This document shows, piece by piece, positions 1 through 64,000 of a stretch of 64,000 nucleotides of DNA. The position numbers and the translations under genes are program-made. The number at the start of each line of letters is the position of its first letter. Position 1 is the first letter of the stretch. The notes beneath the pieces are model-generated. The model saw only the letters and a program-made list of their open reading frames with translations, was not told the DNA's origin and searched no databases. The stretch comes from Candidatus Poribacteria bacterium (GTDB taxonomy: Bacteria; Poribacteria; WGA-4E; WGA-3G). The DNA lies in NCBI GenBank assembly GCA_963663765.2, contig CAXXUA010000013.1:128001-192000 (forward strand), written 5' to 3'.

Positions 1-1737
1 CTGATAGACGTGGAAGTAATCATTAACATTATGTGCTTTTGTGATCCATTCTTCTATACGGTCAAGATCTTCTAGTTGAACGTGGGTAGATTTTGGAGAG
101 GCAGCTGTGCTACTGGTTTCAGTAAAATGTGCTGCAACAATAAGTAAATCAAGGATATTTACACGCCCATCTCTGTTCACATCAACTTTTGGATGTTCCG
201 GGTTTACCTTGCCAAAGTTATCGGAAATAAGAACAAGGTCTGATATGTCTATAACACCATCATTATTTATATCCCAAGGTGGCGTTCGTGGAACATAGTT
301 GTGGTCTATATCTGGTAAAGCTCCGATCCAACCCGCTTGAAGTTGTTCACCAAGGTCAGTCACAAGTTCTTTATTTTCAGGACTTTCTACGATATTGACG
401 GTTTCATTTGGGTTCTCCTGATAATCATATAACTCAATGCCATTTTCTCCATTGTTTCCCCACTCGGTGTATCGATATTGATCGGTGCGCATGGTATATC
501 CATCCACAGTACCTCGCTTTAGTTGACTAAACGCTGCAGTTTTCCAGGGGCGTGCCGGTTCTTCAATGACAGGTAGCATAGTAATACCTTCAAGTTCTGT
601 TAGGATCGGCAGTTGACAAGCATCACATAATGTCGGATAGATATCAACAAGTTCAACTAAGGCATCAGTACTTACATTACGATGAGTTTGCCCTGGTATA
701 CTAACTATCAAAGGCGATCGTACTGAATCTTCAAAAAGGGTGTTTTTTCTCCAGAGTCCGTGCTCCCCGAGGTGAAACCCATGGTCTCCCCAGAAAACGA
801 TAACCGTATTTTCAGTAAGACCTAATACATCTAATTGATCTAATACACATCCTATTAATGCATCTACATAACTAATATTTGCAGCATAAGCCAGGGTTAA
901 TTCCAACGTTTTTTCTTCAGAGAATGGAGGATAATTTGTAATATCTTGGTAAGCCCTCATGCCTTTTGGGTTCTCAGCTATTATCGGGGCATTTCTTGGA
1001 AGGCTCGTATCAGAGGGTGCTGTGAAGTCTTGTGTCGTATATAAATCAAAGTATTTCGTTGGTGCATAGAAGGGCAAGTGTGGTTTGTTAAAACCGACCG
1101 CAAGGAAAAAATTCAAGTCTTTTATCTCTGTCAAAACTTCTATAGCAGCATTTGTAATCTTACCATCTTCCAGTTCATCATCGGCAACATCAAGAGCTTG
1201 CCAAGAGGGAGACATTGTTTTATCAATATATTTCCAACGTTCCCTCCAAATTGGCTGGCTCCATGAAAGTTCATCTTCCCATGCGGCATCCCCGTGTGCA
1301 ACTTTACCGACAGACCGAGTATGATAGCCGTAGTTTTTAAAATGTTGTGGTAATGTTATAACGTCTGGGAGCACCTGTCGAAAATCTGTAGGATTATCAT
1401 GTACACCCGTTGTATCTGGTCGCAGCCCAGTGAGTACTGAAGCCCGTGAAGGATTGCAAACTGGAAATTGGCAGTAGGCGCGGTTGAAAAGCGTGCCACG
1501 TTGTGCTAGTCTATCAATGTTAGGCGTATGCATCTTTGAGTGTCCATAGCATCCTAACATTGGGCGAAGATCGTCAACAGCAATGAATAAAACATTGTAT
1601 TGTCCTTCAGCATTAGCATGGCGTTTGGGGAGTAAACCTGTCGTGAAAGCAGCTGCACCTGCTTTTAAACCTGTTGAGAGAAAATCGCGTCGGGTAAAAG
1701 TTCGAGAAAATTTCTGTTGTTGTGTAGCATCTTTCAT
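1..1737 (-). CDS. Tat-signal formylglycine-type sulfatase (iduronate-2-sulfatase-like) with dockerin-like repeat; 3' end runs off the window
   Basis: Not in the ORF track. Manual translation from ATG (cat 1735-1737) gives MKDATQQQKFSRTFTRRDFLSTGLKAGAAAF...YNVLFIAVDDLRP...CNPSR, collinear with the paralogs at 4176-9971. Confidence 0.9.
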   Translation of the reverse strand, partial: MKDATQQQKFSRTFTRRDFLSTGLKAGAAAFTTGLLPKRHANAEGQYNVLFIAVDDLRPMLGCYGHSKMHTPNIDRLAQRGTLFNRAYCQFPVCNPSRASVLTGLRPDTTGVHDNPTDFRQVLPDVITLPQHFKNYGYHTRSVGKVAHGDAAWEDELSWSQPIWRERWKYIDKTMSPSWQALDVADDELEDGKITNAAIEVLTEIKDLNFFLAVGFNKPHLPFYAPTKYFDLYTTQDFTAPSDTSLPRNAPIIAENPKGMRAYQDITNYPPFSEEKTLELTLAYAANISYVDALIGCVLDQLDVLGLTENTVIVFWGDHGFHLGEHGLWRKNTLFEDSVRSPLIVSIPGQTHRNVSTDALVELVDIYPTLCDACQLPILTELEGITMLPVIEEPARPWKTAAFSQLKRGTVDGYTMRTDQYRYTEWGNNGENGIELYDYQENPNETVNIVESPENKELVTDLGEQLQAGWIGALPDIDHNYVPRTPPWDINNDGVIDISDLVLISDNFGKVNPEHPKVDVNRDGRVNILDLLIVAAHFTETSSTAASPKSTHVQLEDLDRIEEWITKAHNVNDYFHVYQ

Positions 1738-1857
1738 AAGTGATTTCCTTACTATATATAGTTTGTATCAAATGACCCCATGAGTTATACTGTTAGTATG
1801 AGTTATACTAACGAGTAGATGTCCTCGGATCCCGTTAATCTATTCCTGGAGGTCAAC

Positions 1858-2656
1858 ATGAACCGCAAAAAGGATACCGCGTACGGTATTACCGGCTCGA
1901 ATCCAAGAATGCCAGAGCCGTTATTATTCAGAAGATATCATCAGACTTTAATCTAATGCCTATTGTTACTGAAGCCTACTATAAACAGATTTCTACTTAT
2001 TTTGAACAACATACCGATGTGTGAATGAAATCAGGACAAATCTGCTACGAGGCTGTCGCTGCTGAGGAACCCGCAGGTTAACACATCGCTTTAGCAAAAA
2101 AATCTCCTGTCGGCTCACCCTCAATGACACAAACGCCGATCTTGAAGTCTTAGCGACTTATGGACTTGCAGGACTCAGACGACATCGGATCCTCCGATTG
2201 ACCAAAGAAGCCTATGACCAAGATTCTTTACTGAGCTATGAAGATTTAGCTGTCTTATTAACCACCAGTCCTTCTACAGTCAAACGCGACATTCGTCAGT
2301 TGAAACAGGAGGGATATTTCGTTATGACGCGCGGGACGAAACACGACATGGACCCCGGCACTTCTCATAAGACGCAGATCTCGGAACTGTATTTCAAAGC
2401 CTATACCTTTACCGAAATCAAGCAAAAAACGAACGACAGCGAACGGGCTGTTTACCGCTGCTTGAGAGACTTCACACAAGTTGCTACGCTCCATCATCAA
2501 GGATTCCCTAACGGTCAGATACGTCTCATTTTCCATCTCTCTGATAAGCTAATCCGCGAGTATCTCTCGCTATTCAAGGAATACCAACACACTGACCGCA
2601 TGACCCAACTCCTTCACCCAGAACCTGAGGACACAAAAAAGAGGGACCTCTCATGA
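1858..2656 (+). pseudogene. DUF1670-like HTH protein, copy 1 (disrupted)
   Basis: GGAGG plus ATG at 1858; in-frame TGA 2022 and TAA 2079 plus frameshifts. The intact part has EAYDQDSLLSYEDLAVLLTTSPSTVKRDI...TRG..HD...SHK. Confidence 0.7.
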
Positions 2657-3538
2657 GCAAACCTCTAACACGCACGCAAATCAACGAGAAAAAATTCAGA
2701 CGCATCAACGATAAGTCCTTACGACAGTTGCTTATCCATCGCTTTCTCAATGACTACGGGTATGACAAAGGCAAAGTCACTGCCACCGCCATCGTTGATG
2801 ATATTCTCAAGACCGTTGAGGACTATTTCGTAATTACCCTCCCTTTTGAGAAACTCGCCACCGGTGATCAACTCACTGATGAGCGTTTCCTGAGTTATGG
2901 ACAACTCGTTTGGATGGCTGTCCCTATTGATGAACATCCAAAAAGAGGGAAGTCCATCATCAAAACTCAGATGAAACCCATCATCCTGACCTACCTCGCT
3001 ACTGAGGATATTGAATCTTTTAGAAATGGTGTTACCTCACGACAACTACGAATCAATCGCTTGGTCCGCTGGTGTTATCAAGCTTATGACCAAGGTGCTT
3101 TATGGACACAACTCGACTTAGCTTGTCTTGCTGAACGTCTGCGATGCAGTTGTCTGTGATTATGTCAATGAATGGCAAAAAGCCACTGGCGACATCTTGC
3201 CCACTCGGGGCAACATCCATGATTTATCGGGTGCTATTACCCACAAGAAAGAGATCATCACGCTCTATCTTCAAGGACATCTCACCCCCAGTATTGCTGC
3301 AAAAACCAAACATTCTAAGGAGGCAGTTGACCGATACATTCGCGATTATGAGAGCGTCAAAGTCGTTCGGAAAGCAACCACAGATATTGACCAAATCTCA
3401 CAGATCACACGACTTTCTAAACGCGTTATCACTCAATATCTCGACCTTATTCCACAGCACCAACTTCAAGCTATAGATGCAAACCTTACCAATTCATCTA
3501 CAAACGATGAAACAGGACACCAAGGAGAAACACAATGA
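2653..3538 (+). pseudogene. DUF1670-like HTH protein, copy 2 (frameshift near 3128)
   Basis: ORFs 2653..3159 and 3128..3538 join as QAYDQGALWTQLDLAC/LLNVCDAVV...LPTRGNIHDLSGAITHK...HSKEAVDRYIRD, paralogous to copy 1. Confidence 0.7.
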
Positions 3539-3765
3539 TATCCTAACTCCCTGTTCCAGACGAACTTTATTCAGCAAAACAGAGATAGTTTCCCTGAAAA
3601 TAGGGTTGATAACCATCCCCATCTTTGCTAAACTTTAGAAACGTTTATCGCTAACCGCATCATTTCTCAAAGAGAATGGTAGCGATTCCAACTTATCCCA
3701 CTCATTAACGATGGTTGCGAAGCTAATAAACATCAGCATTCCAGCTATCCTATGGTCATTTGATA

Positions 3766-5819
3766 CTATTTTAGAATTACCATTCGCCGCGTTGCTTTGA
3801 AATTCCCTGCTTGAAACGTATAGACATAAACGCCACTTGCAACGGGTTCGTCTGTAGAGTTACGTCCATCCCAATGTGCTGCACGGGACTGTGTGCGATA
3901 TGTACCAGCGACCTGTTGTCCCATTGCTAACTGTCGGACGCGTTGTCCTTTCATGTTATAAATGTCTATTTTCACATTTGCATCTGTTCCCAAGTCATAA
4001 GGTATCCATGTTTCTGGGTTGAAAGGATTTGGATAGTTTGGCATAAGGATTGTTTTATCTGGAATTATGTTATCAATTAAACCTTCTAAAGTGGTAATAC
4101 CCTTTTTTAGGACTTCAGATCCATCGTCTACTAAGCGTGCTTGTGTGAGCCATTTTTCAATTTGACTCAGATTTTTTAGTTAGTATTTATATGTGTTGTG
4201 GGTGCTGCTGGATTTGTAGTCTCGGTAAAATGTGCTGCCACTATTAGCAAGTCAATGATGTTAACCTTGCCATCCTTGTTTACGTCGACTTTAGGATTTT
4301 CAAGTGACGATTTACCGAAGTTATTTGAGATTAGAATTAGATCTTGGATATCAACGACACCATCACTATTTATATCCAATCTTTTATTGAGTGGAACATT
4401 GGGATGGTCGTGTATATCCGGTAAAGCTCCCCGCCAACCTGCCTTAAGCTGTTCACTAAGACGTGCGACAAGTTCAGCGTTTTCTGGTAGATTTACGATG
4501 TTATAATCAGAATACGGATCAATGTTAAAATCGTAAAGTTCTCGTAGCTGCCCCCACTCCGTGTACCGATATCGTTCAGTGCGAATTGAGTGTCCTTGTT
4601 TAAGTTGACTAAAGACACCGTTTTTCCAAGCAAGTGTCGGTTCCTGAATCACAGGTAACATGCTTAATCCCTCTAATTCTGGCAAAATAGGCAAGTGACA
4701 TGCATCACATAACGTCGGGTAGATATCAACGAGCTCAACAAGTGCTTCTGTTTTTTCTCCAGGCGCAGCCTGTCCTGGTACGCTGACAATCATTGGAGAA
4801 CGAAGTGCAGTTTCAACGATGATGTTTTTTCCCCATGTTCCATCTTCACCAAGATTATATCCGTGATCTCCACAAAATGCAATAACCGTTTTTTCTGTGA
4901 GTCCGAGTGAGTCCAATTGGTCTAAAACACGTCCTATTTGTGTATCTGTATAACTTGTTGCAGCTGCATAAGCTCGAGTTAACTCCAAGATTTTCTCATA
5001 CGAAAGAGACGTATAATCTGGAGGAATATCTGCAAAAGGTCGGATTTCGTTCCAAGTTGGTGGCATTATGTCGGAAGGGAGTTCTCCTGAGAGGGCAGGT
5101 AAATTAAAAGTTTTGTTCTTGTATAATTCGAAATATTTCTTTGGTGCGTTGTAGGGTAAGTGTGGTTTAAAAAAACCGACAGCTAAAAAAAACTGTTGAT
5201 TTTTAATCTGTTCCAGAACTTCAACAGCTCGTTTTGCTACTTGACCATCTTTGAGGTCGTCGTCTTCCACGTCGAGTGCCTTCCAAGAAGGGGTCGTCTC
5301 GTAATCAAGTGGGTACCATGGCGGTCTCCATGAAGGTGCACTCCATGAATTTTCATCGTCTTGGAAATCTGGCGTGTGAAATATTCGACCAACTGATTGT
5401 GTATAGTAACCGTGTGATTTGAAATGTTGTGAGAGTGTGATAACTTGGGGCACTGTCTCACGAAAATAATCCCTATTATTTAGTACACCCGTTGTCTGAG
5501 GTCTTAGTCCGGTAATAATAGAAGTTGGAGATGGGCTACAGAGCGGATATTGACAATAAGCATGATCAAAAAGTGTCCCGCGTTGTGCGATTCTATCTAT
5601 GTTCGGTGTGTGCATCTCTTGATGACCATAGAAGCAAAGTAGAGGGCGTAAATCATCAACCATGATTAACAAGACATTATAATGTTCTTCTCCTGAAGCG
5701 AGGTGTTTAGGTAATAGTCCTGTCGTAAGAGCTGCGGCACTCGCTTTCAAACTTGTTGAGAGAAAGTCACGCCGGGTAAAAGGTCGTGAGAATGTTTTGA
5801 GTTCTGTAGTCTCTTTCAA
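3766..5819 (-). pseudogene. Tat-signal sulfatase with dockerin-like and C-terminal sorting-type domain, frameshifted near 4176
   Basis: ORF 4176..5819 plus an out-of-frame continuation NLSQIEKWLTQARLVDDG...MPNYPNPFNPETWIPY (3766..4044). Active-site motif reads CSPSP instead of CxPSR. Confidence 0.85.
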
Positions 5820-5829
5820 ACGTTTCCCT

Positions 5830-7893
5830 TTATTTTGTAACTATCATTTTGCGTGTAGCTTTAGCCTGCCCAGCACCAGCATGGAGTGTATAGAAGTAGA
5901 TACCGCTTGCCACAGGTTCACCTGCGGCGTTGCGTCCATCCCAATGTGCGGCACGTGTTTGTGTCCGGTATGTGCCAGCGGTTTGAAATCCTACCTTGAG
6001 ATGTCGAATAGATTCCCCTTTTAAATTATAAATCTCAATACTGACATCGGTGTCGTTTGCCAAGTCGTAAGGTATCCACGTTTCCGGATTAAATGGATTC
6101 GGATAATTCGGTAACAACACTGTTCTTTCTGGTATAACGCTACTAAGCAATGCTTCTAGGACGGTGATACCCCGCTGATAAATATCGGTGTCAATTTTTA
6201 CTGTGTGTGCTTCAGCGAGCCATTCTTCAATGCGGTCAACATGTTTCAGCAGTATAGCAGTGTGTTTTGATGGGGCTGCTGTATTACTGGATTCAGTGAA
6301 ATGTGATGCAACGATAAGCAAGTCAATGATGTCAACACGACCATCTCGGTTCACATCAACTTTCGGATCATCCAGGTTCATTTTACCGAAGTCGTTAGAA
6401 ATGAGAATAAGGTCTTGAATATCAACAATACCATCATCATTTATATCATAAGGTTGAGTAGGTGGAACATAGGGATGGTTATGCATATCTGGCAACGCTC
6501 TGTACCAACCTGCACTGAGTTTTTGACTGAGGTGTGCGATAAGTTCAGTGTTTTCCGGTAGATCAACTTGATTTATAGTTCCATCTGGATCAATATGATA
6601 ATCGTACAGTTCTTTTCGTTCTCCAGATTCTGTATATCGGTATTGTTTCGTGCGAATAGAGCGGGAATTTCCGAGTTGACTAAAAGCAGCAGTTTTCCAT
6701 GGGCGTGTTGGTTCCTCTATGACAGGTACCATACTTAAACCTTCAAGTTCTGGTGGAATAGGTAAATTGCACAGATCACATAACGTCGGATAGATATCGA
6801 CTAACTCAACAAGTGCATCTGTTCTTTCACCGACTGCGTTCTGTTCAGGAAAACTTACAATCAAAGGTGAATGGAGGGAAACATCAAAAATAGTTCTTTT
6901 CCCAAATAGTCCATGTTCCCCCAAATGGAATCCGTGGTCCCCAGCAAAAACGATTACCGTATTTTCTGTTAGATTAAGAGCATCCAATTGGTTCAAAATT
7001 CGTCCTACTTGGGCATCCATGTAACTTGTTGATGCTGCATACGCTCGGATCAACTCTAATGTTTTCTTTTCAGTAAGCGGTGCATCTCCGACAGGGATAT
7101 CTGAATAATTTCTGAGCTCATGCCACCGGTGTAAAACTATTCGTGGAACATTATCAAAAATTTGAGTATCATACAATTCAAAATATTTTTGGGGTGCGTG
7201 GAACGGTAAATGAGGCCTGACAAAGCCAACAGCAAGTAAAAACTGACTATCTTTAACATCTTCTAAAACACCTACCGTGTGTTTCGCGATTGCACCATCC
7301 TCTAACGCGTCGTCATTTACATTAAGAGCTTGCCAAGACGGAACACCTCCAAAAGCTCTCCATTTTGGCCACCAAAAAGGAACACTCCAAGAATTGTCAT
7401 TTTGCAACGGTGGAACACCGTTCTTAATTTCTTCACTGGTACGGGTATTGTGCCTAATTTTCCCAATAGAACGCGTATGATAACCGTGGGTTTTGAAATG
7501 TTGCGGAAGCGTGACTGCGTCAGGTACTGTCTCACGAAAATCAGCGTAATTATCATGAACACCAGTTGTATCTGGACGCAAACCGGTAAGGATTGAAGCA
7601 CGAGAAGGATTACAAAGTGGAAATTGACAATAAGCACGGTTGAACAACGTTCCCCGTTGTGCTAATCTATCAACGTTAGGAGTGTGCATTTCTTGATGAC
7701 CATAACAGCCTAACAAAGGGCGCAAATCATCTACCATGATAAATAGGACATTATATTGTCCCTGAGCTTTTGCGGAGAGATTTGGCAAAAGTGCAGTTGT
7801 GAAAGCAGCTGCACCTGCTTTCAGACTTGTTGAAAGAAAGTTACGTCGGGTTAAAGATCGTGAGAATGTTTTCTGTTCAATTACCTCTTTCAT
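5830..7893 (-). CDS. Tat-signal sulfatase with dockerin-like repeat and FlgD-Ig/T9SS-like C-terminal domain
   Basis: TRRNFL signal, VDDLR, CNPSR, GDHG, DINDDGIVDIQDL, LLPNYPNPFNPETWIPY. Confidence 0.93.
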   Translation of the reverse strand: MKEVIEQKTFSRSLTRRNFLSTSLKAGAAAFTTALLPNLSAKAQGQYNVLFIMVDDLRPLLGCYGHQEMHTPNVDRLAQRGTLFNRAYCQFPLCNPSRASILTGLRPDTTGVHDNYADFRETVPDAVTLPQHFKTHGYHTRSIGKIRHNTRTSEEIKNGVPPLQNDNSWSVPFWWPKWRAFGGVPSWQALNVNDDALEDGAIAKHTVGVLEDVKDSQFLLAVGFVRPHLPFHAPQKYFELYDTQIFDNVPRIVLHRWHELRNYSDIPVGDAPLTEKKTLELIRAYAASTSYMDAQVGRILNQLDALNLTENTVIVFAGDHGFHLGEHGLFGKRTIFDVSLHSPLIVSFPEQNAVGERTDALVELVDIYPTLCDLCNLPIPPELEGLSMVPVIEEPTRPWKTAAFSQLGNSRSIRTKQYRYTESGERKELYDYHIDPDGTINQVDLPENTELIAHLSQKLSAGWYRALPDMHNHPYVPPTQPYDINDDGIVDIQDLILISNDFGKMNLDDPKVDVNRDGRVDIIDLLIVASHFTESSNTAAPSKHTAILLKHVDRIEEWLAEAHTVKIDTDIYQRGITVLEALLSSVIPERTVLLPNYPNPFNPETWIPYDLANDTDVSIEIYNLKGESIRHLKVGFQTAGTYRTQTRAAHWDGRNAAGEPVASGIYFYTLHAGAGQAKATRKMIVTK

Positions 7894-7901
7894 AAGTTCA
7901 C

Positions 7902-9926
7902 CTAATTTGCAATTACCATTTTGCGGGTTGATTTCGTTTGTCCTGCGCTGAGTGTATAGAAATAGACTCCACTTGCGACAGGTTCACTAGCGGAATTATG
8001 ACCATCCCAATGTGCAGATCGCGATTGAGTGCGATCTGTGCCAGCGGCTTGGAAGCCAACCTTTAGATGTCGTATAGATTCTCCTTTGTGGTTATAGATA
8101 TAGATTTGAACATCTGTATCTTGTGCTAAGTCGTAAGGTATCCATGTTTCTGGATTGAAAGGATTAGGATAGTTCGGTAATAGCACTGTTTTTCTTGGCA
8201 TTACAGAATTTATTAAAATCTCTAAGTTTGTAATTCCTTGACGAAAAACTTTAGAACCGTCATTTACTAAACGGGCTTCAGTAAGCAATTGTTCAATTCT
8301 GTCGATCTGTTGAAGCGGTATAGGAATAGATTTTGGTGCTGCAACATTGCTTGCTTCACCTAAATGTGAAGCAACAAATAGAAAATCAATTAAATCAACG
8401 TTTCCATCCTTATTTACGTCAACTTTCGGATATTCATGCGTATCAGCATCAAAACTATTTGCGACTAAAAGGAGATCTTGGATATCAATGGTCCCGTCAT
8501 TGTTCACATCCCACGGAAGAAATATAGAATTATAATTTTGTTCTTGGTCAGTCGGTAAAGCGGCTTGCCATCCAGCTTGAAGCCGTTCGCTGAGATGTTT
8601 TACGAGTTCCGCGTTTTCTGGAAGATCGGCAATGTTTATAGTTCCATCTGGGTCAGTGTGAAAATCATAAAGTTCTCTTGTTTTTTTCCGCTCCGTGTAT
8701 TGGTATCGTTCTGTGCGAATAGAGTGTGCTGCGTCAATGTCAACTTGGCTAAAAGCAGCCGTTTTCCACGGACGTGTTGGTTCTTTAATCACAGGTGTCA
8801 TGCTTAAGCCTTCAAGTTCTGATGGAATAGGTAATTGGCACAAATCACATAACGTCGGATAGATATCAACAAGTTCCACAAGAGCATTTGTATTAACGCC
8901 ACGAGGAGACTGTCCAGGGAAACTGACAATCAAAGGTGAACGCAGAGCAGCCTCAAAAATAGTTCTTTTGGCAAATGTACCATGCTCTCCAAGATTGAAG
9001 CCATGGTCACCCGCAAGAATGATAACTGTCTCTTCAGATAGTCCGAGTGTATCCAGCTTATCTAAGACACGTCCTACTTGTGCGTCCAGATAACTTGTAG
9101 ATGCAGCATATCCTCGAATTAACTCTAATGTTTTTTCTTTAGATAATGTGCCGCCTTCTGTTGGAATATCCGAATAAACCCTCATTTCATGTTGGGCATG
9201 TATGACAACATCTTCAACATCTTCAATGATTGTCGTGTCGTACAAGTCGTAATATTTTGTTGGCGCGTTGAAAGGCAAATGTGGTTTATAGAAACCAACA
9301 GCGAGAAAGAACTGATCGCCTTGTACATCTTCTAAAACTCCCATTGTGTGTTTTGCTACTTTACCATCTCTTAATTCATCGTCTGAAACATCAAGGGACT
9401 GCCAAGATAGTCGATTAATATAGGGTTCGAATCTTGGTGACCAACTTGGAATACTCCAAGATTTACTATCAGCAAATGGACCATGTAATATTTTTCCTAT
9501 TGAACGTGTATGATAGCCGTGTGTTTTGAAATGTTGTGGTAAAGTAACCACATCAGGTACTGTAGTCCGATAATGTGTATTATTATCTTGCACGCTATTT
9601 GTGTCTGGACGCAATCCCGTGAGTATTGACGCACGGGAGGGATTACAAATTGGGAATTGGCAATAGGCACGGTTGAAAAGTGTACCTCGATGCGCAAGTC
9701 TATCAATATTAGGTGTATGCATTTCTTGATGACCATAACAACCTAACAAAGAGCGCAAATCATCTACCAGGAAAAATAGGACATTATATTGTCCCTGAGC
9801 TTTTGCGGAGAGAATAGGAAAAAGTGCAGTTGTGAAAGCAGCGGTACCGGCTTTTAAACTTGTTGAAAGAAAATCGCGTCGCGTAAACAAGTGTTTTTGC
9901 ACCTGTGATTTTAAATTATGCTTCAT
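7902..9926 (-). CDS. Tat-signal sulfatase with dockerin-like repeat and FlgD-Ig/T9SS-like C-terminal domain
   Basis: TRRDFL, CNPSR, KPHLP, GDHG, DVNNDG, PNPFNPETWIPY. Start placed at ATG 9926 (ORF open to 9971). Confidence 0.92.
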   Translation of the reverse strand: MKHNLKSQVQKHLFTRRDFLSTSLKAGTAAFTTALFPILSAKAQGQYNVLFFLVDDLRSLLGCYGHQEMHTPNIDRLAHRGTLFNRAYCQFPICNPSRASILTGLRPDTNSVQDNNTHYRTTVPDVVTLPQHFKTHGYHTRSIGKILHGPFADSKSWSIPSWSPRFEPYINRLSWQSLDVSDDELRDGKVAKHTMGVLEDVQGDQFFLAVGFYKPHLPFNAPTKYYDLYDTTIIEDVEDVVIHAQHEMRVYSDIPTEGGTLSKEKTLELIRGYAASTSYLDAQVGRVLDKLDTLGLSEETVIILAGDHGFNLGEHGTFAKRTIFEAALRSPLIVSFPGQSPRGVNTNALVELVDIYPTLCDLCQLPIPSELEGLSMTPVIKEPTRPWKTAAFSQVDIDAAHSIRTERYQYTERKKTRELYDFHTDPDGTINIADLPENAELVKHLSERLQAGWQAALPTDQEQNYNSIFLPWDVNNDGTIDIQDLLLVANSFDADTHEYPKVDVNKDGNVDLIDFLFVASHLGEASNVAAPKSIPIPLQQIDRIEQLLTEARLVNDGSKVFRQGITNLEILINSVMPRKTVLLPNYPNPFNPETWIPYDLAQDTDVQIYIYNHKGESIRHLKVGFQAAGTDRTQSRSAHWDGHNSASEPVASGVYFYTLSAGQTKSTRKMVIAN

Positions 9927-9985
9927 TCGTGCATGATTCCTAAATAATCTGATGTAGATTTGTTTTTCCAACGATTTCTAATTAA

Positions 9986-10990
9986 CTATCGCCTATTATA
10001 CCGTAATTTTGTCATTGTTTCAAGGAAAATTTGTGCAATACTTGGATTTAATTCAAACGGAACTCTGGGAGGGACAGGATGTAAGGTATGATTAGCATAA
10101 TTCAGGAATGTTTTGTCCAATGGTAATTCGCAGAATTCACATAAAGATAACAATGTTTCCTCAGGTGCTGTAGTCAACTCTTCAAAACGAACTGTGTAAA
10201 TACAATCTGGGTAGTTTTGTATTAGATTCAGACCTTCATGCATAGACAATACCCATTCAATCGCTGCTCTGTCCAAATGTCTATCACACCTTTTTATATC
10301 CTCAACCACATCTTTCAAGTCATCGTCAGTGGAAACAAGTTGGTCCACTAACAGATTCCATTTGCGGTCATTCACACCCCACCAATCGTGTTTCTCTCCA
10401 TTGACTTGCACGCCGAGTCTCATTGACCAATTCGCAATTGATTGGCAGGTATCCCATCCGTTTCTAATAAGAAAAATAAAACGCGCATCCGGAAATATAG
10501 CACGTACAAAATCAACTCTAAAAATCAGTTCTGGATATTTATCTACAAGACGTTTTGTGCCTGTTGTTGATAGGTATGCACCAAACATTTTGGTGGCACG
10601 TTGTTGCATGTTGTCAGTTTTATCCTCTGCAGACAAACGATATTTTGCATGTTCACGACTGTAGTTTCCGATGATATCTTCATTTGGATGAATGAGGTGC
10701 CATATTGCTTTCGGTTCATTTAAAAACCCTACATCTTTGTGCATGGATAGCACTATTCCAAGTATTGTTGTTCCACTACGACCAGTGCCGAGAATAAAAA
10801 TAGGTTTATGAATAGGTTGAAATTGTCTATGACTATTTGCAGCTTTTTTCAGAAGTGAAAGGACGATTGGATTTATCCATCTACCCTTTGTTGTTAGAGG
10901 ACGTCCTTCAAACAGTGCATAACTGATGAGACGTGTTATTGCTTTGATTGGTCGCGTTTTGATATAAGCAGAATTAATTTGTGCAACCAT
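9986..10990 (-). CDS. PAPS-dependent sulfotransferase
   Basis: 5'-PSB loop FILGTGRSGTT; FLIRNGWDTCQS 3'-PB motif; VRFEEL. Confidence 0.88.
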   Translation of the reverse strand: MVAQINSAYIKTRPIKAITRLISYALFEGRPLTTKGRWINPIVLSLLKKAANSHRQFQPIHKPIFILGTGRSGTTILGIVLSMHKDVGFLNEPKAIWHLIHPNEDIIGNYSREHAKYRLSAEDKTDNMQQRATKMFGAYLSTTGTKRLVDKYPELIFRVDFVRAIFPDARFIFLIRNGWDTCQSIANWSMRLGVQVNGEKHDWWGVNDRKWNLLVDQLVSTDDDLKDVVEDIKRCDRHLDRAAIEWVLSMHEGLNLIQNYPDCIYTVRFEELTTAPEETLLSLCEFCELPLDKTFLNYANHTLHPVPPRVPFELNPSIAQIFLETMTKLRYNRR

Positions 10991-11013
10991 ATTTCATTTA
11001 TCTCAATTCTTGA

Positions 11014-12039
11014 TTATAGTCGTCTTTTTAAGGTTTCGCGAATGTTCTTTATTCTGTCAAGATTGTAAATAAGTGCTAACACTAATTTCAAGGGAAACGA
11101 GAGTATATTTATTGCTAAGCCGAAAACATTTGGTCTAATTGAGATAGGCAAATAATTGTGCATTAGCATCAATGTTCTATTGAGTTTTTGACAGATGTAT
11201 ATTTCAGCTGAACTGAGGTTACTCACATTCCTATTGCTTTCATTCCAGTATCCTGCGCGCTCTGGATTTATTCCAAGTTGTCCTGGTTTGTCCGTGTTCA
11301 CAGAAGACCCTACTTGCGGTACTTGGAGCAATGACTTATCATATTCTATATCCACAAAGTTGCAAATACGCGAAACCGTGGCTTCAGGATTCTCAAGCAA
11401 TTTCTCAAAGTAGACAGTCATTACCCGTGCGTTATCAGCAAATTTCTCTGCGGTACTAACTGCAGAGTGCCAAATTTTGTTAATCGTTATGGGGTGATAG
11501 TTAATCCAATCGCGCAAACTTTCCTTTATTGGCATATCGGTGCCTCCCAAAAATCTGCGTTTCCATTTACGTTTTTGTGACAAGAGCACATCTCGCGGGT
11601 CACGTACCATATTTACGATTTTTGCGTTCGGATAGTATTTTAGGATTTCATCAATATAAAAGACGTTGCGCGGGGTCTGGTCACAAGGAATGGTTTTTCC
11701 ATGCAACGAAGTCTCGTAACTTAGGAAATCGGAATAAAGTTCTGAGGGGTCAATAGGAAAACCTGTCAACGATTCGCAAAATGTCCGTGCGTCTCGCTCA
11801 AAACGTTGGGAATCTCCATGTGTGCGGTAGCCTTCACGTTGAATACACAACAACTTTGCAGCCAATGCTTCTGCCTCTGATTGATTCAATTTTGCCTTTA
11901 TTGCAGGTGACCAAAGTTGTCCGTAAAAGTGAAGTTCGCCAAAGGTGAAAACATCTGGGTGATTGCCTAATATCCGTCCCATCATTGTTGTGCCGCTACG
12001 ACTGTTCCCAACGACAAAAAGCATTTTAGCAGAATTCAC
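11014..12039 (-). CDS. PAPS-dependent sulfotransferase
   Basis: FVVGNSRSGTT; MVRDPRDVLLS. Confidence 0.9.
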   Translation of the reverse strand: MNSAKMLFVVGNSRSGTTMMGRILGNHPDVFTFGELHFYGQLWSPAIKAKLNQSEAEALAAKLLCIQREGYRTHGDSQRFERDARTFCESLTGFPIDPSELYSDFLSYETSLHGKTIPCDQTPRNVFYIDEILKYYPNAKIVNMVRDPRDVLLSQKRKWKRRFLGGTDMPIKESLRDWINYHPITINKIWHSAVSTAEKFADNARVMTVYFEKLLENPEATVSRICNFVDIEYDKSLLQVPQVGSSVNTDKPGQLGINPERAGYWNESNRNVSNLSSAEIYICQKLNRTLMLMHNYLPISIRPNVFGLAINILSFPLKLVLALIYNLDRIKNIRETLKRRL

Positions 12040-13661
12040 TTGTGTACCTCAATTACACCGAAACTGTTTTTGGGAATTGACAGATTCTTTGCTTTCCCTT
12101 TCCATTCTTGGAGACGCACCTCAATTTCCCCCGAACCTTCCAACTCAGCATTTCCCCCATTCGTCGCTTTTAGTCTTTCATTCGCAACAAAACGATATGT
12201 AATCTGCTTTTTAAATCTTCTCCCATCTATGATGATTTGCGGTAAAACTTCATCACTGGTACGGTTGCTGACGAAGATGTTAAGTCGTTCTGTGCTGCCA
12301 ATTGCTTGTGTTTGAATACCGTCCATCATCTGTCCTTTATAATCCAATTGTCCATCAAGCAAAGGTGTATTTGCGGTATAGGTTTTGAACTGTGTGTCAG
12401 CTTTTGAAAAAGCATCACCAATTAATTGAAAAGTATAATAGACAGTGCGCCGAATTGTGTTACCGTAGTCCGATTCAGGTTCACCACCATATTTCCAGAA
12501 ACTGCGTTCAGATGGGGGAGTAATACGAGAAAAAACTGGGAATCCTTTGCCAGGACCAGTAATTACATGAAAATTGGCATGTGTAATTTTGGGTGTATTT
12601 AGGATTTTAAGAAAGAAATCACCCGCGTACATTGCATGCAGTTGTGTGTTTGTGACACGGTTTGCTGGATTGGCGATATTCCATTCTGTGATCCACATCT
12701 CTTTATCGGGGAATAACTCTTGGTAGTATTCCATTGCCTGATCAAAATCATGATGTATCCATCCGAATAAATATCCTCGCATTTGTTCAATTTTCACATC
12801 ACGTGTAGCTTTGTAAGCATAGACATGAACGGAGAAAGCATCATACCAACTTGATGCTGTTGGATCATCTTGTTTAGCTAATCCTTCATCCCATTTACGT
12901 TGCGGTGTTTTTATTAGGAATCCCTCTTTGTGAAATGCGACTGGTGATGCACACACCGAAACCTTTATGTCCGGATCAACCGCTTTCATCGCTAAACCGT
13001 GCTTCTCTGCTTCTCTCATATAGATTTTTGCAGTTGGAAATTTGTTAGCATAGTGTGGAAGATAATGCTCATTTCCGAGTTCCCAATAGGAAACCTTGTA
13101 TCCTTTATTTTTTGCATAACGCACCCATTCAGCACTCTCTTCGGGACTCCCTGTCCATAGATTTACCATGACGATGGGAGTAATATTTTGCTTTTGACAC
13201 AGTTGCATGAAGTTATCAAAAGAAATTATCCCATTCCGACGTTTTTGAAGTCTGACAAAGTTACCTCTATTACGTTTGTTGAGTTGTGGACTCAATGTCG
13301 TCTCCATTTCCTCTCTAATAAAACCTTTAGTTTTCCAGTGGTAGAAATTGCCGACAGTTCCCCCAGGAAAACGAAGCGTCTTCGGTTGGAGTACTTTTGT
13401 GAGAGCCAAAAAGTCTTCATCAAGATACGCGTAATCCCCACTCATCATGTTCGTATTGAAACCGTAGAGTTCTTTTCTTAATGGTGTTGATGTCTGCGTA
13501 TCAACCTCTAAGCGGATTGCTCCATCCATATATGATCTGTCAATACATCCACGTATGAGTATTACAGATAATATGCCACTGGCTAAACAGATGCAAAACA
13601 GGAAAGTCATTGAAGTAAACGATTTCCATTTCTTTGTTTGCTCTTGATTCATAAGTCTCAC
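12036..13661 (-). CDS. Membrane-anchored clan GH-A glycoside hydrolase (GH51/GH79-like)
   Basis: N-terminal TM helix; LRFPGGT..YHW, WELGNE (acid/base), WITEWN (nucleophile). Confidence 0.75.
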   Translation of the reverse strand: MRLMNQEQTKKWKSFTSMTFLFCICLASGILSVILIRGCIDRSYMDGAIRLEVDTQTSTPLRKELYGFNTNMMSGDYAYLDEDFLALTKVLQPKTLRFPGGTVGNFYHWKTKGFIREEMETTLSPQLNKRNRGNFVRLQKRRNGIISFDNFMQLCQKQNITPIVMVNLWTGSPEESAEWVRYAKNKGYKVSYWELGNEHYLPHYANKFPTAKIYMREAEKHGLAMKAVDPDIKVSVCASPVAFHKEGFLIKTPQRKWDEGLAKQDDPTASSWYDAFSVHVYAYKATRDVKIEQMRGYLFGWIHHDFDQAMEYYQELFPDKEMWITEWNIANPANRVTNTQLHAMYAGDFFLKILNTPKITHANFHVITGPGKGFPVFSRITPPSERSFWKYGGEPESDYGNTIRRTVYYTFQLIGDAFSKADTQFKTYTANTPLLDGQLDYKGQMMDGIQTQAIGSTERLNIFVSNRTSDEVLPQIIIDGRRFKKQITYRFVANERLKATNGGNAELEGSGEIEVRLQEWKGKAKNLSIPKNSFGVIEVHK

Positions 13662-15007
13662 AAGCCGATTTTTATTGTTCTATAGGTTTGAAGTGATGCG
13701 TCACTTCCAAACATGAGGCCTGCACACAACCAAAAATAGAACCCGTAACCTCTGAATTCAAGTGTGCGATTGAAAAACAGCAGAAAAACAGTCACAGTAA
13801 CTAAGCATAACATAGTCATAGCAATTTCTTTCGTATATTTGCCGACTGCATGTTTATATATGCTCAAAGCAGCCATAAAGAGTCGGAGAAAGATTAAGGC
13901 AAATAATCCTAAACCTAACAACCCGTAGAAACAGAGAATAGCGACCCAATACACATCTTTAAAACCTTTTTTACTTAGGACTTTGAGAAGAAACGAACGT
14001 TTGCTCATATTAAGTCTTTCAATTGTCGTGTTCTGGTCTGCACCATAACCTAAAATAGGTTTATTTGCAAGGACTGTCGGTACATTTCCGATGAGCGCAC
14101 CGAGTCTCTGTTTTTGAGCGACATGCACATAAGAACCGGAAAAAACACCTGTAATATTCCCTACCATACCGACTTTTGCTTTGCGGGGATTTATGTATTC
14201 CAATCCGAATGGGTTCACGATTGCCAACAAAACTGCAAAAATGAGTATTATTGCTAATGCTAAACGCAATGCTTGCATCCAACCGTATTGGAAGAAGTAC
14301 CAAGCGGCACAAGCCAAAATTGCGGAAAAAGTTGCGGCGCGTGAATATGATCTTGCAATGAACATTAACAGGATCGCTATTCCAAGCAAATTTAGATATT
14401 CTAATCGTTTTATACGCGACAAAAAAATGACCAATATAAGGATCATAAAGACCCCATAAATGACAGTATCTCCTAAAGTGCCGTAGATACTTCCTATTTC
14501 TCGTCCTAATTCCAACAACCTGTATTCTTTTGTAAAACCCCCAACTTCAAGATTAGAGGCGCGAGGAAGGAAGAAGTCAAAAGCACCGGTACCACCAACC
14601 CACTGTATCATACCGGCAAAGAGTTGGACGACACCAACACAAAGAACAATTCGAAGTAACGTCCCAATTCGTTTTTCAGACAAAGGAGAATTGGCTATGA
14701 GGTAGAATAGGACGATATATCTTGCAAACGGTCTGATATTGTAAAGACTTCCGATCAGTGGTGAACGGTTTATCACCATGGAAAGAAAAACCACGATATA
14801 AAAACCTATAACGGGTATATCAATTGAAGTTTTGACAAACGGGATCCCTTTGTAGAGTTTGTGGATAACGAGTTTCCCAAATGCTACGTAGATTAGCATT
14901 TCACCCAAGAATCTTAGATAGGAATAGATGGTATCACTTACAGGCAAGAACTTAAGTACAAATTCTTCAAATGCAAAGTAACCCGTGAGAAAATATATAA
15001 TTGACAT
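13658..15007 (-). CDS. Wzy polymerase / O-antigen ligase family membrane protein
   Basis: About 10-12 hydrophobic segments, SYSRAA and KPILGYG motifs, glycan-locus context. Confidence 0.75.
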   Translation of the reverse strand: MSIIYFLTGYFAFEEFVLKFLPVSDTIYSYLRFLGEMLIYVAFGKLVIHKLYKGIPFVKTSIDIPVIGFYIVVFLSMVINRSPLIGSLYNIRPFARYIVLFYLIANSPLSEKRIGTLLRIVLCVGVVQLFAGMIQWVGGTGAFDFFLPRASNLEVGGFTKEYRLLELGREIGSIYGTLGDTVIYGVFMILILVIFLSRIKRLEYLNLLGIAILLMFIARSYSRAATFSAILACAAWYFFQYGWMQALRLALAIILIFAVLLAIVNPFGLEYINPRKAKVGMVGNITGVFSGSYVHVAQKQRLGALIGNVPTVLANKPILGYGADQNTTIERLNMSKRSFLLKVLSKKGFKDVYWVAILCFYGLLGLGLFALIFLRLFMAALSIYKHAVGKYTKEIAMTMLCLVTVTVFLLFFNRTLEFRGYGFYFWLCAGLMFGSDASLQTYRTIKIGL

Positions 15008-15044
15008 TTTATATTACTAAACTACAAGAGCAGATTGATAGACC

Positions 15045-15947
15045 TTAGATAGAATCCTTATACGAATTCCAATGAGATAAATCTTGGTGAATTAATTTCT
15101 CCAATTGCTCGTTGTGTGGTTTAAAATAGTTGACTAATTCCTTGTGCGTTTTTGAAGTTAGAGGTGGCGGTGAAAAATGTTTTTCATTCAAATCCAAAAT
15201 GGTTTTTCTGATTTTATGAGCTGCTTTTGACGGTACCAACTTGCGAATTGCACGTCTGATTGGGTTTTTAGATGCAAGAAACTGTGTGAACAGATAGCTA
15301 AATTTATCGGAACGTGGCATTGCTGCTTGATTATAGTGCCGTTCTACGCTCGGTTCAAAATCCTCACGGATACCTATCAAGTTATAGATACGTCTACATA
15401 CTGCTTTAGCATCGGTCTTTAGTTCATCTGTTAGGATGCAATGTATCTGCTCTTCTCCAAATTGCGTTATCAGGTTTTTGATAGGTGGATAGTAGGTACT
15501 ATTGAACTTATATGCGCATTGTCTCCATTTGAACCAATCTTCAATGAGGCGGTGCTGTTCTACTGCGAGTGCTTCTTCAAATGTTTTGATATTTTCCCAA
15601 CCTCTGCGCCGCGCCCACCAATAAGCAGAATAGGCGCGAGCAACCGGTTCTCGGAGGAGAACAACAAGATGGATCTTCGGATTGTGTTTATAGATCCGTT
15701 GCATTATGTCATGTGAGTACATCACCATAACATTCTTTGCAATCAGTTTTTTGTCCTCAGGACATTGTGCAAAGTATTTCGTATAAGCCAATTCGTAACC
15801 ACGTTCATATTCATGGTCTTGGAGAAAATAGGTCATCTCTGACTGTGAATGGGTATGTATCTCGGGATGCTGTGCTAAATAACGCAGTAGTGAGGAAGTT
15901 CCCGATTTCTGAGTTCCCACAATCATGAGTTGAATTGTTTTATTCAT
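15045..15947 (-). CDS. Sulfotransferase (heparan-sulfate sulfotransferase-like motifs)
   Basis: IVGTQKSGTSSL; LLREPVARAYS. Confidence 0.9.
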   Translation of the reverse strand: MNKTIQLMIVGTQKSGTSSLLRYLAQHPEIHTHSQSEMTYFLQDHEYERGYELAYTKYFAQCPEDKKLIAKNVMVMYSHDIMQRIYKHNPKIHLVVLLREPVARAYSAYWWARRRGWENIKTFEEALAVEQHRLIEDWFKWRQCAYKFNSTYYPPIKNLITQFGEEQIHCILTDELKTDAKAVCRRIYNLIGIREDFEPSVERHYNQAAMPRSDKFSYLFTQFLASKNPIRRAIRKLVPSKAAHKIRKTILDLNEKHFSPPPLTSKTHKELVNYFKPHNEQLEKLIHQDLSHWNSYKDSI

Positions 15948-15989
15948 TGAATTTCATCTCTTTGAAATAATGACTTGACTTCCTCTGAA

Positions 15990-16973
15990 CTAAAGCTCAG
16001 TAGTAAATAGTTGCCATGGTGGATTTCTACTGATTAATTCTGCAAGATTATGCACATCGTCCTTGTAAAAATTGATTAGCCGATTTCGTGTCTCATCTGA
16101 CATGTTGACGTTTTCAGTTGGACGTGTGTTTAGTCGGAGATAAATTGGTTCAATTGTTCGTCTGAGTAATTTAAATGAACTATGTACAATCGGTTTGTCA
16201 TGAGTCCATTTGCGTAATCGGAATCGGAAGTCTCTATACTTTCTATGTACTTCAGTGTTTTTCATCGTTTCAGTCCGATTTGTGACTTTAAACGTGTAAT
16301 CCTCGTAAAAACTTGCATCGATGTCTGCGAAACGACATAGGTTATTGAGAACTGTTGAAGGGTCTGTTGCAAGGTCTTCATAATAGAGGATGTGCAAACG
16401 TGATGGTTCAAACTGACTATAATACTCCTTGAGATAAACCGAATAACATCCTTGTTTGAGTGTTTCCCAATGTTGTTCAGCGGGTGTTTCATCCTTATTA
16501 CCAAAAAAATCAGAATCATACTTACCATCAAAATAGTCAAATAAAATCTCTACATAGGTATCAAAAGTAAAGTCTTGTGGTAATTTTCCATCCTGTTTTG
16601 CAAACCGATACCATGAGATCAACCTTGAAATCGGTTCACGTAGACTAAAAACAAACTTTGCTTTGGGTAGAAACTTTGCAATTCTTTCAAGTGCATAAGG
16701 ACAATACAGATAATCTGGTGTTGATTCAAGTCGGATCTGATCGTCACCGCATTGTGGAAAAAGTAGATTATACTCCTCTACATCACCGGTAAATCTATAT
16801 TTTGAGGGTAGTGGGTAATCAGTGTGTAGAAAGAATCGTGTTTCTTTGTAGGTGGCACTACATATAGCGGGATGGTCTGCAAGATATGTAAATAACGATG
16901 TCGTGGCAGCTTTTGTTGTTCCACCAACGATTAAATAGTGATGGTCACTGACCATTTTTGTTGAAATACTCAT
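15990..16973 (-). CDS. Sulfotransferase (heparan-sulfate sulfotransferase-like motifs)
   Basis: GGTTKAATTSL; KETRFF; ESTPDY; LREPISRLIS. Confidence 0.9.
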   Translation of the reverse strand: MSISTKMVSDHHYLIVGGTTKAATTSLFTYLADHPAICSATYKETRFFLHTDYPLPSKYRFTGDVEEYNLLFPQCGDDQIRLESTPDYLYCPYALERIAKFLPKAKFVFSLREPISRLISWYRFAKQDGKLPQDFTFDTYVEILFDYFDGKYDSDFFGNKDETPAEQHWETLKQGCYSVYLKEYYSQFEPSRLHILYYEDLATDPSTVLNNLCRFADIDASFYEDYTFKVTNRTETMKNTEVHRKYRDFRFRLRKWTHDKPIVHSSFKLLRRTIEPIYLRLNTRPTENVNMSDETRNRLINFYKDDVHNLAELISRNPPWQLFTTEL

Positions 16974-17016
16974 AATTCGTCATGTGTTAAACCGATGCTA
17001 CAAGGTAAAAGTGAGA

Positions 17017-18363
17017 TCAATATCGGGTGAACAAAGAAATCCCGGTTTTTCGCAGTAGGTATGTTAGATTCGCAACTGCAAGCAATGCCGTCACTGCAAC
17101 AGCTACTGGGATTCCAACAAGTTGCCATACATTTACCAATCCAAAAGCTAAAACGAAGTTTATAACAGCCATCGTTAGCATGTTTCTAAAAACAAGTGAA
17201 TACGCTTTTTGTGCATAAAGTCCAGCATTTAACACAGGTATAAGACATGCGAATGTCATACCCGTACTGAGCCAAAAAAGCAGTTGTGCAATCTGTTGAA
17301 TTGATGATTCATTAAGACTACTTTGTCCGTAGAAAAACAGCATAGATATGATTTTTGTATTGCTTAGAAGCAAAAGCAATGACACCGGTATTGCAATGCA
17401 GAGTGCTGCAACTATATTTCTATAGAGTGTGTGTTTTAATTTGTGGTGATTATCCTCCACATCATGTGTCGCCATTTCGGGTAACCCTGTAGTGGCAATA
17501 CTTATACCAATGAGTGTTTGTATAGCAGAATAAATTCGGAATGCGCTGTTGTAACGTGTGATTGCGCCTTCACCTATTTTCTCTACAAGATATATTTCAA
17601 CTAACAAACGTGCACTGATCTGTCGGATTGCAAACCCCAGTGTAGGTAACGTAATAGCGTTTTTCAATGAACGTAACGTTTCAAAAGATACCCATTTTAG
17701 TTGATACCGATGTCCTGTTTGGTACATTCCAAGGCATAACCATCCGAAGTATGCTACGAATCCTACTGTATAAGCTAACGTAACCCAGTGGGATATTTGT
17801 TCTGTGTTCCATAGGAACAGAAAGACTACAGTAGCAATGCCCGGTGGTAATGCATTTCGGAGTGCTACGGTTTTGAATCGTCTCTGACTGTTGAGATATG
17901 CACCAAGTATCGTACTTCCACAACCGAAAATCAGTAGTGGCGAACAATACCTTAATAGAAGTGTCATTTCTGTTTGAGCTTCAACTGAGCTACTTGATAG
18001 CAACACTATAGCAATCCATGGTGCAAAAACCGCTATTGTCAGTGCGATCATCGCACCTACTCCCAGTGCAAGATTTAGGATTCCGTTCGTAAAGTGTTGA
18101 TATGCGACACCTTTCTTTGATTTCTCCTCATTAATAAAAAGTGGGACAAGACTAAACTTAGCGCCTTCCCTAAAAATAGTATCTACTAATAGGACAACTT
18201 TTAACGCGGTAATCAATGCGTCCGCAGTAGAACCTTCTCCCAAGCGTCTCGGAATTAACAGATGGAATATGAGACCAAACGCCATTCCAACAAAAGTAAT
18301 CAGCATCACCCATCGCGTTGGACCATGCCAAAGTTTGTTGATGAGGCTGCGAAAACGGTTCAT
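17017..18363 (-). CDS. MurJ/MviN-like (MOP superfamily) flippase
   Basis: Polytopic protein with FREGA..SLVP and IGISIATTGLP segments resembling MurJ; located in the glycan locus. Confidence 0.75.
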   Translation of the reverse strand: MNRFRSLINKLWHGPTRWVMLITFVGMAFGLIFHLLIPRRLGEGSTADALITALKVVLLVDTIFREGAKFSLVPLFINEEKSKKGVAYQHFTNGILNLALGVGAMIALTIAVFAPWIAIVLLSSSSVEAQTEMTLLLRYCSPLLIFGCGSTILGAYLNSQRRFKTVALRNALPPGIATVVFLFLWNTEQISHWVTLAYTVGFVAYFGWLCLGMYQTGHRYQLKWVSFETLRSLKNAITLPTLGFAIRQISARLLVEIYLVEKIGEGAITRYNSAFRIYSAIQTLIGISIATTGLPEMATHDVEDNHHKLKHTLYRNIVAALCIAIPVSLLLLLSNTKIISMLFFYGQSSLNESSIQQIAQLLFWLSTGMTFACLIPVLNAGLYAQKAYSLVFRNMLTMAVINFVLAFGLVNVWQLVGIPVAVAVTALLAVANLTYLLRKTGISLFTRY

Positions 18364-18418
18364 ATTGAATTCATATTTGGTATCAGTTCAACCGATGTTA
18401 TTGCATCGCTGTTGGGGT

Positions 18419-19423
18419 TTATTTATTCCAAGCATCTGGTAAATTCTTTCGAATTTCTATATTACTAAATTCTGTAGCAGGACGAGGTCCAACAGATTTT
18501 GCCCATTTTGCCATGCGGTTAAGTCCTTCTGCAAGGGGAACATGAGACGCAGTTCCGAAAATCTGACGAAACTTTTCATGGGAACAATACGCGTGTTTCA
18601 CTTCGTCCCGTGCTTCAAAATGTTTTATAGGCACTTCCTGTTCCATTGCAGTCATGACAAGTTCCGCTAACTTATTGACAGAAACATGTGTATCCGACCC
18701 AACGTTGAAGACTTCACATGAGGTTTCTGGAATGTCAACGCATCGAGCAATATGGGGTGCAACATCAGCGATATGTGTAAATGCTCGAGTCTGTTCACCA
18801 TCTCCAAAAACAATCAACGGTTCATGCTGCATAATCTTGTTCATGAAGATGCCGATAACGTTTCGGTATTTATCACTGATATTTTGCAGTTCACCGTAGA
18901 CGTTGTGTGGACGAAAAATGGTGTAATCCAGGTCAAAAAGACGTTTTGAGACGATGAGTTCCTGTTCCACAGCATATTTTGCGATTCCGTAAGGATCTTC
19001 AGGTATCGGTATAAGTTTTTCGTGCATCGGTAGTTGGTTTTCACCGTAAACTGCGATGGAAGAGGTAAACACAAACCTTTTGACATTGTTGTTGACTGCA
19101 GCGTTTATTAAGTTGACACTACCGATTAGGTTATTTTGATAATTGAACCGCTTGATGAAATGGCTCAGACCTTCTGCAGCATACGCTGCGAGATGATAAA
19201 TATAGTCAAATTTGTACTGCTCAAAGAGTTTTTCTATAAGTTGAACATCAAGAATGCTGCCTTCAATGAAAGTTGCTTCGGGGTTGACATTTTCACGAAA
19301 CCCACCGCTTATATCATCAAGGACAACAACTGTATGGTCACCGACGCAGAGTAGTTCGTTGACGACGTGTGCTCCCATGAAGCCCGCGCCGCCGGTAACC
19401 AATGAACTATGTTTCATATTCAT
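18419..19423 (-). CDS. NAD-dependent epimerase/dehydratase (UDP-glucose 4-epimerase-like)
   Basis: VTGGAGFMG; TSSIAVYG; YGIAK (YxxxK). Confidence 0.93.
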   Translation of the reverse strand: MNMKHSSLVTGGAGFMGAHVVNELLCVGDHTVVVLDDISGGFRENVNPEATFIEGSILDVQLIEKLFEQYKFDYIYHLAAYAAEGLSHFIKRFNYQNNLIGSVNLINAAVNNNVKRFVFTSSIAVYGENQLPMHEKLIPIPEDPYGIAKYAVEQELIVSKRLFDLDYTIFRPHNVYGELQNISDKYRNVIGIFMNKIMQHEPLIVFGDGEQTRAFTHIADVAPHIARCVDIPETSCEVFNVGSDTHVSVNKLAELVMTAMEQEVPIKHFEARDEVKHAYCSHEKFRQIFGTASHVPLAEGLNRMAKWAKSVGPRPATEFSNIEIRKNLPDAWNK

Positions 19424-19430
19424 TGCCTTT

Positions 19431-22052
19431 TTATTTAATTATTACAAGACGTTTAGTTTGGCTTGTTTTTGGCGTCACTAATTCGTAGATATAGACACCA
19501 CTTGCAACTGCCTCTCCAGATTCATTCCGTCCATCCCAATATGCGGCTTTGCTACGGTTAATATAATATCCTGAGGTCTGATGTCCTGAATAAACTGTCT
19601 TTACAACCTTACCTGAAGTGTTATAGATGCGTATAATGATATCAGCATCCCCTGCAAGTTGATACGGAATCCAAGTCTCAGGATTAAAAGGATTTGGATA
19701 ATTTGCAAGAAGTTTTGTTTTGATAGGACCATTATCCGGCATCAACAGTTGTCTTAAAAATCGTTTTACCAATTCTTTCTGTGTAGCGTCACCTTGAATT
19801 TCTTCAATTTTTAGATAAAATGAATAGAGGAGAGCGATGTCGTTTTCAGTCAAGGATGGGAAATGACTTAACATCGTGCTTGCATTTGAGACTCTCTGAT
19901 GTGTCTGAGAAGGTGCGGCGTTACTATTATGTTTTTCTTCAATAATCTTAATAATCCAAATCACATCAGCAAGGTCTACTTTTCCATCTTTGTTAGCATC
20001 AAGTCGTGCGTTTGAGGGAGGATCTTCTCCGAAATGCGCTACAACAACAAGCATATCGAGTATATCTATATTACCGTCCTGATTGACATCACCTGGGAGT
20101 CGCGTTTGAATACCACTTTCAACGATGTGCAACACTTGGTTAACTTCAATGTCAGACAATTTTTGCAATATCCCGCTGGGCCAATAGATTGCCAATTCGC
20201 CGACTTTCTCATTCTGTGCGAGTCCAAAATGGATGCGTTTCTGGTCTTGTTGGCACCAATGAAATCCGCCCCCGTTTTCCCGTAATTGGGTTTTGCCATC
20301 AGGAGTTGTAGCAAAAAGTCTTGCTCCGATACCATCCCAATTAGAAACATTGCCTTCTAAATCAATTTGCAACCAATTGTTTCCACTCCCTATATTTCGG
20401 AAAAGTTGATCGGGGCCTTCACTAAACGGGTATTCGCCTCTACCGTTTGTGACGAAAATATCAAGATAACCGTCCCTATCGTAATCTGCTACGGTCGCAC
20501 TTTGACCTCTACCCTGCATACTTCCAACGATACCACTTGAATTTGCACGTTCCATAAATGAACCATTGCCAAGGTTTTCATAGAGGTGATTCGGGTAGTT
20601 TTCACTTGTGTTTGATCGTACAACATAGATGTCAAGATCCATATCATTGTCAAAATCACCAGTGGCAACACAGCGACCATCTGCAAACGTACTAATGTTA
20701 CCTATTGCCGTTGAGACAGAAAACATGTTTCCATCGTTAATCAGAAGCCGTGATGGAGGTTGTTCCTTTAGGTCTGAATCGGAAAAGTTAATTCTCTCTA
20801 TTTCTATCATAGGTTCAGAGGATCTAATTATTGCAGATGCTGGACGTTTATGACTCAAAAATGTCCATTTTTGGGTGTCCGGTTCATATCCTACATAGAT
20901 ACCGAATTTTTCGTTTTCAGGACGTGCCTTGAGTCCAACTACTTTTGGCTCATTAGGAAATAGTGTAACTTTAAAGGAAGCAGCTCTTAGGGTTGGCTGG
21001 ACTCCCTGAAATTCACCATTCTGAAATTCTGTTACTTGATGTCCTTCAACGCCAATTTTTACTAATGAAACTTGGGGACCCCACTCTGAATAGATTTCAA
21101 AAGATACATCCCCTTCAGTTACAAAACTCACACCTTTTTCTGTCTCAATACTACGAAGATTCAATTCCAATGTTTGAGTTTCTACCTGTTTAACAAATGA
21201 TTGGTAAAGTCCACGAGCAATAAAGATGTCTGAAAGTAGATCACCATTGAAATCTGCAATGACAGCATCTTGAACAGAGTAACCGTTGGGAATCGTCAAA
21301 CTTTCAGTTATATTTCTAAATGGAGTAATAGATGTATCAAAGACAACAAGTGGGTAGCGATGATAGCTTACAACCAGATGCATGTTCCCGGTCATGTTTA
21401 TACTGGCTAACTGCGCCAAAGCTGTACTCTTATCAAGTGCAAAACCGGCTTGATCACTTTCATTTTCAAAACCACCTGCTGTTTGACCAAACAATGCAGT
21501 TGTAAGCAAGTCTCCACTGCTATCCGTTCTTGTCACCCCTGTAAGGAGAACATCAAGATGACCATCACTATTCCAATCAAACCAGAGAGGAGTTCTACCT
21601 CGTAGAAGCGGAAAGTCTAAACCGAGTTCAGCAGCACTTTCAATTAGCATACCGTTCTCATTGATATAGAAATGGTTGGCATGGTTGCTGTGTGTACCAG
21701 TACTGAAACCACCGTCACTACCGGACAAAATGATAAGATCCTGATCTCCATCATTGTCATAGTCTGCCCATGCCACACCGTGTGTGTCTGCATAAGGATT
21801 TGCGTCCCATACCACATCAATAATGTCTGTGAAAGTGCCATCACCGTTGTTATGATAGAGACTCGGTTTGTGTCTGTGGTTTGTTACCCATAGGTCAAGA
21901 TACCCATCGCCATCAAAATCACCCCATGAATTTCCCCAACTTTCACCAATATGTGTAATACCTGCTTGATGAGAGTCGTCTTCAAACTGTATTTCACTTG
22001 ATGCGGTGGACAGCAGAATGAAAATGAACATTAAAGTTATGAAAATTCGCAT
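19431..22052 (-). CDS. Secreted FG-GAP repeat + ASPIC/UnbV (CRTAC1-like) protein with dockerin-like and C-terminal sorting-type domain
   Basis: Signal peptide; repeated DFDGDGYLDL motifs; RIHFGL...IYWPSG; DVNQDG; LLANYPNPFNPETWIPY. Confidence 0.88.
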   Translation of the reverse strand: MRIFITLMFIFILLSTASSEIQFEDDSHQAGITHIGESWGNSWGDFDGDGYLDLWVTNHRHKPSLYHNNGDGTFTDIIDVVWDANPYADTHGVAWADYDNDGDQDLIILSGSDGGFSTGTHSNHANHFYINENGMLIESAAELGLDFPLLRGRTPLWFDWNSDGHLDVLLTGVTRTDSSGDLLTTALFGQTAGGFENESDQAGFALDKSTALAQLASINMTGNMHLVVSYHRYPLVVFDTSITPFRNITESLTIPNGYSVQDAVIADFNGDLLSDIFIARGLYQSFVKQVETQTLELNLRSIETEKGVSFVTEGDVSFEIYSEWGPQVSLVKIGVEGHQVTEFQNGEFQGVQPTLRAASFKVTLFPNEPKVVGLKARPENEKFGIYVGYEPDTQKWTFLSHKRPASAIIRSSEPMIEIERINFSDSDLKEQPPSRLLINDGNMFSVSTAIGNISTFADGRCVATGDFDNDMDLDIYVVRSNTSENYPNHLYENLGNGSFMERANSSGIVGSMQGRGQSATVADYDRDGYLDIFVTNGRGEYPFSEGPDQLFRNIGSGNNWLQIDLEGNVSNWDGIGARLFATTPDGKTQLRENGGGFHWCQQDQKRIHFGLAQNEKVGELAIYWPSGILQKLSDIEVNQVLHIVESGIQTRLPGDVNQDGNIDILDMLVVVAHFGEDPPSNARLDANKDGKVDLADVIWIIKIIEEKHNSNAAPSQTHQRVSNASTMLSHFPSLTENDIALLYSFYLKIEEIQGDATQKELVKRFLRQLLMPDNGPIKTKLLANYPNPFNPETWIPYQLAGDADIIIRIYNTSGKVVKTVYSGHQTSGYYINRSKAAYWDGRNESGEAVASGVYIYELVTPKTSQTKRLVIIK

Positions 22053-22130
22053 TATTTCTTCTTTTTGCTTCTCAACAAGTCATACGCAAAAGCTACCTAA
22101 TATATTCTAAGTTTCCTAATACATCCTTTA

Positions 22131-23333
22131 TTACAAAAACTTCTGATAAACATCCATAATTCTTTGATAATGAATGTCTGCGTTAAACTCAGTTTCCATT
22201 TTTTTGCGTCCAACTTTTCCCATTTCGGCAGCTTCAACTTTGTTTTCATACATCCACAGCAATTTTTCTCGGAGCGTCTCCGTTCCTGCGGAAGGAACGA
22301 GAAATCCATCTACTCCATCAATAACGAGTTCAGGAATACCACCTATATCAGCTCCAATTACCGATTTACCATAGGCAAAGGATTCTAAAACAGACATAGG
22401 ACAATTTTCATACCATTCTGATGGTAAAACAGTGCAGATACTATTGAGAATCAGTTCTCGGAGTTCATCTCCCTGTTTAAAGCCTAAGAGACGTATATGT
22501 TCACAACCATTTTGCTCTACAAACTGCTGGACTTCTGGCATTGCTTCACCGTCACCAACGATATAGAGCGGCACCTGTTTCAATGGTGCAGCAGCTTCTA
22601 TCAGTGTCAAAATTCCCTTGCTCCGATGCACCCGTCCGAAATAAAGTATGTATTCTCCGTTTGAGAAATTCGGTGTAATCTCAGAAACATCTGCAAAGTT
22701 ATGTACAGTTGATATTTTTTCTTCAGGTATACCGTATTGTATCATCTTTTTCCGAAGAAAATGTGACACAGAAATAAAATGGTCAAACTTATCAACACAT
22801 CCGAGGAAACGGGAAACATAGGACTCCGCAACACTCAGGGTAGTTCGTGCAAAGGAACCTCTATTACACTTTTTCGGAAGAGCTCGCCAGAAGTGTTTAC
22901 CTTCACAGTCTTCACATATCTCATCATTTGACAGATGACTATACACAGGACAGGTTATCTTATATTCGTGTAATGTTTGAATTAGCGGTATACCCGCATT
23001 TTTCAAACTTCCCAAAATGGAAGCAGTTAATTTACCGTAGTAAATATGGAAGTGGGCAATATCTATATTAGTCTTGTTTAATAACTTATGAATTGATTTG
23101 ACCGCATCGCGTGAATACAAAAAACGTAGAAGGTCAATTGGACCTGGTTTGTCAAAATCCGCTGCACGCGGAAAATACTGATCCCATTCTGTCGGTTCAT
23201 TTCGTGGACTTGCTGCGGTGAATGGTATGACGTTATGTCCATGCTTTTGGAGTAACTCACCCATCGTAAAAAAGTATCTGTCTGACCCACCACGCACATA
23301 GTGATTTTGTGAGATATTTAGTATCGTTAGCAT
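22131..23333 (-). CDS. Glycosyltransferase family 4
   Basis: YFGRVHRSKG; PSEWYENCPMSVLE; GGIPEL. Start placed at ATG 23333. Confidence 0.92.
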   Translation of the reverse strand: MLTILNISQNHYVRGGSDRYFFTMGELLQKHGHNVIPFTAASPRNEPTEWDQYFPRAADFDKPGPIDLLRFLYSRDAVKSIHKLLNKTNIDIAHFHIYYGKLTASILGSLKNAGIPLIQTLHEYKITCPVYSHLSNDEICEDCEGKHFWRALPKKCNRGSFARTTLSVAESYVSRFLGCVDKFDHFISVSHFLRKKMIQYGIPEEKISTVHNFADVSEITPNFSNGEYILYFGRVHRSKGILTLIEAAAPLKQVPLYIVGDGEAMPEVQQFVEQNGCEHIRLLGFKQGDELRELILNSICTVLPSEWYENCPMSVLESFAYGKSVIGADIGGIPELVIDGVDGFLVPSAGTETLREKLLWMYENKVEAAEMGKVGRKKMETEFNADIHYQRIMDVYQKFL

Positions 23334-23337
23334 GTAT

Positions 23338-24240
23338 TCACCCCCGTGGTCCTGCTTCTTCAAAACGCGTTTCAGCAATTGGGGTATAAAACACCGTTCC
23401 AATCGGTTTTGTTATTATATCTGTATCAGCAGAATCTAAAACAACCTTTGCTATTTCGTTATCAACGTGTGTTCCCCACCAATTATTTGGTATAGATAGA
23501 TCGAATTTTACATTTAGATTTACCGCGAAATCGTTCTTTTCAAAGTTGTTATACCGAATAATAGATTGTACATTCTCACAAAAAATTCCAAACTCATTAC
23601 TGCTTATATTATTATATTGAATTTGTGGTCGATTTTGTCGTTCTATCGTACTGATACCAATCTCATTTTCAAGAATATCATTATATTGGATTATTGAGTC
23701 ACTTCCATCTAAAGCAATTGCCGTTTCATTATTACGAAGAGTGCAATCTAACACCGCGGGAGAAGTTGTCTTGATGTCAAGCGCGATTTCAGCGTATTCT
23801 ACTACTGCACCCCTCAGGTAACTTGTAGCATCACGCGTAATGTCAAAAAGGATACCCTTCCAATCTCCAGTCTCTGGATTAGCATTATTTGAGGTTAAAT
23901 ACACAGGTTCATCTAATGTTGTTTGTCTCAATGGCGTTCCAACCTTCAGTATTGCCTTGAGTCCAGAAACCTTGATTTGAGCATCACGTGCGAATTTGAC
24001 GATTGTTCCAGGTAATATTTCAAGAGTGACATCACCCGGAATCTCTAATGACCCATGCACAATGTATGTTATATCTGGTTCCCATGTTTCGTCCCCAGTA
24101 AGCTTATAATTCCGTAGAACTCTTTCCGAGTCATTGATAGAACCGTTAATAGCAGAAGTTGAATCTTGACAGCCGCTTACTGCTAAACCGATACCTAAAG
24201 TCGTTATGCAAAAGAATAGTGTTAAACGTTTAATATACAT
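23338..24240 (-). CDS. Lipoprotein with right-handed beta-helix (NosD/pectin-lyase-like) repeats
   Basis: Lipobox LAVSGC; LEILPGTIVKF, GDWKGI, Asn-ladder repeats, NNWWG. Confidence 0.7.
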   Translation of the reverse strand: MYIKRLTLFFCITTLGIGLAVSGCQDSTSAINGSINDSERVLRNYKLTGDETWEPDITYIVHGSLEIPGDVTLEILPGTIVKFARDAQIKVSGLKAILKVGTPLRQTTLDEPVYLTSNNANPETGDWKGILFDITRDATSYLRGAVVEYAEIALDIKTTSPAVLDCTLRNNETAIALDGSDSIIQYNDILENEIGISTIERQNRPQIQYNNISSNEFGIFCENVQSIIRYNNFEKNDFAVNLNVKFDLSIPNNWWGTHVDNEIAKVVLDSADTDIITKPIGTVFYTPIAETRFEEAGPRG

Positions 24241-24335
24241 GTTCTGATTTTGTGGTAGAATTTATATGTTTTCTTCAATTAATGCAATTCTTATCAATTC
24301 AAAACGTGACAAATAGATAAGTTTTCAGATCGCAC

Positions 24336-26897
24336 TTACAACCTTGGATCCACAGTTTCACTTTCAAGTGCTAATATCCCGAAAACACATTCATGAACTT
24401 TGGATATGGGTTCATTGTTCACGAACCGTTCAAGTGCTTCTATGCCTAAAGCAAATTCTCTGATGGCAAGCGAACGTTTATGAGATAATCCTCTATTTCG
24501 CAGACGTTCTAAGTTGTGTTCTAAAGTATATTCCGGTCCGTATATGATACGAAGGTATTCCCTACCCCGACATTTGACTGCGGGTTGGGCAAGTCCACGC
24601 TTCCCTTTTACAATGAAATCTAACGGTTTGATGACAAAACCCTCACCACCTTTTGTGGTAAGTTCTTCCCACTGACGAATAGCAGCAGCTTCGCTATCTT
24701 GATCTGTTAGGTCTACTGTGCCGTAAGCAGTTGAAAATAGGACGTTATTTTCAGAACCTTCACATAGTTTGGCAAGCATCTCCATGTGCCACAAATGTTC
24801 TTTGTCAATAAATACTTTTCCTTCTGCAGCTAAAAGATGGAACGGCGCAAGTTTTAGGTCCGAAATAGACTCTACTTGCCAACAGTAACGTTGATAGGCG
24901 TTGACGTATTCTTTCGCAGCAATAGTTCGTTTCCGATATCCATCCAAAAGTCCATTCAACTGAACACCACGTTTCTCAGCAGTTTCTAATGAACCAACCA
25001 CGTGGTCTATGGCGACACGTGCGGATGTCCCTACCGGTGCGTACTGTTGTCGTAATAGTTCTTGTGCTTTGACGGACCAGGGCATGAGTTCACAATCAAG
25101 ACAGAACCAGTCAGTATTCAAGTCCTCCCAAAAACCTGATTTATCAGCTGCCTTTTTAACTTGTAACAACACTTCATTTTCTAATGCTTCATCGTCGAAA
25201 AAGGGTCTACCAGTGCGTGTGTAACATATTCCAATTCTATCTTCCGATGACCCAAAACGCCTCTTCGCGACTTCGGAGGATTTACATACAATGACGACAG
25301 CACGTGATCCCATGTGTTTCTCTTGCCAAATCACATTGGTGACACCTTGATTGCGATAATACTTAAAACCTTCAGCAGGATGTTCAAGCAAGTTCGGTAT
25401 CGTTGTCGTTTCGGTTGGAGACATTGTCGGCGGCAGATAGATAAGCCATTTTGGATCTATGGCAAAGCGACTCATCACCTCAAGTGCTGCGATAGTGTTC
25501 TCTTCGCGGATCGTTACATTGTGATTTAAACGAGTGCTAATTGTGCGCCTTCCTATTACATCACTAATGTGCAAGATACCTTCATCTTTTTGTATATCTG
25601 AAGATGTTTGTTTATCTTGCAGTGGTTTTGCAGGTTCATAATATGTCTTGCGCGCAGGAACAGAAACAAGTTCTCTTTCAGGATATCGCAACGCAGTCAA
25701 TTTCCCACCATAGACACATCCAGTATCAACATTGATTGTGCGATTTATCCATTGCGGTTCAATCACGGGTGTGTGTCCATAGACAACAGTAGCACCACCA
25801 CGATATTCCTCTGCCCAATTTAGCCGAATTGGCAAACCGAACTCATCCGTTTCTCCTGTGGTTTCGCCATAAAGCGCGAATTCACGCACACGTCCAGACG
25901 CTCTACCTTGTAATTCCTTTTTCATGCCAGCGTGTGCTACAACAAGTTTCTCATTGTCAAAAACATAATGGCTTATCATAGCTTCAATGAATTCTGCAAC
26001 CTGCACCTTAAATTCATCCGACTCGTGTTCCAATTGAGACATTGATTCTGCTAAACCGTGTGTTTGCGTAACATTCTTGCCTCTGAGTGCGCGAGTTAAT
26101 TTTACATCATGATTGCCAGGTACACAAATTCCCACACCAGCCTTATGCATCTCCATCACCAATTTGAGTACTTCTAAAACCTTCGGTCCTCTGTCAACAT
26201 AGTCACCTACAAAAACTACTTTCCTACCTTGTGGATGTTTAACAGCTAATCCACCGTCCGGTAGATCAGATAATTCATAACCGAGTAACGCAAGCAATTC
26301 AACAAGTTCATCATAGCAACCGTGTATATCCCCAATGATGTCAAACGGACCGATATCTTCTGTGCGATTCGTCCATAATGATTGCCGTTCCACTTGCGCT
26401 GCTTCTACCTCTTCTGGTGTAGACATGACATACAAGAAGTTTCGGAATCCTTCGCGCTTAAGAGATCTAAGCGATCTACGCAATTGACTGGTCTGATTTC
26501 GCACGACATGCGATTTGAAGTTTCGGTCAGGACGCACTTCGTTCCTCTCATGACAGAGTTTTGACGGTAAGTTCAACACAATTCCAACAGTCAAATAGTG
26601 ATATTCACGTGCCAGTGCATGTAATGTTTTTCGTGATTCAGCTTGAACGTTTGTCGCATCAATCACCGTTAACTTTCCTGCAGCGAGACGTTTAGCAGCG
26701 ATATAATGTAAGACATCAAACGCTTCTTTCGTTGCAGATTGGTCGTTTTCATCGTCCGATACAAGTCCACGACAGAAATCGGATGAGAGGATTTCTGTAG
26801 GTTTAAAATGCTGATGTGCAAAAGTAGACTTACCAGAACCAGAAGCTCCAATAAGGATAACAAGTGATGGATCAGGAATTCTAATAGTGATACTCAC
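24336..26897 (-). CDS. pnkp: Bacterial polynucleotide kinase-phosphatase-ligase (RNA repair); native start displaced by an IS
   Basis: Kinase GASGSGKST; metallophosphoesterase DIHG/GDYVDRG/GNHD; ligase motif I EKHMGSR, EGFVIKP, KCRGREYLRIIYG, C-terminal DPRL. Confidence 0.96.
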   Translation of the reverse strand: MSITIRIPDPSLVILIGASGSGKSTFAHQHFKPTEILSSDFCRGLVSDDENDQSATKEAFDVLHYIAAKRLAAGKLTVIDATNVQAESRKTLHALAREYHYLTVGIVLNLPSKLCHERNEVRPDRNFKSHVVRNQTSQLRRSLRSLKREGFRNFLYVMSTPEEVEAAQVERQSLWTNRTEDIGPFDIIGDIHGCYDELVELLALLGYELSDLPDGGLAVKHPQGRKVVFVGDYVDRGPKVLEVLKLVMEMHKAGVGICVPGNHDVKLTRALRGKNVTQTHGLAESMSQLEHESDEFKVQVAEFIEAMISHYVFDNEKLVVAHAGMKKELQGRASGRVREFALYGETTGETDEFGLPIRLNWAEEYRGGATVVYGHTPVIEPQWINRTINVDTGCVYGGKLTALRYPERELVSVPARKTYYEPAKPLQDKQTSSDIQKDEGILHISDVIGRRTISTRLNHNVTIREENTIAALEVMSRFAIDPKWLIYLPPTMSPTETTTIPNLLEHPAEGFKYYRNQGVTNVIWQEKHMGSRAVVIVCKSSEVAKRRFGSSEDRIGICYTRTGRPFFDDEALENEVLLQVKKAADKSGFWEDLNTDWFCLDCELMPWSVKAQELLRQQYAPVGTSARVAIDHVVGSLETAEKRGVQLNGLLDGYRKRTIAAKEYVNAYQRYCWQVESISDLKLAPFHLLAAEGKVFIDKEHLWHMEMLAKLCEGSENNVLFSTAYGTVDLTDQDSEAAAIRQWEELTTKGGEGFVIKPLDFIVKGKRGLAQPAVKCRGREYLRIIYGPEYTLEHNLERLRNRGLSHKRSLAIREFALGIEALERFVNNEPISKVHECVFGILALESETVDPRL

Positions 26898-27050
26898 GAC
26901 GACTAAAGTCGTGTGCTTCTTTGAAACACATAACTCTCCTCTGTGTGATTCCTGCTTCCGTCTCTCGTGCCTCTATCCTGAACTGCGTGAGGTCTTATTC
27001 GGACTCCACAAGCGTTTATGCTCTCTGTCTATCCGACAGCGAGGGTTCTT
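26870..27050 (-). ncRNA. Putative TnpB omegaRNA/reRNA scaffold; its guide would be the 5' end of pnkp
   Basis: Lies between the tnpB 3' end and the IS right end, where omegaRNAs are known to be encoded. Boundaries approximate and expression unknown. Confidence 0.5.
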
Positions 27051-27375
27051 AGGTTGATTGCAGCATTTATGTCTCTATCTATTTGATAGTCGCATTGACT
27101 GCAATGATAAGTTCTCTCTGATAGCGTCAAATCATCTTACTTGTGTCTACAACGACTACAAGTTTTGCTTGAAGCATAGAATATCGGTGCTTGTAATACC
27201 ATTTTCATGTGATAATGTCTCATTAGCAGCGGAAATCTGGTAGGAGCGACCTCCCGGTCGCGACCGAGAGGTCGCTCCTACCGAAGAGAGTAACCCCCTG
27301 CCAGTAAACAGTAGAATTCCTTAATGAGACAAGATTTATTTGCATTGGTATAATCTTGTGTGTTTTGTAGGGCAT
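27030..27375 (-). pseudogene. tnpB: tnpB remnant
   Basis: AGGAG plus MPYKTHKI at 27375, then SSKTCSRC..*..LTLSERTYHCSQC...IDRDINAAINL (Zn ribbon and RuvC-III). Middle of the gene is deleted. Confidence 0.85.
27216..27331. repeat. Small IR-bounded insert containing a GTAG-family REP palindrome
   Basis: TGTCTCATTA/TAATGAGACA ends; internal GTAGGAGCGACCTC...GAGGTCGCTCCTAC (27240-27281), with a near-copy at 62198-62240. Confidence 0.7.
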
Positions 27376-27570
27376 ACCTAACTCCTGTAGGGTGCTGACT
27401 TCCATTGTAGTGGTGTGGTAGACGCTACAACATCTACCACTAAGTCAGTCCTATAAGGGATACCATAGAAAACATATAAATGTCAACGTTTTTTGACCCA
27501 AGCATAAATGCTTGGGATTGTCAGTTAATTCCCTTCATTATCTTAAATTAAATCACATATTTAGTCTGTT

Positions 27571-28974
27571 CTAATCATGACTTTCTCGCTTAAACACAGC
27601 CATCTGAGTAGGAGAACCAACAACTTCATCCGTTTCCCCTACAGGATTTAAAGCAACATTATACCCAAACTTTTTGGAAACACCTGATGCCCAAGATTGA
27701 AATTCTTCACGCGTCCATTCAAAACGGTGGTCTCTGTGTCGAAACTTACCTTCAGGTAGATTCTCAAACTTTACGTTATATTCCACATTAGGTGTTGTCA
27801 ACACTACCATTTCAGGAGAAGCAAACTCAAATATAACACGTTCAAAAGCAGCAAGACGCGACACATCCAAATGTTCAATTACCTCTATTACGGCAGCAGC
27901 ATCATAGCCTTCCAAACGTTTGTCTCTATAGCAGAGGGACCCTTGCATTAACTTTAGTCGTTCTTTTTGTTTCTCTGGCATGCGATCATAACGTAGTCGC
28001 TGTTGGGCAATTACCAAAGTTTGATGCGATACATCCATCCCAACAATCTCCTCAAACTGTTTTTCTTTCATCAGTTTTCGCAGCAATTTCCCTTCTCCAC
28101 AGCCTAAATCCAAAACACGTTTTGAACCAGACTGCTTGATCACTTCTGTCGCTTGCGTTAGACGAAGTTCATTCAAACCAATGCGTTGTTCAATTTCCGC
28201 TTCTCCTTGATGCGTTTGTTCTTCCGCTTCTTCTATCGCTTCGTCGCGCAATTGTGTAAGTGCTTCCCGTGTAAGTCTCCGTTGATGTTTCAGATAGCGA
28301 TTGACAATAGTTTCTTGCTCAGGATGTTCGGGAAGCCACTCCTCACCGTGTTTCAATAGTTTCCTAATCTCCGCTTCGTCAACCCAGTAGTGTTTTTCAT
28401 CATCAAGTACAGGAATTAGCACATATAAGTGTGTAAGGAGTTCACACAAACGGCATGTGGACTCAAGCGTAACACTGAAGTAACGGCTATCACCCCAATC
28501 CGGATTTTGTGAATCTAATCCATATCGTTCTGTCTTGACAGTATAACCGAGGGGTTCAAATAATCGTCTAAGGTATTTTTCTCCACCTCGGCAAGGCAAT
28601 GTAGACAATTTAACAGTTAGGGGTATCGGTGTGTCTGCAAGTTCTTGTCGTTCTTTGCTTTTCCCGGATAAACTATTGCGAAAAACCTTTGCAATAGCAA
28701 CACTCATGAATGAGGAAGCAACATAAGGTCGGTCATTGACGTATTCGGCTAATGCAAAACTATCCCTAAATTGTCCACGATTCTTACGCACAAGTCCAAC
28801 GGAATCAATTTCAAGCAGCAAGGCTGCTGTGCATCTATCTGCATGCGCTTCTGGATAAAAAACGTGAGCTTGTCCGTAAGCAAGACTAAAGGTGTGAAGT
28901 CTATCAGGATGCTTGTGTAGCAGAAACCCAAGGTCTGTCGCAGGAGAATAGGTTGTTGTGATTGTTAGAAGCAT
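27571..28974 (-). CDS. hen1: 3'-terminal RNA ribose 2'-O-methyltransferase Hen1
   Basis: N-terminal MLLTITTT..PATDLGFLLHKHP ligase-activating domain; VLDLGCGEG, EVIEH, RHRDHRFEW; adjacent to pnkp. Confidence 0.96.
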   Translation of the reverse strand: MLLTITTTYSPATDLGFLLHKHPDRLHTFSLAYGQAHVFYPEAHADRCTAALLLEIDSVGLVRKNRGQFRDSFALAEYVNDRPYVASSFMSVAIAKVFRNSLSGKSKERQELADTPIPLTVKLSTLPCRGGEKYLRRLFEPLGYTVKTERYGLDSQNPDWGDSRYFSVTLESTCRLCELLTHLYVLIPVLDDEKHYWVDEAEIRKLLKHGEEWLPEHPEQETIVNRYLKHQRRLTREALTQLRDEAIEEAEEQTHQGEAEIEQRIGLNELRLTQATEVIKQSGSKRVLDLGCGEGKLLRKLMKEKQFEEIVGMDVSHQTLVIAQQRLRYDRMPEKQKERLKLMQGSLCYRDKRLEGYDAAAVIEVIEHLDVSRLAAFERVIFEFASPEMVVLTTPNVEYNVKFENLPEGKFRHRDHRFEWTREEFQSWASGVSKKFGYNVALNPVGETDEVVGSPTQMAVFKRESHD

Positions 28975-29011
28975 TTCTTAGATGATATAAATCAGATATT
29001 ATTAGGTTTCA

Positions 29012-29040
29012 ATTATATCTTTTATTACACATATTGTCAA
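29012..29040 (-). promoter_or_regulatory. Consensus sigma70 promoter of hen1-pnkp
   Basis: TTGACA-17 bp-TATAAT on the minus strand, about 38 bp upstream of the hen1 ATG. Confidence 0.8.
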
Positions 29041-30498
29041 GGGTGTGTAAAGTTTTTGGCATGGACATCATGCTGCTTTTGTGTTTGGATACCAATATCT
29101 GTCCCAAGCCTTATTCTTTGACAAACATCTCCACTTTAGCACAGCATTGATGCCCGGTTGCTCCCATCTCATAGCTGCTTGTTTACACCTTTCTCCGACA
29201 ACATGTTTACATGCACTTTCAATCACACCACTTCCAATCATATACCCTTTTTCTCTAAACGCTTTATACTGCATGCGGTTTGCATGTTTTTCAAAATATC
29301 TTGCTTCTCTTTCTAAACTCTCTGACACCTCTGCGTGCTGTGTGGCTAAGGCACGAATGCTTGAGGCAACTTCTGCGATGTTCCCATCATGCAGAAAACA
29401 TTCTGTTTCTTTTATCCACGCTTCAAACAGCTCCGTTTCTGTCTCTTCAAACACAAGTTTCGCAACATCATACAGATGAGACACGGCGTGTGGATAATCC
29501 ACAATCTGAACAGCATTCGGAAAGTATTCTTTACAAAGGTTCCAAATCCACGCAGCACCATCTCCGATAAATACAATCTCTTGTGTATTTATATCTTTTT
29601 GATAGATGCCACTTTGTAGTGCTAACGCATACAACTTTTTACCAAATGCGGCGGCATTTTGACGACCCGCAACATACCGAATACTTTCTGTTCTCACACT
29701 CGGGGTCCCACCCGAAACAGGTTGTGGATAATCTCTGTAAATACACCCACTTTCACCTCTTTCCACCCATCCGGAGAGTTCGTGTGGCACCCATCGCAAC
29801 TCACATACCAACGCTGATTTTCCGCAAGTTCTTGAGCCTCTACTTGTTCACATACATCCAAATCTTCTGCCAACTTACACACACTTTGATGAAGTGTCGT
29901 GTGACTCACTTCTATCCCTTGATGAGACAACTCCTCTGATGCTTCCCTATAGTCAAGCCGCGCAGACAAACGACACATCGCTTCAACGACACGATGCGTG
30001 TATTGATCCGATAACTTCTGTTTGACTTCCCACGGGGCATGCCTATGTCCGTGTTCACAACAATACACCCAACGCCTTGGACTTATTTTGCCACAAAGAG
30101 TTGTTAGATGTTTCGCACGCTTGCGTAATGGACGACAAGGTGCTTGACACTCTGGACATTCAACAGGTTCACTCTCTTTCTTACCTGCCTTTTTAGACAC
30201 ACACACTTCTAAAAACTTTTGTTCAAGAGAACGAAATTCTTCGGAAACACGAACTTCAACATCATCTAAAGATAAACTCTCGTCAGCATCAATGTCTCCA
30301 TAGAGATCGGTTACTTCTTTGACAATCTTTCTAAAATCATCTTCCCAATCATTGCTTTCATGAACACTTAATGATATACTTGACATTGGTATCCTCTCCT
30401 AAAATTGAAATTTATTTATTAGGTTAGGATACCATGTGTATACATTCTGAGCAAGAACTCCATTCAAGGCATTTTCATGCCAAAAACTTTACACACCC
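29041..30498 (-). mobile_element. ISKra4/ISLre2-type (Mutator-like DDE) insertion sequence with frameshifted transposase
   Basis: 23-bp perfect TIR GGGTGTGTAAAGTTTTTGGCATG. ORFs 29694..30386 and 29068..29811 join at WKEVKVG/CIY; motifs GDGAAWIW, DYPHA, IGSGVIESACK. Confidence 0.9.
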
Positions 30499-30598
30499 TT
30501 TGGTTTGGGTATTTTGCTACACACATTTTACAAATTTGACTATATCCAACCTGTGTGGTATATTAAACCTAACAGATACCAAAAAAGAGAGTGAACAA

Positions 30599-32053
30599 AT
30601 GTATACACCCCAATATCCTGGTCCCAACGAAGACCTACTTGAAGCACAAGCAAGAGTATGCACCGGTCCACATCAAACCCGTCCATTAGGCAAGAAAGTC
30701 AACGATGGACCGCAACCTGATGCCGTCCTTGAAACTATTCTAAAATCACTGGATGGAAAGTTAGATGAAAAAGAGATGGTTTCAGAAGCACAGATGGGAG
30801 CATTTTTCGTAGCAATGACGTTACGCAAATACTTCCCAGAAGCAACGCAATGGTCACAAGCCGAGAAAACAGCATTTCAGAAATATCTACCTGCATTATT
30901 ACTGCGTCTACCTAAAGAGATTCAATTCCTTTTGAAACCGGAACTCGGTTATGTTCCGTCAAATCCAACTGAGAATATTGTTGTCAAAGCACTGGAAACG
31001 ATTATATTAGCAAAACATTTGAGCTATGCGGAAACTCGGCAGATGTGTGAAGCTATCCTCACTGATGATGTTAAACCTGCACTCAAAGCTGCAGCACTCA
31101 TCGGTCAACGTATGAACCGAGAAACTTACGAGGAGGTGCGCGGCTATCTTGATGCATATTTCGGTCCTGAACAGGTCAAACCAATTGATGTGAACAGTCT
31201 AACACATTTCGGTCAACCTTACGATGGTGCAACACGCTATTTTCGTCCAACACTTTTTGTCGCAGCAGTGCGAGCAGCTTTGGGAGAACCCTCACTCCTT
31301 CATAGCGTAGATATGATGCCACCGAAGAACGGCGTGACCGAAGAGAATCTCCTACATGCACTCGGTGCAAAAACAGACCTCTCTCTTGAACAGACTGCAT
31401 CCCTCATTACAAACAACTCTGTAGGGTTTGGATATATCAGTCAACGGGAGTATTCACCAGGTGCTTATGGAATTCGCGAATTGCGGGTACATATCAAGAA
31501 ACGTCCCCCATGGGCTGCAACAGAAAAGGCACAACAATTCTTTTCTGCACGCCGCATGAACTACATAGTAATCGGATATTATCATATCGGTTATGAAAAA
31601 CCATTACTTCAAATGGCATTAGAACGTGGGTTTCAGGGAGCGGTCGCAATAAAAGGTGAAGAAGGCACAAGCCATTACGCACTCCGTCTTGGTAAACCCT
31701 CTACCTCGGATAGAATGGCGGTGAACTATTCGCAAGGATTCCGATGTATTAAAGGAAAACGTGAAGACTTTGCTTTGGATATTGATCCAAAAACTTATGG
31801 GATTGAATATAAACTCAACCCACGTCCAGAAACTGTCAGCACAGATGACTTCGCACAAGCAGGTATGAGTGCGTTGGCAGGAGAGAAGGGACATATTTAT
31901 GATAGGATACTGCTCAATACAGCGATGATTGATTATCTGTTAGGAATATGTCCAGACCCGCATTACGCAATAAAGCGCACAAAATCCGTTATGGATGATG
32001 GCAGCGCGTTGGGGCATTTGCAGGCGTATGTCGTAGCAAGTAAAGAAATTTGA
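30599..32053 (+). CDS. Anthranilate phosphoribosyltransferase-like (TrpD2/YbiB-type) protein
   Basis: AQMGAFF, THFGQPYDG, MPPKNG, R.HIKKRPP.AT.EK, KGEEG. Start at ATG 30599 downstream of TTGACT-17-TATATT. Confidence 0.75.
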   Translation: MYTPQYPGPNEDLLEAQARVCTGPHQTRPLGKKVNDGPQPDAVLETILKSLDGKLDEKEMVSEAQMGAFFVAMTLRKYFPEATQWSQAEKTAFQKYLPALLLRLPKEIQFLLKPELGYVPSNPTENIVVKALETIILAKHLSYAETRQMCEAILTDDVKPALKAAALIGQRMNRETYEEVRGYLDAYFGPEQVKPIDVNSLTHFGQPYDGATRYFRPTLFVAAVRAALGEPSLLHSVDMMPPKNGVTEENLLHALGAKTDLSLEQTASLITNNSVGFGYISQREYSPGAYGIRELRVHIKKRPPWAATEKAQQFFSARRMNYIVIGYYHIGYEKPLLQMALERGFQGAVAIKGEEGTSHYALRLGKPSTSDRMAVNYSQGFRCIKGKREDFALDIDPKTYGIEYKLNPRPETVSTDDFAQAGMSALAGEKGHIYDRILLNTAMIDYLLGICPDPHYAIKRTKSVMDDGSALGHLQAYVVASKEI

Positions 32054-32712
32054 TTAAAGGTGTGGAAATTTGAAAAATTAGACGATTTTCTACAAAAAAG
32101 TTGTCCTTTTTTGTAACCGAGAAGATGGAACACACATTATGTAATAGTTGAAGATGTTTTGCGCGTGTAACATGTAGTTGTGGATAGATAGAAAGTTACA
32201 CCAATGTCAAATATATTTTCTCACAGGATTGACGCATTCCCCTCGCTTGCGGGGGATAAAGGGGGGTAAACCCTTGAATAACCGAGATATGAAAACCGCA
32301 ATCCAACAAAGTGAACACGTCAGACACCTATTTCTTGAGCAGGCATTATCCACTTGTTAGGTTTCGTGAGCGTGTTTTAACTATCAGTTATCACCCACCC
32401 CTATTTCACATTCGTTAATATTTATCAATACATAGTGCTATTGCAAGCATTCGTGTTTGCAGTATTTTCGTGCCCGCATACTTCGTCGCGGGCTTTTGTT
32501 GTTGCATTGGAGAATGTTTCAATGCTTGTTATTCTAAATACCAGTTATATGCTTGCAAATCAAACTTACAATGGGCAAAATATGCTTGAAATTATTACAA
32601 GGAGTAGATATAATAATGGCAATTAAGATGTTGAGCATTGCTATCATTATGGTCCTAATTTTGGGAATCGGTGCAAGTGTAATATAACGCCCTGTCCACT
32701 TAGGAAGAAAAA

Positions 32713-33501
32713 TTGATGTATAAAAAGTTAACGTGGGGACTTGGTGTCCTCATCGTCCTCTTTATTGGATTTATGTTTTATATTCAATATGATTACACAA
32801 AATACAAAGAAGACCTTGAAGTATATCGTGAAAAACCGCAGGTAACAGAAAAAAAAGAAGGGGAACACGTTTTGCCCCCTCGTGAGCGGGAACACGTTTT
32901 GCCCCCCCGTGAAATGTCGTCAAGTAGAATCAATGAGAAACCATCTTTGGCAAAAGAGAATTTAATTGAACCTCCTGACATAAATATAACTGATAGGACA
33001 CATGACATAATTACTGTAGAGCAGAAAACTGATTTTAAGGAAATAGAATCACCATTTGGATTTGGGGCATACCCTACAACACCAGATAATTTTCCGTTTG
33101 CTATAAGTTGGCAGCATCCTTCAAAGTTTATGCCAGAACATATTCGGTATCAAGCTGAATTGGTTGATAGAGTTTTAATGAAACTTTATGAAGAAGGCAA
33201 AGAAGTCCTCGGAGCAAAATGGTTTGATGGTAAAGTGTATCCACGGTACTCAAATACCTTTTACTATCGTTCAGAGATAACGCATAAAGGGGAGGACGTA
33301 AGAGTAATTAATAGGAAACGAATAGTAGCTCCTTATACTGCGGGAACTTCTCGTATTTTTGGTGATGGCAATGCACAATTACGATTGGAAATACTCAACG
33401 CAATAGAGGCTGATACACCTCTCCCCGCGGGGGTAACAGTTCTTGAGATAGATACTCATGGGATTGACCCTTTTGAATATTTAGGGATCCCACGACAATA
33501 A
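32713..33501 (+). CDS. Hypothetical membrane-anchored protein
   Basis: 262-aa ORF, AGGAAG upstream, N-terminal TM helix, EHVLPPRE duplication. Confidence 0.7.
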   Translation: MMYKKLTWGLGVLIVLFIGFMFYIQYDYTKYKEDLEVYREKPQVTEKKEGEHVLPPREREHVLPPREMSSSRINEKPSLAKENLIEPPDINITDRTHDIITVEQKTDFKEIESPFGFGAYPTTPDNFPFAISWQHPSKFMPEHIRYQAELVDRVLMKLYEEGKEVLGAKWFDGKVYPRYSNTFYYRSEITHKGEDVRVINRKRIVAPYTAGTSRIFGDGNAQLRLEILNAIEADTPLPAGVTVLEIDTHGIDPFEYLGIPRQ

Positions 33502-33611
33502 GGGATATACGAACAAATTAGTTGTTTTTTTACCTAAATTTTGTAAATAGAGTCGTTAAACTCTATTTACAAATATAAGGAGAGTTTCATGCGTTTTTTG
33601 TTTTCGGTTTA

Positions 33612-34196
33612 ATGGCGATATGTTTGTGTAATTTTGTGTATTCGGATTGTGAAGTTGAGTGGTACGTCGATATTCAGTCAGAAGGATATCACGAAGAGTC
33701 TTTGGCAGATGCTTCCGCTCACAAACAAAGAATGAATTTAGGGGATGCAGAATCCCATTATAGAGTTCAGTATCAAAGTTTAGCCACTGTAGATCAATAT
33801 GCCCCAGCCTTTGAAGAATTGCCATATTATGGGTATTACGGGCTGAGATCTGAAATCGGACGACCTGCTAATGCTCAGGGACGTAATGGTTGGAAAACTG
33901 TTGATACTAAAGCTGACTATTACTATAATAACTTTACTAATGAAACGGCAAAAGCAGCTACAAACCTTTGGATTCCGAAAGTGGATGGGTGGGATCGAGA
34001 TGAATCAATAGATTTCTATGATGAATTTTACTATAAATACGCTTATGTTGAAATTTGGGCTTTCCGTTTAATAGACAAGCAACCAGTTATTACTTACCCA
34101 GATGGTACCGTAGCTTCGTATTTTTACACTATAAAATTCGACCATGACACCGATTCTTTTCATGAAGAGGGACGACCCATTGGCATAATGGCATAA
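33612..34196 (+). CDS. Hypothetical secreted protein; signal peptide possibly frameshifted
   Basis: 194-aa ORF. The RBS-preceded ATG at 33589 is one base out of frame across a T-run. Confidence 0.6.
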   Translation: MAICLCNFVYSDCEVEWYVDIQSEGYHEESLADASAHKQRMNLGDAESHYRVQYQSLATVDQYAPAFEELPYYGYYGLRSEIGRPANAQGRNGWKTVDTKADYYYNNFTNETAKAATNLWIPKVDGWDRDESIDFYDEFYYKYAYVEIWAFRLIDKQPVITYPDGTVASYFYTIKFDHDTDSFHEEGRPIGIMA

Positions 34197-34240
34197 ATAA
34201 AGTTCCGCTTTCTCTTATAAGAAATCCCTTAACTTTTTGA

Positions 34241-34276
34241 GCAGGTATCCGTATTGGGTATCTGCCTATTTTTATT
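34241..34276 (+). terminator. Rho-independent terminator
   Basis: GCAGGTATCC-loop-GGGTATCTGC (with G-U pairs) followed by a T-rich tract. Confidence 0.6.
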
Positions 34277-34458
34277 TTCCGACTTTTTACTAACCCTCTG
34301 ATTTTTTCAATCTGCTGTTAACTGTTCTTTTATCCCTTTTCTGACAAATTTCTGTTGATGTTTTTGGATTTCCTATCTGAAATTAAAGTATGTTTTAATT
34401 GGTTTCTTAAAAAATCTTATGTTACACTATATGTCGTTACAAAACGAATACGATTGCT

Positions 34459-35934
34459 TTGACACCATATACAACCTTTCATTTCAGGAGATTATTTATG
34501 AAATGTCTGTGTCTGTCAGATTTTATATACAACAAACTTGTATTGACTTTACTCATACTTGTATCCCTTTGCTCAATAACAGCACAGGAAATTACAGCCG
34601 AAAAGGAAAATAATATGGAAGAAAATCGTATCAAAATCTATGCTGAAAACCCACGTTACTGGCAATACAAAGGTAAACCAATTCTACTCATTGGAGGTTC
34701 AGTTGAAGACAACTTATTTCAGATACCGAATCTTAGAGAACATCTGGAGTTGTTGCAGTCTGTAGGAGGCAACTATGTACGTTCAACAATGGGGTGGAAT
34801 GATGAAGGAAATATACCTCCTTTCAAAAAAGTAGGTGAGAAGTATGACTTAAATCAATGGAACGAGGAATTTTGGAACAATTTTCGGAACTTCATTAAGT
34901 GGACGCATGAGATGGACATTATCGTTCAAATTGAAGTCTGGGGAACCTTTACCTATTACCTGGAATCGTGGGATGAGAATCCGTTCAATCCAAGAAACAA
35001 CAGCAATTACACAGCTGAAGAAACAGGCTTACCAACTGTTGTAAATAGCCATCCTGTTGCAACAAAAAACAATTTCTTCTGGTCTGTCCCGAAAGAACGT
35101 AATCAAAAAACCGTTCTGAAATATCAGGAAAAGTTTGTGGATAAACTTCTTGCGGAGACATTACCTTACGGACATATACTCTACTGCATGGACAACGAGA
35201 CTGCCGTCACAGCTGCTTGGGGTGAATACTGGGCAACATACATACAGAAGAAAGCAAAGGAAGCAGGACGTGCCGTTGAAACAACTGAAATGTGGGACCC
35301 GTGGGACCTATCCGATAAGAAACACAAAGCCACTTTTGATCATCCTAAAACCTACTCCTTCTGCGATATATCGCAAAACAACCATCAAAAACGACAGCGG
35401 CATTGGGATAACGCACAGAAAATTCGCGCAAAACTCACCCCTATACGTCCCATCAATAACATTAAGATATACGGTGCAGATGGTGGACGCTTCGGTAGTA
35501 CGCGTGATGGTTTAGAACGATTTTGGAGAAACATTTTCGGTGGGTTTGCATCAGCACGGTTTCACCGTCCAGATAGCGGCGTTGGACTCACCGAAATCGC
35601 ACAAGCACATCTCAAAAGCATGCGAATGATCACGGATGAAATGAACGTGTTCAAATGTGAACCAAACAATAAACTACTCTCAAACAGAGAAGAAAATGAA
35701 GCTTATGCTTTCGCAACTCCTGGGAAAGAATACGCTATCTATTTCCCAAAAAGTGGTTCGGTAGATCTCGATCTGAGTGTTGACAAGAACACAGAAGCAA
35801 AAACAATAACTATGAGATGGCTAAATATCCGCAAAAGTCAATGGACACTGGAAAAAGAAATTCCATACAGTGATAGCATAACGTTATCACAACCTGCCAA
35901 TGCACATTGGGCAGTTCTGATTCAAGTAAAATGA
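34459..35934 (+). CDS. Secreted glycoside-hydrolase-like TIM-barrel protein with C-terminal beta domain, paralog 1
   Basis: YWQYKGKPILLIG, GGNYVR, IIVQIEVW, YCMDNE. True start probably ATG 34498. Confidence 0.65.
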   Translation: MTPYTTFHFRRLFMKCLCLSDFIYNKLVLTLLILVSLCSITAQEITAEKENNMEENRIKIYAENPRYWQYKGKPILLIGGSVEDNLFQIPNLREHLELLQSVGGNYVRSTMGWNDEGNIPPFKKVGEKYDLNQWNEEFWNNFRNFIKWTHEMDIIVQIEVWGTFTYYLESWDENPFNPRNNSNYTAEETGLPTVVNSHPVATKNNFFWSVPKERNQKTVLKYQEKFVDKLLAETLPYGHILYCMDNETAVTAAWGEYWATYIQKKAKEAGRAVETTEMWDPWDLSDKKHKATFDHPKTYSFCDISQNNHQKRQRHWDNAQKIRAKLTPIRPINNIKIYGADGGRFGSTRDGLERFWRNIFGGFASARFHRPDSGVGLTEIAQAHLKSMRMITDEMNVFKCEPNNKLLSNREENEAYAFATPGKEYAIYFPKSGSVDLDLSVDKNTEAKTITMRWLNIRKSQWTLEKEIPYSDSITLSQPANAHWAVLIQVK

Positions 35935-35962
35935 GACGTGTCCATAATTAAGAGGCAATCTT

Positions 35963-37393
35963 ATGAATAACATATGGCGACCATATTTTGTTATCAACAG
36001 ATTTGTGTTAGTTCTACTTATATTCATTTACTCAGGAGTAGCATGGGAGACCAAAGCCCATAAGGATACAGAGATGGAAAAAAACAGAATCCAGATTTAC
36101 AAAGAAAATCCGCGTTATTGGCAATATAAAAGCAAACCCGTTTTGCTAATCGGTGGTTCAGTTGATGACAATCTGTTTCAGATACCAAATCTCAAAGAGC
36201 ATCTTGAGCTGCTGAAGTCTGTCGGTGGAAACTATGTTAGGTCTACGATGGGATGGACAGAGCCAGGTGATGTACCTCCCTTCAAAAAAGTAGATGGAAT
36301 GTATGACTTAAATCAGTGGAACGATGAATTCTGGACGCGTTTTCGTAACTTCATCAAATGGACACACGAGATGGATATTATCGTCCAGATTGAGGTGTGG
36401 GCAACTTTCAACTACTATAGAGATTATTGGGATGTCAACCCTTTTAATCCTAAAAATAACAGCAATTACTCCGCGGAAGAGACAGCATTACCCACTGTCG
36501 TCAATAGCCACCCAAGTGCAGCGAAAAACAATTTTTTCTGGTCAGTCCCAAAAAAGCGCAATCAGAAAATTGTACTCAAATATCAGCAAAAATATGTGGA
36601 TAAACTTCTTGAGGAGACATTTCCTTATGGACATATACTCTACTGTATGGACAACGAAACTGCAGTTACACCTGCTTGGGGTGAATACTGGGCAACGTAT
36701 ATAAAGAATAAAGCAGCAGAAGTCGGACGTTCCGTTGAAACGACTGAGAGTTGGAATCCATGGGAAATAGACCATGAACAACATCGAAATACAAAGGAAC
36801 ATCCAGACATTTATTCATTTTGTGATATATCACAGAATAATATGCAGAAGCGGCAGACACATTGGGATCATGCGCAGAAATATCGGGCAGAACTTTCACC
36901 TATCCGTCCAATGAATAATGTTAAGATTTACGGTGCTGATACTGGGAAATACGGTACGACGCGAAATGGGTTGGAACGGTTCTGGCGAAATATATTTGGT
37001 GGACTTGCATCAGCGCGGTTCCACCGACCACCTAATGGACTCGGTTTAACCGAAACAGCACAAGCGTGTCTAAAGAGTATGAAAATGATCACGGTTGAAT
37101 TGAACGTGTTCAATTGTGAACCCAACAATAAACTACTCTCTAACAAAGAAGAGAATGAAGCTTATGTATTCGCGAATCCCGGAAATGAATACGCTGTTTA
37201 TTTTCCAAAAGGTGGTGCGGTAGATCTCGATCTGAGTGTTGACAAAAATACTGATGCGAAAACAATAAAAATGAGATGGCTAAACATCCGCAAAAGTAAA
37301 TGGACACTGGAGAAACAAATTCCATTCAGAGATATTATAACCTTATCACAACCATCAGATTCACATTGGGCAGTTCTGATTCAAGTAAAATGA
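35963..37393 (+). CDS. Secreted glycoside-hydrolase-like TIM-barrel protein, paralog 2
   Basis: Collinear and highly similar to 34459..35934. Confidence 0.65.
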   Translation: MNNIWRPYFVINRFVLVLLIFIYSGVAWETKAHKDTEMEKNRIQIYKENPRYWQYKSKPVLLIGGSVDDNLFQIPNLKEHLELLKSVGGNYVRSTMGWTEPGDVPPFKKVDGMYDLNQWNDEFWTRFRNFIKWTHEMDIIVQIEVWATFNYYRDYWDVNPFNPKNNSNYSAEETALPTVVNSHPSAAKNNFFWSVPKKRNQKIVLKYQQKYVDKLLEETFPYGHILYCMDNETAVTPAWGEYWATYIKNKAAEVGRSVETTESWNPWEIDHEQHRNTKEHPDIYSFCDISQNNMQKRQTHWDHAQKYRAELSPIRPMNNVKIYGADTGKYGTTRNGLERFWRNIFGGLASARFHRPPNGLGLTETAQACLKSMKMITVELNVFNCEPNNKLLSNKEENEAYVFANPGNEYAVYFPKGGAVDLDLSVDKNTDAKTIKMRWLNIRKSKWTLEKQIPFRDIITLSQPSDSHWAVLIQVK

Positions 37394-37702
37394 AGCTTAT
37401 AGTAATACCTAAGAATAAATATAGGACATACACAGTTCCTCATAAATTTCCTCGCTTGCTATTCTTAGCCTCGTTTGCGGGTGTTGGGGGATCGCGATAA
37501 AACGAGGTAGGATCGAATCGTTATAAGAACTTTTCTAATAGAAAATGGTAATAGTTTTTGGACATGAGAACCGAAAACTGAATGATTCTGAAATATCTTC
37601 ATTTTTCTTGGTTTATTTTGATGTTATAGAATAACTATAGTTCGGAAGTCTCGGAAGTCCTTACAAGATAAAATTGTCCAAATTATAGTATAGTAATACT
37701 AT

Positions 37703-38808
37703 CAGGACTTACGCACTATAATAGATTTGTGCTATACTATTCCATTATGATTACATTTACACTTTCCGAAAAGAAACAAAGTTTATATTCAGATTATTGT
37801 CAATTTTTGTTATCAAGTTTTACAAACTTTACATGAACCTATATGGCAGACCATACTAATAAGTAGAGCCACGATCAACTCAATCGGTTTCTGAGCGGTG
37901 AAAACATCCCCGCGAATGAACTTTGGAACTCGGTCAAAAACGACATTGAGTTTGATGATGATGGCTACATTGTTTTTGACGATGTTGTGCTACCTAAACC
38001 CTATGCGAAAGAGATTGAGGTCCTCCGTTCTCAGTGGAGTGGTAGCGACAAAAAAGTCGTTACAGGTATTGGTATTGTGACGTGTATCTATGTCAATCCA
38101 AAGACAGAAGAGTATTGGATTATTGATTACCGTATTTATGACAAAGATCATGATGGTAAAACCAAAATAGACCATTTACTGGAAATGTTGCACAACGCTT
38201 ACTCTAAAAAACAGCTACCGTTTCGGACGGTGCTAATGGATACTTGGTATGCCTCCATGAAAGTTATGAAAGCGATTGAAAAACTTTCTAAGATTTACTA
38301 CGTGCCCCTGAAACGAAATCGTCTTGTAAACGATACGGATGGCGAGCAACCGCACCAACAAGTCCAAGACCAATCTTGGACCCGGACAGAAATCCAGCGA
38401 GGGAAAAGCGTGCACATCAAGAAGTTTCCAAAAAGGTATCAAGTAAAGTTGTTCCGGATAGCCTCCTTCCGGATAGCCTCCTCTACCGGGCGCACGGAAC
38501 ATATTGCGACAAACGATTTATCTCAATCGGATGCGGATGCGACACACCAAGAATGCCGTGTGCGTTGGAAGAATGAACAACTTCATCGTGAGATCAAACA
38601 AGTCACGGGTATTGGCAAATGTCAATGTCGTCCGTTGCATGCCTAAAGAAATCATATCGCATGTTGTTTTCAAATATAGGTCTGTTTGAAATGTGTTGAG
38701 CGTAAACTTGGCAAATCAATTTATGAACTTAAACAAAGTTTATTGGATGATTATATGTGATATCAACTCTCAATTCCATCGATAATCTTTGAGACTGCGT
38801 AAGTCCTG
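37703..38808 (+). mobile_element. IS701-family element with decayed DDE transposase
   Basis: TIR CAGGACTTACGCA/TGCGTAAGTCCTG; VFDDVVL.KPY, VLMDTWY, RWK.EQLHRE.KQ.TG; several in-frame stops. Confidence 0.88.
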
Positions 38809-38811
38809 AGT

Positions 38812-38975
38812 ATATTGAAATTCACGTCTTCTGTCCTGCTTCTTAAGCCATCTTCCCATTGTTCCTACAGTAACGCGATTAAGCTACCTTGAAAAACTAT
38901 CGGGTCTTTTGATTTGTGTGATATTTTGTATTGCTTCATGAAGTGTTTCTTGCACAAGATCTTCAATATTTCCCC
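38812..38975 (-). pseudogene. ECF sigma factor region-2 remnant
   Basis: Manual translation IEDLVQETLHEAIQNITQIKRPDSFSR*LNRV resembles AEDLVQETF..A.......F..WL.RI; it lies between two IS relics. Confidence 0.55.
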
Positions 38976-39097
38976 TGATGATTGAACTTACTTACACAAA
39001 ATGAAATAAAAGTTAATAATCATATATATTTTGGTTATGTATAGACGCATTTTGTGTCTAAATGGTTCACTCTTTAAGTATTTGCGATATTTCTTCA

Positions 39098-39871
39098 ATT
39101 GAAGTTCCATAGGGTTCTAACTTGTATCTTGGTTGCTCTTGTGGGTCTTTCTTCCACACGACCCACACCTCGTTTCCAAACTTCGCCCGGATACGTTTTA
39201 GCACTTATCGGTCCCATCTCATCAATACAGATAACACGCGTCTTAGGCGGCGGGGAACGATACGCCGCTATAACAGCCCCCTTTTTTCTACAAACTCTTC
39301 GTCTTGCTTCTCCGTTTTACGAAACCAACTTTGTTGACGCTTCCAACGCAATCCCTCTTCTTTTAGCCACTCCCAGATTGTTGAATCAGAAAGATGAATA
39401 CCTGTTCTTTCTTTAAATGCAGTTTGCAACCGGACGAGTGTCCACAATTCAAATGGATAACCGAGACTGCGCGGTTTTCGCAACGCTAAATCTATCAGTT
39501 GCCCCCGCACCTCATCTGAATGGATGCGTGGCTTACCACTTTTCGGTTTATCGGAAAGTCCCGGAATACCATCTTCATTGAAGCGTTTGACCCAGCACGC
39601 ACCGGAGTTGCTTGATTTGAAACCTACCTGTTGTGCGGCTTGGGTGGCTGTGAGTGTCTCGTCATCAAGCATGCTAACAATCAATTTCGCACGCTGCACC
39701 GTCCGAAACGGATGCGTGCGTGAACTCGCAAGTCTCCTCAATTCAGCGTTTTCTTCCTCATTGACCTCACGAATGTGATGTATTCGTTTTCCCATCTCAA
39801 TTCTCCTCTCCATTTATTGAATTCAAAAGATAGAAGAATTATACCATAATATCATGACGAGTCAACCACTA
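39098..39871 (-). mobile_element. Truncated IS630-family element
   Basis: HTH ORF 39268..39813 ([28 protein letters not shown]). An AAAAAGGGG shift leads into VICIDEMGP, then the sequence is truncated. Confidence 0.8.
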
Positions 39872-40201
39872 AGTCATTTACTCGCTAAATATTTATTATA
39901 TATAGAACGGACAGAAAAAACCAAAATGTCCCTTCCATCGCTTGCAGGGGGATAAATGTGGGTGAATTTAGGGTGTCCAAAATACCAATATTAATTGCCG
40001 AGTAAACCACTAAATGCTATGTGTGCATAAATCTCATAAAAGATTACCTTAAAACTTTTTGGTTCGTTCAAATATTTTGCTCCGAAAAACTTTTCTCACA
40101 ATTAATAGCTCTGGACAACACACATGGTAAGGCAAATTTGTTGACAACCAACCTATTAAAAGGATATAATCATGACAGAATAAAAAGAGAAACAGGAACG
40201 A

Positions 40202-42511
40202 ATGCAGTTCACATACTATCTGCCTATATGGGCAATATTGCTTGGTATAGTCATTACAGCATGTATCACTATCTATAGCTATCTCAAGTTAAATCAATCA
40301 ATTCGCAATCTAATTAGAAATTCACTGATAAGTTTGCGTATTATAGCAATCACAATTTTACTCTTCTGTCTTTTGGCTCCAGTGTTTATTGAAAAGAAGG
40401 ACGTTACCCCACCTACGCATCTATCCATTTTAGTTGATACATCACGTAGTATGGAATTAAAGGATAATTATCATGGAATTTCTGATTTGTCCCGCATGGA
40501 TCAAGTCAATCAACTACTATTTGATGAATCAAGTACTTTTCTTCAAAACCTGAAAAAGACCTACAAAGTTCATCTCTACCGATTTGATTCATCATTACAG
40601 GAAGTCTCTAATGGAACAACAAAGTTAGATGTAGATGGCATATTGACTAATATTAATTCCGCTATCCGCGATACAGTTCAAACATGGCGTGGACAACCAA
40701 ATGCTGGAATAGTATTGATTACTGATGGTGCGCACAATACTTCAAGGTTGTTAGTGGACGACACTGTGGAATTGGGTATTCCCATTTATGCTGTAGGTGT
40801 CGGTTCCCCGTTACCTCCAAAAGACATACTAATCTCAAATGTTGATGTCTCACCCGTTACATACACAGGTCATGAAACAATCGTTAGAATAAACATTGTA
40901 CAGTCAGGATATACAGATGAATCAATCCGGGTTACTCTACGAGAATCCAGTAACAACCGACTTGTTGATGCAGTGATTCTGCCTTTAACCAAAGACGATG
41001 AAAATCAGTCTGTTACTTTGGATGGGCAACGTATCTTGTCAGGAACACAACATATAGTTGAACTGAAACTCACTCCTGAAACAGAAGGCAACTTTCAGTA
41101 TCAGGTGAAAATCCCAACTTTAGAAGATGAACTGACTGATGCAAATAATGATAGAACATTCTCATTAAAGGTTGTGAAAGCCAAACTAAATGTCCTCTAT
41201 TTTGAAGGTAGACCACGTTGGGATTACACCTTCTTAAAACGCACATTAGAACGCGACCCAGATATTGAAACTGTATTTTCTGTCCTATCAAAAAAACCAT
41301 TACCTGAATCAGTGCTTGCACAAAATGATGGATATTACCCTCAAGATACACCCACCCAATTTTCACGATTTCCAAACACTCGTGAAGAACTAAGCAACTA
41401 TGATGTGTTGATATTAGGGGACATATCTTCTGAACATCTCAATATAGGACAACAACAAGCGATTATTGACTTTATAGAAGACAGCGGAAAAGCAATTATA
41501 TTTCTACCTTCACAAACGGCATTAGGTACTAATGGATTTAGAAACATGCAATTATCAAGTCTACTACCAATTCAGATTCCAGTGAATGGGTGTCAAGTCA
41601 AAGATGTTGAATTCGCTGTTGAACTGACACAAACTGGCATGTTTCACCCAATTCTACAACTTGACGATAAATTTGAGAGGAACACGGAAATATGGCAAAA
41701 CCTTCCAGCACTTAATCGTAGCTTCAATGAATTCCAATTGAGAGCAGGTGCAACAACCCTCATCAGAAAAAAGAATGGTGAACCTATTTTGATATTTCAA
41801 CGAGTTGGTCTTGGCAAAAGTCTCCTTTTCACCACTGAGGGTATATGGAATTGGCAATTCGGTGTAAGCTCATATAAGGATGAAATTTATCAGACAGTTT
41901 ATCCCCGTTTTTGGGCACAGACAATTCGTTGGATGGCTCAACAATCGGATGAGTCCCAAATCTATTTGACGACTGATTCACCAACTTATGCACAAGGTGA
42001 CACTGTCCAGATAGGCATTCGAGTAATTTCTAATATGATGCAACCACACACTGACGTAAAAATCCATCTATCGGTTACAACTCCAAGCGGATCAACATTC
42101 TCATTAAAAACACAGTCTGAAAAAACAAGTGGACAGACTCACAACACAAGTAACTATACTGCAAAATTAAAAGTTGAAGAAAAAGGAACTTACAAAATAC
42201 GTGCATTTGGTGTTGCGGGAAATGTATCTATGGGAGAAGACGAATTTGATTTCTTCGTTCATCCGCAACTTGTTGAATTAGAGACCCCGCAACTTAACGA
42301 ACCTTTTTTGAAAGAACTCACTGAAAAAACTGGTGGTGTATATCTAACAATGGATGATGCTGAATCGCTTCCAAAACAGATAGACTTTGAGCAGGACTCC
42401 ATATTTGTTGACGAAAAACGCGATGTTTGGGCACATCCATTTGTTCTCATCGCTGTCGTTGGTTTATTGGGTGCTGAGTGGTTCCTACGTAAACGCAATG
42501 GATTGATTTAA
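40202..42511 (+). CDS. Membrane protein with vWA domain, Ig-like domain and glutamine-amidotransferase-like domain
   Basis: MIDAS motifs DTSRSM and ITDG; EGRPRWDYTFL; YDVLILGD; C-terminal EWFLRKRNGL. Confidence 0.8.
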   Translation: MQFTYYLPIWAILLGIVITACITIYSYLKLNQSIRNLIRNSLISLRIIAITILLFCLLAPVFIEKKDVTPPTHLSILVDTSRSMELKDNYHGISDLSRMDQVNQLLFDESSTFLQNLKKTYKVHLYRFDSSLQEVSNGTTKLDVDGILTNINSAIRDTVQTWRGQPNAGIVLITDGAHNTSRLLVDDTVELGIPIYAVGVGSPLPPKDILISNVDVSPVTYTGHETIVRINIVQSGYTDESIRVTLRESSNNRLVDAVILPLTKDDENQSVTLDGQRILSGTQHIVELKLTPETEGNFQYQVKIPTLEDELTDANNDRTFSLKVVKAKLNVLYFEGRPRWDYTFLKRTLERDPDIETVFSVLSKKPLPESVLAQNDGYYPQDTPTQFSRFPNTREELSNYDVLILGDISSEHLNIGQQQAIIDFIEDSGKAIIFLPSQTALGTNGFRNMQLSSLLPIQIPVNGCQVKDVEFAVELTQTGMFHPILQLDDKFERNTEIWQNLPALNRSFNEFQLRAGATTLIRKKNGEPILIFQRVGLGKSLLFTTEGIWNWQFGVSSYKDEIYQTVYPRFWAQTIRWMAQQSDESQIYLTTDSPTYAQGDTVQIGIRVISNMMQPHTDVKIHLSVTTPSGSTFSLKTQSEKTSGQTHNTSNYTAKLKVEEKGTYKIRAFGVAGNVSMGEDEFDFFVHPQLVELETPQLNEPFLKELTEKTGGVYLTMDDAESLPKQIDFEQDSIFVDEKRDVWAHPFVLIAVVGLLGAEWFLRKRNGLI

Positions 42512-42524
42512 TATTTATAAGTAC

Positions 42525-42646
42525 CAGGACTTACGCACCCAACGGTAGGCGTGCTTTGTAAGCGCGCTGGAAACCGAAAAAATGCTGAAAATTACACCAT
42601 TTTCGTCATAATTCTTCATCAAATCATGAAAACTGCGTAAGTCCTG
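42525..42646. mobile_element. IS701-derived MITE
   Basis: Same 13-bp TIR as 37703..38808; 5-bp target duplication AGTAC on both sides. Confidence 0.85.
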
Positions 42647-42761
42647 AGTACTTTATGTCTTTAATCTAACGAGTTGTGCTAAATGACTTTATGTAAACCA
42701 TTGTTTCACATAAGCATAACGTTTTGCAGGTGTCCCTCATAGGTTGAAACGATCTTCAGTC

Positions 42762-42903
42762 CTGATGAAGTTTGACAATCAAAATCGGTAGTTGAATTCG
42801 TAGGGGTTGGGTTCCCCAACCCGTTTGGTTTTTGAGTTTGCGTAGATCATGTGTGAAAACCACGCCCCTACGAATACACAACTTGAACGTCAAAACTCAT
42901 TAG
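42762..42903. mobile_element. IS630-related MITE containing a GTAG REP-like palindrome
   Basis: Ends CTGATGAAGTTTGAC/GTCAAAACTCATTAG resemble the TIRs of the IS630 at 52651..53879; internal GTAGGGG...CCCCTAC. Confidence 0.7.
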
Positions 42904-42922
42904 GGACTAAATGTTTATATAT

Positions 42923-43254
42923 CATACCCAATATATGTGAATTTAGTATAAACATTTAGTTAACTGGCACAAATCAGGATATTGCTCAATTTACGTTAAA
43001 TCACTAATTGGTAAAATTGGTAATTTTTTCTTCGGAAAAACCCAGTCATAGACAAGATTCGTGTACAGAAAAAATTACCAATTGCCTGAAAGTAGCGACC
43101 TGTGCTAAATAACTATTTATTAAAAATTACTTCACATAGACAAGAGTATTTAACCGTCCTTCTTTTGCTTTGGATGATCTTTAGTCCCGTAGGGACGAAA
43201 TGTTATATACCATACCCAATATATGTGAATTTAGTATAAACATTTAGTTAACTG
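42923..43254. repeat. 44-bp perfect direct repeat (42923-42966 and 43211-43254)
   Basis: CATACCCAATATATGTGAATTTAGTATAAACATTTAGTTAACTG present twice. Confidence 0.9.
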
Positions 43255-43451
43255 ACACAAGTCGTTAATCTAACCAAATTTTAGCAGAAACTCAAATTTG
43301 TTACTTTCCTACCCGCCAAAAACAATGACTGTTACAAAATAGAATGGTCACAATCGAACATTTGTTGAACTGAATAGTATAGAATGATCCAATTACAGAA
43401 GGGTTGAGAAAAATTCAGTTAACATCTCATCCGAATTCACCATAAAATTAT

Positions 43452-43480
43452 TTGTCAATATGTCTCATCTATGATATACT
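43452..43480 (+). promoter_or_regulatory. Sigma70-type promoter of tatAC
   Basis: TTGTCA-17 bp-TATACT with a TGn extension. Confidence 0.6.
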
Positions 43481-43528
43481 TTTAATTATGTGAATCAGCC
43501 AGATCTCATTAAAGGAGGAACTAAGACC

Positions 43529-43753
43529 ATGGGACCAGGTGGTATGGAAATATTTTTAATCCTCGTTATTGCTTTGGTAGTTTTTGGTCCAAAAAAGTTA
43601 CCTGAAATGGGAAAGTCTTTGGGTAAAGCAATCCGGGAATTTAAAAGTGCAGGTGATGAAATCAAAGATGAAATTACTAAAGCTGCAGATGAGATGGATA
43701 AAGATGATGATGATAATGACGATAAAACGATTAAACCGCCGAAATCAACATAA
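43529..43753 (+). CDS. tatA: Twin-arginine translocase TatA
   Basis: AAGGAGG RBS; EIFLILVIALVVFGPKKLPEMGKSLGKAIREFK. Confidence 0.95.
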   Translation: MGPGGMEIFLILVIALVVFGPKKLPEMGKSLGKAIREFKSAGDEIKDEITKAADEMDKDDDDNDDKTIKPPKST

Positions 43754-43773
43754 ACTCTGGAGGAAATTCACTT

Positions 43774-44595
43774 ATGAAATCTGATGATGTGGCAATGACA
43801 TTCTGGCAACATCTTGAGGAACTTAGACGGCGTATAATCATCTCGTTTATAGCTTTAGGAGTATTTGCCATTGTAGGTTTGGTTTTTAGTAAACCTATAA
43901 TATATATACTTGAACTCCCGTTGAAGAGTCCTATCACTAACATGATTGCAAGCGCAATTGAGGCAGGTGCTGACACAGAAGGATCAACATTTGGGTTCTT
44001 AGCATTAGCACTAAGAACAGGATCATCAGGTGTTGAAACTGAACTCATACTCACAGGACCTTTTCAAGCAATAATGGCTTATCTGACAATTGGTATCACT
44101 ATTGGTATAGTATTGGCACTGCCGATAATCCTCTATCAGATTTGGATGTTTGTTTTTCCTGCATTAAATAGAAAAGAACAACGTATAGCAATTCCACTGT
44201 TTGTTACCATCATCTTTTTCTTTTTACTCGGTGCACTTTTTTCTTATTTTATCGTAGTTCCCGTTGTTTTGCAATTCGCAGCAGGTCTGTTTCCAGACTT
44301 TAAAAACCTTTGGGATTTAAAATTTTATATAACCTTTGTTGCGCAGTTAATTTTAGGCTTTGGTATTGCATTTGAATTACCCATTGTAATGGCGTTTCTT
44401 GCACGAATTGGTGTTATTGACTCACGTGGATTTCAGGGGAAGCAAAAATTTGCACTAATGGGTATCTGTGTAATGTCTGCCCTACTAACTCCCGCTGATC
44501 CAGGATCAATGCTACTAATGGCAATCCCACTCTATATTTTATATCAACTCGGAATATTCTTTGCATTTCTTGTTGAAAAGGAGGCTGAAACATAA
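43774..44595 (+). CDS. tatC: Twin-arginine translocase TatC
   Basis: HLEELRRR, YQIWMFVFPAL, FGIAFELP, LTPADP. Confidence 0.96.
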   Translation: MKSDDVAMTFWQHLEELRRRIIISFIALGVFAIVGLVFSKPIIYILELPLKSPITNMIASAIEAGADTEGSTFGFLALALRTGSSGVETELILTGPFQAIMAYLTIGITIGIVLALPIILYQIWMFVFPALNRKEQRIAIPLFVTIIFFFLLGALFSYFIVVPVVLQFAAGLFPDFKNLWDLKFYITFVAQLILGFGIAFELPIVMAFLARIGVIDSRGFQGKQKFALMGICVMSALLTPADPGSMLLMAIPLYILYQLGIFFAFLVEKEAET

Positions 44596-45338
44596 TGTCA
44601 AATGAAACCCTAAGGCAGCAACTCGCTTTACTCTACAAACTTCAGGAACATGACAGAGAGTTGTTGTCAATCCACAGACGGTTTCAAGCGATTCCACGAC
44701 ACATCAAACAGTTAGAAGCAAACGTAACACAACATAATGATAATTTAAACGCAAAATCGGATGAACTTTCAGAAGTAGAAAAATCTCTTCGATCTAAGAA
44801 TGCTGACTTAGAAATGAATGAGGTACAGCGTGAAAAATATAAAACAGAACAACGGGAAGTCACCACGAATGACGCCTATTCTGCGCTTGAAAAACAGATA
44901 GAATTTCTTGATGATAAAGATGCCGATACAGAGATAGAAATATTAGAACTCTTAGAAACCGCAGATCAACTGAAGGAGGAATTGAAAAAACTTGAAGCAG
45001 AAGTGTCAGACGAAAACGATAAAATTAACGAACAAAAAACCCAGTTTCGTAAAGAACAGAAAGAACTAAAAGCAAGTATAGATGCAAAAATGGAGCAACG
45101 TTCCAAGTTCTTACCAAAAATTGATAAGCAACTCGGTATTCTATACAGCAGGTGGATGGAACGTCAGAAAGGAGATTTTGTAGCATTGGGTAAGAATGGT
45201 ACATGTGGAAGTTGTCAGTTGACAATCCAACCTCAAAATCTAAAGGAGGCGCAAAATTACGATAAACTGGTATATTGTGCAAATTGTAAACGAGCCCTAT
45301 ATGTTGAGCCGCTTTCATCAGAAATTCCATATCCATAA
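44595..45338 (+). CDS. Coiled-coil protein with C4 zinc ribbon (DUF164/CT398-like)
   Basis: Long coiled coil plus CGSC...CANCKRALY. Confidence 0.85.
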   Translation: MSNETLRQQLALLYKLQEHDRELLSIHRRFQAIPRHIKQLEANVTQHNDNLNAKSDELSEVEKSLRSKNADLEMNEVQREKYKTEQREVTTNDAYSALEKQIEFLDDKDADTEIEILELLETADQLKEELKKLEAEVSDENDKINEQKTQFRKEQKELKASIDAKMEQRSKFLPKIDKQLGILYSRWMERQKGDFVALGKNGTCGSCQLTIQPQNLKEAQNYDKLVYCANCKRALYVEPLSSEIPYP

Positions 45339-45389
45339 TACAACCATGAGGAACAAAGTCAAATCTGAAAAATATACGGAGCAGTTTCA

Positions 45390-45716
45390 ATGCCTTTTTT
45401 GGATATAAAAGATCAACCAGAAAAACAGGTATTTGATGGTGTAACTATACAAACTATCCATGGTGAAAAACTTATGATGTCGTATGTGCATTTACAACCC
45501 TATAGCGTTGTTGCGGAGCACAGTCATAGACATGAACAGATGGGAATTGTAATAGAAGGATCGTTTGAATTGACTATTGATGGTGAAACTCAAATATTAC
45601 ATAAAGGGAATACATACCTAATTCCATCTCATGTGAAACACAGTGCGAAAGCTTATGACAAAAAGGCAATTGCCCTTGACATCTTTAGCCCACCACGGGA
45701 AGATTATATATCTTGA
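45390..45716 (+). CDS. Cupin domain protein
   Basis: HSHRHEQ...IPSHVKH...DIFSPPREDY. Confidence 0.88.
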   Translation: MPFLDIKDQPEKQVFDGVTIQTIHGEKLMMSYVHLQPYSVVAEHSHRHEQMGIVIEGSFELTIDGETQILHKGNTYLIPSHVKHSAKAYDKKAIALDIFSPPREDYIS

Positions 45717-46492
45717 GAGACAAGTTGTATTACAATATCTCTGAGTTAACTCAAACTGGATTGGTCAAAGCAGGAATCAGTCTACGTTCAGGAGGAGTAA
45801 GTATTCCCCCCTATGATACGCTTAACTTAGCAACACATGTCGGAGACGATCCAAAAGCTGTATCCCAAAATCAACGTGTTTTCTCAGTTCAAGCAGGCAT
45901 CAAGTCTATAAAATACTGTAAGCAAATACACAGTGATACTGTAATAGATGCTACTACTATTGCACCGTTAGAATGGTACCAAGAAGCGATTAGTAAAATC
46001 CATAAGACGGGAGATGCACTAATTTCATCAACTCAGAATGACACTATTGGTATATTTACCGCTGATTGCATTCCAATTTATATATTGGATAAAAAAACAC
46101 CCGCTATAGGTATTGCACATGCAGGTTGGCGTGGCACATTAGACCTTATCGCAACAAAAACATTAGCACAAATGGAAAGAAAATTTGGTACAATCAAAAA
46201 GAATTGCATTGTCCATTTAGGTGCTTCAATAAAAAAATGTTGTTATCAGGTTAGTTCAGACTTGAAATTCAAGTTTAAAGAACATTTTGGTAATTCTGTA
46301 CATAATGGAGATCGCATAAGTTTGCAAATCGCCAACAGAATTCAATTAGTTGATTTTGGTGTACATCCAAAAGCCATTTCAAATTCTCCCTATTGCACTG
46401 CCTGTAACACAGATAAATTTTTTTCCTATCGTGCTGAATCGGGACAGACAGGTAGAATGCTGTCTTTCATTCAACTCACACGAAATATGTAA
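45713..46492 (+). CDS. pgeF: PgeF/YfiH family (purine nucleoside phosphorylase / peptidoglycan editing factor)
   Basis: LNLATHVGDD, QIHS, TADCIP, AHAGWRG, FFSYR. Confidence 0.92.
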   Translation: MRDKLYYNISELTQTGLVKAGISLRSGGVSIPPYDTLNLATHVGDDPKAVSQNQRVFSVQAGIKSIKYCKQIHSDTVIDATTIAPLEWYQEAISKIHKTGDALISSTQNDTIGIFTADCIPIYILDKKTPAIGIAHAGWRGTLDLIATKTLAQMERKFGTIKKNCIVHLGASIKKCCYQVSSDLKFKFKEHFGNSVHNGDRISLQIANRIQLVDFGVHPKAISNSPYCTACNTDKFFSYRAESGQTGRMLSFIQLTRNM

Positions 46493-46559
46493 CTCTTCCA
46501 TCTCAGTTATACAAACACTTTTAAGGCATATTCAGCACACTCCTACCTTCTAAACAAAT

Positions 46560-46588
46560 TTGCATTGACGTGAAATAAATGGTATCAT
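46560..46588 (+). promoter_or_regulatory. Sigma70-type promoter
   Basis: TTGCAT-17 bp-TATCAT with a TGn extension. Confidence 0.5.
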
Positions 46589-46609
46589 TTAAAGTGTAAG
46601 GTAATCACC

Positions 46610-46972
46610 TTGCATTGTTACACAGCGAGAATAAGCATGCGTTCTCTATGTATAATATTATCAACTTTGACAGTATTGATAGGTCTCATCTTTATAATTT
46701 GGGGATGTATTCATCCAGCGAAATACAATAAGGAATTGTCAAAAGAAACTACTACTGCAGTACGGGTCACACAGGTCTATACTGAGGCAACCTATTATGT
46801 AACTGTCGGAATTGGAATGATCAGTTTAGGCTTACTGGTTTCTCTCATCGGGTTACTGATAACGACAAACAATGAAACCAATCTTTTTTCACGACTTTTC
46901 AGTTTTATAGGCATGTATTCAATAAAAAACGATGATGAGAGTCAACCTGATCAAGAGGAGCAAAATGATTGA
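46610..46972 (+). CDS. Hypothetical two-TM membrane protein
   Basis: Two hydrophobic segments; overlaps the yggS start. True start probably ATG 46637. Confidence 0.65.
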   Translation: MHCYTARISMRSLCIILSTLTVLIGLIFIIWGCIHPAKYNKELSKETTTAVRVTQVYTEATYYVTVGIGMISLGLLVSLIGLLITTNNETNLFSRLFSFIGMYSIKNDDESQPDQEEQND

Positions 46973-47667
46973 ATCAAATTGCTGAAAACTTTACCTTAGT
47001 TATGGAGCGAATTGCCTTGGCTGCTAAACGAAGTGGTCGTTCTCCTCATTCAGTAAAGCTTGTCGCAGTTACAAAAGGTGTTTCATTCACAGACATACAG
47101 ACGGCACTTGATTCCGGTGCAAACATTTTAGGTGAAAATCGAGTGCAAGAGGCACAACAAAAATATGAAGAACTTAATTCTTCAGACATACCTCAACTTT
47201 GGGAATGGCATCTAATCGGTCACTTGCAACGGAATAAAGTGAAATCAGCACTACCGATGTTTTCCTTAATCCATTCTGTGGATAGTTTACGACTTCTGAA
47301 GGAAATCTCCCGACGTTCAGAAGAATGGGATAAGGTTACAGATTTATTATTACAAGTAAATACAACCGGAGAAACAAGTAAATTTGGATTAGTACCACAT
47401 GAGATTCTCAACTTCATAGAAACATCACTCCCCTATCCAAATGTAAGGATACAGGGATTAATGACGATGGGAAAATTAAGTGATACACCCCAAGAAAATC
47501 GTCCTGCCTTTGAGTTATTAAGAAACTTTGCAGAAAAGGTAAAAAAACAGAATTATCCAGATGTCACCATGAAGTTCCTTTCTATGGGAATGACAAACGA
47601 TTATGAAGTTGCAATTGAAGAAGGTGCGAATCTCGTTAGAATTGGAAGAGCAATTTTCTGTTCATAA
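46969..47667 (+). CDS. yggS: PLP homeostasis protein YggS
   Basis: LVAVTK, GENRVQE, WHLIGHLQRNK, LSMGMTND, VRIGRAIF. Confidence 0.96.
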   Translation: MNQIAENFTLVMERIALAAKRSGRSPHSVKLVAVTKGVSFTDIQTALDSGANILGENRVQEAQQKYEELNSSDIPQLWEWHLIGHLQRNKVKSALPMFSLIHSVDSLRLLKEISRRSEEWDKVTDLLLQVNTTGETSKFGLVPHEILNFIETSLPYPNVRIQGLMTMGKLSDTPQENRPAFELLRNFAEKVKKQNYPDVTMKFLSMGMTNDYEVAIEEGANLVRIGRAIFCS

Positions 47668-47685
47668 ATACACAATGTCAATTCT

Positions 47686-48531
47686 TTGTGGCAAGATACT
47701 GTTAGGAGATGTATAGTGGTAAAGAATGTAAAATTGGGTGTAATCGGAGTGGGAAAAATGGGTGGGATCATTGTTCGGAGTATAGTTGACCGCCTATTCC
47801 CTGCTGAACAAGTTTGGATAACCGATCTTGATAAAGCCCTTGTTGCAAAGCTCTGTGATGAAAAAAGTGTGAAATCTACTCAAGATATTTCGGAATTAGT
47901 TGAAAAGACTGATGTAATATTTTGTGCTGTACCCCCAATTGCAGTACCACATTTACTACCCCAAGTTGCTCGTAATCTGAAAACACACCAATGGATAATC
48001 AGTATAGCTGCAGGTGTTAGGACTGAATCACTTGAATCCTTTTTTGATACTCCACCACCGATTGTACGTGTGATGCCAAATATTGCTGCTTCAGTACAAG
48101 CAGCAATTTCTGTGTTAACGCCTGGGAGTTTTGCGAATGATGAACATCTCAACATAACACAGCAGATCTTTAATACATGCGGTACTACATTAATTTTAGA
48201 TGAACGACACCTAAATGCTGTGACAGGTGTTAGTGGTAGTGGACCAGCGTATGTTGCACTATTTATAGAAGCATTAGCGGATGCGGGTGTGTTTGTTGGT
48301 CTAACACGAAAGGACGCACAAGTATTGGCAACACATACAGTGTTGGGTGCTGCGACGATGTTAGCACAATCTGAAGAACATCCAGCTGTTCTCAAAAACC
48401 GTGTTACAACCCCAGGAGGAACAACTGCCGCCGGACTCCATGCACTGGAACAAGGAGGTATACGCGCAACACTAACCAAAGCGATAATTGCTGCAACCGA
48501 ACGTGCAAAGCAACTTGACACTAAAGGATAG
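47686..48531 (+). CDS. proC: Pyrroline-5-carboxylate reductase
   Basis: GVGKMG, SIAAGV, RVMPN, SGSGPAY, VTTPGGTT. Confidence 0.96.
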   Translation: MWQDTVRRCIVVKNVKLGVIGVGKMGGIIVRSIVDRLFPAEQVWITDLDKALVAKLCDEKSVKSTQDISELVEKTDVIFCAVPPIAVPHLLPQVARNLKTHQWIISIAAGVRTESLESFFDTPPPIVRVMPNIAASVQAAISVLTPGSFANDEHLNITQQIFNTCGTTLILDERHLNAVTGVSGSGPAYVALFIEALADAGVFVGLTRKDAQVLATHTVLGAATMLAQSEEHPAVLKNRVTTPGGTTAAGLHALEQGGIRATLTKAIIAATERAKQLDTKG

Positions 48532-48548
48532 GAAGGGATAAGACCATA

Positions 48549-48815
48549 ATGCAGATTGTTGCAGAATTACTTAGCAAAGCAATTGATATCTACATGTTTA
48601 TTGTTCTCGTCAATGTTCTACTTTCATGGGTTGTGTTTGGTATTCAGAATACATTCGTTCGACAAATCTATACGTTTACGGGTCAAGTTGTAGATCCTGT
48701 ACTGCAACCAATACGTAGCGTCTTAAATCCTGTTAGTCGAAATATTGGGATTGATTTTTCGCCGATTGTATTATTGATTTTGCTTCACACACTAAACAAG
48801 ATGCTAATATCATAA
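48549..48815 (+). CDS. yggT: YggT family membrane protein
   Basis: VLLSWV...DPVLQPIR...GIDFSPIV; follows yggS-proC. Confidence 0.9.
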   Translation: MQIVAELLSKAIDIYMFIVLVNVLLSWVVFGIQNTFVRQIYTFTGQVVDPVLQPIRSVLNPVSRNIGIDFSPIVLLILLHTLNKMLIS

Positions 48816-48884
48816 AGTATCACCATTGTTATTGTTATTTAATCCTTGAAATAGTTTATATTAGTATAAGACATAATAACAGAA

Positions 48885-51485
48885 ATGACATTTAGTATTA
48901 TGAAACAGACAAATTCTTCAACCAATAAGGCAACTACTAAACTTTCAGAGAAAATACCAAATAACAAAAAGGGAAAAGAAAATCCCTCAAGCAACATAAG
49001 ACCTAATTCAATGGAAGCTGGAATTCTAAAATTGTGGGCATCCAGAAAGGTGTTTAAAATTGCTGAAAAAACGAAGGAATTACCCACTTTTGTTATTAGA
49101 GAGATGCCGATCCCTGTAGATTCGCTAAATGGTAATACTCTTAAGAGTAAAATCTCGCAAGATATCTTTCTAAAGTACGAAATTATTCATGGAAACACAG
49201 TTGCTTATGCCCCAATATGGGAAACATTTCCCTTCAGTATAGAGGTTGATATAATTAAGAAAGATATCCATACATCTTCACGTAACATCGTAAATTTTAG
49301 GAAACAATGTAGACAGTTATACAGTAAACAGTTGAAATCACAAATGAATCGTTTGCAGAAACTTGGAATATTTGCAGATTGGACCACCGCTGAAAAAACA
49401 TTAGAGGCACGCTATGAAACCAAACTCTTTAGTTTTTTTGATAGAATGCGAGACTCAAGATTCCTACGCGATGAACTGAAACTCAGTCATTGGTGTCCAC
49501 AATGTATATCACCTTTAGAAGCTGGTAAAACCGCTAAACCTATAACTACTAATGCACAATTTACTTATGTAAAATTCCCTCTAAATAGCGGATTTGAAGA
49601 ATTCGGTGTAGAAGTCTATTTTGCAATGGGACTGCCATCTTCTCAATTATGGGAAATCGCTGGAACAATTGCAATTGGAATTTATGAAAAAACTCAGTTT
49701 TATCTTATAGAATGGGAAGACCAATATCTTATAATAGCTGAACCACAACTAAAGAATTTTTTTAATCAAGATGTAAAAAAGAAGAAAAAGACAAAAACCA
49801 ACAAAAAACAGCTATTAAAATTTAATGCTTGTCTTTTAAAAGACTGCACGCTTTCACATCCATTATATTCACTACCAGATCTGCACTTTTTTGTTATACC
49901 TGAGGAAATAATTGACAGCATTTCCAACTCCTCTGAAAAACAGGAATTAATGAATGGAATTGTTCATTTGAACCCTGCACATCATGTATTGAGTTATAAC
50001 ATCTGTAATAAATTGTCTGAAATCAGAGAATCCATTCATACAAGATTTGAGTCTTCATCTTCTTTCACACCAATATTTGATGAAGTTGGACGTTTTACTG
50101 AGGAAGCAGACACATTGTGTGGAATAAATTTAAACAATGCAATGCAGTATATCACGGATGAATTGGAAGCACGCGATTGTCTTATTAGAACGAATAAACA
50201 AGAGATTGAACAACTTCAGTGTGAACACTGTGATGGTTTATCTGTCTCTCGACCTTACCGTCACTGGGTTTTTTCAGCCACTTCTACTGATATTGTTGAA
50301 GAGGTTACAACGTCACCAGAATATTGGGAACACTACAACGACAACTTACGCGATGAAATTAAGACACAAGTCCTCAATATCTCTGATATGCAGATTTCTT
50401 CTCAGCGACAGTGGGGTATCCCTTTCCCAATTCTTCGATGTGACAATTGCAACCATCTCATTACAGACAAAAAGATTCTACGAGCTGTGAGAAGTTCCAT
50501 CCGAAGAGGTTCTGAACACTGGTTTAGACTCAGTGTAGAAGAACTACTTCCAACAGATACTCAGTGTGAAAACTGTCACTCAAAAGATTTTAGAAAAGAA
50601 TCAACTTATATTGAGAGTCATTTCGCTAACTTACTACAAACGCTTGACATCTCAGACTTTAAAAAGTCTTCAATAGATACGACAACTAATGTTGTCTTTG
50701 CACCACGATCAGCTTTCTTGAAATGGTTAGGGGAATTAAGTGTATTATCCGCATCATTACAACTCAGTCGTCCATCTAAAGAAAGTCATCCTTTTAAGCA
50801 TCTGAATCTTAATAGTTTTGACGATTGCAACTGGGATCCAGAAATTGAGGATAAATACTTAGAGGAATATCCAGCAGATGTAATCAGACTATTCTCCGTT
50901 TCAACAGATTTATGTCAAGTACCTTCTGAAGTTGACAAAACACAAACACTTCAAGAGATAATTGATCATACTAATAAAAAATATAATAAACTAAGAATTG
51001 TTTTAGATCAGGTTGTTGCATACAAGAACAATCAAAATAAAAAACCTGATTCCAATAACGATTTATTTTTATCAGATCTGTCAAATGAAAATGCTGCAGA
51101 CACCTTAAGTGAGCATGACATTCTTATAATCACAATGACCAATCAACTGCTTCGTGACATACAGGACGTTTACAAAAAAAGAGATTTCTTTATGATGTGG
51201 CGGATGATTTCAGACTTTTGTGAAATAGATCTATTGGTGTATATTGACTTATGCCAAGAAAATGATTCAGATTCTGCGAATATTGTACTTCCAGTGATAT
51301 TCAAAGTCATTCTTCAATACTTAGCGCCAATTTTGCCTTTTTTAGCTGAACAGACATACACAAAGGGTTATTCTGCATCAAACAGTATTTTTGAAGAAAA
51401 ACTGGAGTGTCTACCACAAATCTTTGCTGATGAAAAGTCAATAGAAGTGTGGGATCTGTTTAGGAACAAGAAAAGTTCAAAGTAA
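48885..51485 (+). CDS. Isoleucyl-tRNA synthetase homologue lacking HIGH, KMSKS and editing motifs (predicted catalytically inactive)
   Basis: IleRS scaffold retained (LGIFADW, HWCPQC, YVKFP, GIVH.P.H, GRFTE, ISSQRQWGIP, ADVIRL, LAPILPFLAE) and in ileS-lspA synteny, but the catalytic motifs are replaced. Confidence 0.85.
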   Translation: MTFSIMKQTNSSTNKATTKLSEKIPNNKKGKENPSSNIRPNSMEAGILKLWASRKVFKIAEKTKELPTFVIREMPIPVDSLNGNTLKSKISQDIFLKYEIIHGNTVAYAPIWETFPFSIEVDIIKKDIHTSSRNIVNFRKQCRQLYSKQLKSQMNRLQKLGIFADWTTAEKTLEARYETKLFSFFDRMRDSRFLRDELKLSHWCPQCISPLEAGKTAKPITTNAQFTYVKFPLNSGFEEFGVEVYFAMGLPSSQLWEIAGTIAIGIYEKTQFYLIEWEDQYLIIAEPQLKNFFNQDVKKKKKTKTNKKQLLKFNACLLKDCTLSHPLYSLPDLHFFVIPEEIIDSISNSSEKQELMNGIVHLNPAHHVLSYNICNKLSEIRESIHTRFESSSSFTPIFDEVGRFTEEADTLCGINLNNAMQYITDELEARDCLIRTNKQEIEQLQCEHCDGLSVSRPYRHWVFSATSTDIVEEVTTSPEYWEHYNDNLRDEIKTQVLNISDMQISSQRQWGIPFPILRCDNCNHLITDKKILRAVRSSIRRGSEHWFRLSVEELLPTDTQCENCHSKDFRKESTYIESHFANLLQTLDISDFKKSSIDTTTNVVFAPRSAFLKWLGELSVLSASLQLSRPSKESHPFKHLNLNSFDDCNWDPEIEDKYLEEYPADVIRLFSVSTDLCQVPSEVDKTQTLQEIIDHTNKKYNKLRIVLDQVVAYKNNQNKKPDSNNDLFLSDLSNENAADTLSEHDILIITMTNQLLRDIQDVYKKRDFFMMWRMISDFCEIDLLVYIDLCQENDSDSANIVLPVIFKVILQYLAPILPFLAEQTYTKGYSASNSIFEEKLECLPQIFADEKSIEVWDLFRNKKSSK

Positions 51486-51510
51486 CAACTTAAACGGTAT
51501 TAATAAGTAA

Positions 51511-52005
51511 GTGACAAACCTAACACAGTACTTTAAAAAGGCTATACCGCTGTTCGTTGTAGCAGTACCAATGTTGACGCTGGATATCCTAACTAAATGG
51601 ATTGTACGCGAGAACATACAATTGGATGACAGCATATCAGTCATCAACGGTTTTTTTTATCTCAGTCATCATAGAAACTCTGGTGCAGCATTTGGTATTC
51701 TGGCAAATCAACGGACTTTGCTTGTATTAGTAACTATCGCTGCACTTATCTTTATTTTTTTGTATTCAAATCGTTATAGAAACAGTAAATGGGTACAGAC
51801 GGCACTCGGTTTTGTTCTTGGAGGTGCAGTAGGTAACTTTCTTGACAGACTATTTTTGGGAGAAGTTGTTGACTTTCTTCAGTTTGGCATTGAAAGTAAG
51901 AATCTGTTTTGGCCCACTTTTAATGTAGCCGATGTCAGTGTTTGCATAGGGGCAGGCATGCTTATCGTTTACCTTTTCCGTCAGCAAAATCAGGGAACAA
52001 ATTGA
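51511..52005 (+). CDS. lspA: Lipoprotein signal peptidase II
   Basis: DILTK, NSGAAFG, GGAVGNFLDR, VVDF, FNVAD. Confidence 0.97.
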   Translation: MTNLTQYFKKAIPLFVVAVPMLTLDILTKWIVRENIQLDDSISVINGFFYLSHHRNSGAAFGILANQRTLLVLVTIAALIFIFLYSNRYRNSKWVQTALGFVLGGAVGNFLDRLFLGEVVDFLQFGIESKNLFWPTFNVADVSVCIGAGMLIVYLFRQQNQGTN

Positions 52006-52091
52006 TACAACACTACACACAGCTATTGTAATTCATAAAAGTTTCTAAACTAAATTCAAATATCAAGAAAACTATGGTCAAGGTAGAATAG

Positions 52092-52649
52092 ATGTTATTA
52101 CTTAGAAATTACCTTTGTATTCTGGCAGTTTTTGCTACGATTATAATCACACCTACGATACATGCGCAAGTCAGTCAAGACGATGCGGAAGAATATCATG
52201 AAAGTGCATTGCGACGGTTTGAAATTGTTACATTAAGTTCACTTCCATTTACTGCAATACATAGTTATTTAGGTGTTCGTGGTGTGAGAATGATTCAAGA
52301 CAGCAAAATAGCACCGGTTTTGACCCCGCAAAATTATCGTGTAATGGGTATTTGTGCCGTATCGTTGTCACTATTTATCGGAATTTGGGACTGGTACCAT
52401 ACGCGTGATGTTGACAGGTCAGCACCAAGTATACCGGGGTACAAACCCCCAACACCTCCTTCAGAGGAAGAGTTACCACCGGATGGGACAATCACACAGG
52501 TTACTCCTTATGGACCACATGCAAATGTCCATACCACATCAATGGAATATAGATATTACCCATATTCTACAGAAAACTCACAACTAAATGGGTGGGTAGC
52601 CGAACAAAGTGAAAGTGTTTACATCCCTATTTTACAGATAAGGTTTTGA
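52092..52649 (+). CDS. Hypothetical membrane protein
   Basis: 185-aa ORF with signal peptide, TM segment and Pro-rich linker. Confidence 0.65.
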   Translation: MLLLRNYLCILAVFATIIITPTIHAQVSQDDAEEYHESALRRFEIVTLSSLPFTAIHSYLGVRGVRMIQDSKIAPVLTPQNYRVMGICAVSLSLFIGIWDWYHTRDVDRSAPSIPGYKPPTPPSEEELPPDGTITQVTPYGPHANVHTTSMEYRYYPYSTENSQLNGWVAEQSESVYIPILQIRF

Positions 52650-52650
52650 C

Positions 52651-53879
52651 CTAATGAACTTTGACATTCAAACGGGGTAATGTTATAATGATATAATTCT
52701 AAATATAAGGAGTATATCATGGCAAAACGCAGAGAACTTATTCTTTCAGAAGAAGAAAGACAGAAATTGATTAAATACAGAGATCATCACCCCCGGCCTG
52801 ATGTCAGAGAAAAAGCTGCAGCGTTGTTGAAAGTAAACGATGGTATTCCTGCACACCGGGTTTCAAAAAGTGGGTTACTCAAACGCCGCAAGCCTGATAC
52901 TGTCTACAGATGGTTGAATATTTATGAAGAAGAAGGTTTTGATGAACTCATACAGCGACAACATGGTGGAGCAAGACAACGATTTTCAAAAAAAAAAGAA
53001 GAAGAACTATTAGAACGTGTGCGCCAAGTCCCTGCTGAAGTTATGGATAATGCGAAAGTTGTTTCTACTGATGTGCCTCCCCCAAATCGTTGGACGCTTC
53101 GGACACTACGTGCGAGTCTTGATTGGTTAGAAGGATACAGCCTGAGCGGTGTTCATAGAGTGCTGTCTCGTTGTGGTTTGCGTCTTCGCTCAGGTCGCGT
53201 GCAGCAGTATAGTCCGGATCCTGAGTATAAGGAGAAAGTGTTGCATTTGTGTTCCTGCTTACAGCAGACCATTGGCAATCGTGGTCAACAAGAGTTGGTA
53301 TTTCTGGATGAGATGGGATATACTCGTTGGCCTGAAGCGGGGCGTGTTTGGACACAAGCACCGCCGGAAAGTATTCCTGTGGCAAGTTGTGATGGAAATA
53401 ACCAGCAATGGCGAATTATTGGTGCACTGAATGCGTTGACAGGGCAGGTCTGTTATCTTGATAACTACATTGTAGGACGTGCGAAAGTGATTGAAATGTA
53501 TCAGAAGTTGACACAAGTATATCCACAAGCAGAAATACTTTATGTTGTTCAAGATAACTGGTCTATTCATAAACATCCAGATGTGCTTGATGCGTTATCA
53601 GAGTTACCACAGATCAAGCCTGTTTGGCTACCGACCTATGCACCGTGGTTGAACCCGATTGAGAAGTTGTGGAGATGGCTGCGTGTAGACGTGTTTAAGA
53701 TGCATCGCTTTGCGAGCCAGTGGGAGGAGTTCAGGGCCCGGGTGAACGGATTTCTCGATCAATTTGCAGACGGTTCGGAGGACTTACTCCGTTATATAGG
53801 ACTGAAAGGCAATGGTCTAATAGCAAACGCTTGTAGACCTGTTTAAATATTACCCAACTTGAACGTCAAAGTTCATTAG
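52651..53879 (+). mobile_element. Apparently intact IS630-family element (transposase 52719..53846)
   Basis: TIR CTAATGAACTTTGAC/GTCAAAGTTCATTAG with TA duplication in a CTAG target; FLDE, VQDN..IH, LPTYAPWLNPIEKLW. Confidence 0.93.
52661..52689 (+). promoter_or_regulatory. Perfect sigma70 promoter inside the IS630 left end
   Basis: TTGACA-17 bp-TATAAT with TGn, followed by AAGGAG. Confidence 0.8.
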
Positions 53880-53924
53880 AATACTCTCACTTAATGCAGA
53901 AAACACTAAAGGTAACCTATAAAT

Positions 53925-54887
53925 ATGCGCGTAATCTATATGGGTACAAGTGAATTCGCTATTCCTGCTCTAAAAGAACTCATCGCTCATAGTTTTGACA
54001 TCATTGGAGTGATAACACAACCTGACCGACCCAGTGGGAGAGGGAAGAAATTAACACCTTCTCCAGTGAAAATCGTTGCAGAAGAAAATAAACTATCAGT
54101 TTTTCAACCTGAGAAGGTTAGAAAATCGGAGTTTGTAAAAGTTATTAAACAGTTGGAACCTGATGTCATTATTGTAGCAGCTTTTGGTCAACTCTTACCA
54201 CAGGCAGTGTTAGACATACCCCCATGTGGTGTTATAAATTTGCATCCTTCACTGTTACCGAAATATAGAGGCGCAGCACCAATTCAATGGGCAATCATCA
54301 ATGGAGAAAAGGAAACAGGTATAACGCTGATGTTATTAGATGCTGGAGAAGATACTGGTGATATCATAAGCGCAGAACAAATCCAAATCGGACTTGAGGA
54401 TACAGCAGAAGACCTCCATCACAAATTGGCTAATATTGGAGGTAAATTACTCATTGACATCTTGCATAATATGCCTAAATGGCAACCACCAAAGGCAAAG
54501 AAGCAGAAGCACGCTGAAGCAACACATGCACCACGATTAACAAAAGAAATTGGAAGAATTGATTGGAACGAATCTGCGATGAATATTCATAATCTTGTTA
54601 GAGGTACTGCTGGATGGCCAGGAGCATACACATATTTTCGTGAGGATACACTTGTCAAAATTATACAGACTTTTCCATTTCAAGACTCTCATATAAAAAA
54701 AGAAAACATAAGACAAGAACAACCGGGGACAATTAGAATCACAAACGAAGGAAACCTAAATGTTGTAACCAACAACGGAGAAATTCAGTTAATTCATGTT
54801 CAACCAGCAACAAAAAAAGTCATGTCAGTAAAAGACTTCGTTAATGGTTATAAAATCAAAACAGGAGAAGCTTTTGCAGACATGTGA
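53925..54887 (+). CDS. fmt: Methionyl-tRNA formyltransferase
   Basis: YMGTSEFA, TQPDRP.GRG, INLHPSLLPKYRGAAPIQ. Confidence 0.97.
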   Translation: MRVIYMGTSEFAIPALKELIAHSFDIIGVITQPDRPSGRGKKLTPSPVKIVAEENKLSVFQPEKVRKSEFVKVIKQLEPDVIIVAAFGQLLPQAVLDIPPCGVINLHPSLLPKYRGAAPIQWAIINGEKETGITLMLLDAGEDTGDIISAEQIQIGLEDTAEDLHHKLANIGGKLLIDILHNMPKWQPPKAKKQKHAEATHAPRLTKEIGRIDWNESAMNIHNLVRGTAGWPGAYTYFREDTLVKIIQTFPFQDSHIKKENIRQEQPGTIRITNEGNLNVVTNNGEIQLIHVQPATKKVMSVKDFVNGYKIKTGEAFADM

Positions 54888-54893
54888 AATTCT

Positions 54894-55892
54894 GTGAATG
54901 CTTCTTTTTGGGTATCAGATATGGGGATGAATAAACTAAATAAAACTCTATGGGGTATGGTTAAGGTCGCTACCTATATTCTAATAGTTATGGGGATAGT
55001 GGGTTCCTTGACACTTTTTATTGTAATACCACAGTTGGTTAAGTCAACAGAAGTGTTGGTCCCAAACATTATCGGAAAAACTTTTTTCCAAGCAGTTCAT
55101 GCGCTTAACACTGCTGGATTAAGTGTGGAGAAAATGATACAAGAGGCAAGCAGCTCAAAACCAAAAGGTAGTGTTGTAGAACAAGATCCACCTGCAAACT
55201 TTAGTATCAAACTAGATCACAAAGTAAGAATTACTGTGAGTGTTGGTGCAAAGTTAACTACTATCCCATCAGTCATCGGAAAATCAGAGGATGCAGCACA
55301 CGAAACCCTAAAAAATGCAGGTTTCTTACCAACATCTGTAGCACATGTCCATTCAGATAATTACTTACCAGATACAGTCATAGCACAGAATCCCGCCGAA
55401 GGTCAGCTTGTTGAACGTGATGCAAAAGTAAATTTATTGGTAAGTCTTGGTAGAAAACCTAAATATATACAATTACCGGATTTACAGAATCAACCAATTA
55501 ATGCGGTATTACCCGTACTAGAAGCAATCGGTTTGAATGTTGAAATTAAAATCGGTCCTCATCCCATAGTACAATCAGGAAACATTATTACTCATGAAAA
55601 GCTTGTAAAAACAGGTGATGTGATTACTCTTGAAATCAGTGGTAAAAGTGATCAATCTGACAAAGTTGGTCGATTGTTAACCCACAAACACACTGTTAGT
55701 GACAAAGGTACACGTTCCCTAGATGTGAAGATCGTTGTTGTAGATGACTATGGTAACCGTAAAGTCTTGGAAGGATCTTACTCCCCTGGGACTGTAATTG
55801 ATTTAGCAAATCGAAGAGTTAAAGTTTTTGGTTCAACTATCGTTATTGTTTTTGAAAATAACAAAAAAATATTTGAGCGACATTATCAATAG
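54894..55892 (+). CDS. PASTA-domain membrane protein
   Basis: TM helix plus three PASTA repeats (VPNIIG, IPSVIG, LPDLQN; EQDPPA, AQNPAEG). Confidence 0.88.
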   Translation: MNASFWVSDMGMNKLNKTLWGMVKVATYILIVMGIVGSLTLFIVIPQLVKSTEVLVPNIIGKTFFQAVHALNTAGLSVEKMIQEASSSKPKGSVVEQDPPANFSIKLDHKVRITVSVGAKLTTIPSVIGKSEDAAHETLKNAGFLPTSVAHVHSDNYLPDTVIAQNPAEGQLVERDAKVNLLVSLGRKPKYIQLPDLQNQPINAVLPVLEAIGLNVEIKIGPHPIVQSGNIITHEKLVKTGDVITLEISGKSDQSDKVGRLLTHKHTVSDKGTRSLDVKIVVVDDYGNRKVLEGSYSPGTVIDLANRRVKVFGSTIVIVFENNKKIFERHYQ

Positions 55893-55937
55893 TATAGTTT
55901 AATTTGAATAAGTTTAGCAAATCATAAAATAAAATGG

Positions 55938-56615
55938 ATGAAAAATTTATACAAGAATAGTCCAAAAATTGCACCGTCTTTATTGGCTGCAGACTTCAGC
56001 CAAATAGGTGATGAGATTCAGCGCGTTGTTGACGCAGGTGCTGACCTATTACATTTTGATGTTATGGATGGAGAATTTGTTCCAAACTTTGGAATTAGTC
56101 CACTCATGATAGCATCAGTTCGCAACATAACAGATGTACCTTTTGATGTACATATTATGGTTAAACATCCACTCCGATATATCAATGCTTTAGTTGATGC
56201 TGGTTCAGACATGATTACCTTTCACGTTGAGAGTAATGACAATACGGAAGCAGTAATTGCATCAATCACAGCTAACAATATCGGTGTTGGTTTAGCTTTT
56301 TCTCCTAAAACATTGACTCACGAAGTTATCCCTTTTATTTCAGAATTAGATCTTGTTTTACCCATGAGTGTTGAACCCGGTTTAGGCGGACAAACTTTTA
56401 TATCAGATACCTATAGCAAAATTAGTGAAATTAGACTGGCAATAGAGAATATTGAAAATACGCCAGAAATATCTGTTGATGGAGGCGTAACAACTGACAT
56501 CGCTCCCCATGCTATCCAATCTGGTGCGTCAATTCTCGTCGCTGGAACAGCTATTTTCCGCAGCGAAAATCCAAAGAAAGTTATCAACCAATTACGGACA
56601 ATAGAATCAAGTTGA
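55938..56615 (+). CDS. rpe: Ribulose-phosphate 3-epimerase
   Basis: IAPSLLAADF, HFDVMDG.FVPN, DVHIMV, MSVEPG.GGQ, VDGG. Confidence 0.97.
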   Translation: MKNLYKNSPKIAPSLLAADFSQIGDEIQRVVDAGADLLHFDVMDGEFVPNFGISPLMIASVRNITDVPFDVHIMVKHPLRYINALVDAGSDMITFHVESNDNTEAVIASITANNIGVGLAFSPKTLTHEVIPFISELDLVLPMSVEPGLGGQTFISDTYSKISEIRLAIENIENTPEISVDGGVTTDIAPHAIQSGASILVAGTAIFRSENPKKVINQLRTIESS

Positions 56616-56635
56616 TTCACAGACATTGATATGTA

Positions 56636-57355
56636 ATGCATACGTTTTATGTTCCACAATCCCATATCAACAACAACGAAGCTACTATTTCAGGTCTAGA
56701 ACATCACCATTTACGAAATGTACTGCGATTAAGACTTAATGAAAAAATCAGAATTATTGACGGCAAAGGTAGTGTTTATATTTCAAAAGTGATTCGGACA
56801 AAGACAGAATCTTCGTATGCAAAAGTTCTCAATCACAAATTTCATGAGAGAAAAACACCTCTTATTACCCTCTTTCAAGGGATACCAAAGAATGATAAAA
56901 TGACGCTTATACTGCAAAAAACTACCGAACTTGGTGTGAGAAAGATTGTACCGATAACAACTGAACGGTCATTACAAGAACCGAGTATAAACCGATTTGA
57001 ACGATGGCAACGGGTAGTGATTTCCGCTACAAAACAATGTAAACGTGTCTGGTTACCTAAATTATGTGATATAAAGTCCTTTGAAGACTGTCTAAACAAT
57101 TTTCAATCCTATTCACTGAGTTTACTTTTATGGGAAAACGAAAAAGAGCAACATATAAAATCAGTCATACAACGGACTTCAAATGTAGAATCAATAGCAA
57201 TATTAGTTGGACCAGAAGGCGGTTTTACTGATAAAGAAGTAACAGATGCAATTGAGAGTGGATGTATTCCTGTTTCACTTGGTTCAAATATCCTGAGAAC
57301 AGAAACCGCAGTGATCGCAACCATTATCATCGTTGCTTATGAATACCAAATATAA
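56636..57355 (+). CDS. rsmE: 16S rRNA m3U1498 methyltransferase
   Basis: HHLRNVLRL, QKTTELGV, VGPEGGF, LGSNILRTETA. Confidence 0.96.
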   Translation: MHTFYVPQSHINNNEATISGLEHHHLRNVLRLRLNEKIRIIDGKGSVYISKVIRTKTESSYAKVLNHKFHERKTPLITLFQGIPKNDKMTLILQKTTELGVRKIVPITTERSLQEPSINRFERWQRVVISATKQCKRVWLPKLCDIKSFEDCLNNFQSYSLSLLLWENEKEQHIKSVIQRTSNVESIAILVGPEGGFTDKEVTDAIESGCIPVSLGSNILRTETAVIATIIIVAYEYQI

Positions 57356-57367
57356 CTTGTATAAAAC

Positions 57368-58681
57368 ATGAAAACTGTAAAACTCATTACGATGGGATGT
57401 AAAGTCAATCAATACGACACACAATCTATGCGAGAAACTCTTCTCAGCAATGGATACACGGTTGTTGATGAAACTCAACCTGCAGATTTATATCTCATTA
57501 ACACATGCACAGTTACAAATGCTGCTGACCAAAAGGCAAGACAGACAATCCGAAAGGCGATTCGTCAAAATCCGAATGCAGATGTATTTGTTACAGGTTG
57601 TTACGCTGAAAGTGATAGGACAGCAATTGAGCAAATACCAGGTGTGACGTTTGTCTTTGGTAACCGTGAGAAAGCTGACATTCAAATTTATCTTGACAAG
57701 CTGCGTGCAAAATCACTTCTTCAGATAGAACCTATCCAACATGATGCGATTCGTGAGCATGCCCGTTTTAGTAGCGGTGTAAGCAATGCTGGTAAACGCA
57801 CACGCGCCCTCATCAAAGTTCAAGATGGTTGCAGTGCTTTCTGTACATATTGTATCATCCCTTATGTGCGAGGTAGGATGACAAGTCGTCCACTTACTGA
57901 AATTGAGGAAGAAGCACATCGTATTGCAGACAGTGGGATAAAGGAAATCGTGATAACAGGTGTGCATCTTGGTGCTTACGGACAAGACACAGATAGAGAC
58001 AAGAATATTGCCGACATAATAGAACACATACATGATATTGATGGAATTGAGCGGATTCGCTTTAGTTCAATTGAACCAATGTATTTCCCAGATATTCTCG
58101 TTGAACGTATGTCTGCTCTTCCAAAGTGCATGCCACATTTTCACCTTCCAATTCAATCAGGATCCGACAAAGTTTTACGCAGCATGCGAAGACGTTACAC
58201 AACAAAGCAGTTTACCCAACTTGTTGCTAAGCTGCGAAGTCAATTTAATGACGATATCGGTATTACAACCGATATGATGGTTGGCTTCCCTGGAGAAACT
58301 AATTCCGATTTTCAAGATTCCCTTCAGTTCGTAGAGAAGATTGGTTTCAGTCAACTCCATGTCTTCCGCTATTCTCCCAGAAAAGGCACACCTGCAGCAA
58401 CCTATCCTGATCAAATACCTCCTCCTATTTCATCAGCACGTAGTAGTGAAATGATACAATTGGGTAACGACCTAAGTACTACATTTCGTCAACGGATGCT
58501 TGGAAAATCTAAGCACATATTAATTGAGGATAGTAGGGATGGTGAAAATCAACTACTTGCTGGCTTCACTGAGAATTATTTACGAGTGCTTGTTGACGTT
58601 CCTGAATCGAAGATTAATCATATTCTAAAGATAAAGTTAACTAACATGGACAGTCAATATTTCTATGGCGAGTGTGCGTAA
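57368..58681 (+). CDS. mtaB: tRNA t6A37 methylthiotransferase (radical SAM)
   Basis: TMGCKVNQYD, NTCTVT, KVQDGCSAFCTYCIIP, TGVHLGAYG; follows rsmE. Confidence 0.93.
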   Translation: MKTVKLITMGCKVNQYDTQSMRETLLSNGYTVVDETQPADLYLINTCTVTNAADQKARQTIRKAIRQNPNADVFVTGCYAESDRTAIEQIPGVTFVFGNREKADIQIYLDKLRAKSLLQIEPIQHDAIREHARFSSGVSNAGKRTRALIKVQDGCSAFCTYCIIPYVRGRMTSRPLTEIEEEAHRIADSGIKEIVITGVHLGAYGQDTDRDKNIADIIEHIHDIDGIERIRFSSIEPMYFPDILVERMSALPKCMPHFHLPIQSGSDKVLRSMRRRYTTKQFTQLVAKLRSQFNDDIGITTDMMVGFPGETNSDFQDSLQFVEKIGFSQLHVFRYSPRKGTPAATYPDQIPPPISSARSSEMIQLGNDLSTTFRQRMLGKSKHILIEDSRDGENQLLAGFTENYLRVLVDVPESKINHILKIKLTNMDSQYFYGECA

Positions 58682-58738
58682 GACCTATAAACCCTTTCTC
58701 TGAAAGCAATTTTCACTAAATAACTTGGAGGATACAGT

Positions 58739-59812
58739 TTGTTAATGATAAGAAAAATGTTTTTGTTGTTTGTTTTGTTAATCACCATGATTGGGTGTGA
58801 GAAAATTACAGATACAGTTATACAACCCCCTGATATGTCCGATCCAGAACCCCTGAAAGTAATAACCTATAATGTATATGTTGGCAGTAGTGCTGAACCA
58901 CTCTTATCGGTTGAGAACTTAGCACAAGTACCTGGTGAAGTAGCCAAGATGTACAACAATGTAATCGCTGCAGACTTTCCGAGTCGCGCTGCTGGAATTG
59001 CTAAAATTATAGGTGCACATAAACCGCATGTGATCGGCTTGCAAGAGATTTCGCTGATCCGCACTCAAAATCCTGGAGATTTTCTTCCTGACAATCCAAC
59101 ACTTGCAGAAGAAGTTCTCATGGATTATCTCCAAATCTTGATGAATGCGCTTCAGAGTGAAGGATTAAGCTATCAGGTTGCAGCGCAGGTTGAGAATCTT
59201 GATATTGAGATGCCGATGATCTTAGATTCTACCTTTGTTGATGTGAGATTAACTGACTATGATGTCATTCTGGCACGCAGCGATGTAGACATATCCCGAT
59301 CAACAAGTGCAAACTATAAAAATGCTCTGACAATTGATATGCTTGGATTGGAAGTTCAAAGAGGATATGCAGCTGTTGACGCAACCGTTTCTGGTGTAAC
59401 ATACCGTGTTGTTAACACACATTTAGAAGCATTTACAGAGGTGAATCGCGTGGCACAAACTCAGGAATTGGTTGATATTCTTTCTGATGAAACGCTTCCA
59501 ATCATTATGTTGGGTGACTTCAATACAAGAGCAACAGATGGCACAGGATACAACATTATACTTTCGTCAGGGTATGTTGACCTATGGCAACCGGATTCAG
59601 AAGGTTCAGGCAATACTTGCTGTCAAGACGACGACATTCTAAATGCTGTGAGTGATCTCACAGTGCGTATTGATCAAATTTTCGCCCGTAATTTCCAGCC
59701 TCAATATACAGTGGTTACGCAGACCTTAGGTGATAAAGCAGAAGATAGATTAGACTCTGGATTGTGGCCCTCAGATCATGCAGGAGTCCTTGCAGCAATA
59801 ACATTTGAATAG
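58739..59812 (+). CDS. Endonuclease/exonuclease/phosphatase family lipoprotein
   Basis: Lipobox MIGC; TYNV, GLQE, NTHLE, GDFN, RIDQI, PSDH. Confidence 0.9.
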   Translation: MLMIRKMFLLFVLLITMIGCEKITDTVIQPPDMSDPEPLKVITYNVYVGSSAEPLLSVENLAQVPGEVAKMYNNVIAADFPSRAAGIAKIIGAHKPHVIGLQEISLIRTQNPGDFLPDNPTLAEEVLMDYLQILMNALQSEGLSYQVAAQVENLDIEMPMILDSTFVDVRLTDYDVILARSDVDISRSTSANYKNALTIDMLGLEVQRGYAAVDATVSGVTYRVVNTHLEAFTEVNRVAQTQELVDILSDETLPIIMLGDFNTRATDGTGYNIILSSGYVDLWQPDSEGSGNTCCQDDDILNAVSDLTVRIDQIFARNFQPQYTVVTQTLGDKAEDRLDSGLWPSDHAGVLAAITFE

Positions 59813-59891
59813 GTGTAATTTATAGTAAATAAGTAGGTTTGCCTTTACAAAATTATTTGTTTCTCACATCAACATTATATAGAAGTTTAGC

Positions 59892-59930
59892 AAAATGGTA
59901 GACATGTATTGTAGCATGTCTACCATTTTT
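59892..59930. terminator. Bidirectional intrinsic terminator
   Basis: AAAATGGTAGACATG-loop-CATGTCTACCATTTT between convergent genes. Confidence 0.85.
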
Positions 59931-59957
59931 GTAGCATTATTGCTGAGGTCAGTGATA

Positions 59958-61118
59958 CTATTCTGGTGCAGCAATTATTATGTTTGACTGTGGCATTCCA
60001 TTCAGTATTTGCCGCACACCTACACTCTTGACAGGATTGCGATTCTCGTCAAAGCGAGTAATAGTGGTTGCACCTACATAACCGGTAATCGTACCGATTG
60101 CATCACGTAAAGCAATCGGATCATTGGCTGATCCTGTAGTTTCAATTGCTATAGCTAATATATACATGGCATCATACCCCGTGGCAGCAATGCCATCAAC
60201 AGATCCATATTCCAATTCATAGGCAGTGTTAAACGCTGTAGCATCAGGATCTAAGTTTGTGCAATAATAGGAATTTTCAAGCGGAGAATTATCCTCTAAT
60301 GTTGTAAACATCAATGGATCGTCCCAACCATCACTACCTATGAAGGTAGACTCAATCCCTAACTCACGCGCTTGTTTCATTATGACTGGATTTGCTGGTG
60401 GAAAGCTGGCGAGAAGCAGCACATCTGGATCTGCTTCTTTGACAGCACTTAGTTGGCTGTCATACGTCGTGTCGCTACCTTGATACGTATGCTCAACAAC
60501 GACGTTACCACCGAGTGTCTCAAAACTCGATTTAAATGACTCTACAAAGCCAATTGAATATACATCTCCAACTAACCACAACATTCCAGCTGTTTCTGCT
60601 TCTAATTGCTCTACAACAAGCTTTGCAAGAAGTTCCGCTTGCAACACATTAGAACCAGCAATGAGAAACATGAGGTCGTTTGGATCAGTTTCTTCCGCAG
60701 TTACCTCAGCCCTTGTTGCCCCTAAAAGGACTGGAACAGAAGTAACTGGACCAACTTTCACCGCGTGACTGGAAAAGAGTGGTCCTAAAATAGCGACTAC
60801 ATTCTCATTTTCAATTAAATCAGTTGCAGATTCGACGACAGTATCCGTTTCTTCTTGTCTGAAGACTAACTCAACCTGCATACCAAGAACTCCCCCGTCC
60901 GCGTTAATCTCTGCTTGTGCAAGTTTTGCACCATTACCGAAACTAATGTAATTTGGCTGGGGATGAATCAAACCTACTTTTAGAGTAGGCGTTGTATCTG
61001 GGGGAGTGATTACACCATCTGTCACCCCCATATCAATTATCTTTTCACAACTGGTCAAAAATATTATTGAACATAATAACATTACCGAAAGGATATTCTT
61101 AAAAAACTTACCACACAT
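59958..61118 (-). CDS. ABC transporter substrate-binding lipoprotein (branched-chain amino acid / LivK-like)
   Basis: Lipobox LTSC; AEINADGGVLG, ILGPLFS, FIGSDGW, GYDA. Confidence 0.88.
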   Translation of the reverse strand: MCGKFFKNILSVMLLCSIIFLTSCEKIIDMGVTDGVITPPDTTPTLKVGLIHPQPNYISFGNGAKLAQAEINADGGVLGMQVELVFRQEETDTVVESATDLIENENVVAILGPLFSSHAVKVGPVTSVPVLLGATRAEVTAEETDPNDLMFLIAGSNVLQAELLAKLVVEQLEAETAGMLWLVGDVYSIGFVESFKSSFETLGGNVVVEHTYQGSDTTYDSQLSAVKEADPDVLLLASFPPANPVIMKQARELGIESTFIGSDGWDDPLMFTTLEDNSPLENSYYCTNLDPDATAFNTAYELEYGSVDGIAATGYDAMYILAIAIETTGSANDPIALRDAIGTITGYVGATTITRFDENRNPVKSVGVRQILNGMPQSNIIIAAPE

Positions 61119-61170
61119 TAGATCCTCCTAAAGAATCAAGTTTATTATAGATTATCGCAAAACAGACAAC

Positions 61171-61617
61171 CTAACCACTATCACTGTTTCTCAGCAAGTG
61201 TACTCCCAATGCACCGTTCAATAACGGTAGGGCTGCATCCACTATCATCCAAACCATAGATGCAGTGTCAGTCTGAGTAGGCGTATAGTCTCTGCCTGGA
61301 TTGATTATTCCAAACCAATTCCAGAAGAAAAATACCGCAACAAACATGAAACCATAAAAAAGTGTGTTTGCGGCTATAAACTCCTGCACACTTGAATTCT
61401 CATTAACTTTACTCATACGGCTATAACTCAATATTATACCCAACACGATAGAAATAGCTGAGAGTATATTGATATACTTCCATACCGGATCATTGTATGG
61501 ACTTGCACCTTCTTCTGTTGCTGAAGTATGGTACAAAGGTTCAACCACTGTATTAATTGCGACAATTGCCGCGACAAGTATTAGAAAAACACCTATTATC
61601 TTCAAAATGCTTGTCAT
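61171..61617 (-). CDS. Hypothetical four-TM membrane protein
   Basis: AAGGAG RBS; four hydrophobic segments. Confidence 0.75.
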   Translation of the reverse strand: MTSILKIIGVFLILVAAIVAINTVVEPLYHTSATEEGASPYNDPVWKYINILSAISIVLGIILSYSRMSKVNENSSVQEFIAANTLFYGFMFVAVFFFWNWFGIINPGRDYTPTQTDTASMVWMIVDAALPLLNGALGVHLLRNSDSG

Positions 61618-61783
61618 GATACTTCTCCTTCCCTGAAAGGGTTATTTGTGATTCATTCAAATGTGATTTAATACATTCATTACAATTCTACGAAATCAAC
61701 ATCTTGGCCAGGATGTTGATTAGAGTGTAATGTCAGTGTGCTATATAACACCTGACAATAACATGTCACTAATTACATCTGTG

Positions 61784-61812
61784 ATTTTAGTAAAAAAGTA
61801 AATTAATGTCAA
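61784..61812 (-). promoter_or_regulatory. Sigma70 promoter ahead of a long structured leader
   Basis: TTGACA-17 bp-TAAAAT on the minus strand. Confidence 0.65.
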
Positions 61813-61826
61813 CACATTATGTTTTA

Positions 61827-62136
61827 CTATAGTTTCGACAATTTCCAAACGAGAACAAATATTAGAAATTGGTTCACTGCTTATGTTACCAAATCAATAC
61901 ACAACGAACAAAACGCAAACCCTCTTTGCTACATCGGAGCAATATGTTTATAGCTATATTGTCAACCGACATCTCCGCTGGAGCGCATGATTGTGGGTAT
62001 ACCGTTTTCTATAAACATAGCACTCCGCTGGAGTGCAGTATTTTCTCCAGTTTCATAATATATACGCAACTCGTAGTAAAATAGACGTTCTATTGAATAC
62101 TCAACTTTTGCAAGATGAGAATTGTCCAAACTATAG
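61827..62136. mobile_element. 310-bp MITE with 17-bp TIR and 9-bp target duplication
   Basis: CTATAGTTTCGACAATT/AATTGTCCAAACTATAG flanked by TATGTTTTA on both sides; internal CTCCGCTGGAG palindromes. Confidence 0.85.
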
Positions 62137-62160
62137 TATGTTTTACTATAAGTGAATAAT

Positions 62161-62294
62161 TATGGTAGATTATACAAGTTATTCTACATTCTGAGTTGTA
62201 GGAGCAACCTCCCGGGCGCGACCGGGGAGATCGCTCTTACAGAATAGGTGTATAATTACTTCAATAATTCACCATAATTCCAAAATCTACCATA
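62161..62294. repeat. IR-bounded insert with a GTAG-family REP
   Basis: TATGGTAGATT/AATCTACCATA ends; REP 62198-62240 similar to 27240-27281. Confidence 0.6.
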
Positions 62295-62410
62295 AATGAC
62301 AATTGAATTCCCCTAGAATTGTCTATTATTCCCCTTGAATTCTAAAAGGTTATCTTATAGAATTCATAAGTATGAAAGCAAATTGTTTAACGTATCTCAT
62401 AAATACGTTT

Positions 62411-63568
62411 TATACCGTATTAACGGAATAGTTCTTGTTTATATTTTTTTGAAAATATGCTATTGTGAACAGATGAAAAAGAAAAAACATGAGGTTCTCC
62501 CTCACTTTCCAGTAGAAGTTCTTAGACAAAGGTATCTTGAATGTAAATGTACTCGGGAACGGACGCATTGGCATATTATTTGGCTTCTTGCTGATACGAC
62601 ACATCCACGCACATCCCGCGAAGTTGCTGAGATTGTAGGATGCACTCCGGACTGGGTTCGCAAGTTGCTCAAACGCTATAATGCTGAAGGGGAAACAGCT
62701 CTACAAGATAAACGGAAAAACAATAAAGGCAAGCGTTTTTTGGATGAGAAACAGCAAGCAGCACTTGAAGCTGTGCTTTCTGAGCCCCCTGCCGATGGTG
62801 GTCTTTGGACAGGTCCGAAGGTAGCTGCGTGGATATCTGAGACCCTTCAGCGTCCTGTCAGTAATGTGTCAGGTTGGAAATATCTCAAGCGTCTCGGTTG
62901 GACTTTACAAACGCCTCGTCCACAACATCAGGCTGCAGCAACCCCCGAAGCACAGCAACATTAAAAAAAAACTTAAGGATCGGGTAGCTACGCTTGAAAG
63001 TCAGCACCCGGAGAAACCTGTAGAGATTTGGGCAGAAGACGAGGCGCGCTTAGGATTATTGCCTGTTCATCGGCGTGTCTGGGCGAAGCAAGGTGAAAGA
63101 CCGGTAGCCCCGGTGTGTCCAGCCTATAAATGGCTCTATGGTTTCGGTTTTGTCCGTCCGCAGACAGGTGAGACCTATTGGCTTCTGATGCCGAGTGTGA
63201 GTGTTGAAATCATGAACCTTGCGCTGGCAGAGTTTGCTCGTGATGTGAACCCGGAAGGCAAAAAACAGATAATCCTCTTGTTAGATCGTGCGGGTTTTCA
63301 TACGGGTAAAGGTTTAGAAGTCCCACAAGGGATTGAGTTATCTTTTTTGCCGCCGTATACACCGGAACTTCAACCTGCTGAACGCCTATGGCCTCTGTTG
63401 CGGGAGGTGGTTGTAAATAAAGTTTGGACAACACTATCAGCACTTGAAGAAGTATTGGTAAAAAGGTGTCAATGGTTTTCCGAAAACAAAAAGAAAGTGC
63501 AGGCACACGTCGGTTTTCAGTGGATTTGCAAAATGGGAAAACAATACGAAACTCGTTAATTTGGTATT
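62411..63568 (+). mobile_element. IS630-family element, two-ORF transposase (62473..62964 and ..63559), probably inactivated
   Basis: HTH ORF plus DDE ORF (WAEDEARLG, LLDRAGFH, LPPYTPELQPAERLW). The stop codon begins the A9 run; imperfect TIR. Confidence 0.88.
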
Positions 63569-63681
63569 AGTTCAAATTCATAGGTTCTTGTGTCTTGTAA
63601 ATCGGGGTTAGAAATCCCTTCTACCATTTATGAGATAGGTTGTAAAAGTTTAATCAATTTTGAATATATTTGAGGTTAGTT

Positions 63682-64000
63682 ATGTCAGATTCAAATGATA
63701 TTAATGTAGCAGAAATCATTCCAAAAGAATCAGAGTTAGAAGTGGTATATGACGAAGCGCATTTTACTGAGGGACCCACCGTCGCACCAGATAACACTGT
63801 CTATTTCAGTGATATTACCTTCACACACCAAACCGATATGCAAGCTGGAAATATCATGAAATATGATCCTGAGATAGATAAAACGACTGTCTTTAGATCA
63901 CCCAGTGGGATGTCAAACGGCATGAAATGTGACTCACAAGGACGTTTAGTTATCGCAGAAGGTGCAGACTTCGGTGGACGAAGAATTATACGAACCGACA
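63682..64000 (+). CDS. SMP-30/gluconolactonase family protein (partial)
   Basis: MSDSND...FTEGPTVAPDNTVYFSDI...SGMSNGM..D.QGRLVIAE; runs off the window. Confidence 0.85.
   Translation, partial: MSDSNDINVAEIIPKESELEVVYDEAHFTEGPTVAPDNTVYFSDITFTHQTDMQAGNIMKYDPEIDKTTVFRSPSGMSNGMKCDSQGRLVIAEGADFGGRRIIRTD

Follow-up and report, generated by a model that had tools for sequence, protein, structure and literature searches.

Transposons that carry TnpB, the ancestors of Cas12, are usually viewed as neutral or harmful passengers. The closest described relatives of the element considered here are IS608 and ISDra2, of the IS200/IS605 family. In IS608, the left guide AAAG pairs with the cleavage motif TTAC and the right guide GAAT with TCAA, the contacts including A+16:T-3 and A+17:T-4 (PMC5934647), and excision by the Y1 transposase TnpA is scarless in this family (PMC3201880; Meers et al., bioRxiv 10.1101/2023.03.14.532601, the latter as far as its available text goes). 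The same portion of that preprint reports that TnpB elements in general show no preferred orientation with respect to the gene upstream, and it describes ISGst and PATE-like derivatives, in which tnpB-only and protein-less relatives share ends, presumably owe their mobility to a TnpA acting in trans from another locus and, in the case of ISGst, leave a donor joint (TAM plus right flank) that is a TnpB target. A further comparison is offered by IStrons, which combine TnpB with a group I intron and, according to the available part of their description (bioRxiv 10.1101/2023.11.20.567912), remove themselves from RNA by splicing.

We have analyzed a related element in a 64,000-nt stretch of the genome of a Candidatus Poribacteria bacterium (the window), where it occupies the start of pnkp. 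Like IS608 and ISDra2, the family in question possesses neither terminal inverted repeats nor target-site duplications, has subterminal hairpins with a 4-nt guide 5' of each, inserts 3' of a fixed tetranucleotide following the same crossed pairing rule between guide and cleavage motif, and encodes a TnpB that has OrfB_IS605 and zinc-ribbon domains and matches the structures of ISDra2 TnpB (E 7e-43). Unlike them, it targets TGAA (mostly ATGAA), has TCAC as the right motif, carries only tnpB in its full-length copies, has an in-frame start codon at its right end, and is found on gene starts in ~40% of copies. It shares with the ISGst and PATE-like derivatives the common ends of tnpB-only and protein-less members, the presumed mobilization in trans and the predicted targeting of the emptied site by TnpB, but the pnkp copy, as far as those derivatives are described in the available text, differs in keeping its whole predicted guide-RNA region and in lying inside a coding sequence. 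The likeness to IStrons is that of a transposon device lowering the cost of landing in a gene, the difference, within the available description, being that translation would restart at the end of the element and nothing would be removed. We consider it probable, at roughly 70%, that an internally deleted copy of a tnpB-only element landed in the start of pnkp and that Pnkp is still made, from a GTG donated by the element, without any dedicated switch. The features of the locus, all on the minus strand and given in the direction of reading, are as follows.

27571-28974, minus strand: hen1, the RNA 3'-end 2'-O-methyltransferase and Pnkp partner, intact at 467 aa (listed open reading frame); its stop, TAG, is at 27573-27571
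27534-27538, minus strand: ATGAA, the original start codon of pnkp and the first two bases of codon 2, known from empty sites in relatives, and also the target and left cleavage motif of the element (TAM, CL = TGAA)
27521-27538, minus strand: mini-ORF opened by the native start, ATG AAG GGA ATT AAC TGA (MKGIN), with its stop inside the left end
26887-27533, minus strand: the 647-bp non-autonomous IS200/IS605 derivative, made of left end, nested repeat, tnpB 3' relic and right end
27517-27520, minus strand: left guide GL = CAAT, immediately 5' of the left hairpin, its partner under the IS608 rule being CL = TGAA
27497-27516, minus strand: left subterminal hairpin, CCCAAGCA-TTTA-TGCTTGGG, 8-bp stem
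27196-27351, minus strand: nested 156-bp repeat unit with a 44-nt GC-rich palindrome, recognized from genome-wide copies
27029-27199, minus strand: tnpB 3' relic, the last 56 codons (zinc ribbon, RuvC-III DRDINAAINL), from sibling comparison
26887-27199, minus strand: expected guide-RNA (omega RNA) scaffold region, predicted from the retained 313 nt
26916-26919, minus strand: right guide GR = GAAG, pairing with CR = TCAC, directly 5' of the right hairpin
26895-26915, minus strand: right subterminal hairpin, CACACGAC-TTTA-GTCGT(C)GTG, with one bulged base, supported by compensatory changes
26895-26897, minus strand: in-frame GTG, the proposed present pnkp start, GTG AGT ATC AC|T giving MSIT, from the right end
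26887-26890, minus strand: right cleavage motif CR = TCAC, the last bases of the element, from sibling right ends
24336-26886, minus strand: pnkp body (kinase, phosphatase, ligase), intact by Pfam
26871-26886, minus strand: expected guide portion of the relic's omega RNA, the first 16 nt past the right end (TATTAGAATTCCTGAT), predicted from geometry

The host genes are those of a bacterial Pnkp-Hen1 system. A three-domain Pnkp (AAA_33 at residues 12-144, Metallophos at 184-377 and PNKP_ligase at 470-847, the latter with E 8.6e-177; Pfam) adjoins a Hen1 that possesses the Pnkp-activating N-terminal region (Hen1_L, residues 1-242, E 6.9e-114) along with methyltransferase domains, and the sole departure from other such systems is the displaced pnkp start, the proteins showing no difference. 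The gene order hen1-pnkp is conserved across the genus, and pnkp has a single match in the genome of the window (G000). The reading frame is continuous from the GTG through pnkp (24336-26897, 853 codons), as the earlier note had stated. Deletion of the insert in silico gives ATG AAT ATT AGA ATT CCT GAT CCA TCA CTT (MNIRIPDPSL), the ATGAA being 32 nt downstream of hen1, and the proposal that this is the normal Pnkp start is upheld by empty sites in two relatives, L038 (...aaaATGAAT ATA AGA ATT CCT) and L067 (...taagataATGAAT ATA AAA ATT CCT), and in sequencing run X5, all with the expected 5' sequence of pnkp, ATGAAT AT(A) A(G/A)A ATT CCT. In X5, a 1875-nt contig passes from 26882 to 27534 across 4 other letters, and it must belong to another strain, as it carries ~2% other differences. 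The insert is present in contigs of two runs from two studies, X1 (16.5 kb) and X8 (2.9 kb), and the junction expected from precise excision, ATGAATATTAGA, is absent from the assembled contigs of both; as all 24 runs were kept as contigs, rare excision variants would be invisible in them. The insertion is recent and polymorphic among close relatives. The pnkp gene itself is not essential in the genus, being broken in one genome (G023) and not found in another that is 81% complete (G013), so an intact reading frame after a recent insertion is no proof of function.

The insert is an internally deleted copy of a 1376-bp tnpB-only IS200/IS605 element. Its positions 1-183 align with 1-182 of this sibling at 91.8% identity and its positions 335-647 with 1064-1376 at 98.7%, the nested 156-bp repeat taking the place of ~880 bp of tnpB. 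What is left of tnpB amounts to 8 N-terminal and 56 C-terminal codons, interrupted by an in-frame TAA (27139-27137) ahead of the original stop, TAG, at 27031-27029. The repeat unit occurs in dozens of copies genome-wide (93-99% identity), some as tandem arrays, and joints of the "goes back 156" kind are present in 4/4 sequencing runs. The boundaries put forward in the earlier note, after ATGAA and ending in TCAC, hold base for base, the same ends being found in the siblings: in the genome of the window, 10/10 left ends begin with GGGAATT right after (A/T)TGAA (8 ATGAA and 2 TTGAA) and 12/12 right ends finish with GAGTAT(C/T)AC, while in other genomes NTGAA precedes 52/53 left ends. Empty sites equal left plus right flank, with nothing duplicated. 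Likewise, the assignment to IS200/IS605 agrees with the domains of the sibling TnpB, which is intact in four copies in this genome (358 aa, motifs GIDVG, IETL and DRDINAA) and matches OrfB_IS605 (6.4e-29), Cas12f1-like_TNB (1.5e-18) and HTH_OrfB_IS605 in Pfam and ISDra2 TnpB structures in PDB (E 6.8e-43). The guides identified earlier also stand when checked against the published rule (PMC5934647): CAAT/TGAA and GAAG/TCAC obey G1:C-3, G2:C-4, A.A and G4:C-1. The left guide lies 13 nt from the cleavage site, a spacing identical to that in the tnpA-bearing element of the same genome, and the left hairpin folds as DNA at -8.6 kcal/mol (z -3.07), with 2/200 shuffles folding as well. At the right end the energy fold is weak, the 4-bp upper stem alone being found (z -1.58), and the evidence for the longer, bulged stem comes from compensatory substitutions across 87 copies, in which the upper stem varies as AC/GT, GC/GC, GA/TC and CC/GG along with a variable bulge; these pair counts were taken from loci only, as a whole-genome 16-mer search adds ~48 chance matches.

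The 313 nt expected to contain the guide-RNA scaffold are 97-99% identical to the six siblings that have all of this stretch, four of them with intact TnpB. An Rfam scan of 26000-28500 found no omega RNA family, two sub-threshold matches (RsaD and ctRNA_pGA1) being due to chance, and the fold of the right 341 nt as RNA, from the single sequence, has a z of -3.4 with no interpretable structure. A contig from an RNA library (X12) spans 26929-27199, its source being some copy of the family; the contigs of this run on the element derive from other copies, as they run into other flanks, and X12 contains no cover on pnkp or hen1. The family has been mobile recently, since copies at different sites share 97-99% identity, and at least one event of mobilization or copying involved the deleted composite form itself. 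No member of the family with its own tnpA was seen. The Y1 tnpA genes of the genome of the window (three intact and one interrupted copy) all sit in another, 1753-bp element, with different hairpins and the motifs TTAA and TGAC, which also fits the IS608 rule (AAAT/TTAA, CAAG/TGAC).

The case for a donated start comes from other copies of the right end and other genes. Because the right end finishes with ...GTG AGT ATC AC|, the GTG is automatically in frame wherever the target NTG is a start codon. This GTG is found at 87/89 junctions in other genomes, a conservation that may just as well reflect its part in the transposition hairpin. Its frame stays open for at least 80 codons past the right end in 36-37 of the 86 unique junctions in other genomes of the genus, compared with 3 and 3 for the other sense frames and 6, 0, and 0 for the antisense frames. 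With a null of 13.6% (all NTGAA sites of the genome of the window), the binomial p is 2e-11; when start-like junctions are defined by at least 80 open codons downstream and at most 35 upstream, 21 of the 53 junctions with a recognizable left end qualify (null 5.2%, p = 7e-14), both values to be read in light of nulls drawn from one genome, junctions that are not phylogenetically independent, and genomes that are mostly metagenome-assembled. In the genome of the window, reading continues in frame at 5/12 junctions, leading into pnkp (853 codons), an ELM1-like gene (359), an unknown gene (271), a DUF433 gene (84) and the interior of a WD40 gene (135), and a control IS family with another right end (25 copies) never exceeds 2 ORFs of 80 codons or longer in a given frame. 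Downstream ORFs are complete genes in 10/10 tested, hand-picked from the 36 listed, with the first Pfam domain beginning at residues 4-31: PanB, an ADH, YchF, a PGM/PMM, GcvT, TsaD, a NadE-like protein, an SDR, an M20 peptidase and an MR/MLE enzyme. The sole YchF match in one genome (G016) abuts a right end.

One of these genes, tsaD, is essential in most bacteria. In the closed, single-contig genome G017, TsaD is matched twice, once in full and once over a short length, and in the full-length gene a ~205-bp derivative follows ATGAA. This insertion is common to three species, and tsaD, with pS 0.20-0.27 and pN/pS 0.06-0.10, is under strong, long-term purifying selection while carrying it; clearly, gene function persists with the family's right end in place. 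In one of these species the left end and the ATGAA have decayed and the right end has been kept, and so that copy is fixed and is not switching. In two further genomes (G003, G020), a different element, of a second family, occupies the same tsaD site, its right end consisting of GGAGG, 6 nt and an in-frame ATG.

In the course of events that we propose for pnkp, a non-autonomous copy, mobilized in trans, would have inserted 3' of TGAA within ATG AA|T, exchanging the native M-K/N of the gene for M-S-I-T, and pnkp is most likely translated as MSIT-IRIPDPSL, judging from other genes and other copies of the right end. Ribosomes beginning at the old ATG would halt after five codons, inside the left end; a stop at this position is in frame in 55/65 left ends of the family. 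Pnkp would be made on transcripts reading through from hen1 or arising inside the element. On the sense strand, scans that count as weak evidence gave no sigma-70-like promoter within the element and, from hen1 to pnkp, nothing resembling a terminator; a single terminator-like match falls in the pnkp coding sequence. The level of Pnkp has probably been altered by the insertion. Translational coupling was considered as another route, since ~45 nt from the right end an SD-like GGAG(A/G)G precedes an A/GTG from which a short ORF, out of frame, crosses the hairpin and the GTG (26931-26881 at pnkp), but neither frame nor length is conserved between subfamilies, and this candidate was not retained. 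In this reading, the pnkp insertion is one case of a family habit of occupying start codons.

The earlier note offered two alternatives, a start donated by the IS and a switch thrown by TnpA excision, and it is the former that the family-wide evidence strongly favors. The headline of a precisely reversible switch, with pnkp off while the element is in and turned on in a subpopulation by scarless excision favored by stress and ssDNA, has no positive evidence, the GTG being a family-wide design, and we regard it as highly improbable. It is true that the ends, guides and cleavage motifs of both sides are all intact and conform to IS608 pairing, that three intact Y1 tnpA genes and an interrupted one are present, that the family has moved recently, and that scarless excision is established for IS200/IS605 elements (PMC3201880 and the available text of Meers et al., bioRxiv 10.1101/2023.03.14.532601); precise excision by a Y1 TnpA is chemically possible. 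However, the gene is probably not off to begin with. The genome search called for by the note did recover siblings with the same ends, but tnpA only in the element with other hairpins and with TTAA and TGAC as motifs, so that its TnpA is a candidate for acting on these ends. An ATGAA restored 5' of TATTAGAATTCCTGAT would, moreover, be a target for the relic's own guide RNA in sibling TnpB, and, since four sibling TnpB genes are intact and the relic still has its predicted guide-RNA region, reversion should be opposed by cleavage and recopying. The old tsaD insert, with its right end and no left end, also speaks against switching.

A plain knock-out, in which the start has been removed, no Pnkp is made, and the frame is intact because the event is recent and RNA repair is being lost, is unlikely in our view, even if it fares better than the switch. 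In its favor, little time has passed, as the insert is 1-3% divergent from its siblings and absent in close relatives; pnkp is dispensable in the genus; and the GTG sits in the 3' arm of the right hairpin with no Shine-Dalgarno-like sequence ahead of it. Against it, complete housekeeping genes are found behind this right end, among them the sole full-length tsaD of a closed genome, under strong purifying selection since the insertion, and the predominance of the GTG frame (36/86 versus 3 and 3) is what tolerance through a working start would predict. As to misassembly of a repeat into pnkp, which the repetitive nature of the element and of its 156-bp unit might suggest, its probability is negligible: independent contigs of X1 and X8 cross the right junction with 0 differences, that of X1 crosses the left junction too, and the junction falls exactly at the target motif and end of the family.

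Whether the start-codon habit amounts to an adaptation is a separate question. Tentatively, and at a little less than even odds, these elements represent a lineage of Poribacteria TnpB-bearing IS200/IS605 elements specialized in colonizing start codons through an insertion that is harmless and hard to lose. The most frequent type of gene start (Met-Lys/Asn) matches the NTGAA target, and an outward-facing replacement start at the right end (GTG at -11, or Shine-Dalgarno plus ATG in the second family) would let an element occupy codon 2 even of essential genes. An element at a gene start would be transcribed from the host promoter, and, since an imprecise deletion would kill the gene, start-codon copies are proposed to outlast intergenic ones, some becoming fixed as the new 5' end of the gene. 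Host transcription or protection from deletion may account for the excess on start codons. A raw target preference is disfavored as its source, short derivatives (<700 bp) being start-like in just 2/17 cases versus 17/33 for full-length copies, a contrast that fits retention better than targeting, though in small numbers and in classes that are not age-matched. The literature searched, incomplete in its coverage, gave no earlier account of start-codon replacement of this kind, and such a strategy would be distinct from both intron splicing and safe-site targeting.

Overall, Hen1-Pnkp is probably not silenced in this bacterium, and the stress-switch reading is not to be carried forward unless supported by reads or protein data. 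Instead, one TnpB family appears able, by its own design, to land on start codons and yet spare the gene. Should the donated start be confirmed, it would represent a form of cost mitigation new for transposons and would supply host genes with altered N-termini and 5' leaders, and it would also call for caution in annotation, because genes of this kind look start-less or interrupted.

The 647-bp insert within the second codon of pnkp is a non-autonomous IS200/IS605 derivative, and on re-reading of the sequence the coordinates and motifs given for it and its flanks in an earlier note were all correct. The locus and the parts of the insert are listed below (slashes in sequences mark junctions).

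Features of the hen1-pnkp locus and of its insert
27571-28974, minus strand: hen1, 467 aa, with Hen1_L and methyltransferase domains; stop codon TAG at 27573-27571
27538-27534, minus strand: ATGAA, the native pnkp start, 32 nt past the hen1 TAG
27533-26887, minus strand: the insert, 647 bp, final bases ...GTCGTCGTGAGTATCAC
26897-24336, minus strand: with the insert in place, a single open frame of 853 codons from GTG (ORF listing); Pfam domains AAA_33 (12-144), Metallophos (184-377) and PNKP_ligase (470-847, E 8.6e-177)
Insert positions 1-183: left end and first 8 tnpB codons
Insert middle part, after positions 1-183: one unit of a 156-bp repeat (window 27196-27351)
Insert positions 335-647: positions 1064-1376 of the full-length element (98.7%), comprising the last 56 tnpB codons and 145 nt beyond the tnpB stop

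The occupied junctions read ATGAA/GGGAATT and ATCAC/TATTAGA, and the sequence past the insert reads T ATT AGA ATT CCT GAT CCA TCA CTT. Deletion of the insert in silico (empty junction ATGAATATTAGA) gives ATG AAT ATT AGA ATT CCT..., i.e., MNIRIPDPSL, 32 nt after hen1, the intact start that the earlier note had claimed; the in-frame GTG it had pointed to likewise stands, with the 853-codon frame from 26897 encoding all three Pnkp domains. The right end also contains a short ORF (26881-26931, minus strand; ATG TGT TTC ... CAC TAT TAG), which follows GGAGAG and extends across both the right hairpin and the GTG, terminating 6 nt inside pnkp. Most family copies possess a similar GGAG(A/G)G motif with (A/G)TG, the reading frame not being conserved, and this ORF could be part of a guide RNA or a coupling device.

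The genome of the window (G000; 6.35 Mb, 15 contigs, the window being C13:128001-192000) contains 10 left and 12 right ends of this family. GGGAATT stands immediately 3' of (A/T)TGAA in all 10 left ends (8 ATGAA, 2 TTGAA), and GAGTAT(C/T)AC is terminal in all 12 right ends, so that a search for siblings, as the earlier note had proposed, recovers the same ends. Four of the siblings are full-length, 1376 bp each, with tnpB intact; their TnpB (358 aa) possesses OrfB_IS605, Cas12f1-like_TNB and HTH_OrfB_IS605 domains and matches the solved structure of ISDra2 TnpB at E 6.8e-43. The other copies are one broken (1773 bp) and three short derivatives (391-453 bp). The guide-pairing rule of IS608, as set out in passages of two studies (PMC3201880, PMC5934647), involves cleavage motifs TTAC (left) and TCAA (right) and guides AAAG and GAAT located directly 5' of the hairpin foot, with A+16:T-3 and A+17:T-4 pairing. 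The window copy follows the same crossed rule, as had been suggested from the sequence, with CAAT and TGAA, and GAAG and TCAC, pairing at all four positions, including the A.A that IS608 also has at position 3. The left hairpin folds at -8.6 kcal/mol, with 2 of 200 shuffles as good, and the right hairpin is weak on energy alone (z -1.58). In 87 right ends taken from other genomes, however, the right hairpin has its two upper pairs in the versions AC:GT, GC:GC, GA:TC and CC:GG and a single bulged base that varies freely, and the final 11 nt of the right end, GTGAGTATCAC, are nearly invariant.

In the window copy an in-frame TAA (27139-27137) interrupts the tnpB 3' relic, and an identical junction of repeat and tnpB 3' part is found at C5:1199060-1199527, without the left end, indicating that the deleted form predates the arrival of at least one of the two copies. 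The 156-bp repeat, whose ends resemble inverted repeats (ATACCA...TGGTAT) and which contains a GC-rich palindrome of 44 nt, is present in dozens of copies of 93-99% identity, in places in head-to-tail arrays (for example, C15:146770-147776, C11:128266-128896 and C13:575178-576593); besides the unit nested in the pnkp insert, another lies inside the copy at C3:435860-436329. It may be a MITE or a satellite. A chimeric element is also present (C3:94584-95972, minus strand), to which the window family contributes the left end and the 5' portion of tnpB, and a different tnpB family, represented by about 25 copies in the genome, the 3' portion and the right end (...GGGGAGTATGTCAG).

Pnkp is encoded by a single gene in G000 and was found in 23 of the 24 other genomes of the genus searched. 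In 22 of the 24 loci examined the gene starts with ATG and one codon, followed by I-(K/R/N)-I-P, while the remaining two, from another genus, encode a longer N-terminus. The closest relative (L038, 91% protein identity) has an empty site, ...aaaATGAAT ATA AGA ATT CCT, and so does L067, another close relative (93% across residues 1-495; ...taagataATGAAT ATA AAA ATT CCT), whose spacer is nearly identical to that of the window. Thus neither of the observations that the earlier note had named as fatal, a different pnkp 5' sequence in relatives or different ends in siblings, was made. Candidatus Poribacteria are sponge symbionts, and the locus can be followed in assembled contigs of public sequencing runs. 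The right junction is crossed, with 0 differences, by contigs from two studies (runs X1 and X8), the former crossing the left junction as well. A 1875-nt contig of a third run (X5) connects 26882 to 27534 across four other letters; given its roughly 2% of other differences, it represents a nearby strain without the insert. Together, the empty sites and the junction contigs demonstrate that the insertion is real, recent and polymorphic among close relatives. Elsewhere in the genus, pnkp is fragmented and interrupted by stops in G023 (L061, L065, L066; G023:C31:107852-110418) and split over two frames in G011 (L062, L064; G011:C17), so that in some members the RNA-repair system is either being lost or misassembled.

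The target finishes in ATG AA/ and the right end in GTG AGT ATC AC/, which keeps every gene that uses the target NTG as its start in frame with the GTG. Five of the 12 right ends in G000 run on in this frame, into pnkp (853 codons), an ELM1-family gene (359), an unknown ORF (271), a DUF433 gene (84), and a WD40 gene, the junction being internal to the latter. Position 1 of the Pfam model falls at residue 13 in the ELM1-family gene and at residue 9 in the DUF433 gene. Querying 40 genomes of the genus with the terminal 164 nt of the element gave matches in 25, and every listed match reaching the right end, from 30 returned loci and 60 further regions, was used, within genomes assembled in a few large contigs; with two near-duplicates dropped, 86 unique junctions were obtained. 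The GTG frame extends for at least 80 codons in 36-37 of these, versus 3 and 3 in the other two sense frames and 6, 0 and 0 in the antisense frames. The excess over the expected 13.6% (p = 2e-11) is measured against all 94,522 NTGAA sites weighted by the observed motif mix, a null drawn from one genome only (G000), with copies that are not independent and genomes that are mostly metagenome-assembled. A left end is recognisable at 53 junctions, and 21 of these are on a start codon (80 or more codons open downstream, no more than 35 upstream), with 5.2% expected under the same null and the same limits (p = 7e-14). A control IS200/IS605 family with a different right end (25 copies in G000) shows at most two long ORFs per frame. 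The in-frame GTG is thus a design of the family. Start-like positions are held by 17 of 33 full-length copies and 2 of 17 short derivatives, small numbers that hint at retention rather than target choice as the source of the start-codon excess. According to Meers et al. (2023, bioRxiv 10.1101/2023.03.14.532601), TnpB elements in general lack an orientation bias with respect to upstream genes, making this family unusual, and the literature that we searched, with incomplete coverage, contained no account of IS200/IS605 elements donating a start codon.

The genes downstream are not debris. Ten ORFs hand-picked from the 36 listed (PanB, zinc ADH, YchF, a phosphoglucomutase-type enzyme, GcvT, TsaD, a NadE-like protein, SDR, an M20 peptidase and an MR/MLE enzyme) are all complete, with the first Pfam domain beginning at residues 4-31. 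Two cases concern housekeeping genes present in single copy. One is in G016, where the only YchF match abuts a right end. The other is tsaD, a gene essential in most bacteria and single-copy in 39 of 40 genomes of the genus. G017, a single-contig genome, yields a full-length TsaD match plus a short one (239-aa frame, presumably TsaB), and the sequence of the full-length gene is ...attATGAA/GGGACTTTC...(about 205 bp)...GTGAGTATCAC/A ATA CTT GGA ATT GAT ACA TCT. Of 30 loci from 30 genomes (L237-L266), 24 have an empty site, NTGAA (20 GTGAA, 2 ATGAA, 2 TTGAA) directly before AT(A/C) CTT GGA, and six have an element at the tsaD start, in three forms: the same ~205-bp derivative of the window copy's family in three species; in G016, a subfamily copy with ATG, not GTG, at -11 in its right end; and, in G003 and G020 (L250, L253), a different IS family whose right end contains GGAGG, 6 nt and an ATG that runs in frame into tsaD, adding a 15-residue extension, MKKQEPHDFSRGSIR. 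This start codon (NTGAA/A ATA CTT GGA) has been occupied at least three separate times. Among the three species sharing an insert, tsaD shows pS of 0.20-0.27 and pN/pS of 0.06-0.10, and one of the three retains the right end after decay of the left end with its ATGAA. So important a gene has thus long been maintained behind this right end, which is strong, if indirect, evidence for a working donated start.

For pnkp itself, the earlier note had offered two alternatives, an IS-donated start and activation by excision, and the former is favoured: Pnkp is probably (about 0.7) still translated from the GTG of the element, as MSIT-IRIPDPSL. A plain knock-out is unlikely, and a selected, reversible switch of pnkp by excision is very unlikely. 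The native ATG now opens ATG AAG GGA ATT AAC TGA, and such a stop after five codons is a trait of 55 of 65 left ends of the family. The run contigs, which cannot reveal rare empty alleles, gave no positive sign of switching. The tnpA search proposed in the earlier note did recover three intact Y1 transposase genes in G000, and one interrupted, all within a 1753-bp tnpA-tnpB element of the same architecture as the window copy (13 nt from cleavage site to guide, guides obeying the rule), with other motifs (TTAA, TGAC) and other hairpins. In the systems treated in the relevant passages of Meers et al., one TnpA can move several related families and does not cross-react with a distinct one; excision is scarless; the donor joint (target motif plus right flank) is the exact cleavage target of TnpB with the element's own guide RNA, and after cleavage the sister chromosome serves for recopying the element. 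The relic has preserved, at 97-99% identity, all of the 313-nt region in which the tnpB 3' end and the right end of the siblings overlap, and the TnpB of four siblings possess the GIDVG, IETL and DRDINAA motifs; on these grounds, restoring pnkp would create a site, ATGAA plus TATTAGAATTCCTGAT, that is a predicted TnpB target. Two further observations concern the Y1 genes of this genome. The interrupted tnpA-tnpB element (C5:353059-353373, L034) is split by a 1316-bp element of another IS type, with about a dozen copies in G000, and a weak Y1_Tnp match (42 bits, 252-aa frame; C4:621661-623931, L035) adjoins a long array of ~37-bp-periodic repeats and may be a transposase of the REP-associated (RAYT-like) kind, accompanied by its repeats.

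Overall, the part worth pursuing is that of a TnpB element family living on start codons, with its own start supplied.

What the first reader, a model, noticed from the sequence alone, without database searches (positions are those of the whole stretch)
48885..51485. Intact but catalytically dead IleRS homologue occupying the canonical ileS-lspA slot
Seen: an 866-codon uninterrupted ORF collinear with type-1 IleRS, sitting between yggT and lspA. Every functional signature is replaced. HDGPPYANGxxHxGH becomes REMPIPVDSLNGNT, and GWDCHGLP becomes IWETFPFS. The editing motif WTTTPWT is absent, and GTGxVHxAPxHGxDD becomes MNGIVHLNPAHHVLS. DVWFDSG becomes ESHFANL, EGSDQ is absent, KMSKS is absent before ADVIRL, and the C-terminal Zn finger is missing. 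Structural Cys pairs (CPQC, CEHC, CDNC, CENC) and the anticodon-binding helices are kept. Established: HIGH and KMSKS are required for class I adenylation, and inactive aaRS paralogs such as HisZ take on non-catalytic roles. Inference: such divergence without stops, in a genome whose relics decay visibly, implies selection for a new role (tRNA/RNA binding, scaffold, regulator or decoy), with Ile-tRNA supplied by another IleRS elsewhere.
Basis: partly seen in the sequence, partly recalled or inferred. Interest (0 to 1): 0.85.

Follow-up and report, generated by a model that had tools for sequence, protein, structure and literature searches.

The report
Conserved dead isoleucyl-tRNA synthetase copy
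This gene is an old copy of the enzyme that loads isoleucine onto tRNA; it has lost its catalytic motifs, yet Poribacteria have kept it intact under selection, so it very probably does a new, still unknown job.

Summary
Window 48885-51485 (+) is an 866-codon open frame with the full IleRS fold. It lacks HIGH, KMSKS, the Ile-AMP-binding motifs, the editing motifs and the C-terminal zinc domain. It scores 190 bits against the ileS model (cut-off 621).

It is not a decaying relic:
- Orthologues are present and open in 99 of 99 sampled genomes of its family. Related copies occur in most other sampled Poribacteria families, next to lspA wherever I inspected the slot. None of the inspected copies has HIGH or KMSKS.
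- Within the genus dN/dS is about 0.17, against 0.12 for proC and lspA and 0.26 for yggT.
- Every sampled genome of the order also holds a motif-complete IleRS2-type enzyme. The window's genome has one with the GVHH motif variant.
- Trees place the family as one clade on the IleRS1 side.
- It was cleanly deleted at least twice, so it is dispensable in some lineages.

What it does is not shown. My best guess (about 35%) is a non-catalytic RNA-binding role. A HisZ-like protein partner and a new ligand or enzyme activity are close rivals. My literature searches found no description of a motif-less IleRS1. Verdict: a new variant of the known kind "non-catalytic synthetase paralogue".

The parts
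48885..51485 (+). Open frame of the IleRS1-derived pseudo-synthetase (866 aa from Met1). The start conserved among orthologues is Met6 at 48900.
48900..49004 (+). Lys/Ser/Thr-rich N-terminal tail, residues 6-40. It is basic (pI 10.4, net charge +6) and predicted disordered. Among the rows aligned it appears only in those of family f1.
   Evidence: dN/dS 0.52
49098..49139 (+). Former HIGH region, now REMPIPVDSLNGNT. E73 and P75 are invariant in the 26-sequence family alignment, so this is a new conserved motif (V/L)REMP.
49215..49238 (+). Former GWDxHGLP, now IWETFPFS.
49491..49505 (+). WCPQC. This is the first Cys pair of the zinc site at the base of the CP1 insertion; its partner is CEHC at 50220-50231.
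49629..49664 (+). Position of the editing Thr-rich peptide (WTTTPWT), now GLPSSQLWEIAG.
49950..49994 (+). Former GTGxVHxAPxHGxxD editing motif, now MNGIVHLNPAHHVLS. The Asp is replaced by Ser here but kept in the basal relatives.
50397..50633 (+). Most strongly constrained segment, residues 505-583 (windowed dN/dS 0.04-0.07). It reads QRQWGIPFP, CDNC, WFRLSVEELLP, CENC, DFRKE, ESHFANL. The last is the former DVWFDSG.
50703..50729 (+). Former EGxDQxRGWF (ribose and amino-acid binding), now PRSAFLKWL.
50808..50891 (+). Former KMSKS loop (LNSFDDC), followed by the retained YPADVIRL.
51126..51407 (+). Helical anticodon-binding domain (Pfam Anticodon_1, residues 748-841). It is the least constrained folded part.
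48549..48815 (+). yggT (context): the upstream neighbour of the slot.
51511..52005 (+). lspA (context): the downstream neighbour, 25 nt after the stop codon. No terminator-like site lies between the two genes.

Best explanation
SHOWN: the gene descends from the bacterial type-1 isoleucyl-tRNA synthetase (IleRS1) that ancestrally sat in the yggT-(divIVA)-ileS-lspA cluster. In Poribacteria, Ile-tRNA charging is covered by an IleRS2-type enzyme encoded elsewhere. The old IleRS1 has lost the residues for ATP and isoleucine binding and the editing motifs. In this order it has also lost the C-terminal zinc domain. The whole IleRS fold and two zinc knuckles remain, under purifying selection in most sampled families of the phylum.

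INFERRED: it can no longer make Ile-AMP or Ile-tRNA and works as a binding protein.

The mechanism I think most likely (about 35%) is non-catalytic RNA binding: tRNA or another RNA, in a mode less anticodon-specific than a real synthetase. The conserved Rossmann/CP core would do the binding. In family f1 a newly gained lysine-rich disordered N-terminal tail would help. The protein is probably co-expressed with lspA.

That it is a selected, non-aminoacylating IleRS1 derivative I hold at about 0.9. The RNA-binding mechanism alone sets the confidence figure given here.
For: Identity and fold:
- Pfam and NCBIfam matches fall below the ileS cut-off.
- The AF2 model has pLDDT 80.6 and pTM 0.79.
- The best structural matches are IleRS1 8c9e/8c9f/1qu2, E 6e-35 to 3e-31 over about 860-870 columns.

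Loss of catalytic residues. None of 80 named Poribacteria loci has HxGH or KMSKS.

Selection:
- dN/dS is 0.174, against 0.116-0.26 for the neighbouring genes.
- By region it is 0.12-0.18 in the Rossmann/CP parts.
- 79 of 80 ORFs are whole.
- The gene is present in 24 of 24 and 37 of 37 genomes of the genus, and in 99 of 99 of the family.
- 135 of 151 sampled genomes of the phylum have a match.

A working IleRS elsewhere:
- Own genome.
- 60 of 61 genomes of the order hold a match above the cut-off.
- 4 of 5 basal genomes do too; the fifth is cut by a contig end.

Ancestry:
- The family is one clade on the IleRS1 side: FastTree support 100, 77 rows; IQ-TREE C20 SH-aLRT 99, 38 rows.
- yggT lies upstream in 78 of 79 loci and lspA downstream in 76 of 77.
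- Basal copies still carry the C-terminal CxxC...CxxC domain. G074 also keeps WIGTPWT.

For RNA binding specifically:
- The tail (residues 6-40) is basic and disordered.
- Lysine-rich appended tails give eukaryotic synthetases unspecific tRNA affinity (recalled knowledge, not from a call).
- Most known dead synthetase modules bind nucleic acid, for example the GCN2 HisRS-like domain and the PheRS beta subunit (recalled). LeuRS-I binds tRNA (review PMC9437257, passages).
Against: - No experiment and no expression data exist.
- Canonical tRNA-Ile recognition is doubtful. The C-terminal anticodon-binding zinc domain is gone in this order.
- The helical anticodon-binding domain is the least constrained folded part (dN/dS 0.24-0.28).
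- Only 4 of 25 basic columns conserved in 54 true IleRS1 are kept in the family, mean retention 0.37. Aromatic and aliphatic core columns are kept at 0.58-0.61 (this rests on a fast alignment of divergent sequences).
- The lysine-rich tail is seen only in the f1 rows of the alignment. The g4, g6, g7 and g8 copies lack it.
- The body of the protein is acidic (pI 5.6).
- The gene was deleted cleanly in family f2 and in genus g3. Whatever it does is dispensable there.
Confidence: 0.35

Rival explanations
1. It is a non-catalytic regulatory or scaffold subunit of another protein, HisZ-like. The dead synthetase body binds a protein partner, and possibly a small effector in the remodelled cleft, and modulates that partner.
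For: - Constraint is strongest on the former active-site side: residues 64-123 at 0.11 and 504-583 at 0.04-0.07.
- New family-wide motifs such as (V/L)REMP and WFRLSVEELLP are conserved.
- Basic columns typical of substrate and tRNA contacts are poorly kept.
- HisZ is the precedent of a synthetase paralogue turned regulatory subunit (review PMC9437257, table passage).
Against: - No candidate partner emerged. The conserved neighbours (yggT, lspA, divIVA in basal orders) are the ancestral ileS neighbourhood, not a new association.
- WFxxxxxxLLP and FxKE are also present in true IleRS1. That conservation is therefore partly inherited.
Confidence: 0.25
2. It has a new catalytic or small-ligand-binding activity in the remodelled synthetic or CP1 pocket. 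One example would be use of an aminoacyl-tRNA as donor, like SbzA.
For: - Conserved charged and His residues line the former pockets: E73, D93, K97, E120, H325, H366, R456, E572, D665, R668 are invariant.
- In basal relatives the CP1 'PGH..DDY' element, with the editing Asp, survives.
- SbzA shows that an IleRS homologue can act as an aminoacyl transferase (PMC6331615, passages).
Against: - SbzA keeps HIGH- and KMSKS-like motifs and sits in a biosynthetic cluster. This protein has neither motif and lies in a housekeeping cluster.
- Several of the invariant residues are also conserved in true IleRS1, so they may be structural.
Confidence: 0.15
3. It is a decoy or sink that binds natural IleRS inhibitors (of the mupirocin or thiomarinol type) and so protects the working enzyme.
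For: IleRS is a frequent antibiotic target. The genome's working IleRS2 carries GVHH. That motif variant is linked to mupirocin hyper-resistance in Brkic et al. 2023 (PMC10485003, passages), which hints at such pressure.
Against: - These inhibitors mimic Ile-AMP, and the residues that hold Ile-AMP are replaced (HIGH, GWDxHG, DVWFDSG, EGxDQ, KMSKS).
- A hyper-resistant IleRS2 would make a decoy unnecessary.
Confidence: 0.04
4. It is a relic with no function of its own. On this reading the frame is kept open only because its translation or transcript is needed to express lspA, or because decay has not yet hit it.
For: - The gene is 25 nt upstream of lspA with no terminator-like site between them.
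- It was deleted without trace in f2 and g3.
Against: - dN/dS of 0.17 with residue-level conservation is not explained by a need for an open frame alone.
- Copies down to 23-30% identity, in most sampled families of the phylum, are all open.
- The chance of an open 866-codon frame is about 1e-27.
- lspA stands 108-538 nt behind yggT, on the same strand, in the genomes that lost the gene.
Confidence: 0.03
5. It is still an isoleucyl-tRNA synthetase that works with unorthodox motifs.
For: - The full IleRS architecture is retained.
- Non-canonical signature motifs do work in IleRS2 (PMC10485003).
Against: - All five substrate-binding motifs are replaced, not just permuted.
- Swapping two residues of HXGH already abolished product formation in two IleRS1 enzymes (PMC10485003, passages).
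- The score is 190 bits against a cut-off of 621.
- A complete IleRS2 is present.
Confidence: 0.02

Closest known systems
Bacterial type-1 isoleucyl-tRNA synthetase (IleRS1; solved examples 8c9e Priestia megaterium, 1qu2/1ffy Staphylococcus aureus)
   Same: - Same fold and domain order: Rossmann fold, CP1, zinc knuckles, helical anticodon-binding domain.
- Same genomic slot upstream of lspA.
- It sits on the IleRS1 side of the tree.
   Different: - It lacks HIGH, KMSKS, the Ile-AMP pocket motifs, the editing motifs and the C-terminal zinc domain.
- It scores far below the ileS model cut-off.
- Brkic et al. 2023 found HXGH in all 158 IleRS1 they sampled and wrote that no IleRS1 with a non-canonical signature motif had been found in nature (PMC10485003, passages).
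HisZ (HisRS paralogue, regulatory subunit of ATP phosphoribosyltransferase)
   Same: Both are synthetase paralogues without aminoacylation that are kept for a non-translational role alongside a working synthetase of the same specificity (review PMC9437257).
   Different: - HisZ is a class II paralogue with a known partner (HisG) and still binds its amino acid (recalled).
- Here the class I amino-acid pocket is gone and no partner is known.
LeuRS-I of Sulfolobaceae (class Ia paralogue)
   Same: Both are extra class Ia synthetase copies with a disrupted CP1 editing domain and a divergent C-terminus that cannot aminoacylate (review PMC9437257, passage).
   Different: - LeuRS-I still forms leucyl-adenylate and binds tRNA-Leu (same passage).
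- The Poribacteria protein lacks the adenylate-forming motifs altogether.
SbzA (IleRS homologue, Ile-tRNA-dependent aminoacyl transferase in SB-203208 biosynthesis)
   Same: Both are IleRS homologues recruited to a job other than charging tRNA for translation (PMC6331615, passages).
   Different: - SbzA keeps HIGH- and KMSKS-like motifs, still charges tRNA weakly and lies in a biosynthetic gene cluster.
- None of these holds here.
HisRS-like domain of GCN2 and other dead synthetase modules (recalled, not from a call)
   Same: It is a synthetase-derived module without catalysis that is used as a nucleic-acid sensor or binder. This is the model for my preferred mechanism.
   Different: It is a eukaryotic domain inside a kinase. 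No kinase or other effector domain is fused here.

Membership tests
Functional isoleucine--tRNA ligase (TIGR00392 equivalog) | Score at or above the curated cut-off (621.4 bits) | tested here: not met
   190.5 bits. In the genome search the two pieces score 159 and 36 bits.
Functional isoleucine--tRNA ligase (TIGR00392 equivalog) | Class I signature HIGH (HxGH) | tested here: not met
   NGNT stands at the aligned position. 0 of 80 related loci have HxGH in the first 170 residues.
Functional isoleucine--tRNA ligase (TIGR00392 equivalog) | KMSKS loop | tested here: not met
   SFDDC stands at the aligned position. 0 of 80 loci have KMSKS.
Functional isoleucine--tRNA ligase (TIGR00392 equivalog) | Ile-AMP pocket motifs GWDxHG, DVWFDSG, EGxDQxRGWF | tested here: not met
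   IWETFP, ESHFANL and PRSAFLKWL stand in their place.
Functional isoleucine--tRNA ligase (TIGR00392 equivalog) | CP1 editing site (Thr-rich WTTTPWT; GTGxVHxAPxHGxxD with the Asp) | tested here: not met
   GLPSSQLWE and MNGIVHLNPAHHVLS stand in their place; the Asp is Ser.
Functional isoleucine--tRNA ligase (TIGR00392 equivalog) | Overall architecture: Rossmann fold, CP1 and helical anticodon-binding domain | tested here: met
   Pfam PF00133 and PF08264 match. Foldseek gives IleRS1 at E 6e-35, TM 0.59, 868 columns.
Functional isoleucine--tRNA ligase (TIGR00392 equivalog) | Ile activation and tRNA-Ile charging activity | not testable with these tools
   This needs ATP-PPi exchange and aminoacylation assays.
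IleRS1 lineage (evolutionary membership) | Groups with IleRS1 rather than with IleRS2 or archaeal IleRS in trees | tested here: met
   IleRS1 and this family are split from the outgroup by a branch with support 100 in both trees. The family itself is one clade with support 100 (FastTree) and 99 (SH-aLRT). The long branches are a caveat.
IleRS1 lineage (evolutionary membership) | Gene order ileS-lspA inside the ylm/divIVA-type cluster | tested here: met
   lspA is next downstream in 76 of 77 loci and yggT upstream in 78 of 79. divIVA-like ORFs stand in between in basal orders. The comparison with the Bacillus gene order is recalled.
IleRS1 lineage (evolutionary membership) | C-terminal zinc-binding (CxxC...CxxC) domain | tested here: not met
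   It is absent in the window's protein. It is present in the basal relatives G074 and G075.
Non-catalytic synthetase paralogues (HisZ / LeuRS-I kind) | Synthetase core with catalytic residues lost | tested here: met
Non-catalytic synthetase paralogues (HisZ / LeuRS-I kind) | Coexists with a working synthetase of the same specificity | tested here: met
   Own genome; 60 of 61 genomes of the order hold a match above the cut-off; basal genomes.
Non-catalytic synthetase paralogues (HisZ / LeuRS-I kind) | Kept by purifying selection over long times | tested here: met
   dN/dS 0.17. Open copies in most sampled families of the phylum, down to 23% identity.
Non-catalytic synthetase paralogues (HisZ / LeuRS-I kind) | A defined non-translational role or partner | not testable with these tools
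   No partner or ligand could be identified. Expression could not be checked either (see Tried and rejected).
SbzA-like aminoacyl-tRNA-dependent transferases | HIGH- and KMSKS-like motifs kept; located in a biosynthetic gene cluster | tested here: not met
   The motifs are absent. The neighbours are tatC, pgeF, yggS, proC, yggT, lspA and fmt. SbzA's features come from PMC6331615.

The most novel reading that the evidence does not exclude
This would be the first natural IleRS1-lineage protein family without the class I signature motifs. On this reading it is a dead synthetase that Poribacteria have kept under selection since before their sampled classes diverged, for a new non-translational function.

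It may also be one case of a general route. Separate motif-poor IleRS1-like clades appear in metagenome-assembled genomes labelled Armatimonadota, Myxococcales/Deltaproteobacteria and Bacillota. That suggests that once an IleRS2 takes over charging, the displaced IleRS1 can be recycled into a binding or regulatory protein instead of being lost.
Probability: 0.5. Interest if true: 0.8.

Novelty: new variant of a known kind. Interest (0 to 1): 0.68.

Why it matters
Synthetase-derived proteins without catalysis, such as HisZ, the GCN2 HisRS-like domain and LeuRS-I, have repeatedly revealed new regulation. An IleRS1-derived one has not been described in the literature I could search.

Recent IleRS work states that all sampled IleRS1 keep HXGH. 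This family is a natural counter-example, with hundreds of intact members. It also shows a clear order of events:
- The motifs were lost first.
- The C-terminal domain was lost later.
- A lysine-rich tail was gained last.

The family therefore offers a tractable system for asking how an essential enzyme is repurposed after a horizontally acquired replacement takes over. It also flags a systematic annotation problem. Public records name these genes 'isoleucyl-tRNA synthetase', 'class I tRNA ligase family protein' or 'hypothetical protein'.

Tried and rejected
- The search for related loci on genome contigs with the single protein gave no answer from the machine. A later call with the alignment worked.
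- Expression: no RNA holder was listed for the stretch.
- Rfam found no RNA family anywhere in the window.
- The promoter and terminator scans found nothing above the shuffled expectation around the gene.
- tblastn found no remnant of the gene in the yggT-lspA gaps of four genomes that lack it; the best E-value was 0.15.
- The ESM Atlas search returned only class I synthetase clusters and added nothing.
- Literature searches for a motif-less or inactive IleRS paralogue found no such report (passages read). Supplementary files were not seen. The source tree and alignment of Brkic et al. could hold such sequences.
- Complex prediction was not used: I had no partner hypothesis, and the sizes exceed the limit.
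- I rejected chance as the reason for the open frame, and I rejected an alternative genetic code: the frame is open under table 11 and so are all orthologues.
Full report
**1. The observation**

Window 48885..51485 (+) is an uninterrupted 866-codon frame. At the local 36% G+C such a frame stays open by chance with P of about 1e-27. Pfam finds tRNA-synt_1 (E 4e-25, residues 47-629) and Anticodon_1 (E 1e-8, residues 748-841). The NCBIfam ileS equivalog TIGR00392 is the best model, but with 190.5 bits against a cut-off of 621.4.

I aligned the protein to the solved IleRS1 8c9e, to two true IleRS sequences and to 54 motif-complete IleRS1 representatives.
- HIGH region: REMPIPVDSLNGNT.
- GWDxHGLP: IWETFPFS.
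- WTTTPWT position: GLPSSQLWE.
- GTGxVHxAPxHGxxD: MNGIVHLNPAHHVLS.
- DVWFDSG: ESHFANL.
- EGxDQxRGWF: PRSAFLKWL.
- KMSKS: SFDDC.

The chain ends after the helical domain. The four CxxC pairs are kept and are invariant or nearly so in the family. The neighbours are YGGT and signal peptidase II. The start conserved among orthologues is Met6 (window 48900).

**2. A folded protein, not a wreck**

An AlphaFold2 model built on a 26-sequence family alignment has mean pLDDT 80.6 and pTM 0.79. Only residues 1-40, three short loops in the CP1 region and in the insert around 721-734 are disordered. Foldseek against the PDB ranks IleRS1 structures first: 8c9e at E 6e-35, TM 0.59, 868 aligned columns. IleRS2, ValRS and LeuRS follow.

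**3. Another IleRS does the charging**

The window lies in a 6.35-Mb assembly. At C3:26362-28872 that assembly encodes a 1047-aa IleRS scoring 973 bits, above the cut-off. It carries GWDTHG, WTTTPWT, DCWFDSG, KMSKS and the signature GVHH. G/AXHH is the non-canonical IleRS2 motif that Brkic et al. 2023 link to mupirocin hyper-resistance (PMC10485003, passages read).

In a sample of 61 genomes of the same order, 60 have a match above the cut-off. These are ORFs of either about 1050-1070 aa or about 1120-1170 aa. No IleRS of about 920-940 aa, the usual IleRS1 length, appeared among the matches above the cut-off. Four of five basal genomes of the phylum also have an IleRS of about 1045-1055 aa above the cut-off. 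The fifth is cut by a contig end.

**4. Distribution and integrity**

- Protein search: 24 of 24 genomes of the same genus hold an orthologue at 47-80% identity. The open frames are 854-886 aa.
- Profile search of 151 genomes of the phylum at E <= 1e-40: 135 have a match. By family the counts are f1 99/99, f3 22/26 (genus g3 0/4), f4 4/4, f2 0/10, f5 5/5, f6 2/2, f7 1/1, f8 1/2 and f9 0/1.
- The one f9 genome does hold a partial copy, cut by the contig start, directly upstream of lspA.
- A scan of named genome records gave 224 relatives. The best 80 are titled Candidatus or uncultured Poribacteria bacterium, or in a few cases 'uncultured bacterium'.
- Of these 80, 79 have a whole ORF of 854-964 aa (measured stop to stop) and 1 is cut by a contig end. 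None has HxGH or KMSKS.
- yggT is directly upstream in 78 of 79 loci. lspA is the next gene downstream in 76 of 77 loci with enough sequence.
- The stops that searches report inside a few matches I checked only for G005, where the ORF is whole at 861 aa.
- Public records name these proteins 'isoleucyl-tRNA synthetase', 'class I tRNA ligase family protein' or 'hypothetical protein'.

**5. Selection**

I computed Nei-Gojobori dN/dS on codon alignments of 25 orthologues of the genus. The median is 0.174 over the 68 of 300 pairs with dS between 0.05 and 1.5; the rest are saturated or too close. Median pN/pS over all 300 pairs is 0.33. The same method gives 0.116 for proC, 0.117 for lspA, 0.206 for the ORF downstream of lspA and 0.26 for yggT.

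By region (55 pairs):

| Region | dN/dS |
|---|---|
| N-terminal tail | 0.52 |
| Rossmann N-half, including the former HIGH | 0.15 |
| CP1 | 0.18 |
| Residues 451-640 | 0.12 |
| Helical domain | 0.24-0.28 |
| Variable insert 713-745 | 0.36 |

Sliding windows over residues 504-583 reach 0.04-0.07. The protein sequence is therefore under purifying selection, and most strongly around the former catalytic core.

New motifs are conserved family-wide: (V/L)REMP, WET(F/Y)P, LWEIAG, NPAHH, SHFANLLQ and SRPxKESxPFK. Some conserved blocks, WFxxxxxxLLP and FxKE, are inherited from IleRS1.

**6. History**

Copies from other orders and another class (f5, f6, f7, f8, f9) occupy the same slot: yggS-proC-(yggT)-divIVA-like-X-lspA. 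They also lack HIGH and KMSKS.

The f8 copy (943 aa) still has the IleRS1-type N-terminus, WIGTPWT and the C-terminal CxxC...CxxC domain. The f9 fragment also keeps that domain. Several basal copies keep the editing-site 'PGH..DDY' element.

The lysine-rich tail is seen only in the f1 rows of the alignment. So the catalytic motifs were lost before the sampled classes split. The C-terminal domain was lost later, and the tail was gained last.

In f2 and in genus g3 the gene is simply absent between yggT and lspA. The gaps are 108-538 bp and tblastn finds no remnant. That means at least two clean losses.

A FastTree of 77 rows places the Poribacteria family as one clade with support 100. An IQ-TREE run (LG+C20 PMSF, short search, 38 rows) does the same with SH-aLRT 99. 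The clade lies on the IleRS1 side of a branch with support 100 that separates IleRS1 from IleRS2 and archaeal sequences. The long branches and uneven composition flagged by the tool are a caveat.

**7. What it does**

The loss of every ATP-, Ile- and ribose-binding motif makes adenylate formation very unlikely. In addition, a mere swap within HXGH abolished product formation in two IleRS1 enzymes. This is an inference; no assay exists.

For the positive role, the evidence splits.

Points towards nucleic-acid binding:
- The whole synthetase body and both zinc knuckles are retained.
- Family f1 gained a basic, disordered tail (pI 10.4). It resembles the lysine-rich tRNA-binding extensions of eukaryotic synthetases (recalled).
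- Most known dead synthetase modules bind nucleic acid (recalled).

Points against canonical tRNA-Ile recognition:
- The C-terminal anticodon-binding domain is lost.
- The helical domain shows the weakest constraint.
- Only 4 of 25 basic columns conserved in true IleRS1 are kept, mean retention 0.37. Aromatic and aliphatic core columns are kept at 0.58-0.61 (fast alignment, so rough).

I therefore rate the readings as follows:
- Non-canonical RNA binding: about 0.35.
- A HisZ-like protein-binding or regulatory role: 0.25.
- A new ligand or enzyme activity: 0.15.
- An inhibitor decoy: 0.04.
- A functionless relic: 0.03.
- A still-active IleRS: 0.02.

The remainder is left for roles not thought of. 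No expression data could be obtained.

**8. Comparison with what is known**

The protein fails the membership tests for a functional IleRS but passes those for IleRS1 descent. It belongs to the kind 'non-catalytic synthetase paralogue' (HisZ, LeuRS-I). It differs from HisZ in class, in having no known partner and in having lost its amino-acid pocket. It differs from LeuRS-I, which still makes adenylate, and from SbzA, which keeps the motifs and sits in a biosynthetic cluster.

Five literature searches found no report of a motif-less IleRS1 or of this Poribacteria protein. Brkic et al. state that HXGH is present in all 158 IleRS1 they sampled and that no IleRS1 with a non-canonical signature had been found in nature. 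I could not see supplementary files.

**9. Beyond the finding**

I searched 1.84 billion representative proteins with a profile of the family. The motif table of the best 150 hits shows further IleRS1-like proteins with HIGH and/or KMSKS missing. They fall outside the Poribacteria clade in the trees. Some are labelled Armatimonadota, Myxococcales/Deltaproteobacteria or Firmicutes/Bacillota. This hints at repeated, independent conversion of IleRS1 into motif-poor paralogues. I did not follow it further.

**Verdict**

This is a real, old, selected pseudo-synthetase family whose role is open.

Noticed in passing
G000:C3:26362-28872 (own genome, outside the window; locus L001): The genome's working IleRS is an IleRS2-type enzyme of 1047 aa with the swapped signature motif GVHH in place of HxGH. 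Brkic et al. 2023 link this variant to mupirocin hyper-resistance.
   Followed up: partly
Proteins P0140, P0144, P0150, P0152, P0159, P0165, P0171, P0186, P0204, P0215, P0219, P0239 and others: These are further IleRS1-like proteins with HIGH and/or KMSKS missing. In the trees they form clades separate from the Poribacteria family. Some are labelled Armatimonadota, Myxococcales/Deltaproteobacteria or Firmicutes/Bacillota. They may be independent cases of the same phenomenon.
   Followed up: partly
window 52092-52649 (+): This 185-aa ORF has a signal-peptide-like N-terminus, no Pfam match and a C-terminal ...IRF ending. It follows lspA in nearly all related loci, including genomes that lost the pseudo-IleRS. 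Its dN/dS is 0.21. The C-terminal Phe is reminiscent of outer-membrane proteins (recalled).
   Followed up: partly
window 52719-53846 (+): A transposase ORF (Pfam DDE_3 plus HTH domains) is inserted between that ORF and fmt. The 2-kb composition window holding it has higher G+C (0.416 against about 0.36-0.37 around it). A perfect 12/12 promoter-like site lies just upstream at 52661-52689. Most related loci have no ORF this size at this place.
   Followed up: no
loci L058-L066 (other Poribacteria orders): In the basal orders an ORF of about 190 aa resembling DivIVA (my reading of the sequence, no family search) lies between yggT and the pseudo-IleRS. This gives a gene order like the Bacillus ylm-divIVA-ileS-lspA cluster (recalled). 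It is missing in the window's order.
   Followed up: no
window 51021-51119 (residues 713-745 of the protein): A disordered, Asn/Asp/Ser-rich insert sits in the helical domain. It is much longer and acidic in the sister genus (proteins of 900-957 aa).
   Followed up: no
window 44595-45338 (+): An ORF pairs a CT398-like coiled coil with a C4 zinc ribbon. It lies between tatC and a cupin-like ORF, upstream of pgeF.
   Followed up: no
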